A stretch of 64,000 bases of DNA. Origin: Candidatus Cloacimonadales bacterium. GTDB taxonomy: Bacteria > Cloacimonadota > Cloacimonadia > Cloacimonadales > JAIOQZ01. Shown piece after piece: positions 1 to 64,000 of the stretch; positions within the stretch are counted from its first letter, which is position 1, and each line of letters opens with the position of its first letter. The DNA is taken from positions 21,463 to 85,462 of the forward strand of contig CAXXPU010000005.1 of NCBI GenBank assembly GCA_963666875.2, in the 5' to 3' direction. Position numbers and translations under genes: made by a program. The notes beneath the pieces are model-generated. The model worked only from the letters and a program-made list of their open reading frames with translations, was not told the DNA's origin and searched no databases.

Positions 1-3000
1 GAACGAGATCGGTGATGTCGAAGTGGATATGCTGTATCCGGTCTGGCGCAATGAGGGGAAACTCGATTACACCATCCGTGAAAGGATGCACGAGGGCTTA
101 CGGGTTTTCGAGCTGTTGAAGCCGATCGTTCAGGAGCCGTTGAAGATATACGACGAACGCGTGGTTCCTGCTGTCCAGAACCTGTTGAAGAACAACGGTT
201 ATCATGCGATGCACGTTCATGGACTGGGACAGATCACGCTGGCGCCGGTGTTTGTGGCGAAGGAGCTGGGTATCCCGATCTATGCGACACTGCACGACTA
301 CTGGCTGCTGTGCGATCACTGGCACATGATCCGCGAGGATCAGCGTCAGTGCATGGGACCGGAATCTGCGGCGAAGTGCGCCCGATGTTATATCGAGGAT
401 TATCTGACGGATGTCACGCCCGGGATTGAAAAGGATGTCATACAATATCAGCAGTTTCGTCGTGAGATGATGAAGAAGTTATTCGCGTCGTACGATCGGG
501 TTTTTGCACCGAGCAGGTATCTTGCCGAACGCTTTGCCGAATTCGGTTTCTCAGGGATTGAAGTAGCGCCGCTCGGATTCGAGTATGGCGAGATCGAGAC
601 GGGCAGGCCAAACGACGGGTTGTTCCACTTCGGATACACGGGACAATTGATTCCGCGAAAGGGTGTCAATTTCTTGATCGACGCCTTCATGAAGCTGCCG
701 CACAAACATGCTCGACTGGACATATACGGCCCGTTGGAGAAGGATTACGCGAAGGAGCTTCAAGCCGTCGCATCCAACGATACACGGGTGCGGTTCCACG
801 GACGCTATAATCCTGAGCATCTGGACGCAATCATGCGTACCTTCGATATGGCGATGGTTCCGTCACTGATGGAAAACTATCCGCTGGTGGTGCAGGAAGC
901 GTTTCTGCGCAAGACTCCGGTGATCGCCACATCCGTGGGCGGGATTCCCGAGGTTGTCGTGGATGACAGGAATGGCTACATGGTGGCCGCGGAGTCATCG
1001 GATTCGATACTTGCAGCGATGCGCAGAGCGATCGAAGATCCGGCTTGCGTGGAGAGGTTTACATCGAACATCGAGCCGGTTCGGAGGCTGAGCGAGGACG
1101 CAGCACATTACACATCGGTTTATGGCGGTAAAAAAATCGACAAGCCGGCGCTGCACGATAAACTGCGCATTCAGTTTTATATCGCGAAGAACGTGCATCT
1201 GCCGATGTTCCTCGAACTCTACGAATACGTCAGCAGGCAGCAGAACGTCGAGGAAATCATCTTCTGCGTTCCCGACTTCATGATGATGACATCCTCGGAC
1301 GGCAACCGGGAAGTGATGGAAAAGCTGCTCTCGCTGCCCGTCACCTTCTGCATCGATCCACGCGCGAACAGGGTGGACATCACGTTTATCGCTGACGCAA
1401 TCGCCGGGAAAGTCAAGGGCGCCGGCAAGATCGTGAATATCGGTCACGGAACCATTTCCAAAGGCTATTATTTCACGGACGGCGTATGGACGGACAGGCA
1501 GAACTGGGTCGATCTGCTCTGTGTTCCGGGAGAATACGCCAGGAATGAACTTCAGAACGCTCTATCGACTCGCCTCGTGGCAACGGGCATGCCAAAACTC
1601 GATCCGGTGTTTTCCGGCCGGATTGACATTCATGCCCTGCGTGGGCAGCTCGGAATTGTCCCCGGCAGGAAGATCGTGCTGTATGCTCCGACGTTCAACA
1701 TCGATCTGAGCAGTCTGTATCCGTTTGCAGAGCGTTTCCAAGAGCTTGCCAGCGGTAATTGGGAAATCGTGATCAAGCTTCACGGCTCCACACCCGGTCA
1801 GTACGTGAACCACTATCGTCAGTTGGCGCAACGTTTTCCGAACATCCATTTTAACACGGACGACAACCTCGCACCGCTGCTGGCACTCGCGGATATCATG
1901 ATCTCCGATGTCTCCTCTGCCTGGATGGAGTTTATGGCGCTGGATAAACCGGTTATTCTCTACAATCATCCCAACCGGTTTCACTATCACGGTTTCGACG
2001 AGAAGAACATCGAATGGGCGTGGCGCGACCTCGGTACACAAGTTGACAGCTTCGATGAACTCAAGCGCGTCCTCCCTGTGATCCTCGATCGCGGCGACGA
2101 TAAATCATCAATTAGAATGCAACACGCCTCCATGCTGTTTGCGGATCGGAAGGGGAACGCCTGCGACAATGTCTGGCGCGCTGCGTTGGATACTCTGCAA
2201 TCGAATGAAGACCGTCAGCCACCGACGATATCGTTAATCATCCGCGCCAGCGAAGATCGCTTGCCGTTTCTGTGTGATCAGGTTTTCGAGGTACTGTTCC
2301 AATCGGTGATGCCGTACGAACTGCTCGTCATCATGGAGCAGCGGAGCGTAGAGGTCTCCGGCTGGATCGAATCGCTGAAGATCGGCGGTAAGTTCCTGCG
2401 GATCGTCGAGTTGACGGATGAAGACCGGATTTCACATCATGCTCGGGGTGAGATCCTGATGTGGCTGGACAGCGATGTCGCCATTTTCAAGAATTTCGAT
2501 TATATGCTCTACCAGACGTTCAAGAACAATCCGGACGTCTCGGCGCTTACCGTCTGTACGAATGATCCGGCTCGGGGCGGTACCATTCCGTCTGAGATCG
2601 ACCAGAAGGATCGCGACTTCCTGTCCCGGTTTGCGTACGAATTTGTCTATCGATATCAGGGACGCGGAATCTCTCATTGCCGTTGCGAGAATCCTGCGCT
2701 CGTGGCAGTCTGGAAAAGCAGACTGCCGAATGACATCGACCAACCGATGAACTACGTCCTCGAACTGGCACGAAGTGGCCGGTTATCAGTCGCGAATTCC
2801 GTTTTCGTGCAAACCTTCAGCCGGCAGGAAGACCGATTGGTCAGACAGTTCTGGTCGCAGCGGGAGCAGTTACCGGATTCCGATAGACATGGAATCGCGC
2901 AGCAACTCCTTTCGATCGCGAGGTTGTCCGGCGTTGCGCTGGATGCGCTGGAAACGGCGGTCAGGCTTGGGATCAAGCAGGATATCGGCAAGCTCATCTC

Positions 3001-4447
3001 GATCATTCTCCGTATTCGATCGAACGATCCGGCAGTTTATGATCGTCTCGAACAGATTTTCTCTGCGAATCCTGTCATGATCGATTATTTGAGCGGACAC
3101 AGGAAAATACTGAATCGGTTGCTGAACACTGTCGATGAAGTTCCATCGACGAAGCGTAGCGCGATGTTCTACTTCTTCAAGAATGTCCACGTGCCGATTC
3201 TCATGCAGATCTACGATACGTTCGTGAAGATAGCGCCGGACTGGGAGGTCGCGTTTTCGTTCATGCCGTGGGCGCCGCAGATTCGCGCCGGATTCACGCC
3301 CGAGCAGATCGAGTCGCTTCATCTGCCGGATGTGACGATTACCCGGACACCGCAGGATTTTTCGCCCGATGTCACTTTCATAGCAGACTCCGCCTATCCC
3401 TGGGTGCAGAACTGCGGCAAGCTTGTCCACGTGGGGCATGGCGTACTCTCCAAAGGCCAGTATTACACCGATACCGAGATTGCCCGTCGCGATGACGCCG
3501 CTGCGATCGTTTGCGTTCCCGGCTCGATCCATAAAAAGAATCTCGATGGTGTTCTGAGAGCCAGAGTGGAAGTGACCGGCATGGCAAAGCTCGATCCGTT
3601 ATTCTCCGGCAAGATCGACCGTGAGCAGGCAGCTTCGACGCTCGGGATTCCCCCAAACGGCAGATACATCCTTTTTGCACCAACTTTCAACGACGAACTC
3701 TCCGCGATCCCATTCGTGCTGGATCGGATCGATCGGGTCATACCTGAGGGCTATACGCTTCTGATCAAGCTGCACGGAAGCACGAATCAGAAATATGTGA
3801 AGCTGTACCGGGATCTGTCCCAGCGCAATCCGCAAGTGCGGTTGATCGACGACCTGACCTGCGGAATGGTGATGGCGGACGTGATGATCTCGGACGTATC
3901 CTCCGCAATGATGGAGTTCGCCGCGCTGGAAAAGCCGGTGGTGTTGTTCGACAATCCCAACTGGCGCTACTACAAAAACTTCAACCCGAACGATATCGAC
4001 TTCCGCTGGCGTGATATCGGCATTCGAGCTAAAAGCGTCTCGGAACTGCGCCCGGCGGTGCTGAGATCGCTCGATAATCCTCGGGAATTTGCCGAAAAAC
4101 GTCGTTACTACACCGATCAGATTTTTACGAACAAGTACGATGGCAAGGCATCCGAAAGGATTGTAATGGCTGCGCTGTCGTTGTTCGATGAGAAGTCGGT
4201 CGAGACGTTACCGACAGTCGAGAAGGAGGAACGTGGTGTTGTGTTCACGTTCATCGGCGATTTCACGGAAGAAAGTGGTGTCGATGTGCTGCTGGAGGCA
4301 TTCTCTAAGCTTCCGGAAGATGGCTGGACACTGAAACTTTTCGGCGATCCGGATGCGTTTCGAGCAGAGACCGATGCTGACTCCGAATACGAAAATGCTC
4401 CCGTTTCAAGTCCATGGCCGATGCGTTGCACGGAAGCGCCCTGGTGA
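1..4447 (+). CDS. Multidomain glycopolymer synthase, 5'-partial: GT4 glycosyltransferase, TagF-like glycerol/ribitol-phosphotransferase, GT2, second TagF-like domain, then the first half of a GT4 C-domain
   Basis: The frame is open from the left edge, so the N-terminus is missing. Motifs read from the translation: GT4 (HVHGLG, EVVVDDRNGYMV); TagF-like block 1 (GHGTISKGYY, YAPTFN, KLHG, ISDVSSAWMEFMALDKPVILYN); GT2 (ISLIIRAS, LMWLDSDV); TagF-like block 2 (GHGVLSKGQYY, FAPTFN, KLHG, ISDVSSAMMEFAALEKPVVLFD); GT4 C-domain start (VVFTFIGDFTEESGVDVLLEAF). Confidence 0.85.
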   Translation, partial: NEIGDVEVDMLYPVWRNEGKLDYTIRERMHEGLRVFELLKPIVQEPLKIYDERVVPAVQNLLKNNGYHAMHVHGLGQITLAPVFVAKELGIPIYATLHDYWLLCDHWHMIREDQRQCMGPESAAKCARCYIEDYLTDVTPGIEKDVIQYQQFRREMMKKLFASYDRVFAPSRYLAERFAEFGFSGIEVAPLGFEYGEIETGRPNDGLFHFGYTGQLIPRKGVNFLIDAFMKLPHKHARLDIYGPLEKDYAKELQAVASNDTRVRFHGRYNPEHLDAIMRTFDMAMVPSLMENYPLVVQEAFLRKTPVIATSVGGIPEVVVDDRNGYMVAAESSDSILAAMRRAIEDPACVERFTSNIEPVRRLSEDAAHYTSVYGGKKIDKPALHDKLRIQFYIAKNVHLPMFLELYEYVSRQQNVEEIIFCVPDFMMMTSSDGNREVMEKLLSLPVTFCIDPRANRVDITFIADAIAGKVKGAGKIVNIGHGTISKGYYFTDGVWTDRQNWVDLLCVPGEYARNELQNALSTRLVATGMPKLDPVFSGRIDIHALRGQLGIVPGRKIVLYAPTFNIDLSSLYPFAERFQELASGNWEIVIKLHGSTPGQYVNHYRQLAQRFPNIHFNTDDNLAPLLALADIMISDVSSAWMEFMALDKPVILYNHPNRFHYHGFDEKNIEWAWRDLGTQVDSFDELKRVLPVILDRGDDKSSIRMQHASMLFADRKGNACDNVWRAALDTLQSNEDRQPPTISLIIRASEDRLPFLCDQVFEVLFQSVMPYELLVIMEQRSVEVSGWIESLKIGGKFLRIVELTDEDRISHHARGEILMWLDSDVAIFKNFDYMLYQTFKNNPDVSALTVCTNDPARGGTIPSEIDQKDRDFLSRFAYEFVYRYQGRGISHCRCENPALVAVWKSRLPNDIDQPMNYVLELARSGRLSVANSVFVQTFSRQEDRLVRQFWSQREQLPDSDRHGIAQQLLSIARLSGVALDALETAVRLGIKQDIGKLISIILRIRSNDPAVYDRLEQIFSANPVMIDYLSGHRKILNRLLNTVDEVPSTKRSAMFYFFKNVHVPILMQIYDTFVKIAPDWEVAFSFMPWAPQIRAGFTPEQIESLHLPDVTITRTPQDFSPDVTFIADSAYPWVQNCGKLVHVGHGVLSKGQYYTDTEIARRDDAAAIVCVPGSIHKKNLDGVLRARVEVTGMAKLDPLFSGKIDREQAASTLGIPPNGRYILFAPTFNDELSAIPFVLDRIDRVIPEGYTLLIKLHGSTNQKYVKLYRDLSQRNPQVRLIDDLTCGMVMADVMISDVSSAMMEFAALEKPVVLFDNPNWRYYKNFNPNDIDFRWRDIGIRAKSVSELRPAVLRSLDNPREFAEKRRYYTDQIFTNKYDGKASERIVMAALSLFDEKSVETLPTVEKEERGVVFTFIGDFTEESGVDVLLEAFSKLPEDGWTLKLFGDPDAFRAETDADSEYENAPVSSPWPMRCTEAPW

Positions 4448-4719
4448 TGCTTCCGAGTCGAGATGTGCTCAAGAGCGCTCTGGAGGCAGGTATTCCAGTC
4501 ATCGTGTCCGAGAGCGACGGCATTCGGCAGATTGTCCGCGACCGCCTGGAAGGATTCGTCATTCCAAAGGGGGATGCAAGCGCGCTGCATCGGATCGTGA
4601 AGATCCTGCTGTCGAAACCGGATATGATCGAGACGATGCGGGAGAGCATTCTGAAGAATCACCGCGTCGAGCCTGAAAACGACCCGATGTCCGATCGCCG
4701 GAGGAGACGCATCGGATAG
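4414..4719 (+). CDS. Remainder of the terminal GT4 C-domain, displaced into the -1 frame (frameshifted tail of the preceding gene)
   Basis: The translation ADALHGSALVMLPSRDVLKSALEAGIPVIVSESDGIRQIVRDRLEGFVIPKGDASAL is the canonical second half of a GT4 C-domain. It directly continues the half-domain that ends the upstream ORF. This frame only opens after the TGA at 4378-4380. Confidence 0.65.
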   Translation: MADALHGSALVMLPSRDVLKSALEAGIPVIVSESDGIRQIVRDRLEGFVIPKGDASALHRIVKILLSKPDMIETMRESILKNHRVEPENDPMSDRRRRRIG

Positions 4720-4788
4720 GCCGGTACGCAGCCACCTGTGGGTTTTGAGGAACGAAAAACCTGAAGCTGCATCTCATTCTCTATCTCT

Positions 4789-4914
4789 TGTAGCGCTCGA
4801 CCTCCAGGCGAGCCTCCTCTGAGTACGGAAGTCGAAATCAACATTCAGAAGAACCGCAAGCGGTACATTCGGAAGTTGATTTCCCTGTAGCGCGTGACCT
4901 CCGGGCGAGCCTCC
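4789..4914 (+). repeat. Family B composite repeat: 29-nt direct boxes (4789-4817 and 4886-4914) flanking a double-box hairpin core (4834-4883)
   Basis: The box TGTAGCGC..GACCTCC.GGCGAGCCTCC occurs twice. The core is GAAATCAAC-ATTCAGAAGA-(ACCGC AA GCGGT)-ACATTCGGAAG-TTGATTTC. Related copies lie at 27628-27687 and 34341-34391. Confidence 0.8.
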
Positions 4915-5056
4915 CTTTTGATCGGGATGACCGAATTGCAAGTACCATGATTAACAAAATAGAGAGTACCCATCCTCAATTCCATGCTTGTATCCATGCC
5001 GCAACATGACAATATTGCACAAATAGCTTGACATAAAATGACAAAAGTGTCCAGTC

Positions 5057-5551
5057 GTGTCCATGGAGGCCGAGATGAAAGACGAAATGATGAGCATCGA
5101 ACAGACGGCAGCGATGCTGAGCGTACACACGCGAACCATCCGTCGCTACCTGAAAAGCGGGACGCTGAAGGGCGTCAAGGTGGGTGGTAAATGGCATATC
5201 CGGGAGAGCGAAATCGAGAAAATGCTTGGACGCGACGACGTCTCGCAGGAGCTGGAGACGACCTGGAACTCACAGGCGGTCGATTTCATACAGGGCGGGA
5301 TGTCGCCGATTGGGAGCCGTATGCGGGTATGTACGATCGTGGATTGTGATTTTCACGATGATGAGGAGGCGGGAGAAGTCTCTGCGGCGCTACTGAGACT
5401 GATCAATCAGCGTGACGGCTCCGGTGTGGAAGCACGATTTCAATACAACTATCGCAAAGATGAGAAGAAAGGCAGGTTCATCCTGTGGGGTGATCCAGAA
5501 TTTATCGGACAATGTATGCAACTATTAGCAAGAAAAGGAGATGGGTCGTGA
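5057..5551 (+). CDS. Excisionase/MerR-type helix-turn-helix DNA-binding protein with an unassigned C-terminal domain
   Basis: MSIEQTAAMLSVHTRTIRRYLKSGTLKGVKVGGKWHIRESEIEKML is a typical excisionase-family HTH. The true start is probably the ATG at 5075, 5 nt after a GGAGG. Confidence 0.7.
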   Translation: MSMEAEMKDEMMSIEQTAAMLSVHTRTIRRYLKSGTLKGVKVGGKWHIRESEIEKMLGRDDVSQELETTWNSQAVDFIQGGMSPIGSRMRVCTIVDCDFHDDEEAGEVSAALLRLINQRDGSGVEARFQYNYRKDEKKGRFILWGDPEFIGQCMQLLARKGDGS

Positions 5552-6375
5552 AGTTTGTCGTAGTACTGGCTTTGGTGATATCGATTATGGCATGTGCGAA
5601 ACAGGTGGCGAACGAAGAAGAGCAATTGCTGAAGCTATCGGAGATCACGCGGATCTGGCAGACAGCGAAGGAGATGCACCCGGCATGGCACAAGCTGTAC
5701 CCGGTCTGCCTGATCGACGATGGTAATTACAAGCTTTATCATCCGGACGGTGCAGACAACTGGACGAAAGTCGATGAAGGGAAATTCGGCATGCGCTTAC
5801 CGGACGGCGTGAAGGCGGCATTTCCGCTACCGTTCGGAGATCATGATATGGCGTGCATCCTTGACGTGAATTGCTTCCACACGAAGGAAGACATGGCGAT
5901 TGTCTTCCATGAATTCGTTCATTGCTACCAGTCGGCGACTTGCGAGCATGATATCAAGGCGACCTTGCGCGTAGCACAGGAGAACAAGCACACGAACGGC
6001 ATGTGGGAACTCGAATACGCCTTCCCATACGATAACGAGCTGGCCGGAAAGACCTATATACAAATGATCGAGGCGGCGGAGAACAAGGATCGCGACGAGG
6101 TGATCAGGCTTCGCGAGATGATCCGGAAGAACGTCACGGAGCAGGATTGGGAATACCTTTGCTGGCAGGAGTTCAAGGAGGGCACCGCGCGATTCTTACA
6201 GAACGAACTGAGCAAACGTCTGGACGCAAAGCCAGCGCTCTCGAATCGCTCGTTACCGATCAATCGAGTGTCGTTTTATGAGGGCGGCGAGATGATTATC
6301 CGTCTGATCATGCTCGACGACGAGGGTATCGAAAAGGATTTTCCGAGGCTCTGGACGCGGATAAGCAATTTATAA
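5512..6375 (+). CDS. Putative lipoprotein with an HExxH zinc-metallopeptidase motif
   Basis: Signal peptide plus lipobox (KFVVVLALVISIMAC) and HEFVH inside VFHEFVHCYQ. The likely start is the GTG at 5548, 8 nt after AAAGGAG. The family is not recognised. Confidence 0.6.
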   Translation: MYATISKKRRWVVKFVVVLALVISIMACAKQVANEEEQLLKLSEITRIWQTAKEMHPAWHKLYPVCLIDDGNYKLYHPDGADNWTKVDEGKFGMRLPDGVKAAFPLPFGDHDMACILDVNCFHTKEDMAIVFHEFVHCYQSATCEHDIKATLRVAQENKHTNGMWELEYAFPYDNELAGKTYIQMIEAAENKDRDEVIRLREMIRKNVTEQDWEYLCWQEFKEGTARFLQNELSKRLDAKPALSNRSLPINRVSFYEGGEMIIRLIMLDDEGIEKDFPRLWTRISNL

Positions 6376-6450
6376 CGCATGACCTTCGGGCAAAGTTTTC
6401 CTGACCAGTGAGGTCCGAGCGTAAACAGACCAACATAGAAATCGAATAAC

Positions 6451-6498
6451 GAAAAACGCCGTGCTCCTTAGGCTATGCTCAGGATGACACGGCGTTTT
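6451..6498. terminator. Bidirectional hairpin terminator between convergent genes
   Basis: AAAAACGCCGTG ... CACGGCGTTTT, flanked by an A-run and a T-run. A near-identical copy lies at 8124-8171. Confidence 0.55.
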
Positions 6499-6503
6499 AT
6501 AAT

Positions 6504-6597
6504 GTTTTCGCTTCGCGAAAGCCGTTATCCGCTAACATGATCCCGATAAATCGGGATCACAACGCTCATGATTTCGTTTTCGCTTCGCGAAAGCCGA
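6504..6597 (-). repeat. Family A structured repeat, 1.3 units of a 73-nt double-hairpin element
   Basis: The full unit is 6525-6597: TTATCCGCTAACATGATCCCGATAAATCGGGATCACAACGCTCATGATTTCGTTTTCGCTTCGCGAAAGCCGA. It abuts the stop codon of the T9SS-cargo gene at 6600. It belongs to the same family as 40339-40519. Confidence 0.8.
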
Positions 6598-6599
6598 AA

Positions 6600-8093
6600 T
6601 TATTTGATCAGGATCATCTTCTTTACGCTGTCGTATCCATCGGTCTTCAAGCGGTAGAAATAGACGCCGGACGAGGTCGATTTGCCTGTACTGTCCGCGC
6701 CGTCCCATTCGATGCGGTGTTCACCGGGTTCGGTCATGCCGGAAACCAGCGTTTTCACCTTCTGTCCGCGAATATTATACACGCTCAGATTGACGTTTGA
6801 TTTCTCCGCGAGGTTGAAGGCGATCGTCGTGGAGGGATTGAACGGGTTTGGGTAGTTGTTCAGACTTTCTTCGAATGACGGGATAGCGTTTTCGTCCACA
6901 GCGACGATGCGTTGAACCGTGTATTCGTAGATCGATGAAGCGCCCGATATAAAGAATACGTGTTCGCCCAGGGTTTGGGTTTGCCAGTATGAGGATGATG
7001 CCGTGTGATCGAAATGGAAGCTCTGATAATCCGAAGTCTCTCGATCGATTACGTTGAGCGTATGCAGCGAGTCCTGCACGACGAGGACGACAACATCCTG
7101 CTGCATAGGCGCAATTGTTTTACCGTCATAGAAGCTTTCGTCCCAGGTGATTTCGTTATCTACGATCCCCTTTATACAGATCAGGTTGTAGTAGTAATTC
7201 TCGTACACGAATTGTGTCTCATTGAGAACGACAGGATTGTTGAACTGCGAGAAATCAGCCAGCGGCTCGAATGGCAAAATATCTTCAACGACCAGCTCAT
7301 TATCTACGATCCGGGCATAGAATCCGTATTCGTCGAAACTGAAGCGGAAATGAAGGATGTAGCCATCGGCGATCGGTATTGCTGAAGCGCTGTCCAGCCA
7401 GTCAAGCTCAAGCACGTTCTCCGACAGGTAGTTGAACTCGCTGTCGAATAGGTGGATGCACCCTCCGTTCACCATCAGTGCCAGATAGTCGTTGTTCATG
7501 CTGAACAGCTCGGTTCCCTGGTCGATGTACTCTGCGTCGTAGGTATAAATCAAATCCGTGTCTCCGGTCTCGAGATCGAGCCGCATGACGTCGTATCCGT
7601 CGATGTAGAGGAAGGTCCCCACATCCCACAGAACGGTGCCGCAGTGGGCGTACCATACTTCGTCTTCGTACGGGAGGTCGAAGCTGTTTTCATAAATACC
7701 GTCCTCGAAGATGAAGAGGGTCGAAACGGTATCGCCGTAACAGTGAAGCACGGTTTTGGTATCGCAGTGCTCAAAGAAGAATTCGTTGTGATCGCCTCCG
7801 AATCCGGCGGTGTTTTCGGCAGCATAATTCGTTACGAGGTTGCTAAAGATCGCGGTCGAATCCATGGTGAACGACTGCACGTAGAGGGAGTCGCCGTCGA
7901 TGTTGAATTTCCAGAATCGCAGATAGCTTTCATTTAATTTTTCGACAGAATGATAGGTCAATGGAATCGAATGTGTGTTATGAAAATCGACTTCGTAGCT
8001 GACTTGAGCATGCAGAAACAGGCTCGACAGGATGAATAGAAAGATCGTGACCACTACAGATTTCCGTAACATATTGCCCCCTTTGATATACAA
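6600..8093 (-). CDS. Secreted hypothetical protein with a type-A T9SS C-terminal sorting domain
   Basis: Signal peptide (MLRKSVVVTIFLFILSSLFLHAQ; likely start near 8072). C-terminus NYPNPFNPSTTIAFNL...VYNIRGQKVKTLV...GVYFYRLKTDGYDSVKKMILIK. Confidence 0.8.
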   Translation of the reverse strand: MYIKGGNMLRKSVVVTIFLFILSSLFLHAQVSYEVDFHNTHSIPLTYHSVEKLNESYLRFWKFNIDGDSLYVQSFTMDSTAIFSNLVTNYAAENTAGFGGDHNEFFFEHCDTKTVLHCYGDTVSTLFIFEDGIYENSFDLPYEDEVWYAHCGTVLWDVGTFLYIDGYDVMRLDLETGDTDLIYTYDAEYIDQGTELFSMNNDYLALMVNGGCIHLFDSEFNYLSENVLELDWLDSASAIPIADGYILHFRFSFDEYGFYARIVDNELVVEDILPFEPLADFSQFNNPVVLNETQFVYENYYYNLICIKGIVDNEITWDESFYDGKTIAPMQQDVVVLVVQDSLHTLNVIDRETSDYQSFHFDHTASSSYWQTQTLGEHVFFISGASSIYEYTVQRIVAVDENAIPSFEESLNNYPNPFNPSTTIAFNLAEKSNVNLSVYNIRGQKVKTLVSGMTEPGEHRIEWDGADSTGKSTSSGVYFYRLKTDGYDSVKKMILIK

Positions 8094-8123
8094 TTAGCTA
8101 TCATACGGCACTACGATGTCAAG

Positions 8124-8171
8124 AAAAAACGCCGCGCTCCCTTGATTTTGCTCAGGATGACACGGCGTTTT
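8124..8171 (-). terminator. Hairpin terminator downstream of the C25 peptidase gene
   Basis: AAAAAACGCCGCG ... CACGGCGTTTT. On the minus strand the stem is followed by TTTTTT. It is a paralog of the 6451-6498 hairpin. Confidence 0.55.
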
Positions 8172-8185
8172 GTATAATGTCGTTA

Positions 8186-11100
8186 TTACTTTATCAGGAT
8201 CATCTTCTTTACGCTGTCGTATCCATCGGTCTTCAAGCGGTAGAAATAAACGCCGGACGAAGTCGATTTGCCTGTACTGTCCGCGCCGTCCCATTCGACT
8301 CGGTGTTCGCCGGGTTCGGTCACACCGGAAACCAGCGTTTTCACCTTCTGACCTTTGATGTTATAGACGCTCAGGTTCACGTTCGACATCTGCGAGAGGC
8401 TGAAGGCGATCGTCGTGGAGGGATTGAACGGATTGGGGTAGTTGCCCATCAGTTCGGTGGTGAATTCCGGCGCAGCGGGATTCTCAGTTCCGGTGGGGCT
8501 GTCTGGGTAGAAGCCGGTACGGCGAAGGTTGCCGCGATATGTGTACCACGGCATTTTGGTTCCCGTCTGCATCTTGCAGTCGATGATCACCACGCCGCTG
8601 GCGTTTCCGCACATGAATTCGAGATCGTTGTCGCCATCGAGGTCGATTACCGTTCCCGGCGTATTGCCACCCAGTTGAACCGGTACCGGAGAGAATCCGA
8701 TCGCGGTGCCGTCCGGGTTGTAGGCGTACAGGTTGCTCAGGCTGGAGAAGGAGATAATCTCGATGTCGTTGTCGTTGTCGAAGTCGGCTGCGAGCGGTGG
8801 ATTGAGGAAGGTGACCCCAGTATTGACGGGGAAGCCTTCGAGGCATGCGCCGTTCAGCTTTACGATATAGATGAAGCCATTATGCGTATTGAACGCGATT
8901 TCCAGGCCCTGGTCGTTGTCGAAATCGGCGAAGATCACCGAATTGGCGACGCGGCCTTCGATCTCGAGTTCAAGCATCGTCTCGCCTTCCGCGGAGATGC
9001 GGTACAGCTTGTTGTTCTGGGTTCCAAGCACGATGCTGTGATCCGGCAGGATCGTCGGTGCGCCGATGACGCCAGAGCCGAGTTCGATCGGGAAATTGCC
9101 GTAGTTGCTTCCGTCGTTGAGCAGAACGAACAGGGTTCCGTCGTTGGAGCCGACAATGATCTCGTCCGTACCGTCCAGATTCATGTCGGCAGCGGCGATT
9201 TCAGCCAGCGTCGGTTCCAGCTCGACCGGGAAGCCGATTTTTTCGTGACCGAGGCGGTTGATGGCATGCAGATAGCCGTCGATACCCAGCGAGATCACTT
9301 CCCACTGGTCGTCGCCGTCGATATCGGCGACAAGCGGGGTCATGAGCTGTTCACTCACTTCGTCGCTTTCGAAGATCTGAGTGCCGTCGAGGTTGTAAGC
9401 ACCGATTTCGCCAAGCCTGCTTGCATAGATGATATCGGGACTGCCGTCGTCATTCATGTCTTCGAAGGCGGTGCTACGCCAGAGACGTTCGTTGTTGAGA
9501 ACTGGATAATCCTCGACGATCGACGCGTTGATATTCAGCGCGATGATCTCGGCTTCGTCCGAAACCGCGATAATCTCCATTACGCCGTCGTCGTTGAGAT
9601 CGTAGGGGATGGGCGCCGACTTGAAATCGTAGCCGCTCGCCCAGGGCCAGTTACTCTGGTACATGCTGACCGAGAAAACGCGGTCGTAGCTGTTGACGAA
9701 GGTGTACTCGCCGGAAGTGGCCGTAACTTCGATGGTATAATAGATATCCGCGAAACCGCAATCGTCCGGTACGGATATCTGGAAAGGATACAGAGCGTTG
9801 GAACCGGTGCTTCCGGCGGGGATGGGGCCGTAGTCCGACGTGCCGTTATCGATGACGATGGTTTCGTTCTCGAAGCTGATCGCCGCGGTGACGCTCTGTG
9901 CGTCCGCCCAGCCTTCCTCATTGACCAGATCGACATAGATATAGACCGTCTCACCCGGATTGATGAAGCCGTCGCCGTCACCCTCGACTTCCGCGATCGT
10001 GGTTTCGCTGACTGTCACGTATGGGAACAGCCCGGTAGCGTCTTTGACTTGAACGCTCGGATCGCCCAGCACGATCATCTCGTAGTAGATCCACAGCATC
10101 ACGCCACCGTCCGCGGCTTCGTTGACCAGATCGACCTTGGAATAGTTGAGCGCTTCGCCGAGCGAACGAATATCCTGCTCGAAGATGCCCTCGAAAAAGC
10201 TGATATCGTAGTATTCAGATGCGCCCCAGACGCTGCCGGGTGCATACCATCCGTAACGGGTGTTGCCGACGTAGGCGAACAGCCCGTGCGCCGAATTGGT
10301 GAGGTTTTCAGCGATACACTCGGCTTCCTGGCTGGTTCTTTCGTCGAACGCCGCCGGATAGCAGCCCTGCGAGTATGCAAAACCGTATTCGGTGTTGACC
10401 AGCGAAGAAACGTTGCTGTTGGTCATGCCCATGTTGTATGTCTGGTTGGAGTGCCCCATGTGGTTGATGATGCCGACGCCTTCGTTGATCGCCTGCAAAA
10501 CCGCCTGGGTGCCGAACGTTCCGTCGCGTTCGTAGAGTGTTTTCACGAAGAATTCGTCCGGCAGAATCGGTGAGACCATATCCTTGTAATCCCCTCCCCA
10601 TGTCATGGGGTTGGTGTTGAGGTTCTCGCCCAGCATCGCGGCGATATCGTTGCTGTATGTGGTCTGATCCGTATAGTAGTATGTCTTGTTGAACAGGTTG
10701 TTGAATTCGGTTTCGGACTCCGCGGACATACGTGCCACAGCCACTTCGGGCAGCAGATCCGGATTGTCCTGATTTATCTCGCCCCAGATACCGTCGCCGT
10801 CGGCGTTCCAGTCTCCGTCGAGATTACCGAAGTACATATCGGTGGGGATCCTGTTATCAACGGTTCCACCTACCTGGCCATAGCAGCCGCGCTCGGGACA
10901 GATTTCGTCGTCGCCACCAAGCAGGACGTATTCGAGCGGTGTCTCGGTTTCGGCGTAGCAGGTGTAGGCGTCGATGATGAAGTTACGCACCTTGTCCGCG
11001 TTATCCACGCCTTCGTATTCGCTGTAGATATCGCTGACCAGGAAGAGTCCGGTCGAAACGCCGTGGCTCTCTTTCCACTGCATGAATTCGCTGAAGAACG

Positions 11101-11776
11101 GTTCGCGCTGCGCATCGGTGATGATCACCATGCTGTAAGGACCTTCCGGGTCACGCGGGTTACGTCCGTTGTTCGTCTTCGTATAGCTGTTGAGCAGTTG
11201 CGGATTCTTCACGGTTCGTTCAATCGATGCGAGAACCTTGTCCGATTGAACCAGGAAGCGGTTCTGGGTCTGCTCGATCTCTCTGTTTTCGGCAGTTACA
11301 ACCTCGATCTCCGCATCCGTGAACCAGGTTAACTGTTTCTGAACAGGGTTGTACTGGTAGGGATATACGTTCAGCAGCAGGATGTCGTGACCGTTCATTC
11401 TCTGAACGCCCAGGTTCCTGTATGTGTAGCCCGGGAAGTTCTCATCGGAACCATAGACCTCTTCGTTGCGGAGTGCGGTCTGCGGATTCGCGATGGAGGT
11501 GGGCTGCTGCATCGGTGCAAAATCGATGTCCGCGTTATTAATGGTCTGTTCGCCATTCAGATATACTTCGACATTCTCGACAGTGTGTCCGAATGGTAAC
11601 AGTATGCGAACGGTTTCGTACGGCAATTCGGGATTGCCGGCTTCCATCATGCGCGCGGTAACGTTCTCGAAGTGGTTGCCGCGTATCGATGGACGACTGA
11701 ATTGAAGGTTGAGTTCGACGTTGGCAAGTATAAGCATTGGCGTAAGTAATAACGCCAGGACGATGAATCGTCTCAT
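8186..11776 (-). CDS. Peptidase C25 (gingipain-like) cysteine protease with FG-GAP/VCBS-type repeats and a T9SS sorting domain
   Basis: Signal peptide. C25-like blocks (VIITDAQREPFFSEFMQWKESHG, YVLLGGDDEICP, IINHMGHSN with the catalytic His, FAYSQGCYPAAF with the catalytic Cys). At least 7 calcium-type repeats (DLNDDGVMEII, DMNDDGSPDII, DIDGDDQWEVI, DMNLDGTDEII, DFDNDQGLEI, DFDNDNDIEI, DLDGDNDLEF). C-terminus NYPNPFNP...KMILIK. Confidence 0.85.
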   Translation of the reverse strand: MRRFIVLALLLTPMLILANVELNLQFSRPSIRGNHFENVTARMMEAGNPELPYETVRILLPFGHTVENVEVYLNGEQTINNADIDFAPMQQPTSIANPQTALRNEEVYGSDENFPGYTYRNLGVQRMNGHDILLLNVYPYQYNPVQKQLTWFTDAEIEVVTAENREIEQTQNRFLVQSDKVLASIERTVKNPQLLNSYTKTNNGRNPRDPEGPYSMVIITDAQREPFFSEFMQWKESHGVSTGLFLVSDIYSEYEGVDNADKVRNFIIDAYTCYAETETPLEYVLLGGDDEICPERGCYGQVGGTVDNRIPTDMYFGNLDGDWNADGDGIWGEINQDNPDLLPEVAVARMSAESETEFNNLFNKTYYYTDQTTYSNDIAAMLGENLNTNPMTWGGDYKDMVSPILPDEFFVKTLYERDGTFGTQAVLQAINEGVGIINHMGHSNQTYNMGMTNSNVSSLVNTEYGFAYSQGCYPAAFDERTSQEAECIAENLTNSAHGLFAYVGNTRYGWYAPGSVWGASEYYDISFFEGIFEQDIRSLGEALNYSKVDLVNEAADGGVMLWIYYEMIVLGDPSVQVKDATGLFPYVTVSETTIAEVEGDGDGFINPGETVYIYVDLVNEEGWADAQSVTAAISFENETIVIDNGTSDYGPIPAGSTGSNALYPFQISVPDDCGFADIYYTIEVTATSGEYTFVNSYDRVFSVSMYQSNWPWASGYDFKSAPIPYDLNDDGVMEIIAVSDEAEIIALNINASIVEDYPVLNNERLWRSTAFEDMNDDGSPDIIYASRLGEIGAYNLDGTQIFESDEVSEQLMTPLVADIDGDDQWEVISLGIDGYLHAINRLGHEKIGFPVELEPTLAEIAAADMNLDGTDEIIVGSNDGTLFVLLNDGSNYGNFPIELGSGVIGAPTILPDHSIVLGTQNNKLYRISAEGETMLELEIEGRVANSVIFADFDNDQGLEIAFNTHNGFIYIVKLNGACLEGFPVNTGVTFLNPPLAADFDNDNDIEIISFSSLSNLYAYNPDGTAIGFSPVPVQLGGNTPGTVIDLDGDNDLEFMCGNASGVVIIDCKMQTGTKMPWYTYRGNLRRTGFYPDSPTGTENPAAPEFTTELMGNYPNPFNPSTTIAFSLSQMSNVNLSVYNIKGQKVKTLVSGVTEPGEHRVEWDGADSTGKSTSSGVYFYRLKTDGYDSVKKMILIK

Positions 11777-12102
11777 GAATCCTCCTGTACTCTCTCTCTT
11801 TATATTTATGCAATGAATCCTATCTTCTCAAAACAATATAAGGCAATTCCTGTTCCTGAAAACCGCAACCCTGTCAAATATTCGAGAAATGACAAGTGAA
11901 AAATGTTCTGTTAAAAAGAAAAAACCTACGCAACGCAGGATCGAACGCTGCATATGAGTTGTAAGGGGCAGGTCCCTGTGCCGGCCCTTTCACTTCCCAC
12001 TAATTTTTCAGGCTCTGTTGCATATTAAGTGGGTGGATATCTTAACGATGATTATGAAGTCCTGGAAGGACGATGGAATTTAGCCCATGGCGTAAGCCAT
12101 GG

Positions 12103-12637
12103 TGTCCCGTCCTGAAATAGGTTGACCATTGGGTCGAAGGAGGCTCAGGTATGGGAGAAAATGTGAAGCGACGAGCGAAGCGGCGCGGGTTCGCCTATCT
12201 TTCGCTGACCTCGGATCAGTACTCGGATGCGATCCTGGGGTATTCGCTACAGCCCGACTTGCGCACGCATGGTCCCGCGCTTTCGCTGCAACGGGCAATC
12301 AAGATGCTCCGCAAGGCCGGAGCCGTAGATTTCGAAGGATGTATCCACCACTCCGATCACGGGTGTCAATTCACCAGTGCCTGTTTCCAGAACGCGCTGC
12401 GACGTTAAGGCTATCGTACCAGCATGACCGGCCCAGGCAAGTGCTACGACAACGCCAAAGCCGAGCGGATCAACGGGATTCTGAAGCATGAATTGGGGCT
12501 GAGACGAAGGTTCATGGACTTCGACGACGCGCTGAAGTACGTCGAGGAGGCGGTTCGGATCTACAACGAGGAACGGCTCATCATCACGCAGAATTATCGA
12601 ACACGAAAAAGCTGGTCAACTATTTCAGGACGGGACA
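12103..12637 (+). mobile_element. Internally deleted IS3-family element, about 535 bp, retaining both terminal inverted repeats
   Basis: Left end TGTCCCGTCCTGAAATAGGTTGACCA (12103-12128). The reverse complement of the right end TGGTCAACTATTTCAGGACGGGACA (12613-12637) matches it at 25 of 26 positions with one indel. The interior carries only the C-terminal part of an rve transposase. Confidence 0.8.
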
Positions 12638-12669
12638 GCGGCACAGGCGTTGGGGGCTATCGCCTTTAA
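12151..12669 (+). pseudogene. IS3-family transposase OrfB remnant, N-terminally truncated with an in-frame TAA
   Basis: HHSDHGCQFTS and GKCYDNAKAERINGILKHE are IS3-type DDE/rve signatures. A TAA at 12406-12408 interrupts ...ALRR*GYRTSMTGPGKCYDNA. The first catalytic Asp region is absent. Confidence 0.85.
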
Positions 12670-13092
12670 ACAAGCAAGGTTTTCAAATAATCACGGGTGG
12701 ATCGATCTTATTCATCGAGAAGAAAACCTTCAGAAGAAGACCTTCAGGTGTGCAAACGTTTTAAACGACACGAAAAAAAGTTCGTTGCCAAGAACACGGC
12801 CTCCGCAGAGGCCCATTGAGAGCATATCATAGGATTTATACAAGACAGTGCAAGTAGTCGGGCAGAATTTGAATGCATCCCGGTACGAGTCTGCTAAAGC
12901 AATCTGTGCTCAGAATCTTCTTGTAGTCTTATCAGCTATCTGGTTGGAGATGATATTGATCGCAATTTTAGCAATCAAGATGGATGCGTTCACTTCAAGG
13001 AAGTCTTCAGCAACCCATCGGCTTATGCCATGTTCCATGACAAGATGATTGGCCCAGCGAAGATCGATATCACATACATTTCCTTGTTCGAG

Positions 13093-16000
13093 TTAATGGG
13101 TCATTAATTTTTTGTCTCTTCCAGGATGATACCGGTTGTTGACACTTTGTTGATCATTTCGGAGATTATTTGCTGCCACAACGAAATAGAAGCAACTGGA
13201 TTCTCTCAGCGGCTCTGTGTCGATGTAGCTTTCCGTTGCAGTTGTACCGATCTGCACAAATTCTCTGTCAGGAAACTCCGAGCGATAAATGATGTACGAT
13301 GTAGCATCCGGGACGATAGTCCAACTCAGCAGAATTGAACTATCTCCAACAGAGATTGTTACATTCGCTGGTGCTGTCAATTCACCGGGATCAACACCAA
13401 CTGTCCACTCGTATGCACCCATATCAATCGTTGTATTCTGAATGCGATCCTGTCCTCGGATGTCACAGGATTCGTTGTTGTAGTTGTTGTCTCCGGTATC
13501 CACGCATGAAGAAGAGCCATCGATTCTCAAGTCACCGGTTTCAGCGCTAACGAATAGAGGATCAACAGAAATGTTGTTAATCGTTGCATCAAGAATGTCT
13601 GAACCACCTGACAGTACCACATCATTCGTGCCGTTTGCGTAGCATGAATACTTCAAAGTAGTTGTGCCGCCGCCCATCAGGAACATCTGATTACCGGTCG
13701 TTGCAAGATTTCCCCAGACAATACAGTTTTGCAGAACCGGAGAGCAATTGTTGTAATTCAACATGCCGCCACCGTAATTTGTGGTTACATTCATTGCAAT
13801 TGTAGTGTTTGTCAGTACCGGAGAAGAGGAAGTCGAGTTCTCGATTCCAGCGCTGTTATTCGTGGTCTTGTTACCATAGATCAAGCAATTTGTGATAATG
13901 GGAGATGCATTGTAATTACAGACACCGCCCCCGTAATCACCTACATTCGCTGTAATAGAAACGTTTGTGATGGATGGCGAAGCCCCGGAATTGAAAACTC
14001 CAGAACCCCTGTCAAAAGGTTCTGTTCCATTTCCGTGCCCACCCTTCACCGTAAAACCATTCAAAACACTCGCGGTGGTCAAAGGATCCGGATTGTAGAT
14101 TACATGATAGCAGTTTTCCGAATTGTTGGAGAAAGTCAGCGTCTCTCCACTTCCGCTTACAATGTCGTCCCCGAATCGATCACCGCTTAAAATGGTTTCG
14201 TTTTCGTCTCCCATTCCGAAATTCGTTCTTTCATCCATGGAAGTTTCCGTACCGGCAAATCCGCCGTAGATTTCGACTCCTTCCATCATCCTGAAATGAT
14301 AATAGCGGGGGGTATTCGTCAGATTGTAAGAAGAACTTGGAATATATGTTCCCTTTGCCACCCAGATTTGATCTCCGGGTATGGCAATATCAAGCGCTGA
14401 TTGCAGGGAGGTAAAGGCATCCGCCCAGCTTGCTCCATTGTTCGCTCCCACGGCATTGATATCGGCATACAGAATTCCAGCGATACTGTATGGATCGACG
14501 TCATGTGTCCACTCGTAAGCGCCCATATCGATTGTGGTGTTTTGGATTCGGGCCTGACCACGCACATCGGTTGATGCTGTGTTATAGCTGTTCAGACCGC
14601 TATTGACTGCAGGTGAACAGCCCAGCAATCGAAAATCCTGCGTGAAGGCATCGATAAAAAGAGGGTCAATCGTGATGTTGTTATTGGTCGCGTCGAGGAT
14701 TCCATTCAGCGTTTCAACGTCATTGACGAGATTCTTGTAACAGGAATAGTTGATGGTTGTTGAACCGGTGCTGACCAACGATAGTTCATTCCCGGAACTC
14801 GTTGCCGTGTTATTCCAGATAACGCTATTTCTGATGGTCAACGTGGAAGCCACATTGTCCGAAGCAAACCTGATACCGCCTCCGGATAGTCCGGCATGAT
14901 TCTCTGAAATGGTTACGTTATTCAAAACGGCATCATACTGGACTGAACTGGAGTAGAATATTATGGCTCCACCATTATTGGTCGTCGTGTTAGAAGAAAA
15001 CAACGCGTTGGCGATCGTAAGCGAAGATGAGTGCGTAGATAAAGCGCCACCGTCAGTAACCGAGTTGTTACCGGTGAATATCGCGTTCCGAATTGACGCT
15101 GTTGTTTCTCTGAAATATATTGCACCTGCATTGTACGCATAATTCGATGCAAAACTCAAACCATCAAATTCTGGAGAACCGTTGTAAACATATACCCCTC
15201 CACCGCTATTTGAAGAGAGATTGTTGGAGAATGAGGCATTTTCCAGGAACGACATACTGTCATACATATATACAGCGCCGCCAATGCTTTCTGCTTTATT
15301 TGAATCGAAATTCACCTTCCTGATGACTGGCGAGGAGGAGAACAGGTAAAATGCACCTCCTCTGTTATGAGGATTGCTCCCTCTGTTTGCATTTCCACCC
15401 GTTATTGTAAATCCGTCAAGCAGGGCAGAATTTGTTAGATTCATTCCGTCTGGGTGATAGAATACATGATAGCAGTTATCATCTCCGCTGGCACCCTGAT
15501 AACCACCATTGGTTACATCAAAATCATCATTATCATTCAAATCACCGCTTAGGATTGTTTCATTTGCTTCTTCAAAACCATAATTGGTTCTCTGGTCGAC
15601 CCCAGTCTCGGTTCCGGCAAATCCACCATATATTTCAGTTCCTTCCACCATTCTGAAATGATAATAACGGGAACCACCACCCAGTCCATAGTCATATTCT
15701 GGTTTGTACGTTCCTTTTGCCACCCAGATCTGATTACCCGAAACCGCTTCATTCAAAGCTGATTGAAGCGAAGTGTAAGCGTCAACCCAGCATGAACCGT
15801 CATTGTTTCCACCGGCAAGAAGATCCACGAAGATGACCTGAAGGGGCGGATCAACACCGACTGTCCACTCGTATGCACCCATATCAATCGTTGTATTCTG
15901 AATGCGATCCTGTCCTCGGATGTCACAGGATTCGTTGTTGTAGTTGTTGTCTCCGGTATCCACGCATGAAGAAGAGCCATCGATTCTCAAGTCACCGGTT

Positions 16001-19000
16001 TCAGCGCTAACGAATAGAGGATCAACAGAAATGTTGTTAATCGTTGCATCAAGAATGTCTGAACCACCTGACAGTACCACATCATTCGTGCCGTTTGCGT
16101 AGCATGAATACTTCAAAGTAGTTGTGCCGCCGCCCATCAGGAACATCTGATTACCGGTCGTTGCAAGATTTCCCCAGACAATACAGTTTTGCAGAACCGG
16201 AGAGCAATTGTTGTAATTCAACATGCCGCCACCGTAATTTGTGGTTACATTCATTGCAATTGTAGTGTTTGTCAGTACCGGAGAAGAGGAAGTCGAGTTC
16301 TCGATTCCAGCGCTGTTATTCGTGGTCTTGTTACCATAGATCAAGCAATTTGTGATAATGGGAGATGCATTGTAATTACAGACACCGCCCCCGTAATCAC
16401 CTACATTCGCTGTAATAGAAACGTTTGTGATGGATGGCGAAGCCCCGGAATTGAAAACTCCAGAACCCCTGTCAAAAGGTTCTGTTCCATTTCCGTGCCC
16501 ACCCTTCACCGTAAAACCATTCAATACACTCGCGGTGGTCAAAGGATCCGGATTGTAGATTACATGATAGCAGTTTTCCGAATTGTTGGAGAAAGTCAGC
16601 GTCTCTCCACTTCCGCTTACAATGTCGTCCCCGAATCGATCACCACTTAAAATGGTTTCGTTTTCGTCTCCCATTCCGAAATTCGTTCTTTCATCCATGG
16701 AAGTTTCCGTACCGGCAAATCCGCCGTAGATTTCGACTCCTTCCATCATCCTGAAATGATAATAGCGGGGGGTATTCGTCAGATTGTAAGAAGAACTTGG
16801 AATATATGTTCCCTTTGCCACCCAGATTTGATCTCCGGGTATGGCAATATCAAGCGCTGATTGCAGGGAGGTAAAGGCATCCGCCCAGCTTGCTCCATTG
16901 TTCGCTCCCACGGCATTGATATCGACATACAGAATTCCAGCGATACTGTATGGATCGACACCAGGTGTCCACTCGTAAGCGCCCATATCGATTGTGGTGT
17001 TTTGGATTCTGGCTTGACCACGCACATCGGTTAATGTTGTGTTATAACTGTTCAGACCGCGATTGACTGCAGGTGAGTTTTCCAAAAGTCGGAAATCACC
17101 GATTATAGCATCCAAAAAGTCCGGATTTTCCGTCGTATTGTTATTATCCGCGACAAAGGTCGCACCGCTCATTATAACATCATTATCCTGACTGGGGTAG
17201 CAGGAATAATTAAGTATGGTCGTACCACCTCCGGATATATACATCTGATTCCCGGTGAGAGCATGATTTCCCCAAATGATGCAATTATTGAAGGTTGGGG
17301 TGGCGTTCAGATGGTTATTCAATCCACCGCCAGCATTCGTTGCCAGATTCATTACAATGGTTGTGTTGATAAAAACCGGTGAAGATGTCTCATTTTCAGA
17401 TCCTGCACCATTTTGAGCCAAATTACGATAGATGATGCAATTGGTGACGACCGGAGAAGCGTCCTGATTATAAATACCGCCTCCATAGATCCCCTGATTT
17501 TCAATCAAAATCACATTCGTTAATGAAGGAGATGCGTGGAAGTTGTAAATCCCGGAACCGCTATTGTGAGGATTTGTGCCATCGGCGTTTCCACCTCTTA
17601 CGGAGAATCCATTCAATAGGCTTGTTGATGTCAAAGGATCCGGATTGTAGATTACATGATAACAGTTATCCGTGTAGTTCGAAAAGGCGAGCGTTTCCCC
17701 GGTTCCGCTGACTACATCATCACCATTCAAATCACCACTGAGTATTGTTTCGTTTTCTTCTCCAACCCCGTAATGGGTTCTTTGATTGCTGGAAGTTTCC
17801 GTACCAGAGAATCCACCGTAGATCTCAACGCCTTCAATCATTCTGAAGTGATAATTGCGAGGTGTATTGAATAAATCATAAGAATCTTCTGGAACATAGG
17901 TTCCTTTTGCTACCCAGATATGATTTCCAGAAATGGCTGCATCGAGTCCCGATTGCAATGATATAAAGGCGTCGGTCCAGCTTGAACCATCGTTATTGCC
18001 GTCCGCCATAGCATTCACATAAATGACCTGAAAAGACGGATCGATTCCATCGGTCCACTCATAAGCTCCCATGTCAATCGTTGAGTTCTGAATCCGCGCT
18101 TGACCACGGAAGTCCAGCGCTTCTGAATTATAGGTGTTCTCACCGGTATCCACACATGGGGATATTCCATTGATTCTCAGATCGCCACCGGTGGTGGGAG
18201 CTTCCAGTGGGTCAACCGCCTCAATGAACAGGGGATTGCAATTGATATTGCCTGTTCCTGTATAAACACCACTGTCCATTTGAACATTACTATAACTAAT
18301 GGATATTCCTGATCCCAGAACCTGATCAGGATAATTACCCCATATAATGCAGTTTGTAGCGGATATTGAGTTCGCTCCCCAATCGGTTCCGAAAGCTCCA
18401 CCTGTGCCTGATGCACGATTACCATTGAAAGTAGTATTGGTTAGTGTGACTGTGGATCCCCAGCATGCTCTCACTCCGCCAATCGTCCCTCCAACAGATC
18501 GATTGCCTATAAATAGGCAATTTGTGAAGGTCCCTATAGAACTGTCTGTGAAGCTTACGCCTCCACCATTGTCCGTTGCTGTATTGCCTATGACGGAAAC
18601 ATTTACAGCATCAACCGTTACCCCATAGGCAGCTTCCAGTCCACCACCGGAATTTATTGTTTCACTGGAAATGACTGTGTTTTCGAGGAAGGCTACGCTC
18701 CTAAGTGTGAGTGTTCCACCCCCTACATGATACAAACCTCCTCCCGAAAAAGCCTGATTGTATCTGAAAGTGACATGGTTCAAAATTGCGTTCGACTGAT
18801 CTCTGAGATAAACGCCACCTCCTCCAACTCCAGTGCTGATGTTATTGCTGAAAACAACATCATCAAAAAAAGCATTTACATCTTCACCGGCATACCCTCC
18901 TCCAGCTGAAGCCAGATTGTTATTAAATTGGACATTGATTATGACAGGGCTCCCTCCATATAAATTATACATACCCCCACCATAACAAATCGGGAGATTG

Positions 19001-19653
19001 TTTGTCAATCGGTTGCCATCGATTAGAACGTTTTCGACATGTGGTGACGAGCTGGCATTCAGCATTCCACCGCCATACGTATGACCCTGGTTGCCCCTTA
19101 TCTCCAAGTTATAGTAACTGGGTGAACTATTCCAGTTCAATATCCCGCCACCACCGTAATAAGAGATACCAGAGCCGGCAGTAACGATAAAACCATCCAA
19201 TCTTGCGGTATTATCCACACCATCTGGAGCGACAACTACATGATCCGCATTCGTCCCAACCTGCTGATCCCAGCTTTCGGTAATCCAGTTACCGTCGTCG
19301 TTCACATCATCCTGCCCGAGATCGCCGCTTAAAATCGTTTTATTTTCCTGCCAGTCCCTTTCAGTCAGTAGCGTTTCCGTTCCAGCAAAGCCACCGTAGA
19401 CTTCCACGCCCGAGCTGAGCATAAAACTGCTTGTGGCGTAATAGACACCTTCCACAACCCAGATTTGATCTCCTGGAACCGCCGAATTCAATGCGGTATG
19501 CAAAGAAGTAAATGCGTCCGTCCAGGATTCCCCTGTCTCACTTCCAAACGCGCAGGCATCGACATGAATTATCTCCGCAGAAATACTCGTTCCACTGAAT
19601 AATATGGACAACGCCATGACACTCCACAATATAGAAAGCTTCTTGTTTTTCAT
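13093..19653 (-). CDS. Giant secreted protein (2,186 aa) of five Pmp-like parallel beta-helix modules (choice-of-anchor-Q-like) plus a C-terminal Fn3 domain; no T9SS sorting domain
   Basis: Signal peptide MKNKKLSILWSVMALSILFSGTSISA. Each module begins G.SW.DAFTSLQSAL..A..G.QIWVAKGTY, is rich in GGG/GGA and F..N turns, and ends D.RGQ.RIQN.TIDMGAYEW. The tail LTAPANVTISVGDSSILLSWTIVPDATSYIIYRS is Fn3-like. Confidence 0.85.
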   Translation of the reverse strand: MKNKKLSILWSVMALSILFSGTSISAEIIHVDACAFGSETGESWTDAFTSLHTALNSAVPGDQIWVVEGVYYATSSFMLSSGVEVYGGFAGTETLLTERDWQENKTILSGDLGQDDVNDDGNWITESWDQQVGTNADHVVVAPDGVDNTARLDGFIVTAGSGISYYGGGGILNWNSSPSYYNLEIRGNQGHTYGGGMLNASSSPHVENVLIDGNRLTNNLPICYGGGMYNLYGGSPVIINVQFNNNLASAGGGYAGEDVNAFFDDVVFSNNISTGVGGGGVYLRDQSNAILNHVTFRYNQAFSGGGLYHVGGGTLTLRSVAFLENTVISSETINSGGGLEAAYGVTVDAVNVSVIGNTATDNGGGVSFTDSSIGTFTNCLFIGNRSVGGTIGGVRACWGSTVTLTNTTFNGNRASGTGGAFGTDWGANSISATNCIIWGNYPDQVLGSGISISYSNVQMDSGVYTGTGNINCNPLFIEAVDPLEAPTTGGDLRINGISPCVDTGENTYNSEALDFRGQARIQNSTIDMGAYEWTDGIDPSFQVIYVNAMADGNNDGSSWTDAFISLQSGLDAAISGNHIWVAKGTYVPEDSYDLFNTPRNYHFRMIEGVEIYGGFSGTETSSNQRTHYGVGEENETILSGDLNGDDVVSGTGETLAFSNYTDNCYHVIYNPDPLTSTSLLNGFSVRGGNADGTNPHNSGSGIYNFHASPSLTNVILIENQGIYGGGIYNQDASPVVTNCIIYRNLAQNGAGSENETSSPVFINTTIVMNLATNAGGGLNNHLNATPTFNNCIIWGNHALTGNQMYISGGGTTILNYSCYPSQDNDVIMSGATFVADNNNTTENPDFLDAIIGDFRLLENSPAVNRGLNSYNTTLTDVRGQARIQNTTIDMGAYEWTPGVDPYSIAGILYVDINAVGANNGASWADAFTSLQSALDIAIPGDQIWVAKGTYIPSSSYNLTNTPRYYHFRMMEGVEIYGGFAGTETSMDERTNFGMGDENETILSGDRFGDDIVSGSGETLTFSNNSENCYHVIYNPDPLTTASVLNGFTVKGGHGNGTEPFDRGSGVFNSGASPSITNVSITANVGDYGGGVCNYNASPIITNCLIYGNKTTNNSAGIENSTSSSPVLTNTTIAMNVTTNYGGGMLNYNNCSPVLQNCIVWGNLATTGNQMFLMGGGTTTLKYSCYANGTNDVVLSGGSDILDATINNISVDPLFVSAETGDLRIDGSSSCVDTGDNNYNNESCDIRGQDRIQNTTIDMGAYEWTVGVDPPLQVIFVDLLAGGNNDGSCWVDAYTSLQSALNEAVSGNQIWVAKGTYKPEYDYGLGGGSRYYHFRMVEGTEIYGGFAGTETGVDQRTNYGFEEANETILSGDLNDNDDFDVTNGGYQGASGDDNCYHVFYHPDGMNLTNSALLDGFTITGGNANRGSNPHNRGGAFYLFSSSPVIRKVNFDSNKAESIGGAVYMYDSMSFLENASFSNNLSSNSGGGVYVYNGSPEFDGLSFASNYAYNAGAIYFRETTASIRNAIFTGNNSVTDGGALSTHSSSLTIANALFSSNTTTNNGGAIIFYSSSVQYDAVLNNVTISENHAGLSGGGIRFASDNVASTLTIRNSVIWNNTATSSGNELSLVSTGSTTINYSCYKNLVNDVETLNGILDATNNNITIDPLFIDAFTQDFRLLGCSPAVNSGLNSYNTASTDVRGQARIQNTTIDMGAYEWTHDVDPYSIAGILYADINAVGANNGASWADAFTSLQSALDIAIPGDQIWVAKGTYIPSSSYNLTNTPRYYHFRMMEGVEIYGGFAGTETSMDERTNFGMGDENETILSGDRFGDDIVSGSGETLTFSNNSENCYHVIYNPDPLTTASVLNGFTVKGGHGNGTEPFDRGSGVFNSGASPSITNVSITANVGDYGGGVCNYNASPIITNCLIYGNKTTNNSAGIENSTSSSPVLTNTTIAMNVTTNYGGGMLNYNNCSPVLQNCIVWGNLATTGNQMFLMGGGTTTLKYSCYANGTNDVVLSGGSDILDATINNISVDPLFVSAETGDLRIDGSSSCVDTGDNNYNNESCDIRGQDRIQNTTIDMGAYEWTVGVDPGELTAPANVTISVGDSSILLSWTIVPDATSYIIYRSEFPDREFVQIGTTATESYIDTEPLRESSCFYFVVAANNLRNDQQSVNNRYHPGRDKKLMTH
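13388..14560 (-). repeat. Copy B of a near-identical intragenic direct repeat, about 1.1-1.2 kb
   Basis: Line-by-line comparison with 15848-17020 (offset exactly 2,460 bp). I saw only about 3 mismatches between 13388 and about 14460, with divergence increasing to about 14620. Confidence 0.9.
15848..17020 (-). repeat. Copy A of the near-identical intragenic direct repeat
   Basis: Same as for 13388-14560. The encoded roughly 395-aa module (VDPYSIAGILY...MGAYEWTVGVDP) appears twice in the translation. Confidence 0.9.
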
Positions 19654-20265
19654 TATACGTCCCCCCTTTTTTTATGCATTTCTAATAACGCACCCAATAA
19701 TTGGGATACGATTTGATGGTTTGAGAACATTCGTTGGCTTGCCAGTTTCGTTTTTCCGATTCCAATTATATTAGGCTTCGATGTGAGTTTGACACCCACA
19801 TTCTGCAGTGAGTCTGGTTTACAATTCATTTATAGCGTGGGAAGTAATTGTTTTGTCCGATGTGGCGTAGAACATGTTTCTGTAAAAGTGTCAGGTACAA
19901 GACCGATAAAATATATAACGGATCACCCCTCATCTTCACAAGTTAGATTCCATGACGCGAAAGGCTTTCTCAAGCCATTTCTCCAGATCCAAGACTACGG
20001 TTCCCAACGCTTCGAAAAGCGCACAGGTCGAATATCCTCTGAGGAAGTTCAACAAGATCTCGCGTTTGCGGAACTACTCCACCCCACAGGTTTGCAGGGA
20101 GCGGCTTCCAAGGTGAGAGTCAACAGCAAAACAGATATTCCCATCCCATCCTCCAGGGACATCATCGATTATCTCAAAATCCATGTTCAAGATTTTCAGC
20201 AGCGTAACAATTGAAACACGACTTGAATTTATCTGAGATTCATGCCGCTGCTTTGTCAAGATCAT

Positions 20266-20720
20266 TTTCTCGATTCAATGTTTTTTACTTCCAGGGCGTT
20301 TGAAATCCCATTTTTCGATGCGCCAGTTGTCAAATAGCTCGAAGGATCCTTGGGCAACCGGCGACCTGTTTCATATTAATGAAGCCACGTCCGAAAACGA
20401 TTTGTTGCTTGAGTGTTTTATTGAATCGTTCTGCCACTCCGTTAGTCTGGGGGGAGCGCCACGAAGGCAAAGCCTGGTTTGATCTTGTGGTGTGTGCATT
20501 CCAACACCTCAATAAAGTCGCGCTGGCTGATGTACTTGATTTCGATGACGGTCTCCGAACTAACCTCATGCGCAGTGAATGGACGTCGGGTGTACTCCAC
20601 GAATCGTAGAATCACTCTCGCTTTGCCAAATCCATCATCGCTTCCTACGAGATCCTGGCCTGTTGAAGGTGCTTGGGACCAAACTCGACGACGTCAAGAT
20701 CGCGCGGATGGCCCCAAGCA
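20266..20720 (-). pseudogene. Decayed DDE (rve) integrase/transposase, with multiple frameshifts
   Basis: Minus-strand frames give SPQTNGVAERFNKTLKQQIVFGRGFINMKQ, then in another frame ELFDNWRIEKWDFKRPGSKKH*. Upstream, in a third frame, FIEVLECTHHKIKPGFAFVA. The family is not assigned. Confidence 0.6.
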
Positions 20721-20912
20721 GCTTTCTTATCTTGAAGGGGTTTGACATTTTCGTGACCCCAATACGTCCAGAATCACTCCAAGACTGGATTTCACAAGTC
20801 CAAAAGAAAAGTGCCCGTAACCGGCACCACGAGCCGATTCACGAGCACTTGGACAATGTGACCTAATTTGACATTCTTGGTGACTCTTTGCAGCAGATAC
20901 GGTACGATATAG

Positions 20913-20945
20913 AAAACCCCTTCGCTGCATAGCGCAACGAAGGGG
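20913..20945 (-). terminator. Rho-independent terminator of the 20961-21977 gene
   Basis: Stem CCCCTTCG (20917-20924) pairs with CGAAGGGG (20938-20945). It is followed on the minus strand by a T-run (plus-strand AAAA at 20913-20916). Confidence 0.6.
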
Positions 20946-20960
20946 CTCCTCCTCCCGAAA

Positions 20961-21977
20961 TTATTTCAGTAAAATCATCTTCTTGACCAGGGGTGATCGA
21001 CTGGAGACGAGTACCACCGTATAATAAACGCCGCTTCCGACGTTTTTGCCGGTTTCGTCTGTTCCGTTCCAGGTCAGGTTGGTTTTATTTTCGGACGGTA
21101 CATCGTGATAAAGCGTACGGACCTTCTGTCCGCGGACGTTGAACACCTCAACCGTCACGGGTTTTTTACGATCCTGTTCCGCCACTTCGAAGGATATCGT
21201 TGTCTGCGGATTGAACGGATTGGGGTAAACCGCAACGTTCATGGCGCTGGAAGTAACGATTTCCTCTTCATCCGTCGGCAGGATGATCTCGGTCTGTCCG
21301 GCTTGAAGGATCTGCCGGGATTCCCAGTCCTGCACGACCACTACACCGCGCAATCGGTCGAGATCCCAGTTGGAATCAAGCTCGAACGTATGCTGGTAAT
21401 CAGTAATATCGCCGGCTTCGCTGGATGTGAACGTGTATTCGTCCGACTTGAGCAGCACGACGCCATGGTAGTTGGTCAGGTCGTGGTAGGTCAGCAGGAA
21501 GAAGATACGGTTGTCGTACGATGTGAGATCATTATAAAGCTCGACACTCGCATCGATAACAACGGACGTTTCTCTTCCGCCGTCGAGGGTCATGGTTGGA
21601 ACCACTTTCATCGGCGGCTGGACATCCACAAGCTGCATGTAATAGTCGTAGTAAGTATTGATAACGTCATACTCGCCTTCGTAAAGGTGTACGCCGCCCC
21701 AGGCTGCAAGCGGATCCAGTTCGCCATCGTACCATGCGAACCGCTCCACACCGCCGGGTGATGTTTCATCGGTCATATTCCATATCACCGGGATGATGAA
21801 AGGATATTCTTGAGAAAGTTGAACGAGCGCCGACCGCGCTACAGAGTAGTCACCGCCGCAGCCGCTACAAACGGTGGAGAATACCTCCCCGACCACGTTT
21901 AGCTGCGCGGCATGCAGCAGCAACACCGCCAATAATATTGGCAGCATCAGCACGTATTTTCTCATATGGTACTCCAA
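20961..21977 (-). CDS. Secreted hypothetical protein with a T9SS sorting domain
   Basis: Signal peptide MRKYVLMLPILLAVLLLHA (likely start at 21965). A CSGC motif lies near the N-terminus. C-terminus VYPNPFNPQTTISFEV...VFNVRGQKVRTL...GVYYTVVLVSSRSPLVKKMILLK. Confidence 0.8.
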   Translation of the reverse strand: MEYHMRKYVLMLPILLAVLLLHAAQLNVVGEVFSTVCSGCGGDYSVARSALVQLSQEYPFIIPVIWNMTDETSPGGVERFAWYDGELDPLAAWGGVHLYEGEYDVINTYYDYYMQLVDVQPPMKVVPTMTLDGGRETSVVIDASVELYNDLTSYDNRIFFLLTYHDLTNYHGVVLLKSDEYTFTSSEAGDITDYQHTFELDSNWDLDRLRGVVVVQDWESRQILQAGQTEIILPTDEEEIVTSSAMNVAVYPNPFNPQTTISFEVAEQDRKKPVTVEVFNVRGQKVRTLYHDVPSENKTNLTWNGTDETGKNVGSGVYYTVVLVSSRSPLVKKMILLK

Positions 21978-22033
21978 TGTATCGATTCAGTTCGTTACGT
22001 TTATCAGATAATGTAGCACGTTATTTGACGATG

Positions 22034-22963
22034 TCAAATACTATCATCGTTGTTATGATCGTCATCCGAAAGCTTCTGCAGGAAATCGATGGTGCCGTAC
22101 TTGGTCTTGATCAGGTGCAGAATCTTGTTGTGGATGAGCGAAAGCGCGGAAGAGAAGGGTCCGATCTTTCGTGCGTGTTCGACGATGCGGTGCGCTTCGA
22201 GGAGTCGCTCGTGCGCGATATAGATATTGACCAGATCGAGATAGGTGGTGATATTGAAGGGTTCCTTGCGGATGCTCTTGAGAAGATAGTCGATCGCCTG
22301 CTCGGATTTGCCGATCTTCTCGCTGGTGATTCCATAGGCTCGGAAGAAATTGGCGGAAGAATACTTGAGCTTCTCCGCGTCCTGAAACTCGATATAGGCC
22401 TTGAGCCAGTTCTTTTCGTAGGTATAAGCGATGCCGCGCAGGAAGGAAATTTTGCCGGACTTCCCGAAAATATTCTCGGTGAGGTTCAGTCGCTCGATGG
22501 CTTTTTCGTAATCCTTTTGCGACAGGTATTGTTCGACCAGGAAGAAATAGGGTAGTTCGGAGTCGGGTTGAATCTGGATCAGTTCTTCCAGCAGCGTGAT
22601 ACTTTCAGCGACGCGATTTACACGTGAAAGCGCGATCGCCTTGTTGTACCGCGCCTCAGGGAACGGATCGCCCATCTGATCGTAGTAGTAAAGCGCGATG
22701 TTCATCTCGTTCATGGAGAGGTAGCAATTTGCGATCTTAAAGAGTAGATTCGGATTTTTCGCATCCTTGTCGAGGGCTTTCTGGTACATCTCGATAGCTT
22801 TCTTGTGCAGCTTCCTGCCTGAGTAGATGTCGCCCATCTCGGTGAGGATGACCGGATCGTTGTCGTGCAGAGACAGCGATTCCTCCAGGATCCGCACCGC
22901 GTGAAGCCAGTTGCGCTTCCGTTCGAATTTCGCCTGCCAGAGAATATTTTGTATATCGTCCAT
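22034..22963 (-). CDS. Tetratricopeptide (TPR) repeat protein
   Basis: Repeated 34-residue A..Y..AL...P-type helical pattern throughout (for example AIEMYQKALDKDAKNPNLLFKIANCY). Confidence 0.75.
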   Translation of the reverse strand: MDDIQNILWQAKFERKRNWLHAVRILEESLSLHDNDPVILTEMGDIYSGRKLHKKAIEMYQKALDKDAKNPNLLFKIANCYLSMNEMNIALYYYDQMGDPFPEARYNKAIALSRVNRVAESITLLEELIQIQPDSELPYFFLVEQYLSQKDYEKAIERLNLTENIFGKSGKISFLRGIAYTYEKNWLKAYIEFQDAEKLKYSSANFFRAYGITSEKIGKSEQAIDYLLKSIRKEPFNITTYLDLVNIYIAHERLLEAHRIVEHARKIGPFSSALSLIHNKILHLIKTKYGTIDFLQKLSDDDHNNDDSI

Positions 22964-22964
22964 A

Positions 22965-23933
22965 TTATATTTTGTTTCTCGGAACCTGTAGTAGATCCCT
23001 AATCCACGTTAAAACCTGATCTGGATCATCGCAGTGATTGATCGCCTGACGTATCTTCGCGCCGCCGCGAAATCCCTTCGTATAGTCGTGCAGATGGGTT
23101 CGCATTTCGCGGATTCCTCGCTCGATTCCATAGTAGTCGAGCGCCAGCCGAAGATGCTGCGCGACGATCTCGTATTTTTCATGATACGATAATTCTCTGA
23201 AAACGCCTGTCAAGAGAAAATCGCGTGTCTGGGCGAACAACCACGGTTTTCCGAGCGCACCGCGCCCAATCATGATGAAATCGCACCCGGTTTCGGACAT
23301 CATTCTCATAGCGTCTTCGGGTGAACGGATATCGCCGTTTCCCACCACCGGAACCGATACCGTCTCCTTAACTTTCGCGATCATGCCCCATTCGGCATTT
23401 CCGCTGTACATCTGGTTTCGCGTTCTGGGATGCACTGCGATCACGTCAGCGCCTGAATCCTCCAGGATCTTCGCGACTTCCACCGCGTTGACGTGTTCGG
23501 CGTCCCAGCCGCTTCGGATCTTGACCGTCAGCGGGATTCCCGAACCTTCGAGCGCCCTTTTCATTGCCCGGATAATCTCGCCGGCTTGTTCGGGCGTCTT
23601 CATCAGCGCGGATCCCGCACCGCGATTGACCACCTTCTTCACTGGGCAACCCATGTTCACGTCGATGAAATCCGGGCGACGCTTTTCGGCAATCAGGATC
23701 GCAGCCTTCGCCATGATATCCGGCTCCGAGCCGAACAACTGCACGCCGATGGGCCGATGCGATTCGAGGAAATCTGCGTAGCGGATGCTGCGGGATTCTT
23801 CGTGGATCAGACCGTCGGCGCTCACCATCTCGGTGACCATCACCTCCGCGCCGTTTTCCTTGCAGATAGTTCGAAAGGGTTGATCGGTGAATCCGGCCAG
23901 CGGTGCCAGCCAGACTTTGCTGTCGTGGATCAT
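22965..23933 (-). CDS. tRNA-dihydrouridine synthase (Dus family, DusB-like)
   Basis: LAPLAGFTDQPFRTICKENGAEVMVTEMVSA, VQLFGSEP, DVNMGCPVKKVVNRGAGSALM, VHPRTRNQMYSG. Confidence 0.9.
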   Translation of the reverse strand: MIHDSKVWLAPLAGFTDQPFRTICKENGAEVMVTEMVSADGLIHEESRSIRYADFLESHRPIGVQLFGSEPDIMAKAAILIAEKRRPDFIDVNMGCPVKKVVNRGAGSALMKTPEQAGEIIRAMKRALEGSGIPLTVKIRSGWDAEHVNAVEVAKILEDSGADVIAVHPRTRNQMYSGNAEWGMIAKVKETVSVPVVGNGDIRSPEDAMRMMSETGCDFIMIGRGALGKPWLFAQTRDFLLTGVFRELSYHEKYEIVAQHLRLALDYYGIERGIREMRTHLHDYTKGFRGGAKIRQAINHCDDPDQVLTWIRDLLQVPRNKI

Positions 23934-24668
23934 CTAAAAATTCTTTCGGCGGATTTCGTAGATGAGAATTGCGCTCGATACGGCTGCGTTGAGCGACTCC
24001 ATATGGTCCGTCATCGGGATCGAGAGTCTCTTTGTACAGAGCGATAACACCTCCGGCGAGATTCCGTGCGCCTCCGAGCCGATAACCAGCGCCAGCGGAC
24101 AGGGGAGATGCTCGACTTCAAAGATATTCTCGCCGTTCATGTCCGCTGCAAGGACGCTCTCGAAACCGGTAAGCCATTTAGCGTCGTGAATCTCGACGGG
24201 CATGAACATCGATGCGCCCAGCGATGCGCGAACCACCTTGGGATTGGTCGCTTCGCAGCATTCGGGCGAAAGGACGATGCCATCGACACCCGCCGCGGCG
24301 GCCGTGCGCATGATCGCGCCCATGTTTCCCGGATCGCTCACGCGATCCAGATAGAGCAGGAAATTGCGCTCGTTCAGCGGCTTCGGTACGATTGGGAAGA
24401 GGGCCGCGATTCCCTGCGGCGAACGTGTTTCGGTGATGCGGCTGAAATCGCGGGTGTCGAGCTGAAACACGCGATCCGCGTCAATCCTGTCGATGATGTC
24501 GTTGTATTCAGGTTTCGGTTGCGAGAAATACAATTCTTCCGGCGTCAGTCCGTTGTCCATCATCTGCCGGATGACGCGCAGGCCTTCGACGACAGTCTGT
24601 GCATGCTCGATCCGGAATTTCTTCTGATGGAGGCTTGCCAGAAACTTGATCCGGTTGAGGGTTATCAT
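23934..24668 (-). CDS. TrmH/SpoU-family RNA 2'-O-methyltransferase
   Basis: N-terminal substrate-binding region plus LDRVSDPGNMGAIMRTAAAAGVDGIVL, LVIGSEAHGIS and IPMTDHMESLNAAVSSAILIYE. Confidence 0.85.
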   Translation of the reverse strand: MITLNRIKFLASLHQKKFRIEHAQTVVEGLRVIRQMMDNGLTPEELYFSQPKPEYNDIIDRIDADRVFQLDTRDFSRITETRSPQGIAALFPIVPKPLNERNFLLYLDRVSDPGNMGAIMRTAAAAGVDGIVLSPECCEATNPKVVRASLGASMFMPVEIHDAKWLTGFESVLAADMNGENIFEVEHLPCPLALVIGSEAHGISPEVLSLCTKRLSIPMTDHMESLNAAVSSAILIYEIRRKNF

Positions 24669-26326
24669 TACTGGTGGTAAAGCGATTTAATCTTCCCGAC
24701 GTCGATGTTGTCGATCTGCTCGGGCTTGAGGTAGTCGTTAGCATAGTCGAGATAGAGTTTCGTGTCGATGAAGAGGTCGAGGATATCCTTGTCGATCTCG
24801 CGGTCCTTCGCCATAAATCCCATGATGCGCAGGGTCTCGCTGAGCGTCTTGCCCTTCTTGTAGGGTCTATCGGACGCAGTAAGGGCCTCGTAGAGGTCGG
24901 CGATGGAAATGATACGGGCTTGCAGTGGCAGATTGGATTCCTCGAGTTGACGCGGATAGCCCTTGCCGTTGAGCTTCTCGTGGTGCGATGACGCGTAGAG
25001 CGGCACGTTCCGGTATTTCTTCGGGAATGACAGTCCGTTCAGCATTTCGCTGGTAACCAGCGCGTGATCGCGCATGATGTTAAATTCGTCCGGCATCAGG
25101 GTACCGCGCCGTACGCAGAGATTGTTCTTCTCGTTTTCGGTCAGCAGGAAATAGTGTTTGTCGTCGGATGTGTATTTGAATTTGTAGATCTTCTCGACGC
25201 GCAGGAGGTCTTCGTCCTTCATGAATTCACCGCCGAAATTGACCTGCTCGATGAATTCGAAATCGGATTGCAGTTCCTTCAGCAAGCTTTGAAGCTTCTT
25301 TTTCTCGCCTTCTTTTTTCGCCCTGAGAATATCTTTTTCGACGACGGCTTCAGCCAGGTCAAAGCGGGTCTTGACCAGTTCGATGCGGTCGAAAATAGTC
25401 TCCAGCTTGGTGGCTTTGTCCATGATGTGCGCCGGTGTGATGATCTTGCCCATGTCGTGCATCCAGCCCGACATACTGATCTCTTTCATCTCGTCTTCGG
25501 TAAAAAGCTTGTCCTTGAATTGCCCCTTGTTGTCGGTCTGGATTTTCTCTGCAATCGCTTCGGTGAGTTTCGCTACACGCTCGATGTGCCCGCCGGTGTA
25601 TTTCGACTTCCGGTCGATTGCGCCCGCGATCGAGTGGATGAACTGGTTCAACAGTGTTTCCAGCCCCTCGACCAGCTTCTTGTTGGTCATGGAAATGGCG
25701 GCGAAGGACGCCAGCGCGTTCAGCATCGCCATGTGTTCATCGGTGAAGCTGATGATCTCGTTTTCTTCGTTCATGGCGTTGATGAGCTGCACCACGCCGA
25801 GAACTTCCTGTTCGTGATCCTTGAGCGGAAACGCCATCATCGACTGGGAGCGGTAGTTGTTCGCTTTATCGACTTTCCGCGTGCCGCTGTTGTCGAAAAT
25901 CTCCTGGTTATAGACATCGTCGATGCGCTGCGCGGTTCCGATGTGTGCCACGTAAGTCGCCATGTTGCGAAGCTGCTTGGTTCCGTTTTCCTGGTAGAGC
26001 GGGATGCTGGGCCAGGTGATGGGTCCATAGGTTCCGCCCATGTGCAGGTTCATGGTACGATTGTAAACCACGCGGAAATCGAGGAAGGTCTTGTCTTTCG
26101 AGACGGAGTAAATTGTTGCGCCGTCCGCGTTGGTGTAGGATAATGCTTCCTCGAGGATCATGTCGAAGATCTTGTCGAGATTCGTTTCAGCGGATAGCGC
26201 GATCCCGATTTCACGCAGCCGGTCGATGTGCGATAACTGGTCGCCGGCGAATTTGTTGATCTGTCCTCTGATCTCGTCCAGCAGTCTGGCTACCTTGCGA
26301 TTGGAACTGTAGTCTCCCGATGTCAT
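24668..26326 (-). CDS. GAF-domain HD-GYP phosphohydrolase (putative c-di-GMP phosphodiesterase)
   Basis: N-terminal GAF-like region, HD motif (WMHDMGKIITP) and GYP motif (HHEKLNGKGYPRQL). Its stop overlaps the trmH-like start by 1 nt. Confidence 0.85.
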   Translation of the reverse strand: MTSGDYSSNRKVARLLDEIRGQINKFAGDQLSHIDRLREIGIALSAETNLDKIFDMILEEALSYTNADGATIYSVSKDKTFLDFRVVYNRTMNLHMGGTYGPITWPSIPLYQENGTKQLRNMATYVAHIGTAQRIDDVYNQEIFDNSGTRKVDKANNYRSQSMMAFPLKDHEQEVLGVVQLINAMNEENEIISFTDEHMAMLNALASFAAISMTNKKLVEGLETLLNQFIHSIAGAIDRKSKYTGGHIERVAKLTEAIAEKIQTDNKGQFKDKLFTEDEMKEISMSGWMHDMGKIITPAHIMDKATKLETIFDRIELVKTRFDLAEAVVEKDILRAKKEGEKKKLQSLLKELQSDFEFIEQVNFGGEFMKDEDLLRVEKIYKFKYTSDDKHYFLLTENEKNNLCVRRGTLMPDEFNIMRDHALVTSEMLNGLSFPKKYRNVPLYASSHHEKLNGKGYPRQLEESNLPLQARIISIADLYEALTASDRPYKKGKTLSETLRIMGFMAKDREIDKDILDLFIDTKLYLDYANDYLKPEQIDNIDVGKIKSLYHQ

Positions 26327-26373
26327 GATTCAACCTCCAAAATCCATTGACAAACCTCCGATGCAGCCGCTCA

Positions 26374-26403
26374 GTGACAGAAATCGACTCGCACCGTTAC
26401 AAT
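26374..26403 (+). promoter_or_regulatory. Candidate sigma70-like promoter for the isochorismatase/MobA-like operon
   Basis: GTGACA (26374-26379), 18-nt spacer, TACAAT (26398-26403), about 50 nt upstream of the ATG at 26453. The promoter consensus for this lineage is unknown. Confidence 0.3.
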
Positions 26404-26452
26404 GACCAAAAGAAGGTTCAGGTGAATATGTCAACGATTTTAAGGAGGTTTC

Positions 26453-26989
26453 ATGAAAATTAAAGCTGAAGACGCGCTGTTTGTCATGATCGATGTTCAG
26501 GAACGCTTCCGTTCCGCGATTCACGACATGGATACCGTGATCCGCAATTGCGACATACTTACGCGGTCTTCGGAACTGCTCGGAATCAGGCTGATCGTCA
26601 CCGAGCAATACCCGGAAGGCTTGGGTAGAACGATGTCCGATATCCACGTACCCGAAGGGAGTATGCGATTCGAGAAGACACGTTTCAGTATCTTCGACGA
26701 CACGATCCGCAGGAAGATTTTCGAGCTCGATCCCTCCTGGATCGTCCTGTTCGGCATCGAATCCCACGTCTGCGTGATGCAGAGCGCGCTGGATGCGATA
26801 CGATTCGGCATGAACGTGATGGTGGTCAGCGACGCGGTAAACTCGCGATCGTTGCACAGCAAGGATATCGCGCTCGATCGGATGCGGCAGAACGGCTGTC
26901 AGGTGGTCACGACCGAGATGCTCTTGTTCGAGATCATGGAGGACGCTCATCATCCGGCTTTCCGCAAGATATCACGCCTGATCAAATGA
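26453..26989 (+). CDS. Isochorismatase-family hydrolase
   Basis: ALFVMIDVQERF, LIVTEQYPEGLGRT, VLFGIESHVCVMQSALD (catalytic Cys context). Confidence 0.85.
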   Translation: MKIKAEDALFVMIDVQERFRSAIHDMDTVIRNCDILTRSSELLGIRLIVTEQYPEGLGRTMSDIHVPEGSMRFEKTRFSIFDDTIRRKIFELDPSWIVLFGIESHVCVMQSALDAIRFGMNVMVVSDAVNSRSLHSKDIALDRMRQNGCQVVTTEMLLFEIMEDAHHPAFRKISRLIK

Positions 26990-27543
26990 TTATCGACACC
27001 ATCATTCTCGCAGCAGGTAAATCCCGCCGTATGGGCTTCGACAAGGCTTTGATGGAGATCGACGGCGAGGCCTGCATCGAAATGCATCTGAGGAAGTTAT
27101 TGCCTATGAGCGAAAAGGTGGTCATCGTTCTGTCAAACAATCTCGATGCGGTACGAGAGGCGATAGCCGGATATCCGTCAGTGAAAACTGTCTATAACGC
27201 GCAACACGAGATGGGGATGTTTTCTTCGGTGCAGGAGGGATTCCGGCATGTGAGTGGAGCAAGACCGGTGCTGTTGCAGATGGTGGATCAACCGGGTGTT
27301 TCGAGCGATGTTTATCGAACGCTGATCGAATCGTGGACGGATTCGGATCGCATCATTCAGCCCGGTGTGGTAGTCGATGGGGAGCTTTGTGCCGGTCATC
27401 CGCTACTGTTTCATCCCGATCTGATCGAGACGATCATCGGATTACAGCGAGACGCGATTCTACGTGATGTGGTGGAACGAGAAAAGGTACGTATTGTTCA
27501 GGTTACGGATATCAATGTGATGCAAAACTTGAATACGCCGTAG
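26986..27543 (+). CDS. MobA/MocA-like nucleotidyltransferase (NTP_transf_3 family)
   Basis: IILAAGKSRRMGFDKALMEIDGE at the N-terminus. 4-nt overlap with the upstream gene. Confidence 0.8.
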   Translation: MIIDTIILAAGKSRRMGFDKALMEIDGEACIEMHLRKLLPMSEKVVIVLSNNLDAVREAIAGYPSVKTVYNAQHEMGMFSSVQEGFRHVSGARPVLLQMVDQPGVSSDVYRTLIESWTDSDRIIQPGVVVDGELCAGHPLLFHPDLIETIIGLQRDAILRDVVEREKVRIVQVTDINVMQNLNTP

Positions 27544-27627
27544 GAAGCCAACTTCGGAACGTGACGAACGCAGTGAGTCTCTTCCGAATGTTTATTTCCT
27601 GATATTTGTCCAGTGCAACCGCAATAT

Positions 27628-27687
27628 AAAACATTCCAACATTCAGAAGAATCGCTGGCGCGATGCATTCGGAAGCAGGAATGTTTT
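27628..27687 (+). repeat. Family B double-box hairpin core
   Basis: AAAACATTCC-AACATTCAGAAGA-(ATCGC TGGC GCGAT)-GCATTCGGAAG-CA-GGAATGTTTT. The boxes match 4834-4883, but both stems have different, self-complementary sequences. A weaker inverted copy lies at 27543-27600. Confidence 0.75.
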
Positions 27688-27729
27688 CCGGACCATTTCA
27701 CCCCCCTGATAAGGGGGGACAAAGGGGGG

Positions 27730-28542
27730 TTAATCCAATCTCGTTATCAATTTGAACACCAGCTTCGATTTTTCTCCGCCGATGATCAGATCGTTTTCTC
27801 CAAATTTCAGCAACGTCTTTTTCTGCCGACTCATACCGCCGATTTGTTCGCCATTGACGATGGTTCCGAGAGTACTGCCGCGATCGTAGAAGTAGAGGTC
27901 GCTATGAAATGGGATGATCGAAAAGTGCGAGCGCGAGATCGTATAGGGCGGATCGTCGTGCAGGAAGAGGTTGTTGGAGTGGAAGAGGTCGTCCGCTCGA
28001 CGACGCGAGTATCTTCCGACGTAGAGTGGGAAGGTGTTGATCTCGACACTGGATTTTCCTGCGAGCGCTTCCACTGCGACGGCGGAATTGGCTCGAAGCG
28101 TAAGTGACCATCCTCGCTGCCGATCTTCATTGATGGGCGCGTAGAAGATGCGTTCGGTCTCCAGTTCAGCCAGACGCAGGTCTGTAAAACGCAGGCGCTC
28201 CGCCATGGTCTGGATGATCGGTCGGATCATCTGCCCGAATTCGAGCTTGTAAAGCTCGCCAAAGACGCGCGGGTTGATGACTTCAACCTCCAGATCGGTG
28301 AGTGCCCGTACGGTGCGGGAGCGCGGCTGTTCGAGGATAAATCCCATCTCGCCAAAGACCTTTCCTTCCGAGATGATATCGATCACAATCTCGTTTCCCT
28401 GGGTGTCGGTCTTGACGACTTTCGCCTGTCCCTTGCGGATGATGAAGACATCGTCACCCACTTCGCCTTCGCGAATGACAATCTCACCGCGTTCGAATTT
28501 TCTGGTTTCGCTGTACTCAAACCAATGTTTTTCTTTGCTCAT
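27730..28542 (-). CDS. Cyclic-nucleotide-binding domain protein with a C-terminal FHA domain
   Basis: cNMP-binding block (FERGEIVIREGEVGDDVFIIRKGQAKV ... FGEMGFILEQPRSRTVRA). FHA-like block (FPLYVGRYS ... ISRSHFSI ... FYDRGSTLGTIVNGEQI). Confidence 0.8.
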   Translation of the reverse strand: MSKEKHWFEYSETRKFERGEIVIREGEVGDDVFIIRKGQAKVVKTDTQGNEIVIDIISEGKVFGEMGFILEQPRSRTVRALTDLEVEVINPRVFGELYKLEFGQMIRPIIQTMAERLRFTDLRLAELETERIFYAPINEDRQRGWSLTLRANSAVAVEALAGKSSVEINTFPLYVGRYSRRRADDLFHSNNLFLHDDPPYTISRSHFSIIPFHSDLYFYDRGSTLGTIVNGEQIGGMSRQKKTLLKFGENDLIIGGEKSKLVFKLITRLD

Positions 28543-28696
28543 AACTACCTCGATTCATCGCATATTGTGACGACACTGAAAAAGTATGCTTGTTCGATCA
28601 AGCTTTTTTTATTTCCGGATATACATGAAATCCGTCGCTCGAGTGTTCTGAATGAAAAAGTAATGCAGGGACGGTGAAACTCACAGCTTTTTTTTC

Positions 28697-28724
28697 TTGT
28701 CAAATTGGGGAGGATATCAATAAT
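28697..28724 (+). promoter_or_regulatory. Candidate sigma70-like promoter for pyk
   Basis: TTGTCA (28697-28702), 16-nt spacer, AATAAT (28719-28724), about 60 nt upstream of the ATG at 28785. Confidence 0.3.
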
Positions 28725-28784
28725 TATAAATTCGTATCCTCGAATTGCCATAAGGGTCAACAAAATAAACATGGAGCGTGTTTG

Positions 28785-30560
28785 ATGCATTATACAGGCG
28801 CAAAGACCAAGATCGTATGCACCGTTAATCCGCAACGGGCCGACCGCGAGTTTCTCGAAAAACTCATCGATAGCGGTATGGACGTCGTCAGAATGAATTT
28901 TTCTCACATGAATCCGGGTGATGGAGATCAACTCATCCACTTGATCAAACAGATACGTGAAGAACGCTCCATTCCGCTGGCTATCATGCTGGATACGAAG
29001 GGTCCCGAAGTGCGGGTGTACGGATATCACGAGCCGATCGAGATCAACACGGGCGATGTTCTCGAAGTGAAGAGCTTCACCGGAGAAAAAATCGAAGAGG
29101 CTGTTAGTGAGTCGCCAAACGTCCTTTTCACCAACCTCTCCGAGATCGGAAAGCACGCGAAGGGATTTCAGAAAGCACTCCTGATGGACGGCTATATTGA
29201 GGCGTCGATAATCGAGACCACGGACGATTCGATCCGTCTGCGGATGTGCAACAGCGGAATTCTCCGCCCGAGGGCGCATCTGACGATCCCGGGCATGGAC
29301 TACCCGCTGCCGTTTCTCTCCACCAAGGATATCCGCGATATTCAGTATGGTGTTCAGGAGGATCTGGAATACATCGCACTCTCGTTTGTCCGGTCTGCGG
29401 AAGACATCTTCAAGGTTCGTAGCCTCATACGGGACGAGAACGAGCATTCGAGTATCCGGGTGATTGCCAAGATCGAAAGCAAGCAGGCAATCGAACGATT
29501 GGACGAGATCATCCAGTATGCGGACGGGATCATGGTGGCGCGTGGCGATCTGGGCGTCGAGCTGGATCTGGAAGAGGTTCCGGTCATCCAGAAAGAGATT
29601 ATCCGTAAATGCTACGAAAGCGGAAAGCCCGTCATCACCGCGACCCAGATGCTGGAATCGATGATCAACAATCGCGTACCGACGCGCGCGGAGGCATCGG
29701 ACGTCGCCAATGCCTGTTACGACCTGACATCCGCCGTCATGCTGTCGGGCGAGACGGCCATCGGGAAATATCCGGATCTGGTCGTGCAGATCATGGAGCG
29801 GATCATCAACAAGGTGGAAGCCAGCTACGATTATTCCAGCAATTTCTTTCTGCGTCGCGATAAGGATATGAAAAGAGATCTGACCAAAATCATTTGCTAC
29901 AGCGCGGTCACGACGGCGTATCAATGCAGCGCGGGAGCGATTATCTGCTTCACAAAATCCGGTTACTCCGCACGACAGATATCGAGGCTGCGTCCGGGGC
30001 TTCCGATCTATGCTTTCACGCCGGATCGGCGGGTCTATAACCAGCTTGCCCTGAACTGGGGCGTTTATCCATACTATATCAATGAGGTTAACGACTTCGA
30101 ATTGATGCTCCAGAACGCGCTGCAGCAGTGTGTGAAAGATAAGCTGGTTCGACGGAACGAGCTGGTGGTGATCGTCGCGGGAATGCCGCTGGGTGTGCGG
30201 GGTCGCACGAATATGATTCGCGTTGAGACGGCCGGCAAGTCGCGAATCCCGGTCGAATTTCTTCACCCAGGATCTGTAACCGCTCAAGCTGTTCACCTCT
30301 GCAGTGATGAGGATATCAAGACAAAGGAATTCACGGGGAAGGTCGTGATCATCGGTACGTTCCGCGACGAATGGACTTCCCACCTGCGCTACGCTGCCGC
30401 CATTGTGTGTGAGGACGATGATCAGAAACGACAACTCCAGCTCCTTGGCATGGCGTATAATATTCCCGTGGCGGTCAAAGCAAACGCGGTGTGCGAAATC
30501 ATTGCCGAGGGCGCAATGATCGAGCTCAGCGACACAGATAATCTGCTCAGTGAGATTTAG
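28785..30560 (+). CDS. pyk: Pyruvate kinase with a C-terminal PEP-utilizer mobile-domain extension
   Basis: TKIVCTVNP...MDVVRMNFSHM, MLDTKGPEVR, IAKIESKQA, MVARGDLGVE, TQMLESM. An extra tail of about 90 aa (GKVVIIGTFRDEWTSHLRYAAAIVCEDDD...). The ATG at 28785 is preceded by GGAG, and the ORF-track start at 28674 is probably too early. Confidence 0.9.
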   Translation: MHYTGAKTKIVCTVNPQRADREFLEKLIDSGMDVVRMNFSHMNPGDGDQLIHLIKQIREERSIPLAIMLDTKGPEVRVYGYHEPIEINTGDVLEVKSFTGEKIEEAVSESPNVLFTNLSEIGKHAKGFQKALLMDGYIEASIIETTDDSIRLRMCNSGILRPRAHLTIPGMDYPLPFLSTKDIRDIQYGVQEDLEYIALSFVRSAEDIFKVRSLIRDENEHSSIRVIAKIESKQAIERLDEIIQYADGIMVARGDLGVELDLEEVPVIQKEIIRKCYESGKPVITATQMLESMINNRVPTRAEASDVANACYDLTSAVMLSGETAIGKYPDLVVQIMERIINKVEASYDYSSNFFLRRDKDMKRDLTKIICYSAVTTAYQCSAGAIICFTKSGYSARQISRLRPGLPIYAFTPDRRVYNQLALNWGVYPYYINEVNDFELMLQNALQQCVKDKLVRRNELVVIVAGMPLGVRGRTNMIRVETAGKSRIPVEFLHPGSVTAQAVHLCSDEDIKTKEFTGKVVIIGTFRDEWTSHLRYAAAIVCEDDDQKRQLQLLGMAYNIPVAVKANAVCEIIAEGAMIELSDTDNLLSEI

Positions 30561-30574
30561 GAGTATGCTCTCGT

Positions 30575-33500
30575 ATGACTAATTCAGGTTTATTCAGGAA
30601 TTTGCATTTGAAGGTTTTGTTCCCGGTCTTCCTGGGTACAATCATGTTTCTATACATTATCATTGCATATTTCGGTGAGCGTAACGCGGTAAAAAAGCAT
30701 AGTGAGAATTACAACCAGCAACAAGCCTTGCAGACACTTATCGCAGCCAATGGACTCCAGCAGAGTTACAATCAAATCAACAGCGAGAACGACGCACTGA
30801 TCAAGCACATTAAAACGATTGTCGAGATCGAATCCAAACCCGAAAAAACGCTGGTGAACATCATTCGCAGTATTGTCGATTCTCATCCTGAAATCGCCGG
30901 GATCACGCTCTATTTCGGTGATGAACGGCATACGATTCGCTGGTTCGACGACAACCAGATCGCAAGAAATATCTCCGAAGAATGGCGCGAGCAGTATGGT
31001 AAGGGTATTACACGCGCCAGAACGAAATTTGTCCCTCCGTTCTATATCCGGTCGGACATGCAGTATTACGGCATAATTGTAAACGATTACACTCAAATCG
31101 GTTCGATCCAGTTGATCACGGTGGTTGATATCATGCCTTGTATCGAGCGCTTTGTTGTACCGATGCGAACAGGACATTTTGGAGCAGGATTTATTCTGGA
31201 TGGGCTGGGCAATGTTGTGTTCGATCACGAAACAGAAATAATCGGCAGGAACGTTTTCGATGGAATGCATGATCCTTACGAGCAGTTGATGAAGATTGAC
31301 AGGCGTCTCATCTCAGAGTCATTCGGAACTGGCGAATATGCCTTTACTGTGGAGAGAGACGGTGCCGTTACGCGGAAATTGATTGCCTGGCACTCCGCGA
31401 ATTATGGGGATCAGCGACTGGTGGTCGCTCAGGCGACACCGTTTACGGAAGTCAATAGTGATATCGAGCAGCTTCGGTTGCAGCTCTACATTCTGGCGTC
31501 AATATTTATTGTCAGTATTCTGGCTGGGACACTGATTTATATTCGATATATGACCCGCAAGGCTCAGCAGGACAGGATCGAATTCCTGAAGGTTGTGATG
31601 GACGCAATTCCGGACATGTTCTACTTTAAGGATCGCGAAAGGCGTTTCATCGGATGCAACACTGCGTTTGCCGAATTCATCAACCATTCTCCGGATGAGA
31701 TCATCGGGAAAAAGTTCTACGACCTTTTCCCCGATTACCTGAATGCTCATTACGACGATTTCGAGACTGCTGTGCTGAAGAAGGGTGTCGCACAGCATTT
31801 TGAGGAGCGAAATACCGATTTTCATCCGGATATCAAAGCTCTCGACACGATCCTCACGCCGTTGTTCGACGATGAGGGTAAGGTCGAGGGTGTCGTCTGC
31901 GTATCGAGAGATATCACCGAGAAATACTTGATCGAGCAGCGTTTGAAGCAGAGTGAGGAGCGTTACAATCTAACGCAACATGCGGCCGGGATTGCAAGCT
32001 GGGAATGGAATATTGAAAAGGATACGCTGAGATTCTCACCGGAGGCGAAATCTCTTTTAAGCTTGAGCCCTGACAAACTTGTAATGCCATTTATGGATGT
32101 TCGAGAATTGATCCTAAGCGACGATCTCGACCTCTTCTATGAAGCCTATGAAAGATGTTGTGCCGGGATCAACGATTTTCAGCTTGATCTTCGCTTCATA
32201 TTGCCTGGCAAAGATGTCCAGTGGTTCTCGATACGGGGTAGTCGCATGCGCAGCGAGTCGGACAAAAGCGATCGATACATGGGAATCGTCCAGGATATAA
32301 CGATACGCAAGCGCAACGAGCTGGAATTGAAGCAGCTTGCCCGTGCGATCGATCATGCAGGGGAGATCATTCTCATCACGGAACCGGATGGTCGCCTGAC
32401 ATACGTGAATCCCGCTTTTGAAAAGATAACCGGATACACAAAGGAAGAAGTACTTGGCAAGACGCTTGGTTTCTTGAAAAGCGGCAGGCACTCACGACAA
32501 TTCTATCGGGAGTTCCTCAATACCATTCAGAGTGGAAAGGTGTGGCGCGGAACGTTTGTCAATAAGCGTCAGGACGGCACGCATTTCGAGGTGGAATGCA
32601 CAATCTCGCCGATCCGGGATCAGAAAGGTCAGATCGTCAAGAATGTCGGAGTATTGAAAGATGTCACCCTCGAAAAAGAATTGAAGCAGCAGTTGATGCA
32701 TACGCAGAAGATGGAGGCGATCGGTACGCTGGCAGGTGGCATCGCGCATGACTTCAACAACATCCTCTCGGCGGTGATCGGATACGGAGAACTCGCGATT
32801 CTGGATGTTCCCAAGGATAATCCTTCCTACCGCGGTATCCAGGAGATCGTCAAAGCGGGATATCGCGCCAAGGAAGTGATCCAGCAAATACTTACCTTCA
32901 GCCGCAGGTCGGATTCGGAGCGCAAACCGGTGCAGATGAAGACGATCGTAGAAGAGATTCGAGTTATGCTTAAAACCACCCTTCCGGCGAATATCGAGAT
33001 GAAGATCGACATGCAGACGGACGGATTGGTTTACGGTGACCCCTCCAGACTCCATCAGATTCTGATGAATCTTTGCACCAATTCCTATCAGGCGATGAAG
33101 CCCGACGGCGGCATTCTGACCATTCGCGTGTCCGAAACCGACAGCGAGAAGCTTCCGACTCAGTTTGCACACACGTTGAAAGCGGGTGAGTACGTGAAGC
33201 TAAGCGTGATCGACACCGGATGCGGCATGACACCGGAAGTGATGAAGCGGATCTTCGAGCCGTACTTCACCACCAAGGGTCACAGAGGCGGTACCGGGCT
33301 GGGTTTATCGACCGTTCACGGCATCATCCGGGACTATCATGGCGCGATCGACGTGCAGTCCAAGCCTGGTTCCGGTACGGTTATCGATGTCTATCTGCCC
33401 CTGCTTACAAGAAAAGAACTCATCAAGAATCGAAATAAACCGGAGTTTTCATCGGGCGAGGTTTATCGGATCATGTTCATCGATGACGATCCTAACATCA

Positions 33501-33838
33501 CGTCTATGATCAAGATCGGTCTGACTCGCATCGGTCACCAGATATTCACCTTTACCGATCCCGAGAACGCCCTGAATTTCTACCGGAACGATCCCTGGCA
33601 GTTCGACCTGATTGTCTCGGACATCTCCATGCCCAAGTTCAGCGGACTCGACCTGCTGCTGGAGGTGCGCAATACCAGACCGGAAATGCCCGTGATCCTC
33701 TGTACCGGGCACGACAGCTTCTCGGATCTCGATACTGCCTATCGCACCGGTGCCGATCTGATCATCATGAAGCCGATTACCTGGCAGATCCTTATCCAGA
33801 AGATCAACGAGGTGATGCAGCAGAAAAAGAACGTTTGA
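30575..33838 (+). CDS. Hybrid sensor histidine kinase (periplasmic sensor, TM, three PAS, HisKA, HATPase, REC)
   Basis: TM segments flank a roughly 270-aa extracytoplasmic region. PAS blocks present. H-box GIAHDFNNILSAVIGYGEL. G-box GGTGLGLSTVHGIIRDYHG. Receiver IMFIDDDPNI...DLIVSDISMPKFSGLDLL. Confidence 0.85.
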   Translation: MTNSGLFRNLHLKVLFPVFLGTIMFLYIIIAYFGERNAVKKHSENYNQQQALQTLIAANGLQQSYNQINSENDALIKHIKTIVEIESKPEKTLVNIIRSIVDSHPEIAGITLYFGDERHTIRWFDDNQIARNISEEWREQYGKGITRARTKFVPPFYIRSDMQYYGIIVNDYTQIGSIQLITVVDIMPCIERFVVPMRTGHFGAGFILDGLGNVVFDHETEIIGRNVFDGMHDPYEQLMKIDRRLISESFGTGEYAFTVERDGAVTRKLIAWHSANYGDQRLVVAQATPFTEVNSDIEQLRLQLYILASIFIVSILAGTLIYIRYMTRKAQQDRIEFLKVVMDAIPDMFYFKDRERRFIGCNTAFAEFINHSPDEIIGKKFYDLFPDYLNAHYDDFETAVLKKGVAQHFEERNTDFHPDIKALDTILTPLFDDEGKVEGVVCVSRDITEKYLIEQRLKQSEERYNLTQHAAGIASWEWNIEKDTLRFSPEAKSLLSLSPDKLVMPFMDVRELILSDDLDLFYEAYERCCAGINDFQLDLRFILPGKDVQWFSIRGSRMRSESDKSDRYMGIVQDITIRKRNELELKQLARAIDHAGEIILITEPDGRLTYVNPAFEKITGYTKEEVLGKTLGFLKSGRHSRQFYREFLNTIQSGKVWRGTFVNKRQDGTHFEVECTISPIRDQKGQIVKNVGVLKDVTLEKELKQQLMHTQKMEAIGTLAGGIAHDFNNILSAVIGYGELAILDVPKDNPSYRGIQEIVKAGYRAKEVIQQILTFSRRSDSERKPVQMKTIVEEIRVMLKTTLPANIEMKIDMQTDGLVYGDPSRLHQILMNLCTNSYQAMKPDGGILTIRVSETDSEKLPTQFAHTLKAGEYVKLSVIDTGCGMTPEVMKRIFEPYFTTKGHRGGTGLGLSTVHGIIRDYHGAIDVQSKPGSGTVIDVYLPLLTRKELIKNRNKPEFSSGEVYRIMFIDDDPNITSMIKIGLTRIGHQIFTFTDPENALNFYRNDPWQFDLIVSDISMPKFSGLDLLLEVRNTRPEMPVILCTGHDSFSDLDTAYRTGADLIIMKPITWQILIQKINEVMQQKKNV

Positions 33839-34267
33839 TCAGGTTCGCTCCCAGTCCTCCACGTCACCATCGACGATTCGGAACAGCGGGTGCGGATCGA
33901 CGTCATGGATGTCTTTCAGTTCTGTATAATGCTCCGGATCGCGCGTCATCAGCTTCTTCAGCAGGTGGTCGAACTCGTATCCGATCTGACCTTTTGTGAC
34001 CTCGATCTGTTCGGTCTCCGCAAACTGCCCGATCTTCGTCCCGTCGAACCGGTATCCGCGCGATTTCGCCTCATCCAGCACACAACCAAGATAACGCCGA
34101 ATCGTATCGACCGGCTTCCCGTGCCGTCGAAACCTGTCCAATTGCGGATGATTTCGGTAGCCTTTCGTACCGCCCTCCAGCACCTTCTTTGCCAGAAGCC
34201 CCTCGCGCCACAACGCTACCAGTCCCTTGCTGTCCAGATACTTCGGATGAATCGACCATAGCCGCAT
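33839..34267 (-). CDS. Pyrimidine-dimer DNA glycosylase (T4 endonuclease V family)
   Basis: MRLWSIHPKYLDSKGLVALWREGLLAKKVLEGGTKGYRNHPQLDRF. The ATG at 34267 is preceded by GGAGG, and the ORF is open to 34321. Confidence 0.85.
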   Translation of the reverse strand: MRLWSIHPKYLDSKGLVALWREGLLAKKVLEGGTKGYRNHPQLDRFRRHGKPVDTIRRYLGCVLDEAKSRGYRFDGTKIGQFAETEQIEVTKGQIGYEFDHLLKKLMTRDPEHYTELKDIHDVDPHPLFRIVDGDVEDWERT

Positions 34268-34320
34268 GATGCCTCCAATATTGGCTCGCCTATAGGGATT
34301 CGATTTTGCATGCAAAATCA

Positions 34321-34391
34321 CAGAGGTCGAGCGCTACATAGAAATCAGCTTCCGAATGTGCCACGAAGTGGCTCTTCTGAATGTTGATTTC
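34321..34391 (-). repeat. Family B repeat: core plus one partial GTAGCGCTCGACCTC box
   Basis: The minus strand reads GAAATCAAC-ATTCAGAAGA-(GCCAC TTC GTGGC)-ACATTCGGAAG-CTGATTTC-TATGTAGCGCTCGACCTCTG. The central hairpin differs from the 4834-4883 copy but stays paired. Confidence 0.8.
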
Positions 34392-34470
34392 TGAACGTAC
34401 AGAATAAAAGGTAGGTCGAATGGCGGGTGCGGCAAGGGGAATATGGATGACGAGTATAGCATGGGGGAAA

Positions 34471-34493
34471 GGGCAGGCACGAAGACCTGCCCC
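34471..34493 (-). terminator. Hairpin 3' of the NfeD-flotillin operon
   Basis: GGGCAGG-CACGAAGA-CCTGCCC(C), 9 nt after the flotillin stop. Only a weak T-run follows. Confidence 0.45.
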
Positions 34494-34501
34494 ACTAATA
34501 T

Positions 34502-36076
34502 TTATTCGATCGGTTCCACGGGTTCAACCGTTTCCGGTTCTGGTTTCACTTCGGGTTGCACTTTGGCGATGACTTCGGCAAGAGTCTCCTTGTCGATGTT
34601 CTGCATGAGGAATTCCGGCAAACCGACACCCTTCATCGAGAGTACATCCTTGATGGGCGGCAGCGTCTTGAAGAGGTCCTGAACGAAACCGGACACGGAC
34701 GAACCGTTCTCGGATCCGCCATTGCTCCAAACGGTCACGTTGTCCATCTTGAGTCCTTCGATCGCGCTTGCCTGGATCTTCAAGAGGTCGGTCATCTGCT
34801 CGGCGAGAAGTAGCTTGATCGCCATTTCCGGACTCTTGCCGGACGACTTGACCAGTTCGTTGAAGCCCTCCGCTTTCTTGTAGAGGATTTCGTAAAGACC
34901 CTGCGCCTCGGCCTGCATTTTCTTGAGCCTGGCGTCCGCCTCGCCCTGTGCGATGCGGCGTGTCTTTTCTGCCTGGGCTTCCGCCGCGATCTCTACCTTC
35001 TGCTTTTCGATTTCGGCAGCCACGATGATGTCCGCGGTTTGCTGCGCCTTGACCATCAGCGCCCTGGCTTCCTCGGCGATCTTCTGCGCGTCGTAACCGG
35101 CTTTCTCGGCTTCGGACTGCGCGATCTTCTCAGCCGCGGCAGCACGATTTTCCGCTTGGGCCTGCTTGATGTCCTTCAGCGAGACCGATTCGGCGATCTT
35201 GATCTTCGCCGTGTTCTCTCCATCGACCGCCCTTGCGTTGAGGTCGGCGGTGTCGATCCTACGCTTGCTTTCCGCGTCCGCCTCACCGGTAACGGCCTTG
35301 GCGTTGGCTGCGGCAACCGCGATACGCTTGCGGGATTCGGCTTCCGCTACACCCTGCTCGGCCTCCGTACGATTCTCGGCAACCTGGATGTTCATTTCCT
35401 TGTTTGCTGAAGCCTCGCCGATCGAGCCGTCGCGGTCGCGTTCGGCAACCGACACCTTGGCTTCGTTGATCGCCTTGGCGGCGGCTTCCTTACCCAGCGC
35501 TTCGATGTAGCCCGATTCGTCGCGGATATCGGTGACGTTTACGTTGATCAGCTTCAGACCGATCTTGTTCAGCTCCGCCTCGACGTTCTTGCTGACGTTG
35601 AGCAGGAACTTGTCGCGGTCGGTGTTGATCTCCTCGATATCCATGGTGGCGATCACCAGCCTTAGTTGCCCGAAGAGGATGTCTTTCGACAGTTCGATGA
35701 TGTCGGTGTGTTTCAGCCCCAGAAGGCGTTCGGCGGCTTTCTCCATGATCCCGCGCTCGGTGGAGATTCCCACGGTAAAGCGGGAGGGCACATCGACGCG
35801 GATGTTCTGCTTGCTCAGCGCGTTACGGAGATTAACCTCGATCGACATCGGCGTCAGATCCATGTATTCGTGCGCCTGGATCAGCGGCCACACAAACGCC
35901 GCGCCGCCATGGATGCACTTGGCGGAGGTCTCCTTGTTGACCTTACCGTAGATCACCATGATGCGGTCGGACGGACAACGCTTGTAGCGCGTGAAAGCGC
36001 TGATCAAGACGACAACGATCAGCACGACTCCAAATAGCGAGAGTCCCAGTTCCATCAGTGGAATGTTTCCAAACAT
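34502..36076 (-). CDS. Flotillin-family SPFH/Band-7 protein
   Basis: N-terminal TM, an SPFH block, then a long Ala/Glu-rich coiled coil (AEAE..., KIAQSEAEKAGYDAQKIAEEARA). Confidence 0.85.
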   Translation of the reverse strand: MFGNIPLMELGLSLFGVVLIVVVLISAFTRYKRCPSDRIMVIYGKVNKETSAKCIHGGAAFVWPLIQAHEYMDLTPMSIEVNLRNALSKQNIRVDVPSRFTVGISTERGIMEKAAERLLGLKHTDIIELSKDILFGQLRLVIATMDIEEINTDRDKFLLNVSKNVEAELNKIGLKLINVNVTDIRDESGYIEALGKEAAAKAINEAKVSVAERDRDGSIGEASANKEMNIQVAENRTEAEQGVAEAESRKRIAVAAANAKAVTGEADAESKRRIDTADLNARAVDGENTAKIKIAESVSLKDIKQAQAENRAAAAEKIAQSEAEKAGYDAQKIAEEARALMVKAQQTADIIVAAEIEKQKVEIAAEAQAEKTRRIAQGEADARLKKMQAEAQGLYEILYKKAEGFNELVKSSGKSPEMAIKLLLAEQMTDLLKIQASAIEGLKMDNVTVWSNGGSENGSSVSGFVQDLFKTLPPIKDVLSMKGVGLPEFLMQNIDKETLAEVIAKVQPEVKPEPETVEPVEPIE

Positions 36077-36078
36077 AC

Positions 36079-36639
36079 TTACTCCTTATTCTTGATCGTT
36101 TCGACTACAAGTGTGTTGCCGGCGAGTTTCACGATTTTCACCTTCTCGCCGGTCGGGATCGCGTCGCCCTCGGACATCGCCTTCAGTTCGCGGAGCGAAT
36201 CCTGCACGATGACATTCACGATGCCAGTGCCTTCGCCCTTTGCCGGAATTTGAAGATAGACGTCGCCGATCTTGCCGATGGCGTTGTTCAGATTCAGGTT
36301 ACCGCTGGACTTGAGCTTGCTGAGCAGGTAGAGCATCGTCGAGACCAGCAGCGCGAACACGATGCCGATCGCGAAAGCCAGAACGACCTGCCACGTGCCG
36401 CTGAAGCCGCGGTAGTAGCCGATCAATCCACCCCAGCCGAAGCCGCCGATGAACCCGATGAAAGACTTGATCGTGAAGATGGGAAAATCGAATCCCACGT
36501 CGATATCGGCGTCAACATCGGCATCCACATCAACGTCGAGGTCCGAATCGCCGATCCCCAGCAGCAGCAGAATCATCTGTATGAGCGCTGCCAGCGATCC
36601 GCTGATCGCAGTTATCCAGAAAGCTGTAAGCATAAGCAT
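36079..36639 (-). CDS. NfeD-like membrane protein (flotillin partner)
   Basis: Several TM helices, an acidic DSDLDVDVDADVDADIDV linker, and a C-terminal OB-like soluble domain. It lies 2 nt upstream of the flotillin gene. Confidence 0.7.
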   Translation of the reverse strand: MLMLTAFWITAISGSLAALIQMILLLLGIGDSDLDVDVDADVDADIDVGFDFPIFTIKSFIGFIGGFGWGGLIGYYRGFSGTWQVVLAFAIGIVFALLVSTMLYLLSKLKSSGNLNLNNAIGKIGDVYLQIPAKGEGTGIVNVIVQDSLRELKAMSEGDAIPTGEKVKIVKLAGNTLVVETIKNKE

Positions 36640-36756
36640 ACCCCCTGAGATGTTACCGAAATATAAGAATGGGGCAGAGGGCTGTCAAGGGGATAATGAT
36701 GTCATTAATCAGAAAATATACATGACCAAATTATCAAAGTGGCTATTTTTTGCAGA

Positions 36757-38700
36757 TTAGCATTTCAAATGGTATTTGAAAATTGAAAGTGTTCCTGGGC
36801 TAATGCAAAGGTATCCGAGATTGGGAGTTGTGTCTAAAAGTTTGTCTCTTATAAATATGCGGACTTCATCGGACATATGGAATGCCATTATTATGCCTAG
36901 TGTCATATTAGTATATCTGGAATTGACGAAAAATCCATTCATTCTACCTGACTGGGCTACATCCATTTCAACCTCATCAATTTTTCTGTTCAAATCGATG
37001 AGTTCCTTATAGTGCATATCTAATATCTGCAAACAAATATCTATGCTCACGGGTGAGGCAATATTCGAGAGTTGAACAATGATTTTACCAATGGATTTAT
37101 TGTAGATGATGTCCAATATGCCGTTGGGTACTTGCTTTCCTGGCAACCCCAGTCTTCGAGATAACATAGCAATATCTAGTGATATTGAGCAGGAATCATC
37201 TATACTTATGTGTTCAAACTCGTCTCGTTTATCCCAATTCAGGAAAAAGGACAAGATTGCTCGCTCATAATTCGCGTTTATGCGGTCCTTATTGATGATT
37301 CTCCAGTTTAGATACTTTATGAAGAGAACTGGGATAGTTATCAACTCGGTTAATTCATCAAGGGAAAATAGCTCCAATGGTATAGGATTATGCCCATTCA
37401 TGCTTACATTATTATCAATAAGCTGTTCGGTTAATAGGAGTAGTGAAGGAAAGGGGTCTGAGACTACACATAGGATATAGGTTTTCAAATTCTCTCTATT
37501 TACTTCAGCGTTTATGGTCTTGTTGATTCTTACTTTGGGATCTCTGATCGCATCAGCACACTTAGCTCCTTGAAAGAATGCTTGCTGAACAGCTCTTCCA
37601 AAGTCATTTGCTAAAGCATACCCATCTCCTTGCTTTGCTTCTTTGGTCAATGTTTTAGATTTTGCTTGCAAGATTATGCAGTTATCTCCATATATTACCA
37701 TGACGTCAGCTTCAGCTATCATTTTTTTCTTTGATCCGAAAATGATATTCCTATAAACACATTCTTCACCGAATACTCTTTGTAAAAAAGAATATGACAT
37801 AGTTTCTGTAAATAATCCACGATTCTTCTCGGCGGTGCTTTTGTAGGTTTCATCATTCCTCATCCAAAAAAATGGTGAGGTGTAGGCAGCGATGAATAGA
37901 GTCTGTAACAAGAAGCAGGCGTAAATACCGTTTCCCATCTCAATTATTGGATGAGAATCATGCATATTGTAGCCATGGAATGAATCAAAGGTTCGGCTGA
38001 TAGCATGCCTATCAAGGACAAAACATGATAATATACTTCTAAGCATATCATCGCTGTAGCCAAGTTCATTACTTAGTTCTTTTATGGAGAATTTCAGGCA
38101 ATTCAGCATTTCGAAACGGAGTTTATCATTGTGTGTATCTTGGCGCGCGAGTATGACTTTGTTTTCTTGTATATTCTTGATTGATTTGATTACATTGAGC
38201 ATTTCCTCAATATTAAAATTCATTTTTAAGTTTAACCATGCATTATCATTTTGGTATCTTTTATCTGTGAAATTCTCAAGCTGAAACGATGAAGCAGGAT
38301 CTGGTGCATAGAAAATTGGCTCTCTCAAGTCTTTAGGGGTGTAAATGCTGTCCGATGCGAACGATTGCATTTTATTTTTGAAATCATGTAAGAAATGCAT
38401 TTCATCTAAGAGGGAACGAGTGAGTTGTTCTTGCTCTTGAAAAACAGTAATCGTTGGACGAGTCAAAGATAAGTCGCTCTTGCTAAGTAAACCAACTAGT
38501 ACTGATAGCTCTGTAGGGATTAATCGATTATACATATACATTGGACGTAGGTCATATGGAGTGAGATCGTCGCCGTATGCAAAATAAGTATTCTCTACGC
38601 AGAGTGCTGCTAAAGTATAGGCATATCCAGCTCTCGTGCAGAGTTCTGCAAGTTCGGCAAACACAATTTCTTCGGTACGCATACTTGCCATCCTTTCCAT
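36757..38700 (-). CDS. Orphan 647-aa protein with a central PD-(D/E)xK / Mrr-NERD-like nuclease motif; strongly AT-rich gene
   Basis: A single uninterrupted ORF. Motif RGLFTETMSYSFLQRVFGEECVYRNIIFGSKKKMIAEADVMVIYGDNCIILQAKSKTL (aa 294-351, nt about 37650-37820) fits the pattern G..FE...L...hhh-(E/D)-x-D-h-h-h-x(8-12)-h-h-h-(E/Q)-x-K. I recognise no other domain. Confidence 0.75.
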   Translation of the reverse strand: MERMASMRTEEIVFAELAELCTRAGYAYTLAALCVENTYFAYGDDLTPYDLRPMYMYNRLIPTELSVLVGLLSKSDLSLTRPTITVFQEQEQLTRSLLDEMHFLHDFKNKMQSFASDSIYTPKDLREPIFYAPDPASSFQLENFTDKRYQNDNAWLNLKMNFNIEEMLNVIKSIKNIQENKVILARQDTHNDKLRFEMLNCLKFSIKELSNELGYSDDMLRSILSCFVLDRHAISRTFDSFHGYNMHDSHPIIEMGNGIYACFLLQTLFIAAYTSPFFWMRNDETYKSTAEKNRGLFTETMSYSFLQRVFGEECVYRNIIFGSKKKMIAEADVMVIYGDNCIILQAKSKTLTKEAKQGDGYALANDFGRAVQQAFFQGAKCADAIRDPKVRINKTINAEVNRENLKTYILCVVSDPFPSLLLLTEQLIDNNVSMNGHNPIPLELFSLDELTELITIPVLFIKYLNWRIINKDRINANYERAILSFFLNWDKRDEFEHISIDDSCSISLDIAMLSRRLGLPGKQVPNGILDIIYNKSIGKIIVQLSNIASPVSIDICLQILDMHYKELIDLNRKIDEVEMDVAQSGRMNGFFVNSRYTNMTLGIIMAFHMSDEVRIFIRDKLLDTTPNLGYLCISPGTLSIFKYHLKC

Positions 38701-38728
38701 TTTCCAATCTCAATATATTATGAAAGTG

Positions 38729-39355
38729 TTATCCGTTATCTATCACCAGGTTCGCTCTATACCTCGGGTGTGCTTCGCGGAAGTAGATTTTCTGGCCCGG
38801 GGTGTAACGTTCATGATATCGCTGTTCGAGTTCGTCGGGGGATGCGAAGAGGTGGTTGTCGCGTTTACGAGCGCGCTGGATCACGGTTTCCCACGAGACA
38901 TCCAGAAAGACGGAGTAGTCCCAGTAGGCGATGATTTCCGGTCTGTGCAGGAATACGCCGTCGAAGATGAGAATGGCGTCGTCGGGCGCGGTCTGCCAGG
39001 GTTGGTCTATCTTCTGGTCGGTACGGTAGTCGAACACGGCGGTCTTGAACGGTCTGTTCGCGGGGTGCCTTAGCGGATCGAGCAGGACGTGCTTCAGGGC
39101 ATTGTAGTCGAAAGAGTCGTTGTAATACGATTCAGGCGTGGAACCCTTGTGGTAGCGGATTTCCCTTGGATTGTGGAAGCCGTCGATACTTGATTGGATG
39201 ATGTGGTAATTACGATCCTCGAGCCACAGGGTCAGGTTTCGGGCGAACGTCGTCTTTCCCGCGCAATCGACGCCATCGACTGCGATCAGGAAGGGACGAT
39301 CGAGTGTCCTGCGCGAGAGTTTCTGTTCGATGATCTTGAAGTAGGTTTCCATCAT
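38729..39355 (-). CDS. P-loop nucleoside/nucleotide kinase (uridine kinase / PRK family-like)
   Basis: Walker A in FLIAVDGVDCAGKTTFARNL. The family-level call rests on size (208 aa) and on the ILIFDGVFLHRPE block. Confidence 0.65.
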   Translation of the reverse strand: MMETYFKIIEQKLSRRTLDRPFLIAVDGVDCAGKTTFARNLTLWLEDRNYHIIQSSIDGFHNPREIRYHKGSTPESYYNDSFDYNALKHVLLDPLRHPANRPFKTAVFDYRTDQKIDQPWQTAPDDAILIFDGVFLHRPEIIAYWDYSVFLDVSWETVIQRARKRDNHLFASPDELEQRYHERYTPGQKIYFREAHPRYRANLVIDNG

Positions 39356-39483
39356 TGTACACCGCCTGTGGGGCTTGATCGAGTTAAATGACGCTACGCA
39401 TTACGATTTATATACTATCTGGAAAATCTGTCAATATTAATGAGAATCAATTATTTCTGTACCAACGAGAGGTTTCGCTTGTG

Positions 39484-40278
39484 TCAGCGATATTCCAGCA
39501 CGGTCTGCCAGGCTATCGTTTGCAGGAAGTCGCGCTGTTCGGCGGTGATCTGTTCGTCGTTGACGTACTCCACGCCCACGGGCGATTCGTCGAAGAGGCA
39601 GGCGTAGAACACGCACACTGCCAGGTATGTTCCGTAAACGTTCGGGTGACTGCCATCACCGGAATGCAGGATCAGAAGTGGATTCTCCTCGAGTGAGTTT
39701 TGCCATGCTCTGCCAACTGGACAAACCACCGCATCGAGTTGGACGCCGATCGAGTCGTAGGCTGCTGCAAGTTCTTCGATCATGGCGGGGTCGTTCTGTC
39801 GCGCCCAGGTCATGAAGAAAGCAGTTCCGGAGTCGGCACGGGTAATGACGCTATCCAAAAGCGTGGCATACTGATAGAAGAGTGTCGGATTTTCGACCGG
39901 GCGCGTACTCTGCTCTTGGAGGACAACATAGTCCCAATTGCCGTTGGCGATATCTTCGAGCGTGCTGTCGGTGTTGTAGTGCATTTCCAGTGTGTAGCCG
40001 CCGCCGGTGATCGACTCGGCTTCAAAATGATAATCCGGGTGTGCGGACTCGACGAAGCTCTGAAGGTGCGCCTCGATACCGCCGTTGAAGTACGTATAGC
40101 TGTTGCCGATGAACAGCACGCGCCCGGGATGTTCCGATGTTCCGGCTTCGAATGTTACCTGTTCGATCTCGTCGATGGAATAGGAATCGGAGCTGCCGTC
40201 GATCTTGGTGATGATCATGTTTGTCGCGAATATCGTGGAAAGCCCAATCAAGAGAAAGGCAGAAAGCAGTTTCTTCAT
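39484..40278 (-). CDS. Secreted SGNH/GDSL-like hydrolase (DUF4886-like)
   Basis: Signal peptide MKKLLSAFLLIGLSTIFA. Block I variant VLFIGNSYTYFNGG. C-terminal DGSHPN block (catalytic His context). Confidence 0.6.
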   Translation of the reverse strand: MKKLLSAFLLIGLSTIFATNMIITKIDGSSDSYSIDEIEQVTFEAGTSEHPGRVLFIGNSYTYFNGGIEAHLQSFVESAHPDYHFEAESITGGGYTLEMHYNTDSTLEDIANGNWDYVVLQEQSTRPVENPTLFYQYATLLDSVITRADSGTAFFMTWARQNDPAMIEELAAAYDSIGVQLDAVVCPVGRAWQNSLEENPLLILHSGDGSHPNVYGTYLAVCVFYACLFDESPVGVEYVNDEQITAEQRDFLQTIAWQTVLEYR

Positions 40279-40338
40279 TCTATCTCCATATAAGCTTACC
40301 CGGAAATCGAGTGAAACGATTTCCGGGCAGCATTCCAA

Positions 40339-40519
40339 GTTCATGGTTTCGTTTCCGATGGATCGGAATCCGATTATCCACTAACATAATTCAGATAAAT
40401 CTGAATTACAGCGTTCATGGTTTCGTTTTAACTTCGTCAAAGCCGATTATCCACTAACATAATCCCGATAAATCGGGATTACAGCGTTCATGGTTTCGTT
40501 TTGACTTCGTCAAAGCCGA
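40339..40519 (-). repeat. Family A structured repeat: tandem array of 2.5 units of 73 nt
   Basis: Units at 40374-40446 and 40447-40519, plus a partial unit at 40339-40373. Each unit has two hairpins (for example ATCCCGA-TAAA-TCGGGAT and TTTGAC-TTC-GTCAAA). The array ends 2 nt from the stop of the C10 peptidase gene. Confidence 0.85.
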
Positions 40520-40521
40520 AA

Positions 40522-42792
40522 CTATTTTATCATCATCATTTTGCGGACGAAAGTCTTGTCGGTGGTCCGTAGTTTGTACAGGTAGATACCGGTGGGCATG
40601 GCCTTGCCGGTGTCGCTGTCGCCGTGCCAGACGAGCGAGTGGCTGCCTTCCTCCATGCGACCGTTGACGAGAGTTTTCACCTTCTGTCCCTTGATGTTGA
40701 ACACGTATAGCTCGACGTTCGACGCCTCAGCCAGACTGAAGTCGATGCGCGTTTCCGGATTGAACGGATTCGGGTAGTTGCCTGCGAGCTCGGTCACGAA
40801 TTGCGGCGTGTCCTGGGGATCGCTGGCCTGCGGAGCGTCGATCAGGATATCGACATCACCGATCGTCTCACCGGCGGTCACTTCCACGCCCGTAACGGTC
40901 ACGGGATCCGAATCGGTGTAGTATGCGGTCAGGTCGTAGGTTCCGGCGGGAAGTTCCATCGAATAGATGCCCGAGTCGTTCGTGTGCGCAATGAAATTAC
41001 CGGCGCGAACCACCACGTCTTCGATCGAGCGGCTGTCGTCGAGGGTTATCTGTCCGGTGATGGTGCCGAAGTCGATGGATGTGATCAGTGCGTCGATGCA
41101 GAAGTTGAAGTTCTGGTTCGATGCGAGTTCCGTCCAATTGGTGGAGCCGATGAATGCGCCGCCGCTGACGCGCGGACCGGCGTCGTGCCAGGCGAGGTCG
41201 CCACTTTGAGAATGGATCGCGTAGCCGACGTAATAATCGTTATCCGGATCAATCAGCGCGTAGGGGAGGAATTCGACCTCCAGCCATTCGCCCGATTCGA
41301 AGCTGTCGATCTGCTTCTCCGCGATCATCTGGTTGTTCATCCAGACCTGCGCGGAGATTTCTGCCTCGTTGCTGGAGACTGGCGCTTTGAACCGCATGCC
41401 GCGGATCGCCTGATCTTCGAACGCGGTCAGTTCGGCTTGATCGATTTTGATACCGCAACGGAGCGAGTATTCGATGCCGATCGAGAAGATATCTGCTGGC
41501 GCCTGGCTGTGTCCCGCGCCAATCTTGCCTTCGTAGAATGTGAGATCGATATCCGTGTCCTGGTCGTCTGCCGTGACGGTGAAAGCGGTGCTGCCGAAAT
41601 AGCCGTTTCCCGTGCTGGCGCTGAGTGTGTAATCGCCGGGCAGGATTTCCGGGAAGCTGAAAAAGCCGTTCGCGTCGGCATATACGGTTTCAAGAAGGTT
41701 GCCATCTTCGTAGAGGCAGACACCAGCGCCTTCTGTGGAAACCTCTGCGTTGAGGTTGCCGGTCAGGGCTTCGTAATTGGCGAGGTTGAAATCGATGCTG
41801 GTGGTGTTCTCGTCGATCGTGACCTCGAATTGCTCGTAATAGACGCGGTTTCCGAGAATCGCAGTGGCGAGGTAGGTTCCGGGGAACATGGCAGGGATCT
41901 CGTAAGAGCCGTTAGCGCTTTCCACGTAGGCTTCAAAATCGTACTCGCCCTCGAATCGGATGTATGCGCCGACAGGCGAGCCGCCGTCAACGTTTACGGT
42001 TCCGGAGATCTCGACGGGATGCTCTCCACCCTCAATGTTATAGACCATTCCGGAGATGATGGAGTATCCGCTGGGCATTCCTTCGGGAAGGATATACCAG
42101 CAGGAGCTGTCGGACGATCCCCACCCGAAATTCAAGTGGAAATAGTCGTCGGTGTTGTAACCGTCGCAATTAATGGCATGTCCGGAGTCGTAGTCGGGTG
42201 TATTAATGGATAACTCGACCGGGCGTGCGTATTTCATTTCCTCTTCCAATACGTTGAGGAGCTGGTAGCTATAATCCATGTGCGATGCGGAATCAAAGCC
42301 GAATTTATCGGGCAGTGCGTATGTTACGTACTCGGTCATAGCGCCGCTTCCATCCGAAGCATAGGACATCTGTACGCTGATACCGGCGGCGAAATTCAGC
42401 GCTGCCAGGTCCTGCGAAGTCCAGTCAATCCCCTCTTCGATATGCTCGCCGAGTGTATCGAGGTAGCCGTTGAGTTCTGTGAAGGATGGAAGTCGTTCTC
42501 TTCGTGGTCTCCATCGATGTGTATGCCGTCCCACCATCCTGATACGTACGCGTCCGACTGGTCGAAGGAGGCATCGCCGATCCACTGGTGATAATATATC
42601 AGCATGGACATGGCGGTCGCCACGCAACCTACCACCGAACGCTCTCCGCTGGAATCCAGCGGACACATATCGTTGTAAACACCGGACTGGTTCCAGCGGG
42701 TAAGGAGCCATCCGTCGGTGATTGTGGAACCGTCGGCAGGCCACTGCTGGAAGTCGTCGTCGGGACGATTGGGATTGAATAGCGCATCCCAT
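40522..42792 (-). CDS. Peptidase C10 (streptopain-like), C-terminal reading frame: second half of the catalytic domain, CarboxypepD_reg-like beta domains and a T9SS sorting domain
   Basis: Real coding probably starts near 42495. SFTELNGYLDTL...ISVQMSYASDGSGA...DSGHAINCDGYNTDDYFHLNFGWG carries the catalytic His. Repeated GTY/GDYTL beta-sandwich modules follow. C-terminus NYPNPFNPETRIDFSL...IYLYKLRTTDKTFVRKMMMIK. Confidence 0.8.
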   Translation of the reverse strand: MGCAIQSQSSRRRLPAVACRRFHNHRRMAPYPLEPVRCLQRYVSAGFQRRAFGGRLRGDRHVHADILSPVDRRCLLRPVGRVRIRMVGRHTHRWRPRRERLPSFTELNGYLDTLGEHIEEGIDWTSQDLAALNFAAGISVQMSYASDGSGAMTEYVTYALPDKFGFDSASHMDYSYQLLNVLEEEMKYARPVELSINTPDYDSGHAINCDGYNTDDYFHLNFGWGSSDSSCWYILPEGMPSGYSIISGMVYNIEGGEHPVEISGTVNVDGGSPVGAYIRFEGEYDFEAYVESANGSYEIPAMFPGTYLATAILGNRVYYEQFEVTIDENTTSIDFNLANYEALTGNLNAEVSTEGAGVCLYEDGNLLETVYADANGFFSFPEILPGDYTLSASTGNGYFGSTAFTVTADDQDTDIDLTFYEGKIGAGHSQAPADIFSIGIEYSLRCGIKIDQAELTAFEDQAIRGMRFKAPVSSNEAEISAQVWMNNQMIAEKQIDSFESGEWLEVEFLPYALIDPDNDYYVGYAIHSQSGDLAWHDAGPRVSGGAFIGSTNWTELASNQNFNFCIDALITSIDFGTITGQITLDDSRSIEDVVVRAGNFIAHTNDSGIYSMELPAGTYDLTAYYTDSDPVTVTGVEVTAGETIGDVDILIDAPQASDPQDTPQFVTELAGNYPNPFNPETRIDFSLAEASNVELYVFNIKGQKVKTLVNGRMEEGSHSLVWHGDSDTGKAMPTGIYLYKLRTTDKTFVRKMMMIK

Positions 42793-43187
42793 TCCGGATC
42801 CGTGGATTGATTGCCTTCGACATCAAACCATGCCTTGCGATTGGCGATATCGGTATTGATCATGCTGATCAAAGGATTTTCGCTGTCGTTGATGAACGAA
42901 TGTTTGAATGAATACGCCAGAATCGGCTGTATCCGATCGTCCGCCGGGACGACGATAAATCCTGGATTGTTCAGTTGATAGACGTATGCAGTCTGTTGTT
43001 CCCTCTGAGACAGCGTGATGACCTGCTCAACATTGGCATTATGGTTTCTGAATTCCAGAAATCGCTCAGCCGCTTCCAATCCGCGACTTTCACTTACTGG
43101 AATTGCCAGCAGAATCATGCTGAGTCCCAACAGCACTATTGTAATCGTGATTCTCATTATCCTCTCTCCTCTGTGTAGCTGTAACAT
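42396..43187 (-). CDS. Peptidase C10, N-terminal reading frame: signal peptide, Spi-type prodomain and catalytic Cys
   Basis: MRITITIVLLGLSMILLA (likely start at 43157). Prodomain AAERFLEF...YVYQLNNPGFIVVPADD. WNQSGVYNDMCP...VVGCVATAMSMLIYYHQW carries the catalytic Cys. The frame diverges from the downstream one near 42470-42500. Confidence 0.8.
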   Translation of the reverse strand: MLQLHRGERIMRITITIVLLGLSMILLAIPVSESRGLEAAERFLEFRNHNANVEQVITLSQREQQTAYVYQLNNPGFIVVPADDRIQPILAYSFKHSFINDSENPLISMINTDIANRKAWFDVEGNQSTDPEWDALFNPNRPDDDFQQWPADGSTITDGWLLTRWNQSGVYNDMCPLDSSGERSVVGCVATAMSMLIYYHQWIGDASFDQSDAYVSGWWDGIHIDGDHEENDFHPSQNSTATSIHSASISKRGLTGLRRTWQR

Positions 43188-43272
43188 TTCATTACTATAT
43201 GATGCATGTTTCGTTCCAGTTTCTCGATTTTACTGTTTGACAAATCCCGTCATGCTTCTGCAATCTGCCGTC

Positions 43273-43640
43273 ATGAGAAACGCAGTACTCGCAGTAATTC
43301 TGATTTCATTGCTGATCGGCTGTTCGGCAGATAAACAGCAATATCCGGATCGCAAGCCCAAGAGCGGGCAGTGGATCGATCCGCAGACGAACGTACGCTT
43401 CACGCTCGAAGAGAAGGACGGGGAGATCACTGTGACCGCCGCGAAGGACATGGACGATCGGAGGAACTGGTGATTCTGGAATCGGTGTTCGAGTTGGGCG
43501 TATTGCGCTGGAGTTATTATATCCCGACGACGAAATTCACGGTTCGCTGTCGTACGCTTGAATATTCCGACGATACGATGAGAATAAGCTGGGAAAACGA
43601 TGTGATGAAAGGGGTGGAGGTACTAAAGCGCTTGAAGTGA
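43273..43640 (+). pseudogene. Small lipoprotein, apparently split by a frameshift near 43450-43470
   Basis: MRNAVLAVILISLLIGCSADKQ has a lipobox. The frame stops at 43471-43473, while a second frame continues EELVILESVFELGVLRWSYYIP...VLKRLK to 43640. No homolog is recognised, so the join is tentative. Confidence 0.35.
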
Positions 43641-44111
43641 TCAATCTTCTTTCATGTCCTTGCCGTCTGCGTCGATCATATCTTCTTCGTATTCTGTCAC
43701 TTCTTCCATTCTGTTTCCGATCATTAAATCCTGTTTCATCATGCCGCGGTCAAACCAGAGATCGTAGAGCAACTCTCCCGAATCATCCCATCCGCGAAAT
43801 CGCCCGTTCAGCATACCATCGAGATACGATGCCTCCAGTTCTTTAGCGCCGTCTGGAAAAAAGGCGATCATCGTGCCGTTTTTAAGTCCGTTGTGATACT
43901 GGCAGATAGAAGCTGTTTTCCCATCGGGGTATTCACTGATGGCGGTGCCAGTAAACGGCTGTTCGTGGAGGAAAGCCGTTTCGCCCACCATGGAAAGCGA
44001 ATTTTTCTGGGCTGCATGATCCAGATCGAAATCGCCTACCGCAGTACTTTCATCATCCGCCAGAAGCATGGATGCTGTAACGAGCAATAAAAACAAGACT
44101 CGAATAATCAT
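43641..44111 (-). CDS. MORN-repeat-variant protein (YwqK-like), secreted
   Basis: Signal peptide MIIRVLFLLLVTASMLLA. Repeats of the G.K.G....F..DG-type pattern (YPDGKTASICQYHNGLKNGTMIAFFPDGAKELEASYLDGMLNGRFRGWDDSG). Confidence 0.7.
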   Translation of the reverse strand: MIIRVLFLLLVTASMLLADDESTAVGDFDLDHAAQKNSLSMVGETAFLHEQPFTGTAISEYPDGKTASICQYHNGLKNGTMIAFFPDGAKELEASYLDGMLNGRFRGWDDSGELLYDLWFDRGMMKQDLMIGNRMEEVTEYEEDMIDADGKDMKED

Positions 44112-44258
44112 AGAGAATCCTTATCGCTATTCTATAGAAAAAATAGTGTTCCCAGAATGCCCTGGCAACGAAATCAAATCCTTGATCAAGAAATACTTGA
44201 CATACGCAGTCTGTCCAGAGATTTAAAACCCTGTATGCACATATTCCCGGGAGGTAAA

Positions 44259-45161
44259 ATGCAAGTCAAAGTCCTTGATGATCTCATTACATTAGCCAAG
44301 AACAACCCCAGAAAGCGTTTGGTCGTGGCATATGGTCAGGATCCCAATACGATCGGTGCGGTGCAGGCAGCTGCAGAGATGAATATCGTTGATGTGACGC
44401 TGGTGGGCGATCTGGAGAAAATTCATGCTCTATGTAAAGAGCGCTCCATTGATCCTGAGATTTTTGAAATAGCCCATGAACCGGACGAGCAGGAAGCAGG
44501 TAACACCGCAGTGAGAATGGTCAACGAGGGGAAGGCCGACTTCATCATGAAGGGGTTGATCAGTACCGATAAATACATGCGCTCGATTCTGAACAAAGAG
44601 TACGGGTTGCTTTCTCCAGGCGCGATTCTTTCTCATATTTCTGTCGTGGAAGTTCCAGCGTACCATAAACTTCTGATCATCGGTGATGTGGCGGTCATTC
44701 CAGAACCGGACTTGAACCAGAAAATCGCGATTACAAAGTATCTTATCGCTGCTGCACACGCGATTGGTATCGAGAAACCGAAGGTTGCGATCGTCGCGGC
44801 GACAGAGAAAGCCAATCCGAAGATGAAGGCTTGTGTCGATGCCTCGATCATATCGAAAATGGCTGACAGAGGTCAGATCAAAGGCGCATTCGTAGACGGT
44901 CCGCTGGCGCTTGATGCAGCGATCGATCCCGAAAGTTGCGAGATCAAGGGCATCACGGGTGATGTTGCCGGCGACGCGGATTGCCTCGTTTTCCCCGATA
45001 TTGAGAGTGGAAATATCTTCTATAAATCGATGACCAAGCTTGCCAATTCCGAGCTTGCGGCGATCGTTACCGGCGCGAATAAACCGGCCATTCTCAGCTC
45101 ACGCGGCGACAGCGAGAAGACGAAACTATATTCGATTACACTGGCAGCGATTATGTCGTAA
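44259..45161 (+). CDS. ptb: Phosphate butyryltransferase / phosphate acyltransferase (PTA_PTB family)
   Basis: LITLAKNNPRKRLVVAYGQDPNTIGAVQAAAEMNIVDVTLVGD, ADFIMKGLISTD, VFPDIESGNIFYK. The ATG at 44259 follows GGAGG. Confidence 0.85.
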   Translation: MQVKVLDDLITLAKNNPRKRLVVAYGQDPNTIGAVQAAAEMNIVDVTLVGDLEKIHALCKERSIDPEIFEIAHEPDEQEAGNTAVRMVNEGKADFIMKGLISTDKYMRSILNKEYGLLSPGAILSHISVVEVPAYHKLLIIGDVAVIPEPDLNQKIAITKYLIAAAHAIGIEKPKVAIVAATEKANPKMKACVDASIISKMADRGQIKGAFVDGPLALDAAIDPESCEIKGITGDVAGDADCLVFPDIESGNIFYKSMTKLANSELAAIVTGANKPAILSSRGDSEKTKLYSITLAAIMS

Positions 45162-45176
45162 TCTGTTTTTTTTCTT

Positions 45177-45211
45177 ACCATCCCCTCATTGAAGGGGATG
45201 GTTTTTTTTTT
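45177..45211 (+). terminator. Rho-independent terminator of ptb
   Basis: CCATCCCCT-CATTGA-AGGGGATGG followed by eleven T. Confidence 0.85.
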
Positions 45212-45268
45212 TATTGCTTTTTTCTGCTCTCTATTTGTATACTGCCTCAAAAACTCCGGGGGATTTGA

Positions 45269-48200
45269 ATGAGAAATTTTCGATTAATCAGTTTCGTACT
45301 CTTGTGTCTTGTCTTTGCGATATCGATAAGCGCCGAACAGGTAAAAGTAACCGAAGATACGCGTGCGGCCGTGACAACATTGGCTGCGCAAAATGTGGGC
45401 AATTTCGGCGCTTTGCTACGTGCGAATGTTTTGACGAGCAATACGTATCCTTGGGAAATCTACTTCGAATACAAGGTTTCTACGTACGGCGCTCAAGCTC
45501 AATATGTCTATGCTGAGCCGCGGATTTATCAGAGCGTAACCTCCCGCACATTGACTGCCGTCGTTGACGGACTGGAACCGGCAACGACGTATCGTTTTCG
45601 TGTGATTGCCAGCAGTCCCGGAGCGATTGTTTACGGAAGCTGGCTGACGTTCACAACGACCAATGTGACGACGTATATCACGGAAGGCTTCGAAACCCTT
45701 TTCCCTCCCGACGGTTGGGAGACGAACTCAAGCATGATACCTTATAATTGGATAAAGGCCGCACATTGTAACAATTTCCCTCATTGGAATTTTGGGAACT
45801 GGAATATTCCAACCGGCGTCGATATGGGGGATTATTCCGCATACTGCACGTATGAAGGCTTGGACAGACTCAGATGGACATCACAATGGCTCATTACCCC
45901 TCAGATCATGAATGTGCAGGCAGGGGACTCGATATCCTTCTGGTATGGTAACGCAGGTAGAAATTTCAGAGAGTATGTCGAGATTCGGTTGTCAACCACC
46001 GATAGCGACACCCTCTCCTTCACAACGGTTGTCGATACGTTCGACTACAATCAGAATGGAACATCCCAGATTTGTTGCTGGCGTTATGAATCGTACGACC
46101 TATCCGCATACGCGGGGCAAAATATCTATATCGCGATTCGGGAATCGGAAGATCGCTATTATCAAGTCAGAGCGAACATGCTCGATAATTTCACGTACAA
46201 GGGGAAAATGCCGCAGGTAGGTTTCCAGGCGAGTGAGAACACGGTTCCAGTCAACCAGTTCGTCAAGCTCACCGCAAAGGGTACATACAAGAGTGCGGAA
46301 TGGAATTTCGGCGACGGAACGACCGGTTCGGGGGTGACCGTCTCACACCAGTATTCTTCACCCGGATGGTATTCCGTGACAATGACGATAACCGGTCTCG
46401 ACGGCAATACATACACGATGACAAGACCGAACATTGTGCAGGTAACGAACAGCAATTGCACCTTCTCCGGCTCTCCCGGACTGGAAAGAGACGCGCTCCT
46501 GCCCGGTGAAACCAATGTTCCGCTGATCAAAATGAACGTGAAGAATCCCGGAAGCCTGGCGCAATACCTGACAAGCGTTACCGTCAACCTGACGTGCGAC
46601 GACCTGGCGGATCTGACGGCAGTCAAGCTTTGGAGCAACACTTCCAACTCTCTATCGAGCGCCACGTTGCTCGATACGAAGGATCCGGCATCCTCACTCA
46701 CCTATACAACCAATGTGACACTCAACGCGAACGCCACGAAATATTTCTGGATAACAGCGGATATTGCGTCGAGCGCGACGATCGGCAATACCATCCTGGC
46801 GACACTGCCGGTCAGCGGTGTAGCAGCCGGAGGTAACAGTTTCCCTTACATCGCCATCGCACCGGATACGCCCTGGATTGTTACCGATTATCAGGTAACT
46901 CTTCCCGAGAACGGCGCGTTTGCCGGCGGCGCAACCGAACTCGTCTGGGAATTCACCGACGGCGCCTCGTTCGACGGATTCAGCTTTAGCATCCAGGTCG
47001 ATGACGATCCGGCTTTCGCATCACCCGAGATCGACGTGAGCGGCATCGAAGCTTCGCGCAACTACGGCTTCTCGCAGGCGATCAGCGGACTTGCCGGCTA
47101 CGATTCTCTCGTCGATGGAACCGCCTACTACTGGCGCGTACAGGCTGCAACGACCTACGGCGCCGGAAGCTATACGGACGGCTCGAACTACTTCGTCTGG
47201 GACAGCGTCAATCAAGCTCCTTCCGTGCCGTCGGGTACATTCTCGCCTTCATCCGGTGTCGAGGTGACCAACCTCACACCGGTTTTCGCCTGGAGCTACG
47301 CCACCGATCCCGATGATGCCGTAGCCGACATCAAATACCGTATTCGCGTCGCAACCAATTCCAGCATGAATAATGTTATCCTCGCTGAATGGACGGTTCC
47401 CGGACAAAATCTTTATCAGTTCGGCACGGCGCTCGATGATGCGTCGGATTACTACTGGCAGGTTCGCAGCGCCGACCCGGCCGATCTCCGATCAGCGTTT
47501 TCAGAAGTTCAGCATTTCCGAACCAACACCGCCCCGGTGACGGCGACTTTGCCCTCACCGCTATCCCCTCCGGCAGGCGGAGGAACACAGACCTTCTTCA
47601 CGTATGGCAACGCAATGGCAAGCGTGAATTGGCTGTCCGGAGATCTGCCGACGGATTTGAGCCTGAGTTACGTCTCGAATAGCCGGTACCCGGGCGTCAG
47701 CGAGTTTGAGTTCATTTCCAATCGATACTGGATGTTCGAAGCGACGGGCGGCTCTTCATGGATCGCTACCGTACGTTTGTACTACAACGATGAGGATCTG
47801 GGTATGCTTCTCTCCGACGAATACTCCCTTCGGATGCTGAAAACGGAGAATAGTGGGCAGAGTTGGGATGAGGTGACCGTAACGAGTCGCAACACCGACG
47901 ACAACTGGATCGAGGGTAGCTTTTCCAGCTTCTCCGATGTGATCCTGGCCGGTCCGGATACGACACTTCCCGTGCAGCTCAGCAGTTTCACGGGTGTCTA
48001 TTCATCGGGGAGCAGCGTGAACCTGCGTTGGATCACCGAATCCGAATGCGGTATTTTGGGTTATCGCGTACTTCGCTCTGAGAACGATCTGCTGAGCAAC
48101 GCTTTCAATATGACTCCCGATCCGATCGCATCGGTCGGCGCTATCAGCACGTTCGAGTATTCCTGGATCGATACGGATCTCGACGGACAGGAGAAGCTGT

Positions 48201-48568
48201 GGTACTGGCTGGAATCGATCGAGTACGACGGCGGTTCGAATTTCTACGGACCGATTACGGTCTTGCTGCAGGATGGAGAGGATCCCGGCGATACGCCCGG
48301 TGTGAAATATGCGACTGAACTGACGGGCAACTTTCCCAATCCGTTCAATCCCATGACCACTATCAGCTATACTCTCAGCGAGGACGGCGTTGTGTACTTC
48401 ACCGTGTTCGATCTCAAGGGTCGAAAGGTGGAGCAGATGACGGTTAAGGGGAAGCGGGGTAATAATGCGCTAACTTGGGACGCAAGAGACCTTGCCACCG
48501 GTATCTATTTAATCAATATGAATACCGGGGACCGGAATCAAACCCGCAAAGTGATGTTGCTCAAATAG
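45269..48568 (+). CDS. Large secreted T9SS cargo protein (choice-of-anchor-J-like, PKD and Fn3-like domains, conserved pre-CTD module, sorting domain)
   Basis: Signal peptide MRNFRLISFVLLCLVFAISISA. GFETLFPPDGWETNS. PKD (WNFGDGTTGSGVTVSHQYSSPGWYSVTMTI). LPVQLSSFTG...WITESE...GYRVLRSE module. C-terminus GNFPNPFNPMTTISYTL...IYLINMNTGDRNQTRKVMLLK. Confidence 0.85.
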   Translation: MRNFRLISFVLLCLVFAISISAEQVKVTEDTRAAVTTLAAQNVGNFGALLRANVLTSNTYPWEIYFEYKVSTYGAQAQYVYAEPRIYQSVTSRTLTAVVDGLEPATTYRFRVIASSPGAIVYGSWLTFTTTNVTTYITEGFETLFPPDGWETNSSMIPYNWIKAAHCNNFPHWNFGNWNIPTGVDMGDYSAYCTYEGLDRLRWTSQWLITPQIMNVQAGDSISFWYGNAGRNFREYVEIRLSTTDSDTLSFTTVVDTFDYNQNGTSQICCWRYESYDLSAYAGQNIYIAIRESEDRYYQVRANMLDNFTYKGKMPQVGFQASENTVPVNQFVKLTAKGTYKSAEWNFGDGTTGSGVTVSHQYSSPGWYSVTMTITGLDGNTYTMTRPNIVQVTNSNCTFSGSPGLERDALLPGETNVPLIKMNVKNPGSLAQYLTSVTVNLTCDDLADLTAVKLWSNTSNSLSSATLLDTKDPASSLTYTTNVTLNANATKYFWITADIASSATIGNTILATLPVSGVAAGGNSFPYIAIAPDTPWIVTDYQVTLPENGAFAGGATELVWEFTDGASFDGFSFSIQVDDDPAFASPEIDVSGIEASRNYGFSQAISGLAGYDSLVDGTAYYWRVQAATTYGAGSYTDGSNYFVWDSVNQAPSVPSGTFSPSSGVEVTNLTPVFAWSYATDPDDAVADIKYRIRVATNSSMNNVILAEWTVPGQNLYQFGTALDDASDYYWQVRSADPADLRSAFSEVQHFRTNTAPVTATLPSPLSPPAGGGTQTFFTYGNAMASVNWLSGDLPTDLSLSYVSNSRYPGVSEFEFISNRYWMFEATGGSSWIATVRLYYNDEDLGMLLSDEYSLRMLKTENSGQSWDEVTVTSRNTDDNWIEGSFSSFSDVILAGPDTTLPVQLSSFTGVYSSGSSVNLRWITESECGILGYRVLRSENDLLSNAFNMTPDPIASVGAISTFEYSWIDTDLDGQEKLWYWLESIEYDGGSNFYGPITVLLQDGEDPGDTPGVKYATELTGNFPNPFNPMTTISYTLSEDGVVYFTVFDLKGRKVEQMTVKGKRGNNALTWDARDLATGIYLINMNTGDRNQTRKVMLLK

Positions 48569-48585
48569 TAAGAAATTTTCCGGAA

Positions 48586-48616
48586 ATACGGCAGCTGGAA
48601 ACAGTTGCCGTATTTT
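48586..48616 (+). terminator. Rho-independent terminator
   Basis: ATACGGCAGCTG-GAAA-CAGTTGCCGTAT (one G-T pair) followed by TTTT. Confidence 0.7.
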
Positions 48617-48796
48617 CATTCTGCTCGGTCAGAATGAGCGAATCAATCATTTTGACCGTATTATGAATATGAATCATTATGCAATTCATTGACTCCATTC
48701 ATCTATTTACCAAAATCTTATATCCATTCATGAATCGCTGAACTCAATGGCATCATTTTTGCGTCATTTCCGAAAAACACTGAAAACGCTGAAGGA

Positions 48797-50209
48797 GTGA
48801 TCATGAAAAGTACAATTCTGTTTATATTTCTCGTTATACTGGCAGCGACTTCTCTCTGTGCGGATTTTCGAGATGAAATGAAATCATGGGCAGCGACCAA
48901 AGAGGACGTCTCTGCACAAGATGTTAAAGATTGGGTTGACGGTCAACGCGATGCGGAAATCGATTTCGGTTCAGAATCGACGTATTACCTTACCTGCAAC
49001 AACTGGGCACGATACGTTGCGGTACTCAATGATACACAGTTTGCAGTATTTTCTGCAAACTCTCAGAGAACCTGGAGAACGTATGTCGGTACGATTTCCG
49101 GTACAAGCATTACCTTTGGTCCTCAAAGGTATATCACATACAACTCGTCATACAATTTCGACACACTCAATACGGATGTTGTGGCTCTGGATGAAACGCA
49201 TGTCATTGTTGCAATGAGAAGAGACGACAGCGAAAGGTATATCTACCTGTTCTCCTACGAGATTGTAAGCGATATGGTAATTTATCGCCAATACGGAACG
49301 CACTATGCCCCCGAAGATGGCGCAACAGGACCAAAACTCGGGCGAATCAACGACGATTACGGGCTTCTTATTTACAATACGGATACCGGGAATTACGGCA
49401 CGGTTTTCTACTTGAACAGCTCCAACTACATCTCATTATATTCCGAAACGAGTCTTAATTTGGGGTACAAAGTAAAGGATTTACAATTTGCAATGATGAC
49501 CGATTCGTTTTTCTTTGTGGCGGGGCATTATAAATACTACGATACAAGTACTCCTCAAAATATCTACGGCGTCGTAGGACAGATTTCCGGATCTTCGATA
49601 TCTGTAGGAAATGGATCTTTAGTTATGCAAAATGTCTCAAATGATTACTCAACTCTCAGGAAAGTACTGAGATTGACGCCGACAAAGGCAGTCGTTCTAT
49701 TCGAGCACATGAACAGAGATGGCGGGGGGCGTAATCGAGATATCGCTGCGAGAGAAGTCAATATTTATACAACCACATTCACGGTGGGTGCGTCTGCAGT
49801 TGTTACCCGATACGATGGCGTTACAACGTATCCACTTACATATCCCTATTTACGTGATGCATGTATTGTGAATAGTGAAAGGATGGTTCTCTTCTATTCG
49901 TATGAGAACATGGATGATACTAAATTCATCACACTGGACCTGACCTCGTCTGGGGAATTTGAGGTTGGTCCCGTCGTCGAGTTCGATCAGAGCATGAGGC
50001 TGTTTGAAGGGCAGGTTGGAGTTAATCTTTTCCAGATGAGTGAAAACCTTACTGTTTTCAACTATGGACTATCTACAGACAACTACGGACGCTGCATGAC
50101 GATGACACACAGTGATCCGCCCCCCCCTCCATCGACTGCTACCTTGTTATATCCAGTCAACAACGCGACAGGATTACCGCGTGACGTAACCGTTTCAATG
50201 GGAATATAA
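48797..50209 (+). CDS. Secreted hypothetical protein; N-terminal part of a frameshift-split T9SS cargo gene
   Basis: Signal peptide MKSTILFIFLVILAATSLCA. It ends ...PPPPPSTATLLYPVNNATGLPRDVTVSMGI*, in the middle of a repeat module that continues in the next frame. Confidence 0.75.
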   Translation: MIMKSTILFIFLVILAATSLCADFRDEMKSWAATKEDVSAQDVKDWVDGQRDAEIDFGSESTYYLTCNNWARYVAVLNDTQFAVFSANSQRTWRTYVGTISGTSITFGPQRYITYNSSYNFDTLNTDVVALDETHVIVAMRRDDSERYIYLFSYEIVSDMVIYRQYGTHYAPEDGATGPKLGRINDDYGLLIYNTDTGNYGTVFYLNSSNYISLYSETSLNLGYKVKDLQFAMMTDSFFFVAGHYKYYDTSTPQNIYGVVGQISGSSISVGNGSLVMQNVSNDYSTLRKVLRLTPTKAVVLFEHMNRDGGGRNRDIAAREVNIYTTTFTVGASAVVTRYDGVTTYPLTYPYLRDACIVNSERMVLFYSYENMDDTKFITLDLTSSGEFEVGPVVEFDQSMRLFEGQVGVNLFQMSENLTVFNYGLSTDNYGRCMTMTHSDPPPPPSTATLLYPVNNATGLPRDVTVSMGI

Positions 50210-50225
50210 TGGGACAAGCATACCC

Positions 50226-51755
50226 ATGATATTCTACGTTTACAAATATAGTGATACGTATGAGTACATCGGGTATTATTACTGGCAAGGATACACAACT
50301 TATTCAATGGTGATGCCGACTGCCGATTACGGCGAGGTTGTTCATTGGATGGTAGAATCGTATAATGAAGGTGGTTGGGCGCCAACAGCGTACGGAACCT
50401 ACACGACAATCTGGCTGCCCGATCCTCCATCTTCTCCCACCAATCTCTTCCCTGAAAACGGGGCATTCGACATGCCGCGTCAGGTGACAGTCAATTGGCG
50501 TTACGACGGCGAAGCCGATGTGACGGGCTTCCGCGTGTATAAAGACGATACGCAGGTTGGAAGCGATATCGCGTGGGCAGGAGATCAAAACTACTATCAG
50601 CAGATGCCATTGGCAAACTGGGATGAGGTCGTTAACTGGTATATCGTTTCCTATAATGATGGCGGAGATTGTACCTCACCGGTTACCTGGAGCTATACGA
50701 CGATGTCCGAACCTGCCGATCCGGATGAAGTGCCGGATGAGGTCGTTTATGAAGAGCTGGAAAACGTAACCGTTACAGAACCGCCGGTTGTTACTCTTCC
50801 GCCGATCACGCTGGGTGGAAGTTCTGTTCAACCCACATTCGATTTCACTTTTAATTCTGCTCCGGACATTCCTGTACTTAGCTGCCAGGTGATGGATCTC
50901 CCCGCGCATCCAGTGGGAAATCCCTCGGGATGCGGTGCAGCATTCACCGCGACATTCCCCGTCGGCATCGCGACCACCCTTACCTTCGATGCCGGTATCA
51001 GCAGTACGCCGACAGAACTCTATCGCTGGAACGGCAGCTTATGGGAAGACATCTCCGGGACTGCGACTTTCGGTGTCGGTACCGTGACCTTCACGCATAC
51101 TTCGACCAGCAGGGCCGATGAGGAGTTCATCATCAACGACGGCGAAGGGACGTTGCCTGTTACTTTGTCTTCCTTTACCGCTTCGGTGACAGCCTCCGAT
51201 TTCGTGATGCTTCAGTGGATCACCGAGTCCGAGAGTGAAATGCTTGGTTACAACGTTCACCGAAGCGAGACCGAGTCGCTGGAAGATGCGCTTCGAGTGA
51301 ATGCACAGTGCATCCAGGCGAACAACAGCTCCACGCAGAGCGAGTATAGCTTTATCGACGAGGATGTCGAGTATGACATGACCTACACCTACTGGCTCGA
51401 GAGCATGGAACTGAACGGACAGACTCGGTTCTACGGTCCGGTGACGGTGATATTGACAGAGGACGAAGAAGAAGAAAACACACCGGATGCGAACTATTCC
51501 ACAGCGTTTCTGAGTGCTTACCCCAATCCGTTCAATCCTGTAACCACATTGAGCTACTCAATCGTGAATGCCGGCATGGTGGAATTTACCATGTTCGATA
51601 TGAAGGGCCGCAAAGTGGGGCAGTTATCGCACAATGGACAAAAGGGTCGGAACACGCTCGTCTGGGATGCAGGGAATCTTCCATCCGGTTTATATTTCAT
51701 CCGCATGAAAGCTGGCGATCTCGAAGAAACTCGTAAGGTGATGCTTCTCAAATAG
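50226..51755 (+). CDS. C-terminal part of the split T9SS cargo gene (Fn3-like repeats, pre-CTD module, sorting domain)
   Basis: The frame is open from 50190 (PFQWEYNGTSIPMIFYVYKYSD...). The module PENGAFDMPRQVTVNWRYDGEADVTGFRVYKDD repeats the interrupted one. LPVTLSSFTAS...WITESESEMLGYNVHRSE. C-terminus AYPNPFNPVTTLSYSI...LYFIRMKAGDLEETRKVMLLK. Confidence 0.8.
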   Translation: MIFYVYKYSDTYEYIGYYYWQGYTTYSMVMPTADYGEVVHWMVESYNEGGWAPTAYGTYTTIWLPDPPSSPTNLFPENGAFDMPRQVTVNWRYDGEADVTGFRVYKDDTQVGSDIAWAGDQNYYQQMPLANWDEVVNWYIVSYNDGGDCTSPVTWSYTTMSEPADPDEVPDEVVYEELENVTVTEPPVVTLPPITLGGSSVQPTFDFTFNSAPDIPVLSCQVMDLPAHPVGNPSGCGAAFTATFPVGIATTLTFDAGISSTPTELYRWNGSLWEDISGTATFGVGTVTFTHTSTSRADEEFIINDGEGTLPVTLSSFTASVTASDFVMLQWITESESEMLGYNVHRSETESLEDALRVNAQCIQANNSSTQSEYSFIDEDVEYDMTYTYWLESMELNGQTRFYGPVTVILTEDEEEENTPDANYSTAFLSAYPNPFNPVTTLSYSIVNAGMVEFTMFDMKGRKVGQLSHNGQKGRNTLVWDAGNLPSGLYFIRMKAGDLEETRKVMLLK

Positions 51756-51782
51756 TGCGTCATTGTAAGAAGAATAATGTCG

Positions 51783-51808
51783 AACGGCAGCCAGAAAAGG
51801 CTGCCGTT
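51783..51808 (+). terminator. Hairpin terminator
   Basis: AACGGCAGCC-AGAAAA-GGCTGCCGTT followed by GTGTT (weak T-run). Confidence 0.5.
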
Positions 51809-52212
51809 GTGTTATGGGATGCAAGACATTCAGAAGTGTTGTCGGCATTTATGATGCCTGTATTTCATTTAATATGCTGCAATGTAAGGAAATGTACGAT
51901 GCTAAAATGCATGTGAATAAATAAACCGAAAAAAAACTTGCACGATTTTGTTGACGGAAAGATTTCGGGAAGTATTTTATTATTAGTTGTGATGAGGAGA
52001 CATCACTATGCATTATAAACTGACAATAAGCATTTTCACAAGAGGATACTCTGAACGAATAATTAATTATCATAAAAATTATAGTGATTTTCTTAAGGAG
52101 GGTGCGTCTGTGGGTTCATCCTCGATAAGAAAAGTTGTTTGGAGATAGCGGGTCGAATCTGAGGAGTCGATCCTATAGTTGACAAGAAACCAAACCAATA
52201 AAGGAGTTCACC

Positions 52213-53505
52213 ATGAAAACAAGTTCCCTTTTCATCATTATGATTCTTATCTCGACAGTACTTTTCGGTGCATCTGATCTTAAAAACTTCAACGACACCA
52301 GTGACCTCACAACGTGGTTCAACCCAGATCCGACCCCAGTGTTCACCAATATTGCAACGGGTGGAATTGGCAACACCGGTAATGTAAGCATTCCCTTGGG
52401 CAGTTTTGATGTCTGGACCGGTAACTACTCGTTTGGCCTTCCGAGTATTGGGAATCAGGCGATTCTGAGTGGATATTTCCTGATTGGTGGTAACAGCGGT
52501 TATTCAGGCTTCGGTCTCGCGACTGCGGACACCAATGAGATTAACAGTTCCTGCAATATTACGACATCTTATAGCTTGGGTGTCCAGTTCCATGGCGGTG
52601 GCGGAGCTTTCTTCAACGATACGCAATCTTACGAACTGGACTGGTTTTTTGGCGCAGGTGATCTGCAAGAGGGAAGCTGGTATCAAATCACCTTTACAAT
52701 TGATAGAACCGCTGAAAGCACGTTCGATCTCGAAATGGATATCTGGTTGTCGGATTCGGATGGTGTCCTGCAGAGTCGGCACACAATCCAAACGTGGAGC
52801 TGTACGAATACCAATATAAGCGCTGCAACGGAATTGTACCCGTATTTTTGCAATGGCGGCGAGCGTTCGATCAATATGGATAATTTCTACGTGGAAGCAG
52901 AAGACATCACCCTGCCGGTGACCATGTCTTCTTTCACTGCGACTCCCGCGGCCACGCTGGATGCTGTGACGCTGAACTGGGTCGTCGAATCCGAGACCGA
53001 CCACATGGGCTACAACGTTTTCAAGAGCGAAGACGATGTGCTGGCGAACGCATTCCGGATCAATACGAATATCATCGAATCCGGTGCGATGAACTACGAG
53101 TATGTCGATGTCGAAGTTGAAAGCGGTGCCACATACTACTACTGGATCGAAAGCGTCGATCTCAGTGGTTTTGCGACGATGTATGGACCCGCCATCGCGA
53201 CGATTCTCGAAGGCGAAGATCCAGGCGAAACACCGGAACTTACTTTCAATACAGAGTTTAGCGGAGCATTCCCCAATCCGTTCAATCCTGTGACCACCCT
53301 CAGCTATTCCTTGAATGAAGCCGGCGTGGCGACATTCACCATGTTCGATCTGAAGGGTCGCAAGGTGGGCGAGATGACTCAGCAGGGACATGAAGGAAGC
53401 AACCAGCTTACATGGGATGCACAGGACCTTCCGTCAGGAATCTACTTCATCCGGATGAGTGCGGGTGGAATGAATGAAACTCAAAAAGTGATGCTGTTAA
53501 AATAG
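52213..53505 (+). CDS. Secreted T9SS cargo protein with the same pre-CTD module
   Basis: Signal peptide MKTSSLFIIMILISTVLFGA. LPVTMSSFTATP...WVVESETDHMGYNVFKSE. C-terminus AFPNPFNPVTTLSYSL...IYFIRMSAGGMNETQKVMLLK. Confidence 0.85.
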   Translation: MKTSSLFIIMILISTVLFGASDLKNFNDTSDLTTWFNPDPTPVFTNIATGGIGNTGNVSIPLGSFDVWTGNYSFGLPSIGNQAILSGYFLIGGNSGYSGFGLATADTNEINSSCNITTSYSLGVQFHGGGGAFFNDTQSYELDWFFGAGDLQEGSWYQITFTIDRTAESTFDLEMDIWLSDSDGVLQSRHTIQTWSCTNTNISAATELYPYFCNGGERSINMDNFYVEAEDITLPVTMSSFTATPAATLDAVTLNWVVESETDHMGYNVFKSEDDVLANAFRINTNIIESGAMNYEYVDVEVESGATYYYWIESVDLSGFATMYGPAIATILEGEDPGETPELTFNTEFSGAFPNPFNPVTTLSYSLNEAGVATFTMFDLKGRKVGEMTQQGHEGSNQLTWDAQDLPSGIYFIRMSAGGMNETQKVMLLK

Positions 53506-53524
53506 GTTTTTCAGTTTCGATTGG

Positions 53525-53551
53525 CGACCGGGACAATCTCCCGGTCGTTTT
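53525..53551. terminator. Hairpin terminator between convergent genes
   Basis: CGACCGGGA-CAATC-TCCCGGTCG followed by TTTT. Confidence 0.7.
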
Positions 53552-53584
53552 CTCTTGAAGGCATGAATGACATGAAATGAAGGA

Positions 53585-54922
53585 TTACGTCTCTCTTCTC
53601 GGCAGAATTACAAAGAACCTGCTTCCTTTGTCCTCTTCGCTTTCTACCGCCAGGCGACCGCGATTCTTCTCCGCGAATTCCTTGCATAAAAGAAGGCCAA
53701 GTCCGGTGCCGGATTCGTTTTCGGTACCGCGCGTCGTAAAGTGTGAATCGATTCGGAAGAGGTTATCCAGGTCGTCCTTGTAAATCCCGACGCCGGTATC
53801 TTCCACGATGACTTCGATATAGTCTTCGCTTTCCATGCGGGAGATTGTAATCTTGCCCTCGCGATGTGTGAATTTAATCGCGTTCGAGACCAGATTTCGG
53901 ATGATTGTGCGGACCATATTCTTGTCCGCGAAAGCGTAATCTCCTTCTTCGAGCAGATTGATGACTTCGAGCTGTTTGTCCTGAATATTCGTTTCATACA
54001 GTTCAAGACATTCTTCCGCGATCTTGAACAGATCGATCTGCTCGGGGAAGAACGGCATTTTGCCGACCTGCGTTCTTGCCCAGGTCAGGAGGTCTTCCAG
54101 CAGGTTGGAGAGTCGCTTGGTCGAATCGGTCATGTTGTCGATCATGCTCTGCTGTTTCTGCGGTGGGAGCGTCGTGATCTTCTGCGAGAGAAATTCGCTG
54201 GTTAGCAGCAGGGCATTCAAGGGATTCTTGAGCGCGTGGGCGATGATGGAGAAGAATTTGTCCTTGGCGACATTTGCTTCCATGAGATTGTGCTCGGATT
54301 CCTCGAGCGCTTTATGGGCCTTCCGCACCTTTGTGATATCTTCCATCACGCCGATGATGCCGGCGACGCGTCCTTCCAGATCGTAGAAAACGGTCTTGTT
54401 ATAGATGATATCGTGCAGGTCGCCGTCTTTGTTCATGACCTTGGCTTCGTAGTGCTCGATTCCGCCGGATGCCATCAGTTCGCGATCCTGTTCCGTGTAG
54501 AAATCAGCCAGGTCGCTGGAGAAGAAGTCGTATTCCGTTCTGCCGATGATATCTTCTTCTTTTCGACCGAAGAAAGATTTGAAGGCCTTGTTGCAGCCAA
54601 TGTAGACGCCGTTGCGGTTCTTGTAGAATATGGGATTGGGGATATCGTCGAGTAGGATTTGCAGGAAACGGTATTGGGTCTTGAGTTCGTTACGCTGTTC
54701 CCGGATCTCGAAGTTCTGGTCGGTGATGAGCTGGTTCTTGCGTTCGAGTTCCGCGTTTGTCGCCTCGAGATTCTTCATCAATTCGAGGTACTTGTTCGCG
54801 GCGACCTCGTATTCGTGGCGTGTCATCGCAAGATCGTTGCCCAGGTGACGCAGCTTGGTCTCGAGCAACTTCTGATGCTGTTTCAGTTCATCGATAATTT
54901 GATCTTTGGTTTGTTCAGGCAC
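53585..54922 (-). CDS. Cytoplasmic sensor histidine kinase (coiled coil, PAS, HisKA, HATPase)
   Basis: PAS block (NPIFYKNRNGVYIGCNKAFKSFFG). H-box FFSIIAHALKNPLNAL. G-box GTGLGLLLCKEFAEKNRG. Confidence 0.85.
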   Translation of the reverse strand: MPEQTKDQIIDELKQHQKLLETKLRHLGNDLAMTRHEYEVAANKYLELMKNLEATNAELERKNQLITDQNFEIREQRNELKTQYRFLQILLDDIPNPIFYKNRNGVYIGCNKAFKSFFGRKEEDIIGRTEYDFFSSDLADFYTEQDRELMASGGIEHYEAKVMNKDGDLHDIIYNKTVFYDLEGRVAGIIGVMEDITKVRKAHKALEESEHNLMEANVAKDKFFSIIAHALKNPLNALLLTSEFLSQKITTLPPQKQQSMIDNMTDSTKRLSNLLEDLLTWARTQVGKMPFFPEQIDLFKIAEECLELYETNIQDKQLEVINLLEEGDYAFADKNMVRTIIRNLVSNAIKFTHREGKITISRMESEDYIEVIVEDTGVGIYKDDLDNLFRIDSHFTTRGTENESGTGLGLLLCKEFAEKNRGRLAVESEEDKGSRFFVILPRRET

Positions 54923-54925
54923 AGC

Positions 54926-55807
54926 TTAAAACCATCCATGTTCTTCCATTTTAATAATCTCGTTTACCAGATCCTCGCTGATAAGGTCAATGGAAATCTG
55001 ATCTAATCGGAGTGTTTCGAGACACTTTTCGTACCTATCCGTCTCGGAATAAAGCGCATCCGAATATCCGATATCCATACGCTGGCAAATGTAATTCGCG
55101 AGATAGAGAACCTGAATCATTTGCTTGTTTTCGTATATGGAGCATTCCGGTGTGTGATGAAATCCGATGCCGGAGGTCAGGTTTGCCGGAAATCCCCAGT
55201 TTTCTGCGACGGCGAAACCAATCTGCTGATGCGTAAGTCCCTGATTTCTGTCCTCCACCAGATATAGATCCATCTTCGAATCTTCCGCTTCCAGTACATT
55301 GTTCACAAAGGATTCGTGCAAGAACTGATCCTCGACGATGATGCCGATATCATGCAGCAGACCAGCAGTATAGACCACGTGACCGGGGTCGCGCAATTCG
55401 CGTCGATAGATCATTTTACCGCAGAGCGCGACAGCGGCGCTGTGTTTCCAGAGCTTTGCTCTCGAATAGCTGCCGATTGCCTGATCCGCGCCGTGGAACA
55501 ACTCGCAGATCTTCTGGCTCAGCGCGAGTTCTTTCACCGTATTGAATCCCAGCCATACAATCGCCTGCTTGATCTCGTCGATGTAGCGTCTCGATCCGTA
55601 GTACGCCGAATTCGCCAGGCGGATGACCTTTGCGCAGAGCGGCGGATCGTGCTCGATGATCTCGGTAAGGTCGCTGGCACTGGTTCCCGGGTCGTTGATC
55701 ACGCGAAAGATCTCCATCAGGCTTTGTCGAATCGTCGAAATATACGACTGATTTACCTGCTTGATAAGCTCATTGATGGTCATGATCGGCTTTTTCTCTT
55801 GATCCAT
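54926..55807 (-). CDS. HDOD-domain signalling protein
   Basis: DLTEIIEHDPPLCAKVIRLANSAYYG ... GLLHDIGIIV ... HH at GIGFHHTPE. Confidence 0.8.
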   Translation of the reverse strand: MDQEKKPIMTINELIKQVNQSYISTIRQSLMEIFRVINDPGTSASDLTEIIEHDPPLCAKVIRLANSAYYGSRRYIDEIKQAIVWLGFNTVKELALSQKICELFHGADQAIGSYSRAKLWKHSAAVALCGKMIYRRELRDPGHVVYTAGLLHDIGIIVEDQFLHESFVNNVLEAEDSKMDLYLVEDRNQGLTHQQIGFAVAENWGFPANLTSGIGFHHTPECSIYENKQMIQVLYLANYICQRMDIGYSDALYSETDRYEKCLETLRLDQISIDLISEDLVNEIIKMEEHGWF

Positions 55808-55816
55808 GTTGCTCAG

Positions 55817-56962
55817 CTAAATCTTCTGAAAGCCGAAGCCTTTCTCGAACACCCGTAAACAGGCATCGACGACTTCTGCTTCGAAGGAAACGCTACGCTC
55901 CTTCCTTATTTGTTCCAGTGCGAAATCGGTGCCCAGTGACGGGCGATATGGACGATGGGAAGAAATCGCTTCGACAACGTCCGCAACAGCGATTATCTTC
56001 GCTTCCGGCAAAATCATGTCACTCTTCAGTCCATTGGGATAGCCTGTTCCGTCGATTCGCTCGTGGTGCTGATAGACGATCTCGGCGACGGGCCAGGGGA
56101 AGTCGATCGACTTGAGTATCTCGTAGCCTTTGGCGGGATGAAGCTTGAGGAATTCAAATTCCACCGGCTCCAGCTTGCCCGGCTTGGAGAGGATTTCACT
56201 GGGAATATACATCTTTCCGAGATCGTGCACAATAGCCGCGGCACGCAACGCATCCATGCTGATCTGGTCGAGGTTCATCTCCTCAGCGATTGCACGGGCG
56301 AGTTGCCAGACGCGTTGCTGATGACCCGCAGTATAGGGATCGCGTATCTCGACAAGTCGCGCCATGGTCAGGATGATCTCGAACATCAGCTCGTTCAGTC
56401 GGTTGTTGGTCTTTTCGAGTGCTTCGCCTGTCTTCTTGCGCTGATCGATCTCGTTGCGGAGTTCGGCAGTTCGTTCCTTGACCCGCTTCTCGAGTTCTTC
56501 GTTTGTTTTGCGGATCTTCTCTTCGAGTTGCATCCGTTCGTTTATTTCGTGCTGAAGCTTGTCGTTCATGTTCTTCAGCTTCTCGTGGGACTTGCTCAAT
56601 TCCAGATGAACCTTGATACGGGCTTGCAATTCGGTTTCGTTGAAGGGCTTGGTGACGAAGTCCTGTCCGCCGGCGTCGTATGCCTCCACGATGCTCTCGG
56701 TGTCCATCTTCGCGGTAAGGAAAATGATGGGAATATCCCTGGTTGCCGGGTCGCCTTTCAATTTGCGGCAAACCTCGAAACCGTCCATGTCGGGCATCAT
56801 GATGTCCAGCAGGATCAGGTCGAAGGTATTTGACTTCACGCGTTCGAGCGCTTCTTTACCGTTGGTCGCGAATACAATCGAGTAATCCATTTTACGCAAT
56901 ATGTTTCCGGCAACCATGATATTGTTCGGTACGTCATCTACCAGCAGCAACCTGTATTTCAT
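55817..56962 (-). CDS. Response regulator with an HD-GYP output domain
   Basis: REC (LLVDDVPNN..., DLILLDIMMPDMDGFEV, FLTAK). Coiled-coil linker. HD-GYP (IVHDLGKMYIP, HHERIDGTGYPNGL). Confidence 0.9.
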   Translation of the reverse strand: MKYRLLLVDDVPNNIMVAGNILRKMDYSIVFATNGKEALERVKSNTFDLILLDIMMPDMDGFEVCRKLKGDPATRDIPIIFLTAKMDTESIVEAYDAGGQDFVTKPFNETELQARIKVHLELSKSHEKLKNMNDKLQHEINERMQLEEKIRKTNEELEKRVKERTAELRNEIDQRKKTGEALEKTNNRLNELMFEIILTMARLVEIRDPYTAGHQQRVWQLARAIAEEMNLDQISMDALRAAAIVHDLGKMYIPSEILSKPGKLEPVEFEFLKLHPAKGYEILKSIDFPWPVAEIVYQHHERIDGTGYPNGLKSDMILPEAKIIAVADVVEAISSHRPYRPSLGTDFALEQIRKERSVSFEAEVVDACLRVFEKGFGFQKI

Positions 56963-56965
56963 CTC

Positions 56966-59683
56966 CTACCTCCGGGCCTGTTCAAGTTCTTCAACCAGCT
57001 TGGGAAACCGCTGAAACAGGTTATTCATCCTTTCGATATCGAAGTTCGTCACATGCGTTTTCAACTGTCTGGCAAAATCCTCGACAGGCGGAATCGCCGC
57101 GTCGTGAGCAAATGCCTGCAACTGTTCTGCAAATTCGCTTATTCTGTCAATATCACCGCTTGCCTGCGCCGACTGAAACGCCTTCCGGAATCGCTGATTC
57201 AGCTCATCCAGTTTCTGAGGATCGATATCAAGTTCTTCGAGAATATAACCGGCATCTTCCTGTTCTATTCTTTCCGGTTGATCCGGGGCTTTACACGGTA
57301 GATGCTGCGCAAGCTCCTTCAGAAGATCGTGCCGCTGAACCGGCTTTCGAAGAAAACTATCAAAGCCTTTCTCCATGATCTGGTCAATATCTTTCTTCAT
57401 TACCGACGCTGTCAATGCAATGATTTTAATATCACTGGTCGAATCATCGTTCTTCAGGATCTCCGTCGCCTCGTCGCCATTCATGACAGGCATTCGAATA
57501 TCCATAAATATGATATCCGGTTTACGCTCTCTGGCAACTTCGATCGCTTCTTTTCCGTCGCATGCTTCGAATATCGTAAGCGGTTGATCTAAGAGGAATT
57601 CCTTTACCAGATTGCGGTTGTTCTCGATGTCATCGACCACCAGCACTCCGGCGGGTTCGAAGGTGATCTGATCCGGGTCGAACAGTTCGTCACGTTTGAC
57701 CTTCGCGGACAGTGCGGAGATCGCAACATCCCGAAAAACGATTTCGAAAACCGAGCCTTTATTGAGTACGCTACGTACGGCGATCCTACCGTTCATCATC
57801 TCGACCAGGCGTTTGGTTATAGTCAGCCCCAGCCCGGTTCCGCCGTATTTCTTCGTGCTCTGCCCATCCTGCTGCCGGAACGATTCGAAGATCTTCTCGA
57901 TCGATTCGATCGGAATACCAATTCCGGTGTCCTCGATCTCGAACACCAGATCGATCGTGCTTCCATCCTGGCTTTCAGCGCGTTTTTCGGCGCTGAGGCT
58001 AATATGTCCGCGATCGGTGAACTTCACCGCGTTGCCGATCAGGTTGAACAGGATCTGGCGCAACCGCACTTCATCGAGGAGGAGGTTTGGCGGGATGTTT
58101 CTGTCGATGTTGATCAGCAGATCGATACCTTTTTCCTGAATCCGGACGTTGAAGATATGCCTGATCTCGTCGAACAGAGAATAGAGACTGACCGGTTCGA
58201 ACTGGAGCTCGAGTTTTCCCGCTTCGATCTTGGAGAGGTCGAGGATGTCGTTGATCAGCGTAAGGAGGTTCTTGCCGCTCGATTTAATCGATTGCAGATA
58301 GCTGCGCTGACGTTCATCGGTCACCAGCGAATCGAGCAGTTCGGCAAATCCGAGCACGGCGTTCATGGGCGTACGGATCTCGTGGCTCATATTGGCGAGG
58401 AACTCGCTTTTCGCGGTGGCGGCGCGTTCCGCCAGCTCCTTGGCGATCTTGAGTTCCTGCTCGTAGCGCTTCTGATCGGTGATATCCACGACGTAGCCCA
58501 GCAGGTTGCAGAATTCTCCCTGTTTGTTGCGTATGACGGTCACATACATCTTGACCCAGATCACGTCGCCTTCGATGTGAACAATGCGGAAGGGTTCGTG
58601 CTCGAAGTTCATGATATTGGGTTTGGAGAAAAAATAATCGCGCTCTTCCTGAACTCTGCGGCGGTCGCTGAGATGGATGAGGTTGTCGAATCCACCGGCT
58701 TCGTCGAGGATCTGTTCTTTCGTGAAACCGATAATATCGGCGCAGTTGGGCGATACGTATTCGAGCTGCATGCCTGAATTGTTTCGATCCCATCGCAGGA
58801 TTAAAACCGGCCCCTGGATAAACAGATTACGCTCGTTCTTGAGGTTATCCTCGACCATACGCAATTGCGTGATATCGGTTCCGGTGCCGATCAGACGTTT
58901 CAGTTTCCCTGTATCATCGTACATCGCCTTACCGCGGAACAGGACATAGCGCATTCCGATATCGGTACCTGGCAGGTGCTCTTCGATCTCGACTTCGAGC
59001 TGGTCCGTTTTACCGTCGATGTGATCGTAGCCGGCTTGCAGAAAGCGTGTAGCACCGTCTTCCGGCAGATACTTCTTCAAATCGTCAATCTGATAGGCTA
59101 TATCATCGCCTTCTATGCCGAGGATCATCTTCAAGGTGGGGTAGAAGTAGATCTCGCCTGCTTCAGGACTCCATTCCCAAACGCCGACGCGCCCAGCGTG
59201 GGTTGCCATTTGATATCGCTGTTCGCTCTCGGATAGGGCTTTCTGCATCTGTTTGCGATTGGCTTCCTCTTCCCGAAGCTGTCGCTCCAGGATTGCCGAT
59301 CTGCCCAATTCGCGAACCAGCTTCTCGAGTTTTTTACTCTCGATAGGCTTGATCAGGAATCCGTTGACACCGACGTCGATTGCTGCGATGAAGAAATCGG
59401 TCTCCTCATGTGCCGACATGACAATGAACCGCGCCTCGGTTCCATCTTCACGAATTGCCCGAATCATCTCCAGCCCGTTCATGACCGGCATACGGATGTC
59501 GGTTACAACCAGATCGGGCTGATGCAACCGATAGAGTTCCAATCCTTCCTTGCCGTTTTCGCCGATATAGACGGTGTCGGCGAGTGTGTGCATCATTTCC
59601 CCGACGATACTGCGCATCTGCGGGTCGTCATCGACATAGAGAAGTTTGAGTGGCATTTTTTCCACGATTATCTCCCTACTCAT
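56966..59683 (-). CDS. Hybrid sensor kinase (REC, 2 PAS, HisKA, HATPase, REC, Hpt-like tail)
   Basis: N-terminal REC (LLYVDDDPQM, DLVVTDIRMPVMNG). H-box MSHEIRTPMNAVLGFAELL. G-box GGTGLGLTITKRLVEMMNG. Second REC (VLVVDDIENN, DIIFMDIRMPVMNGDEAT). The helical C-terminus is only tentatively Hpt. The ORF is open to 59764, and the start could be 59683 or 59656. Confidence 0.85.
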   Translation of the reverse strand: MSREIIVEKMPLKLLYVDDDPQMRSIVGEMMHTLADTVYIGENGKEGLELYRLHQPDLVVTDIRMPVMNGLEMIRAIREDGTEARFIVMSAHEETDFFIAAIDVGVNGFLIKPIESKKLEKLVRELGRSAILERQLREEEANRKQMQKALSESEQRYQMATHAGRVGVWEWSPEAGEIYFYPTLKMILGIEGDDIAYQIDDLKKYLPEDGATRFLQAGYDHIDGKTDQLEVEIEEHLPGTDIGMRYVLFRGKAMYDDTGKLKRLIGTGTDITQLRMVEDNLKNERNLFIQGPVLILRWDRNNSGMQLEYVSPNCADIIGFTKEQILDEAGGFDNLIHLSDRRRVQEERDYFFSKPNIMNFEHEPFRIVHIEGDVIWVKMYVTVIRNKQGEFCNLLGYVVDITDQKRYEQELKIAKELAERAATAKSEFLANMSHEIRTPMNAVLGFAELLDSLVTDERQRSYLQSIKSSGKNLLTLINDILDLSKIEAGKLELQFEPVSLYSLFDEIRHIFNVRIQEKGIDLLINIDRNIPPNLLLDEVRLRQILFNLIGNAVKFTDRGHISLSAEKRAESQDGSTIDLVFEIEDTGIGIPIESIEKIFESFRQQDGQSTKKYGGTGLGLTITKRLVEMMNGRIAVRSVLNKGSVFEIVFRDVAISALSAKVKRDELFDPDQITFEPAGVLVVDDIENNRNLVKEFLLDQPLTIFEACDGKEAIEVARERKPDIIFMDIRMPVMNGDEATEILKNDDSTSDIKIIALTASVMKKDIDQIMEKGFDSFLRKPVQRHDLLKELAQHLPCKAPDQPERIEQEDAGYILEELDIDPQKLDELNQRFRKAFQSAQASGDIDRISEFAEQLQAFAHDAAIPPVEDFARQLKTHVTNFDIERMNNLFQRFPKLVEELEQARR

Positions 59684-59912
59684 GGTTGAGAATGATTTAT
59701 CGGGCGTTTGTTGTCCAGTACCCCAGCGTCTACACCACGCAAAACAGTGTATGTGCCCAGACATTTCAAGACTGGAATTACCGCACCTTAATAAAAGATA
59801 GGATAACGAAAAACTGATTGTCTGTCAATGGATAAATTCGATCTCGCCCAACGATCAATATCGATTTTCCGATACGATTCGTGAAGGTTTTTATTTACAG
59901 GGAAATGCTCGT

Positions 59913-60302
59913 TTGAATAATATGGCTGGAAAAAACGATACTGGAGCGCAAGACATGAAAATCGATTTGAAGAAGTTCACGCAAGTCATCGAAGGCGAGA
60001 TTATCACGAGTGATGAAGTAATCGACAATATCACAATAACCGGCGGATACGTATCCGATCTTCTCAGCGACGTGATGGGCAACGCGAAAGAGGGACAACT
60101 CTGGATAACCATCATGCGGCATTTGAACGTAATCGCCGTCGCATCGCTCGCCGGGATCCCTGCCGTCGTGTTCGCGCGGAATCTCAGACCGGAAGCCGCC
60201 ATCATCGAGCGTGCCCAGAAGGAAGAGATCGCACTCATCGTCAGTCCGCTGACCACGTTCGAGATCGCCGGACTGCTCTACCGGGAACTGCACGGAGAAT
60301 AA
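59913..60302 (+). CDS. DRTGG-domain protein
   Basis: ITITGGYVSDLLSDVMGNAKEGQLWITIMRHLNVIAVASLAGIPAVVFARN. An alternative start is the ATG at 59955. Confidence 0.65.
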   Translation: MNNMAGKNDTGAQDMKIDLKKFTQVIEGEIITSDEVIDNITITGGYVSDLLSDVMGNAKEGQLWITIMRHLNVIAVASLAGIPAVVFARNLRPEAAIIERAQKEEIALIVSPLTTFEIAGLLYRELHGE

Positions 60303-60305
60303 TGC

Positions 60306-61064
60306 TTGAGATCCTGGAAATGTGATCTGCATATCCACTCGGTGCTCTCTCCCTGCGCGTCGCTGGAGATGTCTCCCCGCGCCGTGATCCAACGAGCGTT
60401 GGAAGAGAAGCTGGATATCATCGCGATCACCGACCACAACACCATGTCCAACAGTGCGGTGTTTCACCGCGCGGCAGCCGATGCCGGGATCGTGTGCCTG
60501 TTCGGCGTCGAGATCCAGACCATGGAAGAAATCCATGTGGTGGGACTCTTCGACGACGAAGAAAAAGCGATGCAATTCGATCGCGAGCTGTATCAAGCGC
60601 TGCCGCCGATTCCGAACGATCCGGAATATTTCGGTGATCAGGTAGTGATCGATATCGATGAGAACATCGTCCGTTGCGAAGAAAAAGCGCTGTTGAATTC
60701 GGTCGAGTGGGATATGGACACGACGCTTCAAATGATTGATCAATACGGCGGATATGGCTTCCCTGCGCATGTAAACGCAGCCACCTACAGCCTGATCAGC
60801 CAGCTCGGATTTATTCCCACCAATCCGCTTATTACTGCTCTCGGTATTACCGCCAATTGCGACGAAGAAGCGTTTCTGAGTAACTACCCCGCTGCCAGAG
60901 ACTATCCACGGCTGCGGAATTCAGACGCGCATTATCTGAGGGATATCGATTCCGGTTTCACCATACTCGAGATGGATGCGCCGACGATTGCGGAAATTAA
61001 AAGGGTGATGAAGGAAGGAGTCAGGAGACTGGAGCCAGGAACCTCCGGGCGAGCCATCCCTTGA
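60306..61064 (+). CDS. PHP-domain phosphoesterase
   Basis: WKCDLHIHSVLSPCASLEMSP...LDIIAITDHNT ... HVNA ... NSDAHY. TTG start 3 nt after the DRTGG stop. Confidence 0.8.
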   Translation: MRSWKCDLHIHSVLSPCASLEMSPRAVIQRALEEKLDIIAITDHNTMSNSAVFHRAAADAGIVCLFGVEIQTMEEIHVVGLFDDEEKAMQFDRELYQALPPIPNDPEYFGDQVVIDIDENIVRCEEKALLNSVEWDMDTTLQMIDQYGGYGFPAHVNAATYSLISQLGFIPTNPLITALGITANCDEEAFLSNYPAARDYPRLRNSDAHYLRDIDSGFTILEMDAPTIAEIKRVMKEGVRRLEPGTSGRAIP

Positions 61065-61069
61065 GAGAA

Positions 61070-61091
61070 GGGCAGACACAGAGGCCTGCCC
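61070..61091. terminator. Hairpin between the convergent PHP and malQ genes
   Basis: GGGCAG-ACACAGAGGC-CTGCCC. No strong T-run. Confidence 0.4.
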
Positions 61092-61098
61092 TGAAATA

Positions 61099-62547
61099 TT
61101 ACTGCAAACCTTTCAGCCAACGGGCGTCATCGAGCTTCAGCATATTCTCGCGATAACGCCATTCCCAGTTACCGTCCGCGATACCGGGGACATTCATCCG
61201 GGCGCTGGTGTTGAGGCTCATCAAGTCTTGCAGTGGAATGATCACATACAAACCACTCGTCTGGTACGCGAATTCGATCAGATCGTGTGCGATATGCTCA
61301 TTATCGGTCGCAAGATACTCTTTCACTTTGTTGTATAGAGCTGGATTTTCGTCTTCCAGTTTCTCGAACCATCCACGCGTCGTATCGTTGTCGTGCGTGC
61401 CGGTATATACCACGGTGTTTTCCTCGAAATCCCACTGCATGTCGTCAAACATGAATTGCAGCACCTGCATTCCGGGGAAGTTGAATCGCTTGCGCAGTTC
61501 AACCACCTCATCCGTGACTACGCCGAGGTCTTCCGCGATAATCGGATATTCCGGATAGCGCTCCATCAGAGCCTGGAAGAACATTTTTCCCGGTCCGTTT
61601 CGCCATTCGCCGTTGACGGCAGTCGCTTCTCCGAATGGAACCGCCCAGTAGCGCACGAATCCGATGAAGTGATCGATCCTAACGATATCGACCATCTTGT
61701 GTAGATGTCCCATTCGATGGATCCACCATTTATACTCGTTTTTATACATGGTTTCCCAATCGTAAATTGGATTTCCCCATAGTTGACCGGTCTCGGAGAA
61801 GTAGTCCGGCGGTACTCCGGCGACGATTTCCGGGCGTCCGAATTTATCGAGGTGATAGAGTTCTCTGTGGCTCCACACATCCGCGCTGTCGTACGAGACG
61901 TAGATGGGCAGATCGCCTACAATCCTTATGCCTTTTTCGTTGGCGTATTCTTTCAGCTTGGCCCATTGCTTGTAGAAGATGAACTGCACGAACGCGTGGT
62001 AGTCGCTTTCCTTCTGCATGGTCTTGTAAAGCTGTTGCGTTTCACCGGATTTATTGTCGTGAAACGATTCGTCCCACTGATTCCACGGCAGGTGCTGGAA
62101 GTGATTCTTCAGCGTAATGAACAGCGTGAAATCGTTGATCCAGTAGGCGTTGTCCTCCATGAACCGCTTGAGTTCATCCTGGTTGCCATCCTTCTGGAAT
62201 CGCTCGAATGCCTTCCTGAGTAGAGAATTCTTGAACTCGATGACAGGACCGTATTCAACATAATTGGGACTGAAGGCCGGAACCTCCAGCACTTCGCGTC
62301 GATCCAGCAGACCCATCTGCATGAGCTGCACTGGATCGATCAGCGCCGGATTTCCTGCAAACGCCGAGATGGCGTTGTAAGGAGAGTTTCCATAGCCGGG
62401 ATAGGTCAGCGGCAGGATTTGCCAGAGGTGTTGCCCGGCTTCTTTGAGGAAATCGACGAATTTATAGGCGCTGGTTCCGAAATCTCCAATTCCGAATGGG
62501 GACGGCAGCGACGTCGGATGCAACAGAATGCCGCAGGTTCGTTCCAT
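61099..62547 (-). CDS. malQ: 4-alpha-glucanotransferase (amylomaltase, GH77)
   Basis: RTCGILLHPTSLPSPFGIGDFG...WQILPL, VGDLPIYVSYDSADVW, IRIDHFIGF, IAEDLG, YTGTHDNDT. Confidence 0.9.
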   Translation of the reverse strand: MERTCGILLHPTSLPSPFGIGDFGTSAYKFVDFLKEAGQHLWQILPLTYPGYGNSPYNAISAFAGNPALIDPVQLMQMGLLDRREVLEVPAFSPNYVEYGPVIEFKNSLLRKAFERFQKDGNQDELKRFMEDNAYWINDFTLFITLKNHFQHLPWNQWDESFHDNKSGETQQLYKTMQKESDYHAFVQFIFYKQWAKLKEYANEKGIRIVGDLPIYVSYDSADVWSHRELYHLDKFGRPEIVAGVPPDYFSETGQLWGNPIYDWETMYKNEYKWWIHRMGHLHKMVDIVRIDHFIGFVRYWAVPFGEATAVNGEWRNGPGKMFFQALMERYPEYPIIAEDLGVVTDEVVELRKRFNFPGMQVLQFMFDDMQWDFEENTVVYTGTHDNDTTRGWFEKLEDENPALYNKVKEYLATDNEHIAHDLIEFAYQTSGLYVIIPLQDLMSLNTSARMNVPGIADGNWEWRYRENMLKLDDARWLKGLQ

Positions 62548-62550
62548 GCG

Positions 62551-63003
62551 TTATTCTCCGTATTTTTTCGTGGGATCCGATTTTACTTCGTAAGGTGTCT
62601 TTCCAAACGACAGGTCTTCGTGGATTGTTACGGTACCTTTTGCCATGGGTATGATTAAGTCCGTTTCCGTGCCATCGTCTCCGATCAGCCAGACATGAAT
62701 GTGATGACCTTCACCATGAACACTAAGAACACCGAGCTGAACCAATAGTGTACCCGTTTCAGGATCGTATTTCGAGCCTTTGGCCGTGTCTTCTTCGTCT
62801 TCCCAGTTCATGTAGAACGGACCAAGTCCTGGACCTTGATATTCTTCGTTGGTGAATTTCAACGATATTTCCTTGTGCGTGGTCTTACCATCTTCATGAT
62901 ACAATTTCATCACGATCGCATGAGGAGTTCCGATTGGTTTTTCCTGTGCTGCGAGCATTGCGAAGATTGAGAACACAACGACTAAAATCAATGTTTTGCG
63001 CAT
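62551..63003 (-). CDS. Small secreted hypothetical protein immediately upstream of malQ
   Basis: The ATG at 63003 is preceded by GGAGG. Signal peptide MRKTLILVVVFSIFAMLAAQ. No recognisable domain. The ORF is open to 63165, but that extension overlaps the htpG end. Confidence 0.6.
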   Translation of the reverse strand: MRKTLILVVVFSIFAMLAAQEKPIGTPHAIVMKLYHEDGKTTHKEISLKFTNEEYQGPGLGPFYMNWEDEEDTAKGSKYDPETGTLLVQLGVLSVHGEGHHIHVWLIGDDGTETDLIIPMAKGTVTIHEDLSFGKTPYEVKSDPTKKYGE

Positions 63004-63112
63004 ATTGCCTCCAACTGGTATTGAATGTAAAATTACGATTGCTTCCCGAAGAAAGCAATCGTTTTTTTGTATTTCTTCTTTCTCGATTAATAACGAAAAG
63101 GACCTGCGAATC

Positions 63113-64000
63113 TTACAACATTCGCAGGACGCGATTGGCATTGTCCAGGAATTTGCGCAATTCATCGCCGTCGAACTGTTTCTGCTCGATCAGGGCGAGC
63201 TGATGCAGGTAAGTGCACAAGAGCTTGACATCCTCTTCCTTGCCCAGGCCGTCGAGCTTCAAGATCTTCTTCACGGTTGGGTTACCCACATTGACCACCA
63301 GCGTGTGATTCGCCAGAAGATCGGTTTTTGATCCCGGCATCAGCATGCTCATCTCCTGGAATCTGCGCATGTGCTCGTTCAGGACGACCAGCGAGGGGAT
63401 GTCGTTCGACTTGAGGTGCTTCGGCTCCACGGTGATCTGCTTGTTGTCCAGCGCTTTGTCGAAGATATCCTTGACCCGTTCGGCCTCGGTCTTGTTGTCC
63501 GCATCGACGATCTCTGCCTTCTCAGTATCGACAACTTCATCCAGCAGCTCCGAATCGATCCGCGCGAATCCGGTAAACGGCGTGCTCATCTCAAAGCGTT
63601 GGAAGAGGTGTGTATCAAGCGGAGAGTCGGTGAAAATTACCTCCGCGCCCATATCCTTCATCATCTTCAGGTATGTCACCTGCGAGTTTTCGCCTGGCGA
63701 GTAGAAGTAGCGATAATTCTTGTTCTCGTCTTTCTCGTCGCCGAACGGCTTGGTGAAGTTGATATCCTTCTGGTTGTTTTCCTTGTACTCGGCGAGCGTA
63801 ACCCAGCGGTCTTCGGAGGTCTTGTAGATGACCAAGTCCTTGAGCTGTTCGAAGAAATCCTCGTTGGTCAGCAGTCCCACCTTGACGAAGTGGTTCATGT
63901 CCTTCCAAAGCTCTTCGTATTTCTTGCGATCGTTCTTGAAGAGGGACTTGAAGTGATCGGATACCTTCTTCACGATGTATCCGGAGATCTTGCTGACCTG
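63113..64000 (-). CDS. htpG: Molecular chaperone HtpG (Hsp90), C-terminal part; the gene continues past the right edge
   Basis: FYSPGENSQVTYLKMMKDMGAEVIFTDSPLDTHLFQRFEM and the C-terminal LCTYLHQLALIEQKQFDGDELRKFLDNANRVLRML. The frame is open to nt 64000. Confidence 0.85.
   Translation of the reverse strand, partial: QVSKISGYIVKKVSDHFKSLFKNDRKKYEELWKDMNHFVKVGLLTNEDFFEQLKDLVIYKTSEDRWVTLAEYKENNQKDINFTKPFGDEKDENKNYRYFYSPGENSQVTYLKMMKDMGAEVIFTDSPLDTHLFQRFEMSTPFTGFARIDSELLDEVVDTEKAEIVDADNKTEAERVKDIFDKALDNKQITVEPKHLKSNDIPSLVVLNEHMRRFQEMSMLMPGSKTDLLANHTLVVNVGNPTVKKILKLDGLGKEEDVKLLCTYLHQLALIEQKQFDGDELRKFLDNANRVLRML

Follow-up and report, generated by a model that had tools for sequence, protein, structure and literature searches.

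What does the very long reading frame at the left edge of this Cloacimonadales locus produce, and could one polypeptide chain do the whole job? The stretch of DNA that we analysed (the window, 64,000 nucleotides, numbered from its first letter) opens inside a gene for which a preliminary description had proposed a single-chain assembly line of five catalytic modules making a teichoic-acid-like polymer. We asked how far the gene extends, which domains its product contains, and what donors and surroundings the proposed polymer would have.

Extent of the gene and its domain order

A single open frame, that of position 2, spans window positions 2 to 4447 on the plus strand and runs off the left edge of the window, its 1,481 codons agreeing with the more than 1,470 first counted. 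The gene itself, however, is about twice as long as first reported: it starts 3.7 kb to the left of the window, at position -3703 (contig position C5:17759), where we found a GAGGA Shine-Dalgarno sequence and an ATGA overlap with an upstream asnB-like gene. The main frame amounts to 2,716 codons in total, ending at window position 4447, and beyond a -1 break the coding sequence continues to 4719, so that the whole product comes to ~2,807 residues when the part beyond the break is included. Given this start, the window covers only residues 1236 to ~2807 of the giant protein (residues 1236–2716 being the main-frame part), and window positions 1–4719 are the C-terminal ~53% of a ~2,807-codon gene of an uncultured Cloacimonadales bacterium.

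We mapped the domains by Pfam scans of the whole protein and of separate pieces. To the left of the window, the first half of the protein carries an unknown N-terminal domain (the N-terminal 215 residues had no match in Pfam, NCBIfam or PDB sequences) followed by three further GT-A-type domains and a TPR region, in the order GT-A (DDD), GT-A-like without DxD, TPR, GT-A (DAD); a DxD motif is present in GT2a and GT2c and absent from GT2b. The second half consists of a complete GT4 domain, TagF-like domain 1, a GT-A-fold domain with a helical bundle, TagF-like domain 2 and half of a GT4 domain. Within the window, the features are as follows:

1..1069, plus strand: complete GT4 (GT-B) domain (Pfam Glyco_transf_4, 49 bits; Glycos_transf_1, 98 bits)
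1154..2221, plus strand: TagF-like domain 1, with both lobes of a GT-B-like fold (Glyphos_transf, 67.5 bits; AF2 model; Foldseek)
2222..2776, plus strand: GT-A-fold domain GT2d, with DSD at ~2468-2476 (AF2 model and Foldseek; Pfam below cut-off)
2777..3151, plus strand: all-helical bundle of six helices joining the GT-A-fold domain to TagF-like domain 2 (DSSP, both models)
3152..4216, plus strand: TagF-like domain 2 (Glyphos_transf, 72.6 bits; TarL match; model and Foldseek)
4229..4402, plus strand: lone GT4 C-terminal Rossmann half, first part, in the main frame (Pfam; orthologue alignment)
4381..4411, plus strand: interval of the -1 reading-frame change (frame analysis; orthologues uninterrupted)
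4402..4719, plus strand: GT4 C-half continued in the -1 frame (stop-free over 105 codons, 70% identical to orthologue P0003)

The GT4 domain corresponds to residues ~1223-1591, the first ~13 of which fall to the left of the window, and its EX7E motif (ENYPLVVQE) lies at window positions 872-898. GT2d, which sits between the TagF-like domains, scored below threshold for PF00535 (16-19 bits, including one score of 18.8, against a cut-off of 23.3), and its AF2 model (pLDDT 91.5) has a GT-A fold, with Foldseek probabilities of 1.0 to the GT2 enzymes PcManGT (6YV7), TarS (5TZI) and TarP (6H4F) and to GalNAc-Ts. GT2d is the least conserved module: it is 38% identical to its orthologues where the other domains reach 65-88%, the homologue alignment has no more than 4 invariant columns, and over 16 homologues the DxD position reads DSD, SDD, QDH, DDG, NDS, DEA, KEN and others. 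The helical bundle that follows it had no Pfam match. At the C terminus, the match to the Glyco_trans_1_4/Glycos_transf_1 profiles (positions 3-167) covers only the C-terminal lobe and comes directly after TagF-like domain 2, scoring 34 bits when the 4381-4719 piece is scanned by itself and 53 bits (Glyco_trans_1_4) when read through the break; the N-terminal lobe is also missing from the intact orthologues. Judged from their sequences, GT2b and this trailing half-GT4 look non-catalytic.

The Pfam map and the orthologues bear out the claim that phosphotransferase domains of the TagF-like kind and glycosyltransferases are joined in one polypeptide. The interleaved arrangement that had been described holds for the complete GT4 domain, the GT-A fold and the GT4 C-half; the DSD motif, however, is not conserved, and the last module is both halved and interrupted. 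A count of five catalytic modules does not survive: about ten modules make up the entire protein, two or more of them look non-catalytic, and the GT-A domain between the TagF-like domains is poorly conserved.

The TagF-like domains and the distribution of the cassette

The two TagF-like domains form separate stretches that, scored as separate pieces, each exceed the curated cut-off of 22.1 bits for Glyphos_transf (PF04464), in line with the two blocks of the preliminary description, and all of the motifs that it quoted are present. In TagF-like domain 1, GHG lies at window positions 1442-1450 (His codon 1445-1447) and KLHG at 1775-1786 (His codon 1781-1783); in TagF-like domain 2, the corresponding positions are 3434-3442 (His codon 3437-3439) and 3767-3778 (His codon 3773-3775). 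In an alignment of 16 homologues, GHG and KLHG do not vary in either domain; for TagF-like domain 1, the two histidines are invariant in sets of 12-16. Profile alignment pairs the KLH histidine with the catalytic H584 of Staphylococcus epidermidis TagF. The GHG histidine, a candidate counterpart of the first catalytic histidine of TagF (H444), falls at the expected junction between the N-lobe and the C-lobe in both domains, and the HMMER alignments to TagF and TarL stop short of this motif. TagF-like domain 1 also matched TarL (8VA1) and Cps3D (8QOY) by sequence. The AF2 model of the TagF-like domains (pLDDT 86.8) matched Cps3D (8QOY, E 3e-15), TagF (3L7x, E 3.5e-12, TM(target) 0.64-0.67), Bcs3 (8A0C) and TarL (8VA1) in Foldseek searches. 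Against the NCBIfam equivalog models for TarL, TarF and TarB, scores were ~45-53 bits versus cut-offs of 500-1000. The two domains share 36% identity over 358 residues, and each is nearer to its counterpart in other phyla than to the other copy, which argues for two distinct conserved functions.

Orthologues of the entire protein occur in two members of the same genus (73% and 68% identity, 99% coverage), with identical domain order and in one frame; the intact orthologue P0003 has 2,794 residues. The presence of the same open reading frame in three independent assemblies led us to reject a chimeric or fused artefact as unlikely. The nearest relatives are Candidatus Cloacimonadales metagenome-assembled genomes (MAGs), which, together with the surrounding genes for cargo of the type 9 secretion system (T9SS), supports the earlier assignment of the host to the diderm FCB group. 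More widely, the core GT4–TagF–GT-A–TagF cassette (residues ~1205-2640) recurs in ~30 giant proteins (37-50% identity) with varied N-termini, from Cloacimonadota, Thermodesulfobacteriota, Acidobacteriota and other MAGs; it is rare, forming only ~8 full-length clusters among 1.84 billion representatives. All of these proteins come from uncultured organisms and none is characterised, and we found no description of the architecture within the searchable literature, in agreement with its having been flagged as new.

Proposed activity, donors and genomic setting

On sequence alone, we predict the function of the giant protein as follows. No transmembrane segment is predicted (maximum 19-residue Kyte-Doolittle mean, 1.43), which suggests that the protein is cytoplasmic, possibly associated with the membrane surface. 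Fused TagF-like, glycosyltransferase and TPR domains are known to act as complete polymerases (PMC5974469), and the moiety that TagF-like domains transfer is hexose-phosphate in some cases and glycerol-phosphate in others (PMC5974469; Bcs3, PMC10299916). On balance, we favour a single-chain polymerase that builds a phosphate-linked heteroglycan, probably for the cell surface and probably from donors other than CDP-polyols. Such a self-contained polymerase would work on the inner membrane, on its cytoplasmic side. Sugars would be added there by the three glycosyltransferase domains identified with confidence (possibly by four), and the diverged TagF-like domains would contribute a phosphodiester bond each, so that the product would be a phosphate-containing heteroglycan, that is, a poly(oligosaccharide phosphate). 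The translationally coupled AsnB-family amidotransferase may amidate a carboxylate of the precursor or of the polymer. As phospho-donors, nucleotide sugars or an unrecognised activated alcohol would be more likely than CDP-glycerol or CDP-ribitol; in particular, sugar-1-phosphate transfer, known from CslB and Cps1B, is the more likely chemistry.

The donor genes bear directly on the polyol-phosphate product first proposed. Our search of the genome for TagD, IspD/TarI and an NTP_transf_3 homologue revealed no clear CDP-polyol route: there is no TagD-type cytidylyltransferase, the two CTP_transf_like matches being NadD and an HldC-like enzyme, and there is a single strong IspD-family gene, which leaves no spare TarI. 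Among 41 related genomes, the TagD model TIGR01518 scored above its cut-off in six, none of which has the cassette, and ~15 cassette carriers, closed genomes included, are without TagD (the closed relatives G002 and G007 agree). These findings weaken the proposal of a teichoic-acid-like polymer, and we consider it unlikely that both TagF-like domains use CDP-glycerol or CDP-ribitol, as TagF, TarL, Cps3D/Cps7D and Bcs3 do, to make a true poly(glycosyl-polyol phosphate). That reading does draw on the solved enzymes nearest in sequence and fold (TarL, TagF, Cps3D and the CroT domain of Bcs3), which are polyol-phosphate transferases, but matches in the PDB are skewed to solved enzymes, and no hexose-phosphate-transferring TagF-like domain is among them. 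It also draws on the resemblance of the TagF-like, GT-B and TPR fusion to the glycerol-phosphate polymer class (PMC5974469), and on an uncharacterised nucleotidyltransferase (an NTP_transf_3 homologue at C17:101614-102333) that is 36% identical to one beside the cassette in another MAG and that leaves room for an unconventional CDP-alcohol donor.

The neighbours of the giant gene are asnB-like, histidine kinase, HDOD, T9SS cargo and HTH genes, with T9SS cargo genes encoding Por_Secre_tail domains on all sides. The ATGA overlap with asnB is found in all four genomes of the genus, and the coupled asnB is one of three paralogues. Directly beside the giant gene at this locus there is neither a transporter or flippase nor a gene for a priming transferase or for nucleotide sugars. 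A comparison of 19 loci revealed partner families that recur beside the cassette only within close clades: in the genus this was asnB, and in another clade a GT4, a TPR protein and a protein joining sulfotransferase and TPR. As for the parallel drawn earlier with capsule polymerases of Gram-negative pathogens, the corresponding export genes were not found: the genome (90.8% complete) has no match to Capsule_synth (KpsC/S) or Poly_export (KpsD/Wza), which further weakens the teichoic-acid-like reading, and the ABC-2 permeases yielded, at the single locus inspected, nothing beyond generic or GldAFG-like sets, the one small permease examined being GldAFG-like.

This setting could instead be read as that of a protein- or lipid-glycosylation machine and not of a synthase of free polymer. 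Such a machine would place a complex phosphoglycan on secreted or surface proteins (T9SS cargo, S-layer, pili) or on an LPS-like anchor, and its TPR region would serve to recruit the acceptor. The many Por_Secre_tail cargo genes around the giant gene and the missing capsule export genes would fit such a machine, as would the genes for TPR-GT2, sulfotransferase, methyltransferase, pyruvyl-transferase and AsnB-family proteins, typical of decorated glycans, that related loci and a second island in this genome carry. In Porphyromonas, moreover, an AsnB-type amidotransferase is required for the glucuronamide-containing linker by which T9SS cargo is attached. However, the T9SS neighbours are not kept between orthologous loci, the cassette also occurs in MAGs of Thermodesulfobacteriota and Acidobacteriota whereas T9SS is known as a system of the FCB group, and nothing links the giant protein to any specific acceptor. 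We regard a dedicated glycosylation machine as quite improbable.

A different doubt, that the gene is a decaying pseudogene in this genome and that the frame break marks loss of function, arises from the 3' end. Past the interval 4381-4411 the main frame meets a TGA at 4445-4447, and the -1 frame is open only after a TGA at 4378-4380. Since both same-genus orthologues are read in a single unbroken frame, the break is either recent or an assembly error. A programmed -1 frameshift was rejected, there being no X XXY YYZ slippery site in the interval and the orthologues being single-frame. The 9-mer CCGTTTCAA occurs 41 times in the genome, and besides the present site only one copy falls at a frame break (background rate 0.8%), so that a role in systematic frameshifting or error was unconvincing; the test could not flag the present site because the downstream frame is short. 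A scan of window positions 4300-5100 for terminators and promoters found nothing. Beyond the break itself, decay would be in line with the in-frame stops within the cassette in several relatives (G006, G010, G016, G019 and G022) and with the loss of TagF-like domain 1, the GT-A domain and the helical bundle from P0005, in one species of the same genus. Nevertheless, the 2,716 codons that precede the break are intact, the identity of the 105 codons after it is at the protein-wide level, the break affects only a half-domain that is probably non-catalytic, and a single-base error in MAG assembly is at least as likely; we judge loss of function very unlikely.

Relation to known systems and implications

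The favoured single-chain polymerase can be set beside several known systems. The TagF-like capsule polymerases CslB, Cps1B, Cps12B and Ccs2, and Cps3D and Cps7D (Litschko et al. 2018, PMC5974469; Cps3D structure 8QOY), likewise combine TagF-like, GT-A/GT-B and, usually, TPR domains in one chain in a diderm host. Of the histidine motifs of the TagF-like family, the giant protein has KLHG and, as the putative first one, GHG, and Cps3D is its top structural match. However, those enzymes have one TagF-like and one glycosyltransferase domain in ~1,000-1,250 residues, whereas the giant protein has two diverged TagF-like domains, 4-5 glycosyltransferase-type domains and a half-GT4 in ~2,800. They are also encoded in group 2 kps loci with KpsMT, KpsC/S and KpsD/E, whereas the giant gene lies outside such a locus, has an AsnB-family gene as its only conserved neighbour and is accompanied by no CDP-glycerol pathway. 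Bcs3 of Haemophilus influenzae type b (PMC10299916; 8A0C), which is among the top fold matches, is also a single-chain multi-enzyme with a TagF-like domain (CroT) and helical bundles, and works as a complete polymerase, as we predict for the giant protein. Its 1,215 residues comprise CroT, the phosphatase CrpP, the ribosyltransferase CriT and an SH3b domain, and it uses CDP-ribitol and PRPP; in the giant protein, Pfam detected no phosphatase, PRPP-type transferase or SH3b domain. TagF, TarL, TarF and TagB of Gram-positive wall teichoic acid synthesis share the Glyphos_transf family, the GT-B-like fold and the H584-equivalent histidine with the giant protein, but are single-function enzymes of 380-730 residues whose work requires TagD or TarIJ as well as export by TagGH. 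WbdA and WbbB, from ABC-transporter-dependent O-antigen synthesis, are cytoplasmic proteins in which a number of glycosyltransferase domains are fused with helical or coiled regions and which build an entire polysaccharide on a lipid carrier; unlike the giant protein, they have 2-3 glycosyltransferase modules, no TagF-like domain and adjoining wzm/wzt genes.

Multidomain TagF-like polymerases are to our knowledge known so far only from the capsule loci of a few pathogens, where they are prized as one-pot tools for making vaccine-type polymers. We tentatively raise the possibility that the cassette defines a family of single-chain "megasynthases" of uncultured anaerobes. Their two diverged TagF-like domains would make two kinds of sugar-phosphate (or novel alcohol-phosphate) link in each repeat without CDP-polyols, their lineage-specific N-terminal modules (GT2, methyltransferase, radical SAM, TPR) would be swapped much as in PKS/NRPS, and domain order would specify the structure of the resulting poly(oligosaccharide phosphate), a complex polymer that might be the anionic envelope glycan of Cloacimonadota. 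Lying outside the kps and teichoic-acid settings and lacking the customary CDP-polyol route, a chain that unites two phosphotransferase domains with several glycosyltransferase domains would widen the range of the enzyme class. It would also point to an undescribed envelope glycan, rich in phosphate, in Cloacimonadota and in MAGs of sulfate reducers from anaerobic habitats, and the natural module swaps among such chains would offer a means of probing how domain order sets polymer structure.

Extent and integrity of the giant gene

In the source genome (4.02 Mb in 20 contigs, 52% GC, estimated completeness 90.8%), ORF reading of the window (C5:21463–85462) revealed a single open frame on the plus strand, from position 2 to 4447, that continues past the left window edge. 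The frame is still open leftward up to C5:17567, and its probable start, an ATG at C5:17759 (window position −3703), has a GAGGA 5 nt before it and forms an ATGA overlap with the stop of the upstream asnB-like gene (565 aa). The product within the main frame is 2,716 aa; near window positions 4381–4411 the coding signal shifts to the −1 frame, which is then open as far as 4719, such that the read-through protein comprises ~2,807 aa. The preliminary description had treated window 1–4719 as one chain open to the left. That frame was read correctly but, given where the gene starts and how long the read-through protein is, it covers just 53% of the gene, at the C-terminal end.

In two separately assembled relatives, proteins of 2,794 aa (73% identity, 99% coverage) and 2,784 aa (68% identity, 99% coverage) contain all of the modules in the same order in one unbroken frame; both come from Candidatus Cloacimonadales MAGs (accessions OY771587.1, which is a chromosome of 3.89 Mb, and CAXXSY010000004.1). 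The 105 codons past the break contain no stops and match the orthologue at 70% identity, on par with the rest of the protein; the break must therefore have arisen very recently or through faulty assembly. A programmed frameshift at 4381–4411 is unlikely because a slippery heptamer is absent and the orthologues are single-frame. We also considered a 9-mer at the break as a shared break motif and found it unconvincing, as just one other of its 41 genome copies lies at a break (the test is unable to flag the giant-gene site itself, given the short downstream frame). The giant gene is real, conserved and very large; we regard it as very improbable that it is a decaying pseudogene in this genome.

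Domain organization and predicted structure

Pfam was run on the whole giant protein and on ten pieces of it.

Domain map of the giant protein
Residues 1–215: no domain match (Pfam)
Residues 222–339: GT2, 43 bits, with LDDDA
Residues 526–627: GT2-like (GT2b), 20 bits, under cut-off, with LGNHC at the DxD place
Residues 755–840: TPR (Pfam)
Residues 929–1064: GT2, 120 bits, with LDADD
Residues 1223–1591: complete GT4, both lobes, EX7E motif ENYPLVVQE
Residues ~1620–1975: TagF-like 1 (TagF1), Glyphos_transf, 67.5 bits
Residues 2048–2089: weak GT2, 18.8 bits, under cut-off, with DSD
Residues ~2286–2640: TagF-like 2 (TagF2), Glyphos_transf, 72.6 bits
Residues 2643–2783: GT4 C-terminal lobe only (half-GT4), 53 bits on read-through

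Pfam thus finds both of the Glyphos_transf domains recognized earlier. The five modules of the preliminary description stand with respect to the GT4 and the two TagF-like domains, but the GT2 falls under the cut-off, the trailing GT4 is a C lobe only, and more modules lie upstream. Three glycosyltransferase domains are confident: two GT-A domains with DxD and one GT4 with EX7E. GT2b, in which LGNHC is kept unchanged across the genus, and the half-GT4 are probably relics without catalysis. The protein has a TPR region and no membrane anchor, there being no transmembrane-compatible hydrophobic stretch (maximum 19-residue Kyte-Doolittle mean 1.43).

An AlphaFold2 model of residues 1610–2640 (input alignment of 16 sequences, mean pLDDT 86.8) predicts two complete two-lobe Rossmann domains, with an alpha/beta domain plus a helical bundle between them. 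Top-ranked against the PDB by Foldseek were Cps3D (8QOY), TagF (3L7I-M; TM 0.64–0.67, on target), Bcs3 (8A0C) and TarL (8VA1). TagF1 and TagF2 share 36% identity over 358 residues. In profile alignment with TagF from S. epidermidis, the KLH histidine corresponds to the catalytic residue H584; the GHG histidine does not vary among homologues, and the alignment does not reach H444 residue-by-residue. In the giant protein, both TagF-family domains keep their catalytic motifs and have the fold expected of them. The middle piece, modelled separately (pLDDT 91.5), resembles GT-A glycosyltransferases with probability 1.0, PcManGT, TarS, TarP and GalNAc-transferases being among the matches, and a six-helix bundle is predicted after the GT-A fold.

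Invariant residues number dozens in TagF1 and TagF2, both histidine motifs included, and only four columns in the GT-A-fold domain. At the DxD place of the latter, homologues carry DSD, SDD, TDD, QDH, DDD, DDG, NDS, DEA, RDD, NED, DES, KEN, RED, NEG or EEN, while the (F/Y)KN(F/Y)DY motif right after it is kept. Within-genus orthologue identity is 38% for this domain versus 65–88% for the catalytic domains. Because of this low identity, the variable DxD and the few invariant columns, the GT-A fold between the TagF-like domains is either of doubtful catalytic status or of fast-changing specificity.

Relatives and genomic neighbourhood

In metagenomes, giant ORFs with several glycosyltransferase domains are nothing out of the ordinary. 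A whole-length search with the giant protein returned 58 proteins, onto which its ten modules were mapped. The block GT4–TagF1–GT-A-fold–(helices)–TagF2, hereafter the cassette, is the C-terminal end of ~30 of these (1.7–3.9 kaa, 37–50% identity), whose N-termini differ (extra GT2, methyltransferases, a radical-SAM/B12 module, TPR); the half-GT4, the unmatched N-domain and the asnB neighbour are genus-specific. Bigger versions with the same terminal GT4–TagF–GT-A–TagF (an open frame of 4,961 aa in G022:C3, and proteins of 4,346 and 4,358 aa at loci L022 and L024) have as many as nine GT-type modules, or more. Cassette matches with one or two in-frame stops (TGA, TAG or TAA) occur in six relatives (G006, G010, G015, G016, G019 and G022) and might reflect gene splits, pseudogenes or faulty assembly. 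In a species of the same genus, protein P0005 (locus L034) shows clean loss of TagF1, the helices and the GT-A-fold domain between them; all the rest is retained, the half-GT4 and the asnB coupling among it. This variant provides a natural comparison for the contribution of the three missing parts.

Among species-representative genomes, the cassette occurs in Cloacimonadota, Thermodesulfobacteriota, and one MAG each of 'Proteobacteria', Acidobacteriota (L027, where it is split into two genes, TagF1–GT-A and TagF2) and Ignavibacteriales; no carrier is a cultured strain. The TagF1-type domain is present in 14 of 232 Cloacimonadota genomes (11 of 66 genera, one order only) and in 7 of the 8 genomes of the window's family. 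In 1.84 billion representatives of 50% identity clusters, only 8 proteins matched the cassette profile end to end, with 3 fragments in addition; matches to the TagF2-type domain on its own are much more frequent (257 below 1e-30). The domain order recurs, yet it is rare. Database names are generic (for example, 'CDP-glycerol glycerophosphotransferase family protein' or 'glycosyltransferase'), and a literature search found nothing on such proteins in Cloacimonadota or on polymerases with two TagF-like domains, in agreement with the earlier impression that the architecture is undescribed. The giant protein is rare, limited to uncultured anaerobes and uncharacterized.

A third, stand-alone TagF-like gene lies at C11:12394–13974 on the minus strand (L006:8395–9975; 526 aa, Glyphos_transf 73.7 bits, ~36% identical to TagF2), where its neighbours are rmlC/rmlD, a divergent GHMP kinase and genes for a Glyco_trans_1_2 and a TPR protein; comparable TagF2-type paralogues of 500–900 aa occur in most relatives.

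Upstream of the giant gene are T9SS cargo genes, a TPR protein, two DUF1670 genes (C5:8750–10383, minus strand, with HTH motifs, adjacent or overlapping), an HDOD protein, a hybrid histidine kinase and an asnB-like gene (TIGR01536, 432 bits, over cut-off). Downstream come an HTH gene of the excisionase family (164 aa) and a 287-aa gene without Pfam or NCBIfam matches (window 5057–6375), then more T9SS cargo, a C25 peptidase among it. Only the asnB–giant-gene pair and the HTH–287-aa pair are conserved at orthologous loci, the latter being downstream in both full-length ones. T9SS cargo is dense around the locus (window 6600–8093 and 8186–11776, both minus; C5:821–5171 and 10442–13237), with Por_Secre_tail/CHU_C/FlgD_ig C-terminal domains; the C25 peptidase, a gingipain-family protein of 1,196 aa, also carries FG-GAP repeats. 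The asnB beside the giant gene is one of three paralogues in the genome. Its two counterparts map to a glycan-decoration island (C17:264000–284000) with TPR-GT2, TPR-sulfotransferase, a second sulfotransferase, methyltransferase, epimerase/dehydratase, DegT aminotransferase and GNAT genes, a content similar to that of cassette neighbours in other MAGs (L026).

Donor supply and proposed function

The preliminary description raised CDP-glycerol/ribitol synthesis and export genes; searches of the source genome for TagD, IspD, KpsC/S and Wza/KpsD gave no clear CDP-polyol route and no capsule export gene. TagD is absent, the two CTP_transf_like genes being, as judged by sequence, NadD and an HldC-type heptose adenylyltransferase; an IspD search gave one strong match and a second, GlmU-like one. 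Across 41 related genomes, ~15 have the cassette and six a bona fide TagD, with zero overlap. KpsC/S (Capsule_synth) and Wza/KpsD (Poly_export) likewise had no matches in the source genome, and the one small ABC-2 permease inspected is part of a GldAFG-like set. That locus (C19:153477–157846; ABC ATPase, ABC-2 permease, GldG-like ABC_transp_aux protein, DUF4340) fits a gliding-motility-type set, consistent with an FCB-group organism. A 239-aa nucleotidyltransferase (C17:101614–102333), 36% identical to a cassette-adjacent one in a Desulfomicrobium-like MAG (L025), is a candidate maker of an unconventional activated donor; this NTP_transferase/NTP_transf_3 gene adjoins a B12-binding radical-SAM gene (DUF4080) amid type IV pilus genes (C17:100004–102333).

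In TagF-like capsule polymerases, fused domains constitute a complete polymerase and TPRs mediate oligomerization (PMC5974469; PMC10299916 for Bcs3), and the TagF-like domains transfer hexose-phosphate or glycerol-phosphate (PMC5974469). By its features the giant protein belongs with these enzymes; it differs from the described family in its scale and in having two TagF-like domains, and it lies outside any kps locus and has no CDP-polyol supply to draw on. By analogy with them and with Bcs3, the giant protein most likely polymerizes a glycan whose repeat would contain two phosphodiester bonds, as proposed earlier, and three or four glycosidic bonds rather than up to three. Since TagF-like domains transfer either type of phosphate and carriers lack TagD, we consider sugar-1-phosphate transfer, with nucleotide sugars as donors, more likely than the transfer of polyol-phosphate. 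A true teichoic-acid-like polymer, which would draw on an unconventional CDP-alcohol source, is unlikely beside the non-overlap of cassette and TagD, and it is decidedly improbable, even amid so much T9SS cargo, that the protein is a protein- or anchor-glycosylation machine tied to that cargo. For a glycan polymerase, one guess is uronic acid amidation by AsnB; any proposal for the acceptor, or for how the product would be exported, is likewise a guess. These functional statements are predictions from sequence. A megasynthase with two TagF-like domains is notable, and directly testable, for capsule and teichoic-acid enzymology.

What the first reader, a model, noticed from the sequence alone, without database searches (positions are those of the whole stretch)
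36757..38700. AT-rich orphan gene encoding a 647-aa protein with a PD-(D/E)xK / Mrr-NERD-like core: candidate novel single-gene defence or nuclease system
Seen in the sequence: three sampled 60-nt lines inside the gene count 37%, 35% and 27% G+C. The flanking NfeD-like gene samples at 57% and the kinase-like gene at 53%. The compositional change is sharp at both gene borders (36700-36757 and 38700-38729). TTA/CTA/TCA avoidance, typical of the core genes, is absent here.

The only motif I recognise is ...RGLFTETMSYSFLQRVFGEECVYRNIIFGSKKKMIAEADVMVIYGDNCIILQAKSKTL (E330/D332 ... Q345-x-K347, nt about 37660-37713). This is the classic restriction-endonuclease-fold signature, as in Mrr_cat and NERD domains. 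It is embedded between about 290 aa of N-terminal and about 290 aa of C-terminal sequence of unknown function.

Inference: this is a horizontally acquired stand-alone nuclease effector with sensor-like flanking domains, as seen in many recently discovered anti-phage genes. It is inserted between housekeeping operons with no mobility gene nearby.
Basis: partly seen in the sequence, partly recalled or inferred. Interest (0 to 1): 0.7.

Follow-up and report, generated by a model that had tools for sequence, protein, structure and literature searches.

The report
Imported stand-alone NERD-type nuclease gene
This AT-rich gene is a foreign import encoding a very divergent member of a widespread, untested family of stand-alone DNA-cutting enzymes that also sits in a known anti-virus hotspot of E. 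coli, so it is a plausible but unproven phage-defence gene and not an orphan.

Summary
A 647-aa ORF (36757-38700, minus strand) has 37.5% G+C and GC3 0.38. Its neighbours have about 49-58% G+C and GC3 0.62-0.76. It is the lowest-GC stretch of the window, with sharp borders.

"Orphan" is wrong. The protein belongs to a family of about 1,100 clusters (50% identity), found in at least 447 species genomes and on 30 plasmids. Members are typically about 720 aa and are annotated NERD plus a C-terminal SEC-C zinc knuckle.

The window copy is a lone deep branch. Its nearest relative is 35% identical. It lacks the last ~90 aa, including SEC-C.

The nuclease reading is supported. E299, D332 and K347 are invariant in 259/259 family sequences, and Q345 is Q in 254 and E in 5. 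They fall on the canonical helix and strands of a confident model (pLDDT 87).

The best structural match is the defence protein Upx (E 1.6e-5), followed by Can2 nuclease cores. The protein is not a Upx member.

The family has no conserved partner gene and is usually GC-poorer than its flanks. In E. coli it is the sole cargo of the P4-satellite psu-int defence hotspot. Rousset et al. 2022 listed it there as system #45, "likely a nuclease", apparently untested.

Verdict: a horizontally acquired, probably defensive stand-alone nuclease. It is a new, divergent member of a known kind. Its function is inferred, not shown.

The parts
36757..38700 (-). CDS of 647 aa, stop codon included. The alternative and probably true start is at 38682, giving 641 aa. 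It is a divergent, SEC-C-less member of the NERD + SEC-C nuclease family.
   Evidence: ORF. The identical 641-aa database protein is P0001. Homologues at 29-35% identity cover 88-99% of the query.
36690..38728 (.). Low-GC island of about 2 kb, essentially this one gene. The borders are approximate.
   Evidence: Composition profile. GC3 and codon usage. The kinase stop codon is at 38729 and a host-like promoter-like site lies at 36660-36688.
37831..38700 (-). N-terminal helical domain, residues 1-290.
   Evidence: AF2 models (pLDDT 87-88). On its own it again finds Upx as the top hit: TMq 0.41, E 0.33, with all other hits at TMq 0.19 or less.
37915..38127 (-). Winged-helix-like sub-domain, residues about 192-262 (helices followed by a beta hairpin). 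Tentative.
   Evidence: DSSP order H192-201, E203-205, H206-213, H217-225, H241-249, E252-256, E259-262. Only weak Foldseek hits to wHTH proteins such as TFE-alpha, MarR-like, SarA, ArsR and IclR.
37366..37842 (-). PD-(D/E)xK (restriction-endonuclease-like, NERD / Card1-Can2-type) core, residues about 287-445, with alpha-beta-beta-beta-alpha-beta(-beta) topology.
   Evidence: DSSP elements H287-310, E315-322, E327-337, E340-347, H360-386, E406-413, E439-443. Pfam NERD hits in 61/66 family members. Weak CARF_PDDEXK and Card1_endonuc matches to this stretch. Foldseek hits to Can2, BspD6I and McrC.
37654..37806 (-). Catalytic residues: E299 (37804-37806), E330 (37711-37713), D332 (37705-37707), Q345 (37666-37668), K347 (37660-37662), K349 (37654-37656).
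   Evidence: Among 259 family sequences: E299 259/259, D332 259/259, K347 259/259, Q345 254 Q and 5 E, position 330 always E or D, K349 252/259.
36760..37365 (-). C-terminal alpha/beta domain of unknown function, residues 446-647, with invariant R515 R516 G521 P525 G527. It ends about 90 aa before the family's C-terminus and has no SEC-C motif.
   Evidence: Alignments A1 and A2. R515 is 259/259. SEC-C is present in 207/259 family members and absent here. Only 117 nt separate the stop codon from nfeD, so no SEC-C remnant can be encoded downstream.

Best explanation
The gene is a recently imported accessory gene from a low-G+C donor. It encodes a stand-alone, metal-dependent PD-(D/E)xK nuclease of the NERD / Card1-Can2 type.

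Shown by computation:
- It is a full-length but very divergent member of a large family.
- The family has an invariant E...D...(Q/E)xK active site.
- The core lies between a helical, winged-helix-like N-terminal domain and a conserved C-terminal domain.
- The family travels alone on plasmids, on ICE-like elements and in the P4-satellite defence hotspot.

Inferred:
- The protein is an anti-phage (or anti-mobile-element) effector.
- It is kept inactive by its flanking domains until a phage-derived cue is bound.
- It then degrades nucleic acid and stops the infection, in the manner of single-protein sensor-nucleases such as Upx.
- The family's usual C-terminal SEC-C zinc knuckle, probably a partner-binding or localisation module, has been lost in this copy. 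Its regulation therefore probably differs from that of typical members.
For: Horizontal origin:
- GC 0.375 against 0.50 for the window, GC3 0.38 against 0.62-0.76, and foreign codon usage.
- The two nearest host relatives (flotillin 79% and 72% identical) keep nfeD-flotillin but lack this gene there.
- No protein above 35% identity exists among 1.84 billion cluster representatives.

Family membership: E 1e-98 to 1e-65 over nearly the full length.

Nuclease core:
- Invariant E299, D332 and K347; Q345 with 5 E exceptions.
- These residues sit on helix 287-310 and strands 327-337 and 340-347 of a model with pLDDT 87 and pTM 0.90.
- NERD is hit by 61/66 members.
- Foldseek: Upx E 1.6e-5 with probability 1.0; Can2 E 1e-2 with probability 0.98.

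Accessory, mobile behaviour of the family:
- At least 447 species across many phyla.
- 30 plasmids, 22 of them conjugative, and no phage record.
- The gene is a median 6.9 GC points below its flanks in 71 loci.
- No conserved partner: the largest neighbour cluster covers 5/80 loci.
- Only 2 of 5,426 complete E. coli genomes carry it.

Defence context:
- In both E. coli genomes it is the only gene between psu and int of a P4-like satellite at ssrA.
- That locus is an established anti-phage hotspot (PMC9122126). It is almost never empty, and 6 of 8 randomly chosen unknown cargoes from it protected against phage (PMC13586616).
- Rousset et al. list this very protein as hotspot system #45, 'DUF1887/NERD', 33 loci, 'Likely a nuclease'.
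- The E. coli protein is 33% identical to the window protein, E 4e-85.
- Other contexts: next to type I R-M, an integrase, KAP-like NTPase, SoFic, RhuM, or at an ICE border.
Against: - No member of the family has been tested, as far as the searchable literature shows.
- Away from P4, most chromosomal neighbourhoods are ordinary metabolic genes. Only roughly 5-6 of 37 loci have a recognised defence gene within two genes, and I had no background control.
- The window copy itself matches no Pfam, PADLOC, NCBIfam or PHROG model.
- It keeps only 101 of 152 highly conserved family columns, against 136-151 of 152-157 columns (87-99%) for four control members, and it lacks the C-terminal ~90 aa. It may work differently or be decaying.
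- Q replaces the usual acidic residue in (D/E)xK. From memory, HinP1I (QxK) and MspI (NxK) are active enzymes with this kind of substitution. This was not verified here.
- The window holds no neighbouring defence or mobility genes.
Confidence: 0.6

Rival explanations
1. It is a type IV-like, modification-dependent restriction nuclease. A solitary nuclease with no methyltransferase would be constitutively competent. Its N-terminal winged-helix-like domain would read modified foreign DNA and the PD-(D/E)xK core would cut it, as in Mrr-type enzymes. This is still defence, but without a protein-sensing, abortive mechanism.
For: It is a solitary gene with no partner or methyltransferase. It has a winged-helix-like element ahead of the nuclease core. 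Its distribution is patchy and horizontally transferred, and it sits in the P4 hotspot, which also carries Mrr_cat systems.
Against: There is no Mrr_cat, Mrr_N, SRA or other known reader-domain match. The best structural match for both the whole protein and the N-terminal domain is Upx, a protein-triggered nuclease. The large conserved C-terminal domain and SEC-C tail have no counterpart in type IV enzymes.
Confidence: 0.15
2. It is a weapon or maintenance factor of mobile elements, serving plasmid, ICE or satellite competition, exclusion or addiction and not protection of the cell from lytic phage.
For: It occurs on 30 plasmids, 22 of them conjugative. It sits at the border of a TrwC/TrwB conjugative element. 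ParB-like genes, resolvases, integrases and transposases recur nearby. P4 hotspot cargo is itself interpreted as taking part in inter-viral competition.
Against: In the window and in most chromosomal loci it sits alone, with no element around it. No antitoxin-like or immunity partner is conserved.
Confidence: 0.1
3. In this genome the gene is a decaying or functionally shifted relic. It would have been imported and be drifting, with loss of the SEC-C tail and of a third of the conserved positions, and would no longer act as the family normally does.
For: It keeps 101/152 conserved columns, against 87-99% in controls. It lacks about 90 C-terminal residues. It is 31% identical to the family, whose members average 49% identity to each other. 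No close relative exists anywhere.
Against: The 647-codon frame is intact in AT-rich DNA. Every catalytic and many structural invariants are retained. The model is confident. About 20% of family members also lack SEC-C. A foreign composition that has not drifted towards the host's argues for a recent arrival, not long decay.
Confidence: 0.12
4. It is a housekeeping DNA repair or recombination nuclease of the host.
For: PD-(D/E)xK nucleases include many repair enzymes. A pyrimidine-dimer glycosylase gene lies 2.4 kb away.
Against: Its composition is foreign. It is absent from relatives at this locus. The family is patchy, being present in 2 of 5,426 E. coli genomes, and has no conserved context.
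Confidence: 0.03

Closest known systems
NERD + SEC-C proteins ('SEC-C metal-binding domain-containing protein' / 'NERD domain-containing protein' in NCBI; P4 hotspot system #45 'DUF1887/NERD' of Rousset et al. 2022)
   Same: It is homologous over almost the whole length (E down to 1e-98). It has the same three-part layout, the same invariant E299/D332/Q345/K347/K349/Q377/R515/R516, and the same stand-alone, horizontally moving behaviour.
   Different: It is only 29-35% identical, where members are 37-91% identical to each other. A third of the conserved columns are changed. It lacks the last ~90 aa and the CxCxSGx(n)CC zinc knuckle. It scores below threshold for NERD. The family itself is experimentally uncharacterised.
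Upx (Gao_Upx), a single-protein PD-(D/E)xK anti-phage system (PDB 9wuf; PMC13099982, PMC13601566)
   Same: It is the best structural match for the whole protein (E 1.6e-5, probability 1.0, TMq 0.39) and for the N-terminal domain alone (TMq 0.41). Like Upx, it is one polypeptide with large non-catalytic domains and a restriction-endonuclease-like core, with no NTPase and no partner gene.
   Different: Upx is about 1,270 aa, with an NTD and MD of about 700 aa and its canonical core (D1161, E1176, K1178) at the extreme C-terminus. Here the core is central, uses QxK, and is followed by a 200-aa domain. No sequence-level similarity was detected: 12% identity in the structural alignment and no PADLOC hit. 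Which Upx residues were aligned could not be read out.
Can2 / Card1 nuclease domain (Card1_endonuc, formerly DUF1887; CARF_PDDEXK models)
   Same: The core is of the same type. Foldseek hits 8q3y, 8q41 and 8bao have probability 0.95-0.98. Weak PADLOC CARF_PDDEXK and Pfam Card1_endonuc hits map onto the D...QxK strands. A QxxxY-like helix motif follows (Q372xxxF375 here; Y in 228/259 members).
   Different: There is no CARF domain and no association with CRISPR or cyclic-oligoadenylate signalling. The similarity is limited to about 150 residues.
Rugutis and PDC-S12 (defence or candidate-defence proteins carrying a SEC-C motif)
   Same: The family's C-terminal knuckle matches the PDC-S12 model and the same PDB SEC-C entries as Rugutis (2I9W).
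   Different: The match covers only about 30 residues, and the rest of the proteins are unrelated. The window protein has no SEC-C at all.

Membership tests
PD-(D/E)xK (restriction-endonuclease-like) superfamily | An alpha-beta-beta-beta-alpha-beta core with the catalytic D on strand 2 and (D/E)xK on strand 3 | tested here: met
   In the AF2 model (pLDDT 87) the order is H287-310, E315-322, E327-337 (D332), E340-347 (Q345, K347), H360-386, E406-413. Q stands in the (D/E) position; 5 of 259 relatives have E there.
PD-(D/E)xK (restriction-endonuclease-like) superfamily | Structural similarity to solved members | tested here: met
   Foldseek PDB hits: Upx E 1.6e-5; Can2 E 0.013 with probability 0.98; R.BspD6I small subunit probability 0.99 with TMt 0.44; McrC. 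All but Upx are individually weak.
PD-(D/E)xK (restriction-endonuclease-like) superfamily | Divalent-metal-dependent phosphodiester cleavage | not testable with these tools
   This needs biochemistry with E299A, D332A and K347A controls.
NERD (Pfam PF08378) | Match to the Pfam model above the gathering score | tested here: not met
   The window protein gives no NERD hit even at E up to 10. However, 61 of 66 aligned homologues hit NERD at E of 0.01 or better (best 8.3e-9). Membership therefore holds only by transitive homology.
NERD + SEC-C family (P4 hotspot system #45) | Full-length homology and the conserved catalytic and structural residues | tested here: met
   E 1e-98 to 1e-65 over residues about 5-600. 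33% identity and E 4e-85 to the E. coli P4 protein. All 39 invariant columns of A2 include the window protein. Only 101/152 near-invariant columns are kept.
NERD + SEC-C family (P4 hotspot system #45) | C-terminal SEC-C zinc knuckle (PF02810, CxCxSGx(n)CC) | tested here: not met
   The motif is absent from the window protein. It is present in 207/259 relatives and 57/66 by Pfam. The window protein ends where relatives read 'GLCLxPG'.
Upx (Gao_Upx) | A protein of about 1,200-1,300 aa with an N-terminal sensor (NTD + MD) and a PD-(D/E)xK core (D...ExK) at the extreme C-terminus | tested here: not met
   This protein is 647 aa, has a central core, uses QxK, and has 200 aa after the core. The Upx layout comes from PMC13099982.
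Upx (Gao_Upx) | Sequence homology to Upx | tested here: not met
   No PADLOC model matched the window protein or 66 relatives apart from the SEC-C-only and CARF_PDDEXK models. That PADLOC contains a Upx model is from memory. A profile search of PDB sequences found only SEC-C peptides, not 9wuf.
Upx (Gao_Upx) | Activation by the phage large terminase, and anti-phage activity | not testable with these tools
   This needs co-expression toxicity and plaque assays.
Can2 / Card1 (CARF-nuclease) | N-terminal CARF sensor domain | tested here: not met
   No CARF hit was found. The N-terminal model finds no CARF structure. Only the nuclease part of the CARF_PDDEXK models aligns.
Mrr-type (type IV) restriction enzymes | Mrr_cat catalytic domain and an Mrr_N reader domain | tested here: not met
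   No Mrr_cat or Mrr_N hit in the window protein or in 66 relatives.
Anti-phage defence gene (operational definition) | Enrichment next to known defence systems or in defence hotspots | tested here: inconclusive
   Strong in E. coli: it is the sole cargo of the P4 psu-int hotspot in 2/2 genomes and in 33 loci in Rousset's Table S1B. Weak elsewhere: about 5-6 of 37 loci have R-M or SoFic within two genes, with no background control. Nothing defence-like surrounds it in the window.
Anti-phage defence gene (operational definition) | Protection against phage on expression | not testable with these tools
   No report of a test of this family was found.

The most novel reading that the evidence does not exclude
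The NERD + SEC-C proteins are an unrecognised, widespread single-protein anti-phage system distantly related in fold to the nuclease half of Upx. Their flanking domains would sense a phage protein. This might be the large terminase, possibly in nascent or unfolded form at the ribosome, with the SecA-like zinc knuckle acting as the tether. The sensing would unleash a QxK-type PD-(D/E)xK nuclease. The window gene would represent a deep, SEC-C-less branch that does the same without the tether.
Probability: 0.2. Interest if true: 0.7.

Novelty: new member of a known kind. Interest (0 to 1): 0.42.

Why it matters
If the family is confirmed as a defence system, it would add a very widespread single-gene nuclease system to the catalogue. 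It spans at least 447 species across more than ten phyla, plus conjugative plasmids and P4 satellites. It has an unusual QxK active site and a SecA-type zinc knuckle.

The structural link to Upx would connect two sensor-nuclease families that share no detectable sequence similarity.

The window copy shows how far such a gene can diverge and still keep its catalytic set. It also shows such genes landing as naked single-gene insertions in a Cloacimonadota-like genome.

As it stands, this is a good candidate for testing, not a surprise.

Tried and rejected
- **Direct scans of the window protein.** Pfam, NCBIfam, PADLOC, PHROGs and PDB sequences gave nothing significant.
- **PADLOC hits of relatives.** The hits to PDC-S12, E1-E2 and E2 looked promising but cover only the last ~30 residues, the SEC-C knuckle. 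I rejected them as evidence of membership.
- **'mad2/mad3' (MADS) hits among neighbours.** The neighbour I could check individually (L008:6093-8582) is a type I methyltransferase cross-match. The rest overlap the type I R-M hits.
- **Profile of 66 relatives against PDB sequences.** It found only SEC-C peptides and SecA tails.
- **BFVD viral structures.** Nothing significant.
- **Phage genomes.** No homologue.
- **Empty-site test.** The identical protein is not indexed for contig look-up. The nearest host relatives (79% and 72% flotillin identity) have a different gene order upstream of nfeD. They show non-conservation but not a clean empty site.
- **Flanking repeats.** Only short chance-level matches, and no target-site duplication.
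- **Promoter and terminator scan.** The number of promoter-like sites is no higher than in shuffled sequence.
- **Upx sequence for a profile-profile comparison.** Not obtainable; the supplements are not held.
- **Literature searches for NERD with SEC-C.** No paper found.
- **Systems newly named from P4 hotspots in 2026.** Crouga, Bandua, Aernus, Toga, Reve and Hailong do not match this family.
Full report
**1. The observation**

A second in-frame ATG at codon 7 (38682) has a better-placed AGGA. It matches the database copy P0001 (641 aa) and the N-termini of most homologues, so 641 aa is probably the true product.

G+C in 300-nt windows is 0.34-0.42 inside the gene and 0.52-0.61 just outside on both sides. 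The gene is 0.375 overall, against a window mean of 0.504. No other gene-sized stretch of the 64 kb falls below 0.433.

GC3 is 0.377, against 0.62-0.76 in seven neighbouring genes. TTA, CTA and TCA are used 4-30 times more often than in the neighbours.

The quoted motif is present, and E330-K347 maps to nt 37660-37713 as stated.

**2. Not an orphan**

The window protein alone matches no Pfam, NCBIfam, PADLOC, PHROG or PDB-sequence entry.

A search of 5.8 billion proteins nonetheless returned 184 or more homologues at 29-34% identity, covering 88-99% of the query. Most are 710-745 aa, and sources name them 'SEC-C metal-binding domain-containing', 'NERD domain-containing' or 'nuclease-related domain-containing'.

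An exhaustive HMMER pass over 1.84 billion cluster representatives found 1,102 clusters at E of 0.001 or better, and 376 at 1e-30 or better. Nothing apart from the identical protein is closer than 35%.

Family members are on average 49% identical to each other (minimum 37%). The window protein averages 31% to them. It keeps 101 of 152 columns that are at least 90% conserved, against 87-99% for control members.

It also stops about 90 residues before the family's C-terminus and has no SEC-C knuckle. The knuckle is present in 207/259 relatives. Only 117 nt separate its stop codon from nfeD, so nothing further can be encoded downstream.

It is therefore a lone, deep, SEC-C-less branch of a large family.

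**3. What the protein looks like**

With a 66-sequence alignment, AlphaFold2 gave a confident model (pLDDT 87.4, pTM 0.90). The layout is:
- Residues 1-290: helical, with a helix-helix-helix-hairpin element at about 192-262 that looks like a winged helix. This reading is tentative, with only weak wHTH hits.
- Residues about 287-445: helix 287-310, strands 315-322, 327-337 and 340-347, helix 360-386, then strands 406-413 and 439-443. This is the restriction-endonuclease-like order.
- Residues 446-647: an alpha/beta domain of unknown function.

The catalytic positions across 259 family sequences:

| Residue | Location | Conservation |
|---|---|---|
| E299 | first helix | 259/259 |
| D332 | strand 2 | 259/259 |
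| Q345 | strand 3 | 254 Q, 5 E |
| K347 | strand 3 | 259/259 |
| Position 330 | strand 2 | always E or D |

The invariant first acidic residue is E299, not E330.

Q in the (D/E)xK position is unusual. From memory, it is tolerated in active enzymes such as HinP1I (QxK) and MspI (NxK).

Of the aligned relatives, 61/66 hit Pfam NERD, 57/66 hit SEC-C, and a few hit Card1_endonuc.

**4. Structural neighbours**

Foldseek against the PDB put the 2026 cryo-EM structure of the defence protein Upx (9wuf) first: E 1.6e-5, probability 1.0, TMq 0.39 over 754 columns. Can2, BspD6I and McrC nuclease cores followed at E of about 0.01-0.3.

To see whether the Upx match goes beyond the core, I modelled residues 1-290 alone (pLDDT 88). 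Upx was again the top hit with TMq 0.41, and every other hit was at 0.19 or below. With E 0.33 this is not significant on its own.

Upx is 1,272 aa. It has a sensor NTD and MD, and its canonical core (D1161, E1176, K1178) lies at the very C-terminus. It is a Mg-dependent 3'-5' ssDNA exonuclease and is triggered by phage terminase (PMC13099982, PMC13601566). The window protein is half that size, has a central core followed by another domain, and shows no sequence-level link.

It resembles Upx in kind and partly in fold, but it is not a Upx member.

**5. Known defence catalogues**

PADLOC models PDC-S12, E1-E2 and E2 are hit by 55-57 of 66 relatives. These hits cover only the last ~30 residues, the SEC-C knuckle. 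The core gives only weak CARF_PDDEXK matches. The family is not a PADLOC v2 system.

SEC-C motifs do occur in validated defence proteins such as Rugutis, whose escape mutants map to the terminase ATPase.

**6. How the family behaves in genomes**

- A scan of one genome per species found relatives in 447 species. These span Proteobacteria, Acidobacteriota, Cyanobacteria, Bacteroidota, Planctomycetota, Chloroflexota, Nitrospirota, Desulfobacterota and Firmicutes.
- The family is on 30 plasmids, 22 of them conjugative, and in no phage record.
- In 71 loci the gene is a median 6.9 G+C points below its flanks. Repeated import is the rule for this family, not a peculiarity of this window.
- No neighbour is conserved: the largest neighbour cluster occurs in 5 of 80 loci.
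- Neighbourhoods are heterogeneous. Some have type I R-M, SoFic, RhuM, a KAP-like NTPase, integrases, resolvases or an ICE border. Many are plain metabolic genes.

On its own, this is suggestive but inconclusive.

**7. The decisive context**

Using the Salmonella plasmid copy as a DNA probe, I found the gene at full length in only 2 of 5,426 complete E. coli genomes.

In both, it is the single gene between psu and int of a P4-like satellite integrated at ssrA. The element carries the alpha primase-helicase, Icd-like gene, delta/ogr, psu, then the gene, then int.

That interval is the established P4 anti-phage hotspot (Rousset et al. 2022, PMC9122126). A 2026 survey reports that the hotspot is almost never empty, and that 6 of 8 randomly chosen unknown-function cargoes protected against phage (PMC13586616).

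Rousset's Table S1B lists exactly this protein as system #45, 'DUF1887/NERD', 33 loci, 'Likely a nuclease'. It appears only in that table among the files held, so it was apparently catalogued but not cloned.

The E. coli protein is 33% identical to the window protein (E 4e-85), with the same active-site motifs.

**8. The window locus**

The host looks like a Cloacimonadota-type MAG.

The gene lies on the same strand between a uridine-kinase-like gene, whose stop codon is 28 nt upstream, and nfeD-flotillin. All of these have host composition.

There is no tRNA in the window, and I found no integrase, transposase or defence gene among the large ORFs from 22 to 52 kb. No flanking repeats are present.

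The two nearest relatives keep nfeD-flotillin but have other genes upstream. The gene is therefore not syntenic in the lineage, although these relatives are too distant for a clean empty-site test.

**9. Interpretation**

Shown:
- The gene is foreign.
- It is a member, though an outlier, of the NERD + SEC-C family.
- It has a complete and correctly placed PD-(D/E)xK-type active site.
- It stands alone, and the family occupies a defence hotspot.

Inferred:
- It is a metal-dependent nuclease held in check by its flanking domains and released by an infection cue, like Upx.
- The missing SEC-C tail implies altered regulation.

I put 0.6 on 'defence-type stand-alone nuclease'. The main rivals are:
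- type IV-like restriction (0.15);
- mobile-element conflict (0.10);
- a decaying relic in this genome (0.12).

**10. Verdict**

The gene is neither an orphan nor a new kind of system. It is a new, very divergent member of a catalogued but untested candidate-defence nuclease family.

Interest is moderate (0.42). The family deserves an experiment, and the Upx-like fold and SEC-C tail give concrete hypotheses. Nothing here would astonish a specialist.

Noticed in passing
window 40522-43187 (-): A T9SS-secreted Peptidase C10 (streptopain-like) gene appears split into two overlapping ORFs. ORF 42396-43187 carries Inhibitor_I69 and the first 40 positions of the C10 profile. ORF 40522-42792 carries C10 positions 84-189, CarboxypepD_reg domains and Por_Secre_tail. 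This is probably a frameshift, from either a pseudogene or an assembly error.
   Followed up: no
window 36660-36688 (-): A near-consensus sigma-70-like site (TTGACA-17-TATATT, 11/12) lies in the 117-nt gap between the imported gene and nfeD. The nfeD-flotillin operon would then keep its own promoter and need not depend on read-through from the insert. The scan as a whole found no more sites than in shuffled sequence.
   Followed up: no
L013:12167-13441, L014:12167-13360, L020:12167-13360, L035:12167-13393, L041:5817-7010: In 5 of 80 family loci the gene immediately downstream is a protein of about 400-425 aa with its own NERD-like 'D...E-x-E/K' stretch (LVVCGPHIIIISVKEIEF). Four of the five copies (L013, L014, L035, L041) were scanned and have no PADLOC match; L020 was not scanned. 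It may be a second uncharacterised nuclease that sometimes travels with the family.
   Followed up: partly
L005-L084 (80 family loci): The family gene is GC-poorer than its 10-kb flanks in most host genomes, whatever their G+C. The median difference is -6.9 points, and 46 of 71 loci are more than 5 points lower.
   Followed up: yes
L096 (Salmonella enterica IncFIB plasmid CP053577.1, 23883-25666): The family homologue on this plasmid carries no annotated CDS, and the tblastn match comes in two pieces. It may be a pseudogene there. It lies near VapBC, a DUF4365 gene, a NUDIX gene and an integrase.
   Followed up: no
window 13000-20500: A broad stretch of mildly lowered G+C (0.45-0.47, against about 0.52 elsewhere) with negative GC skew was not examined.
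   Followed up: no
window 33839-34321 (-): A pyrimidine-dimer DNA glycosylase (Pyr_excise, E 3e-23) lies between the hybrid histidine kinase and the flotillin operon. Its composition is host-like.
   Followed up: no
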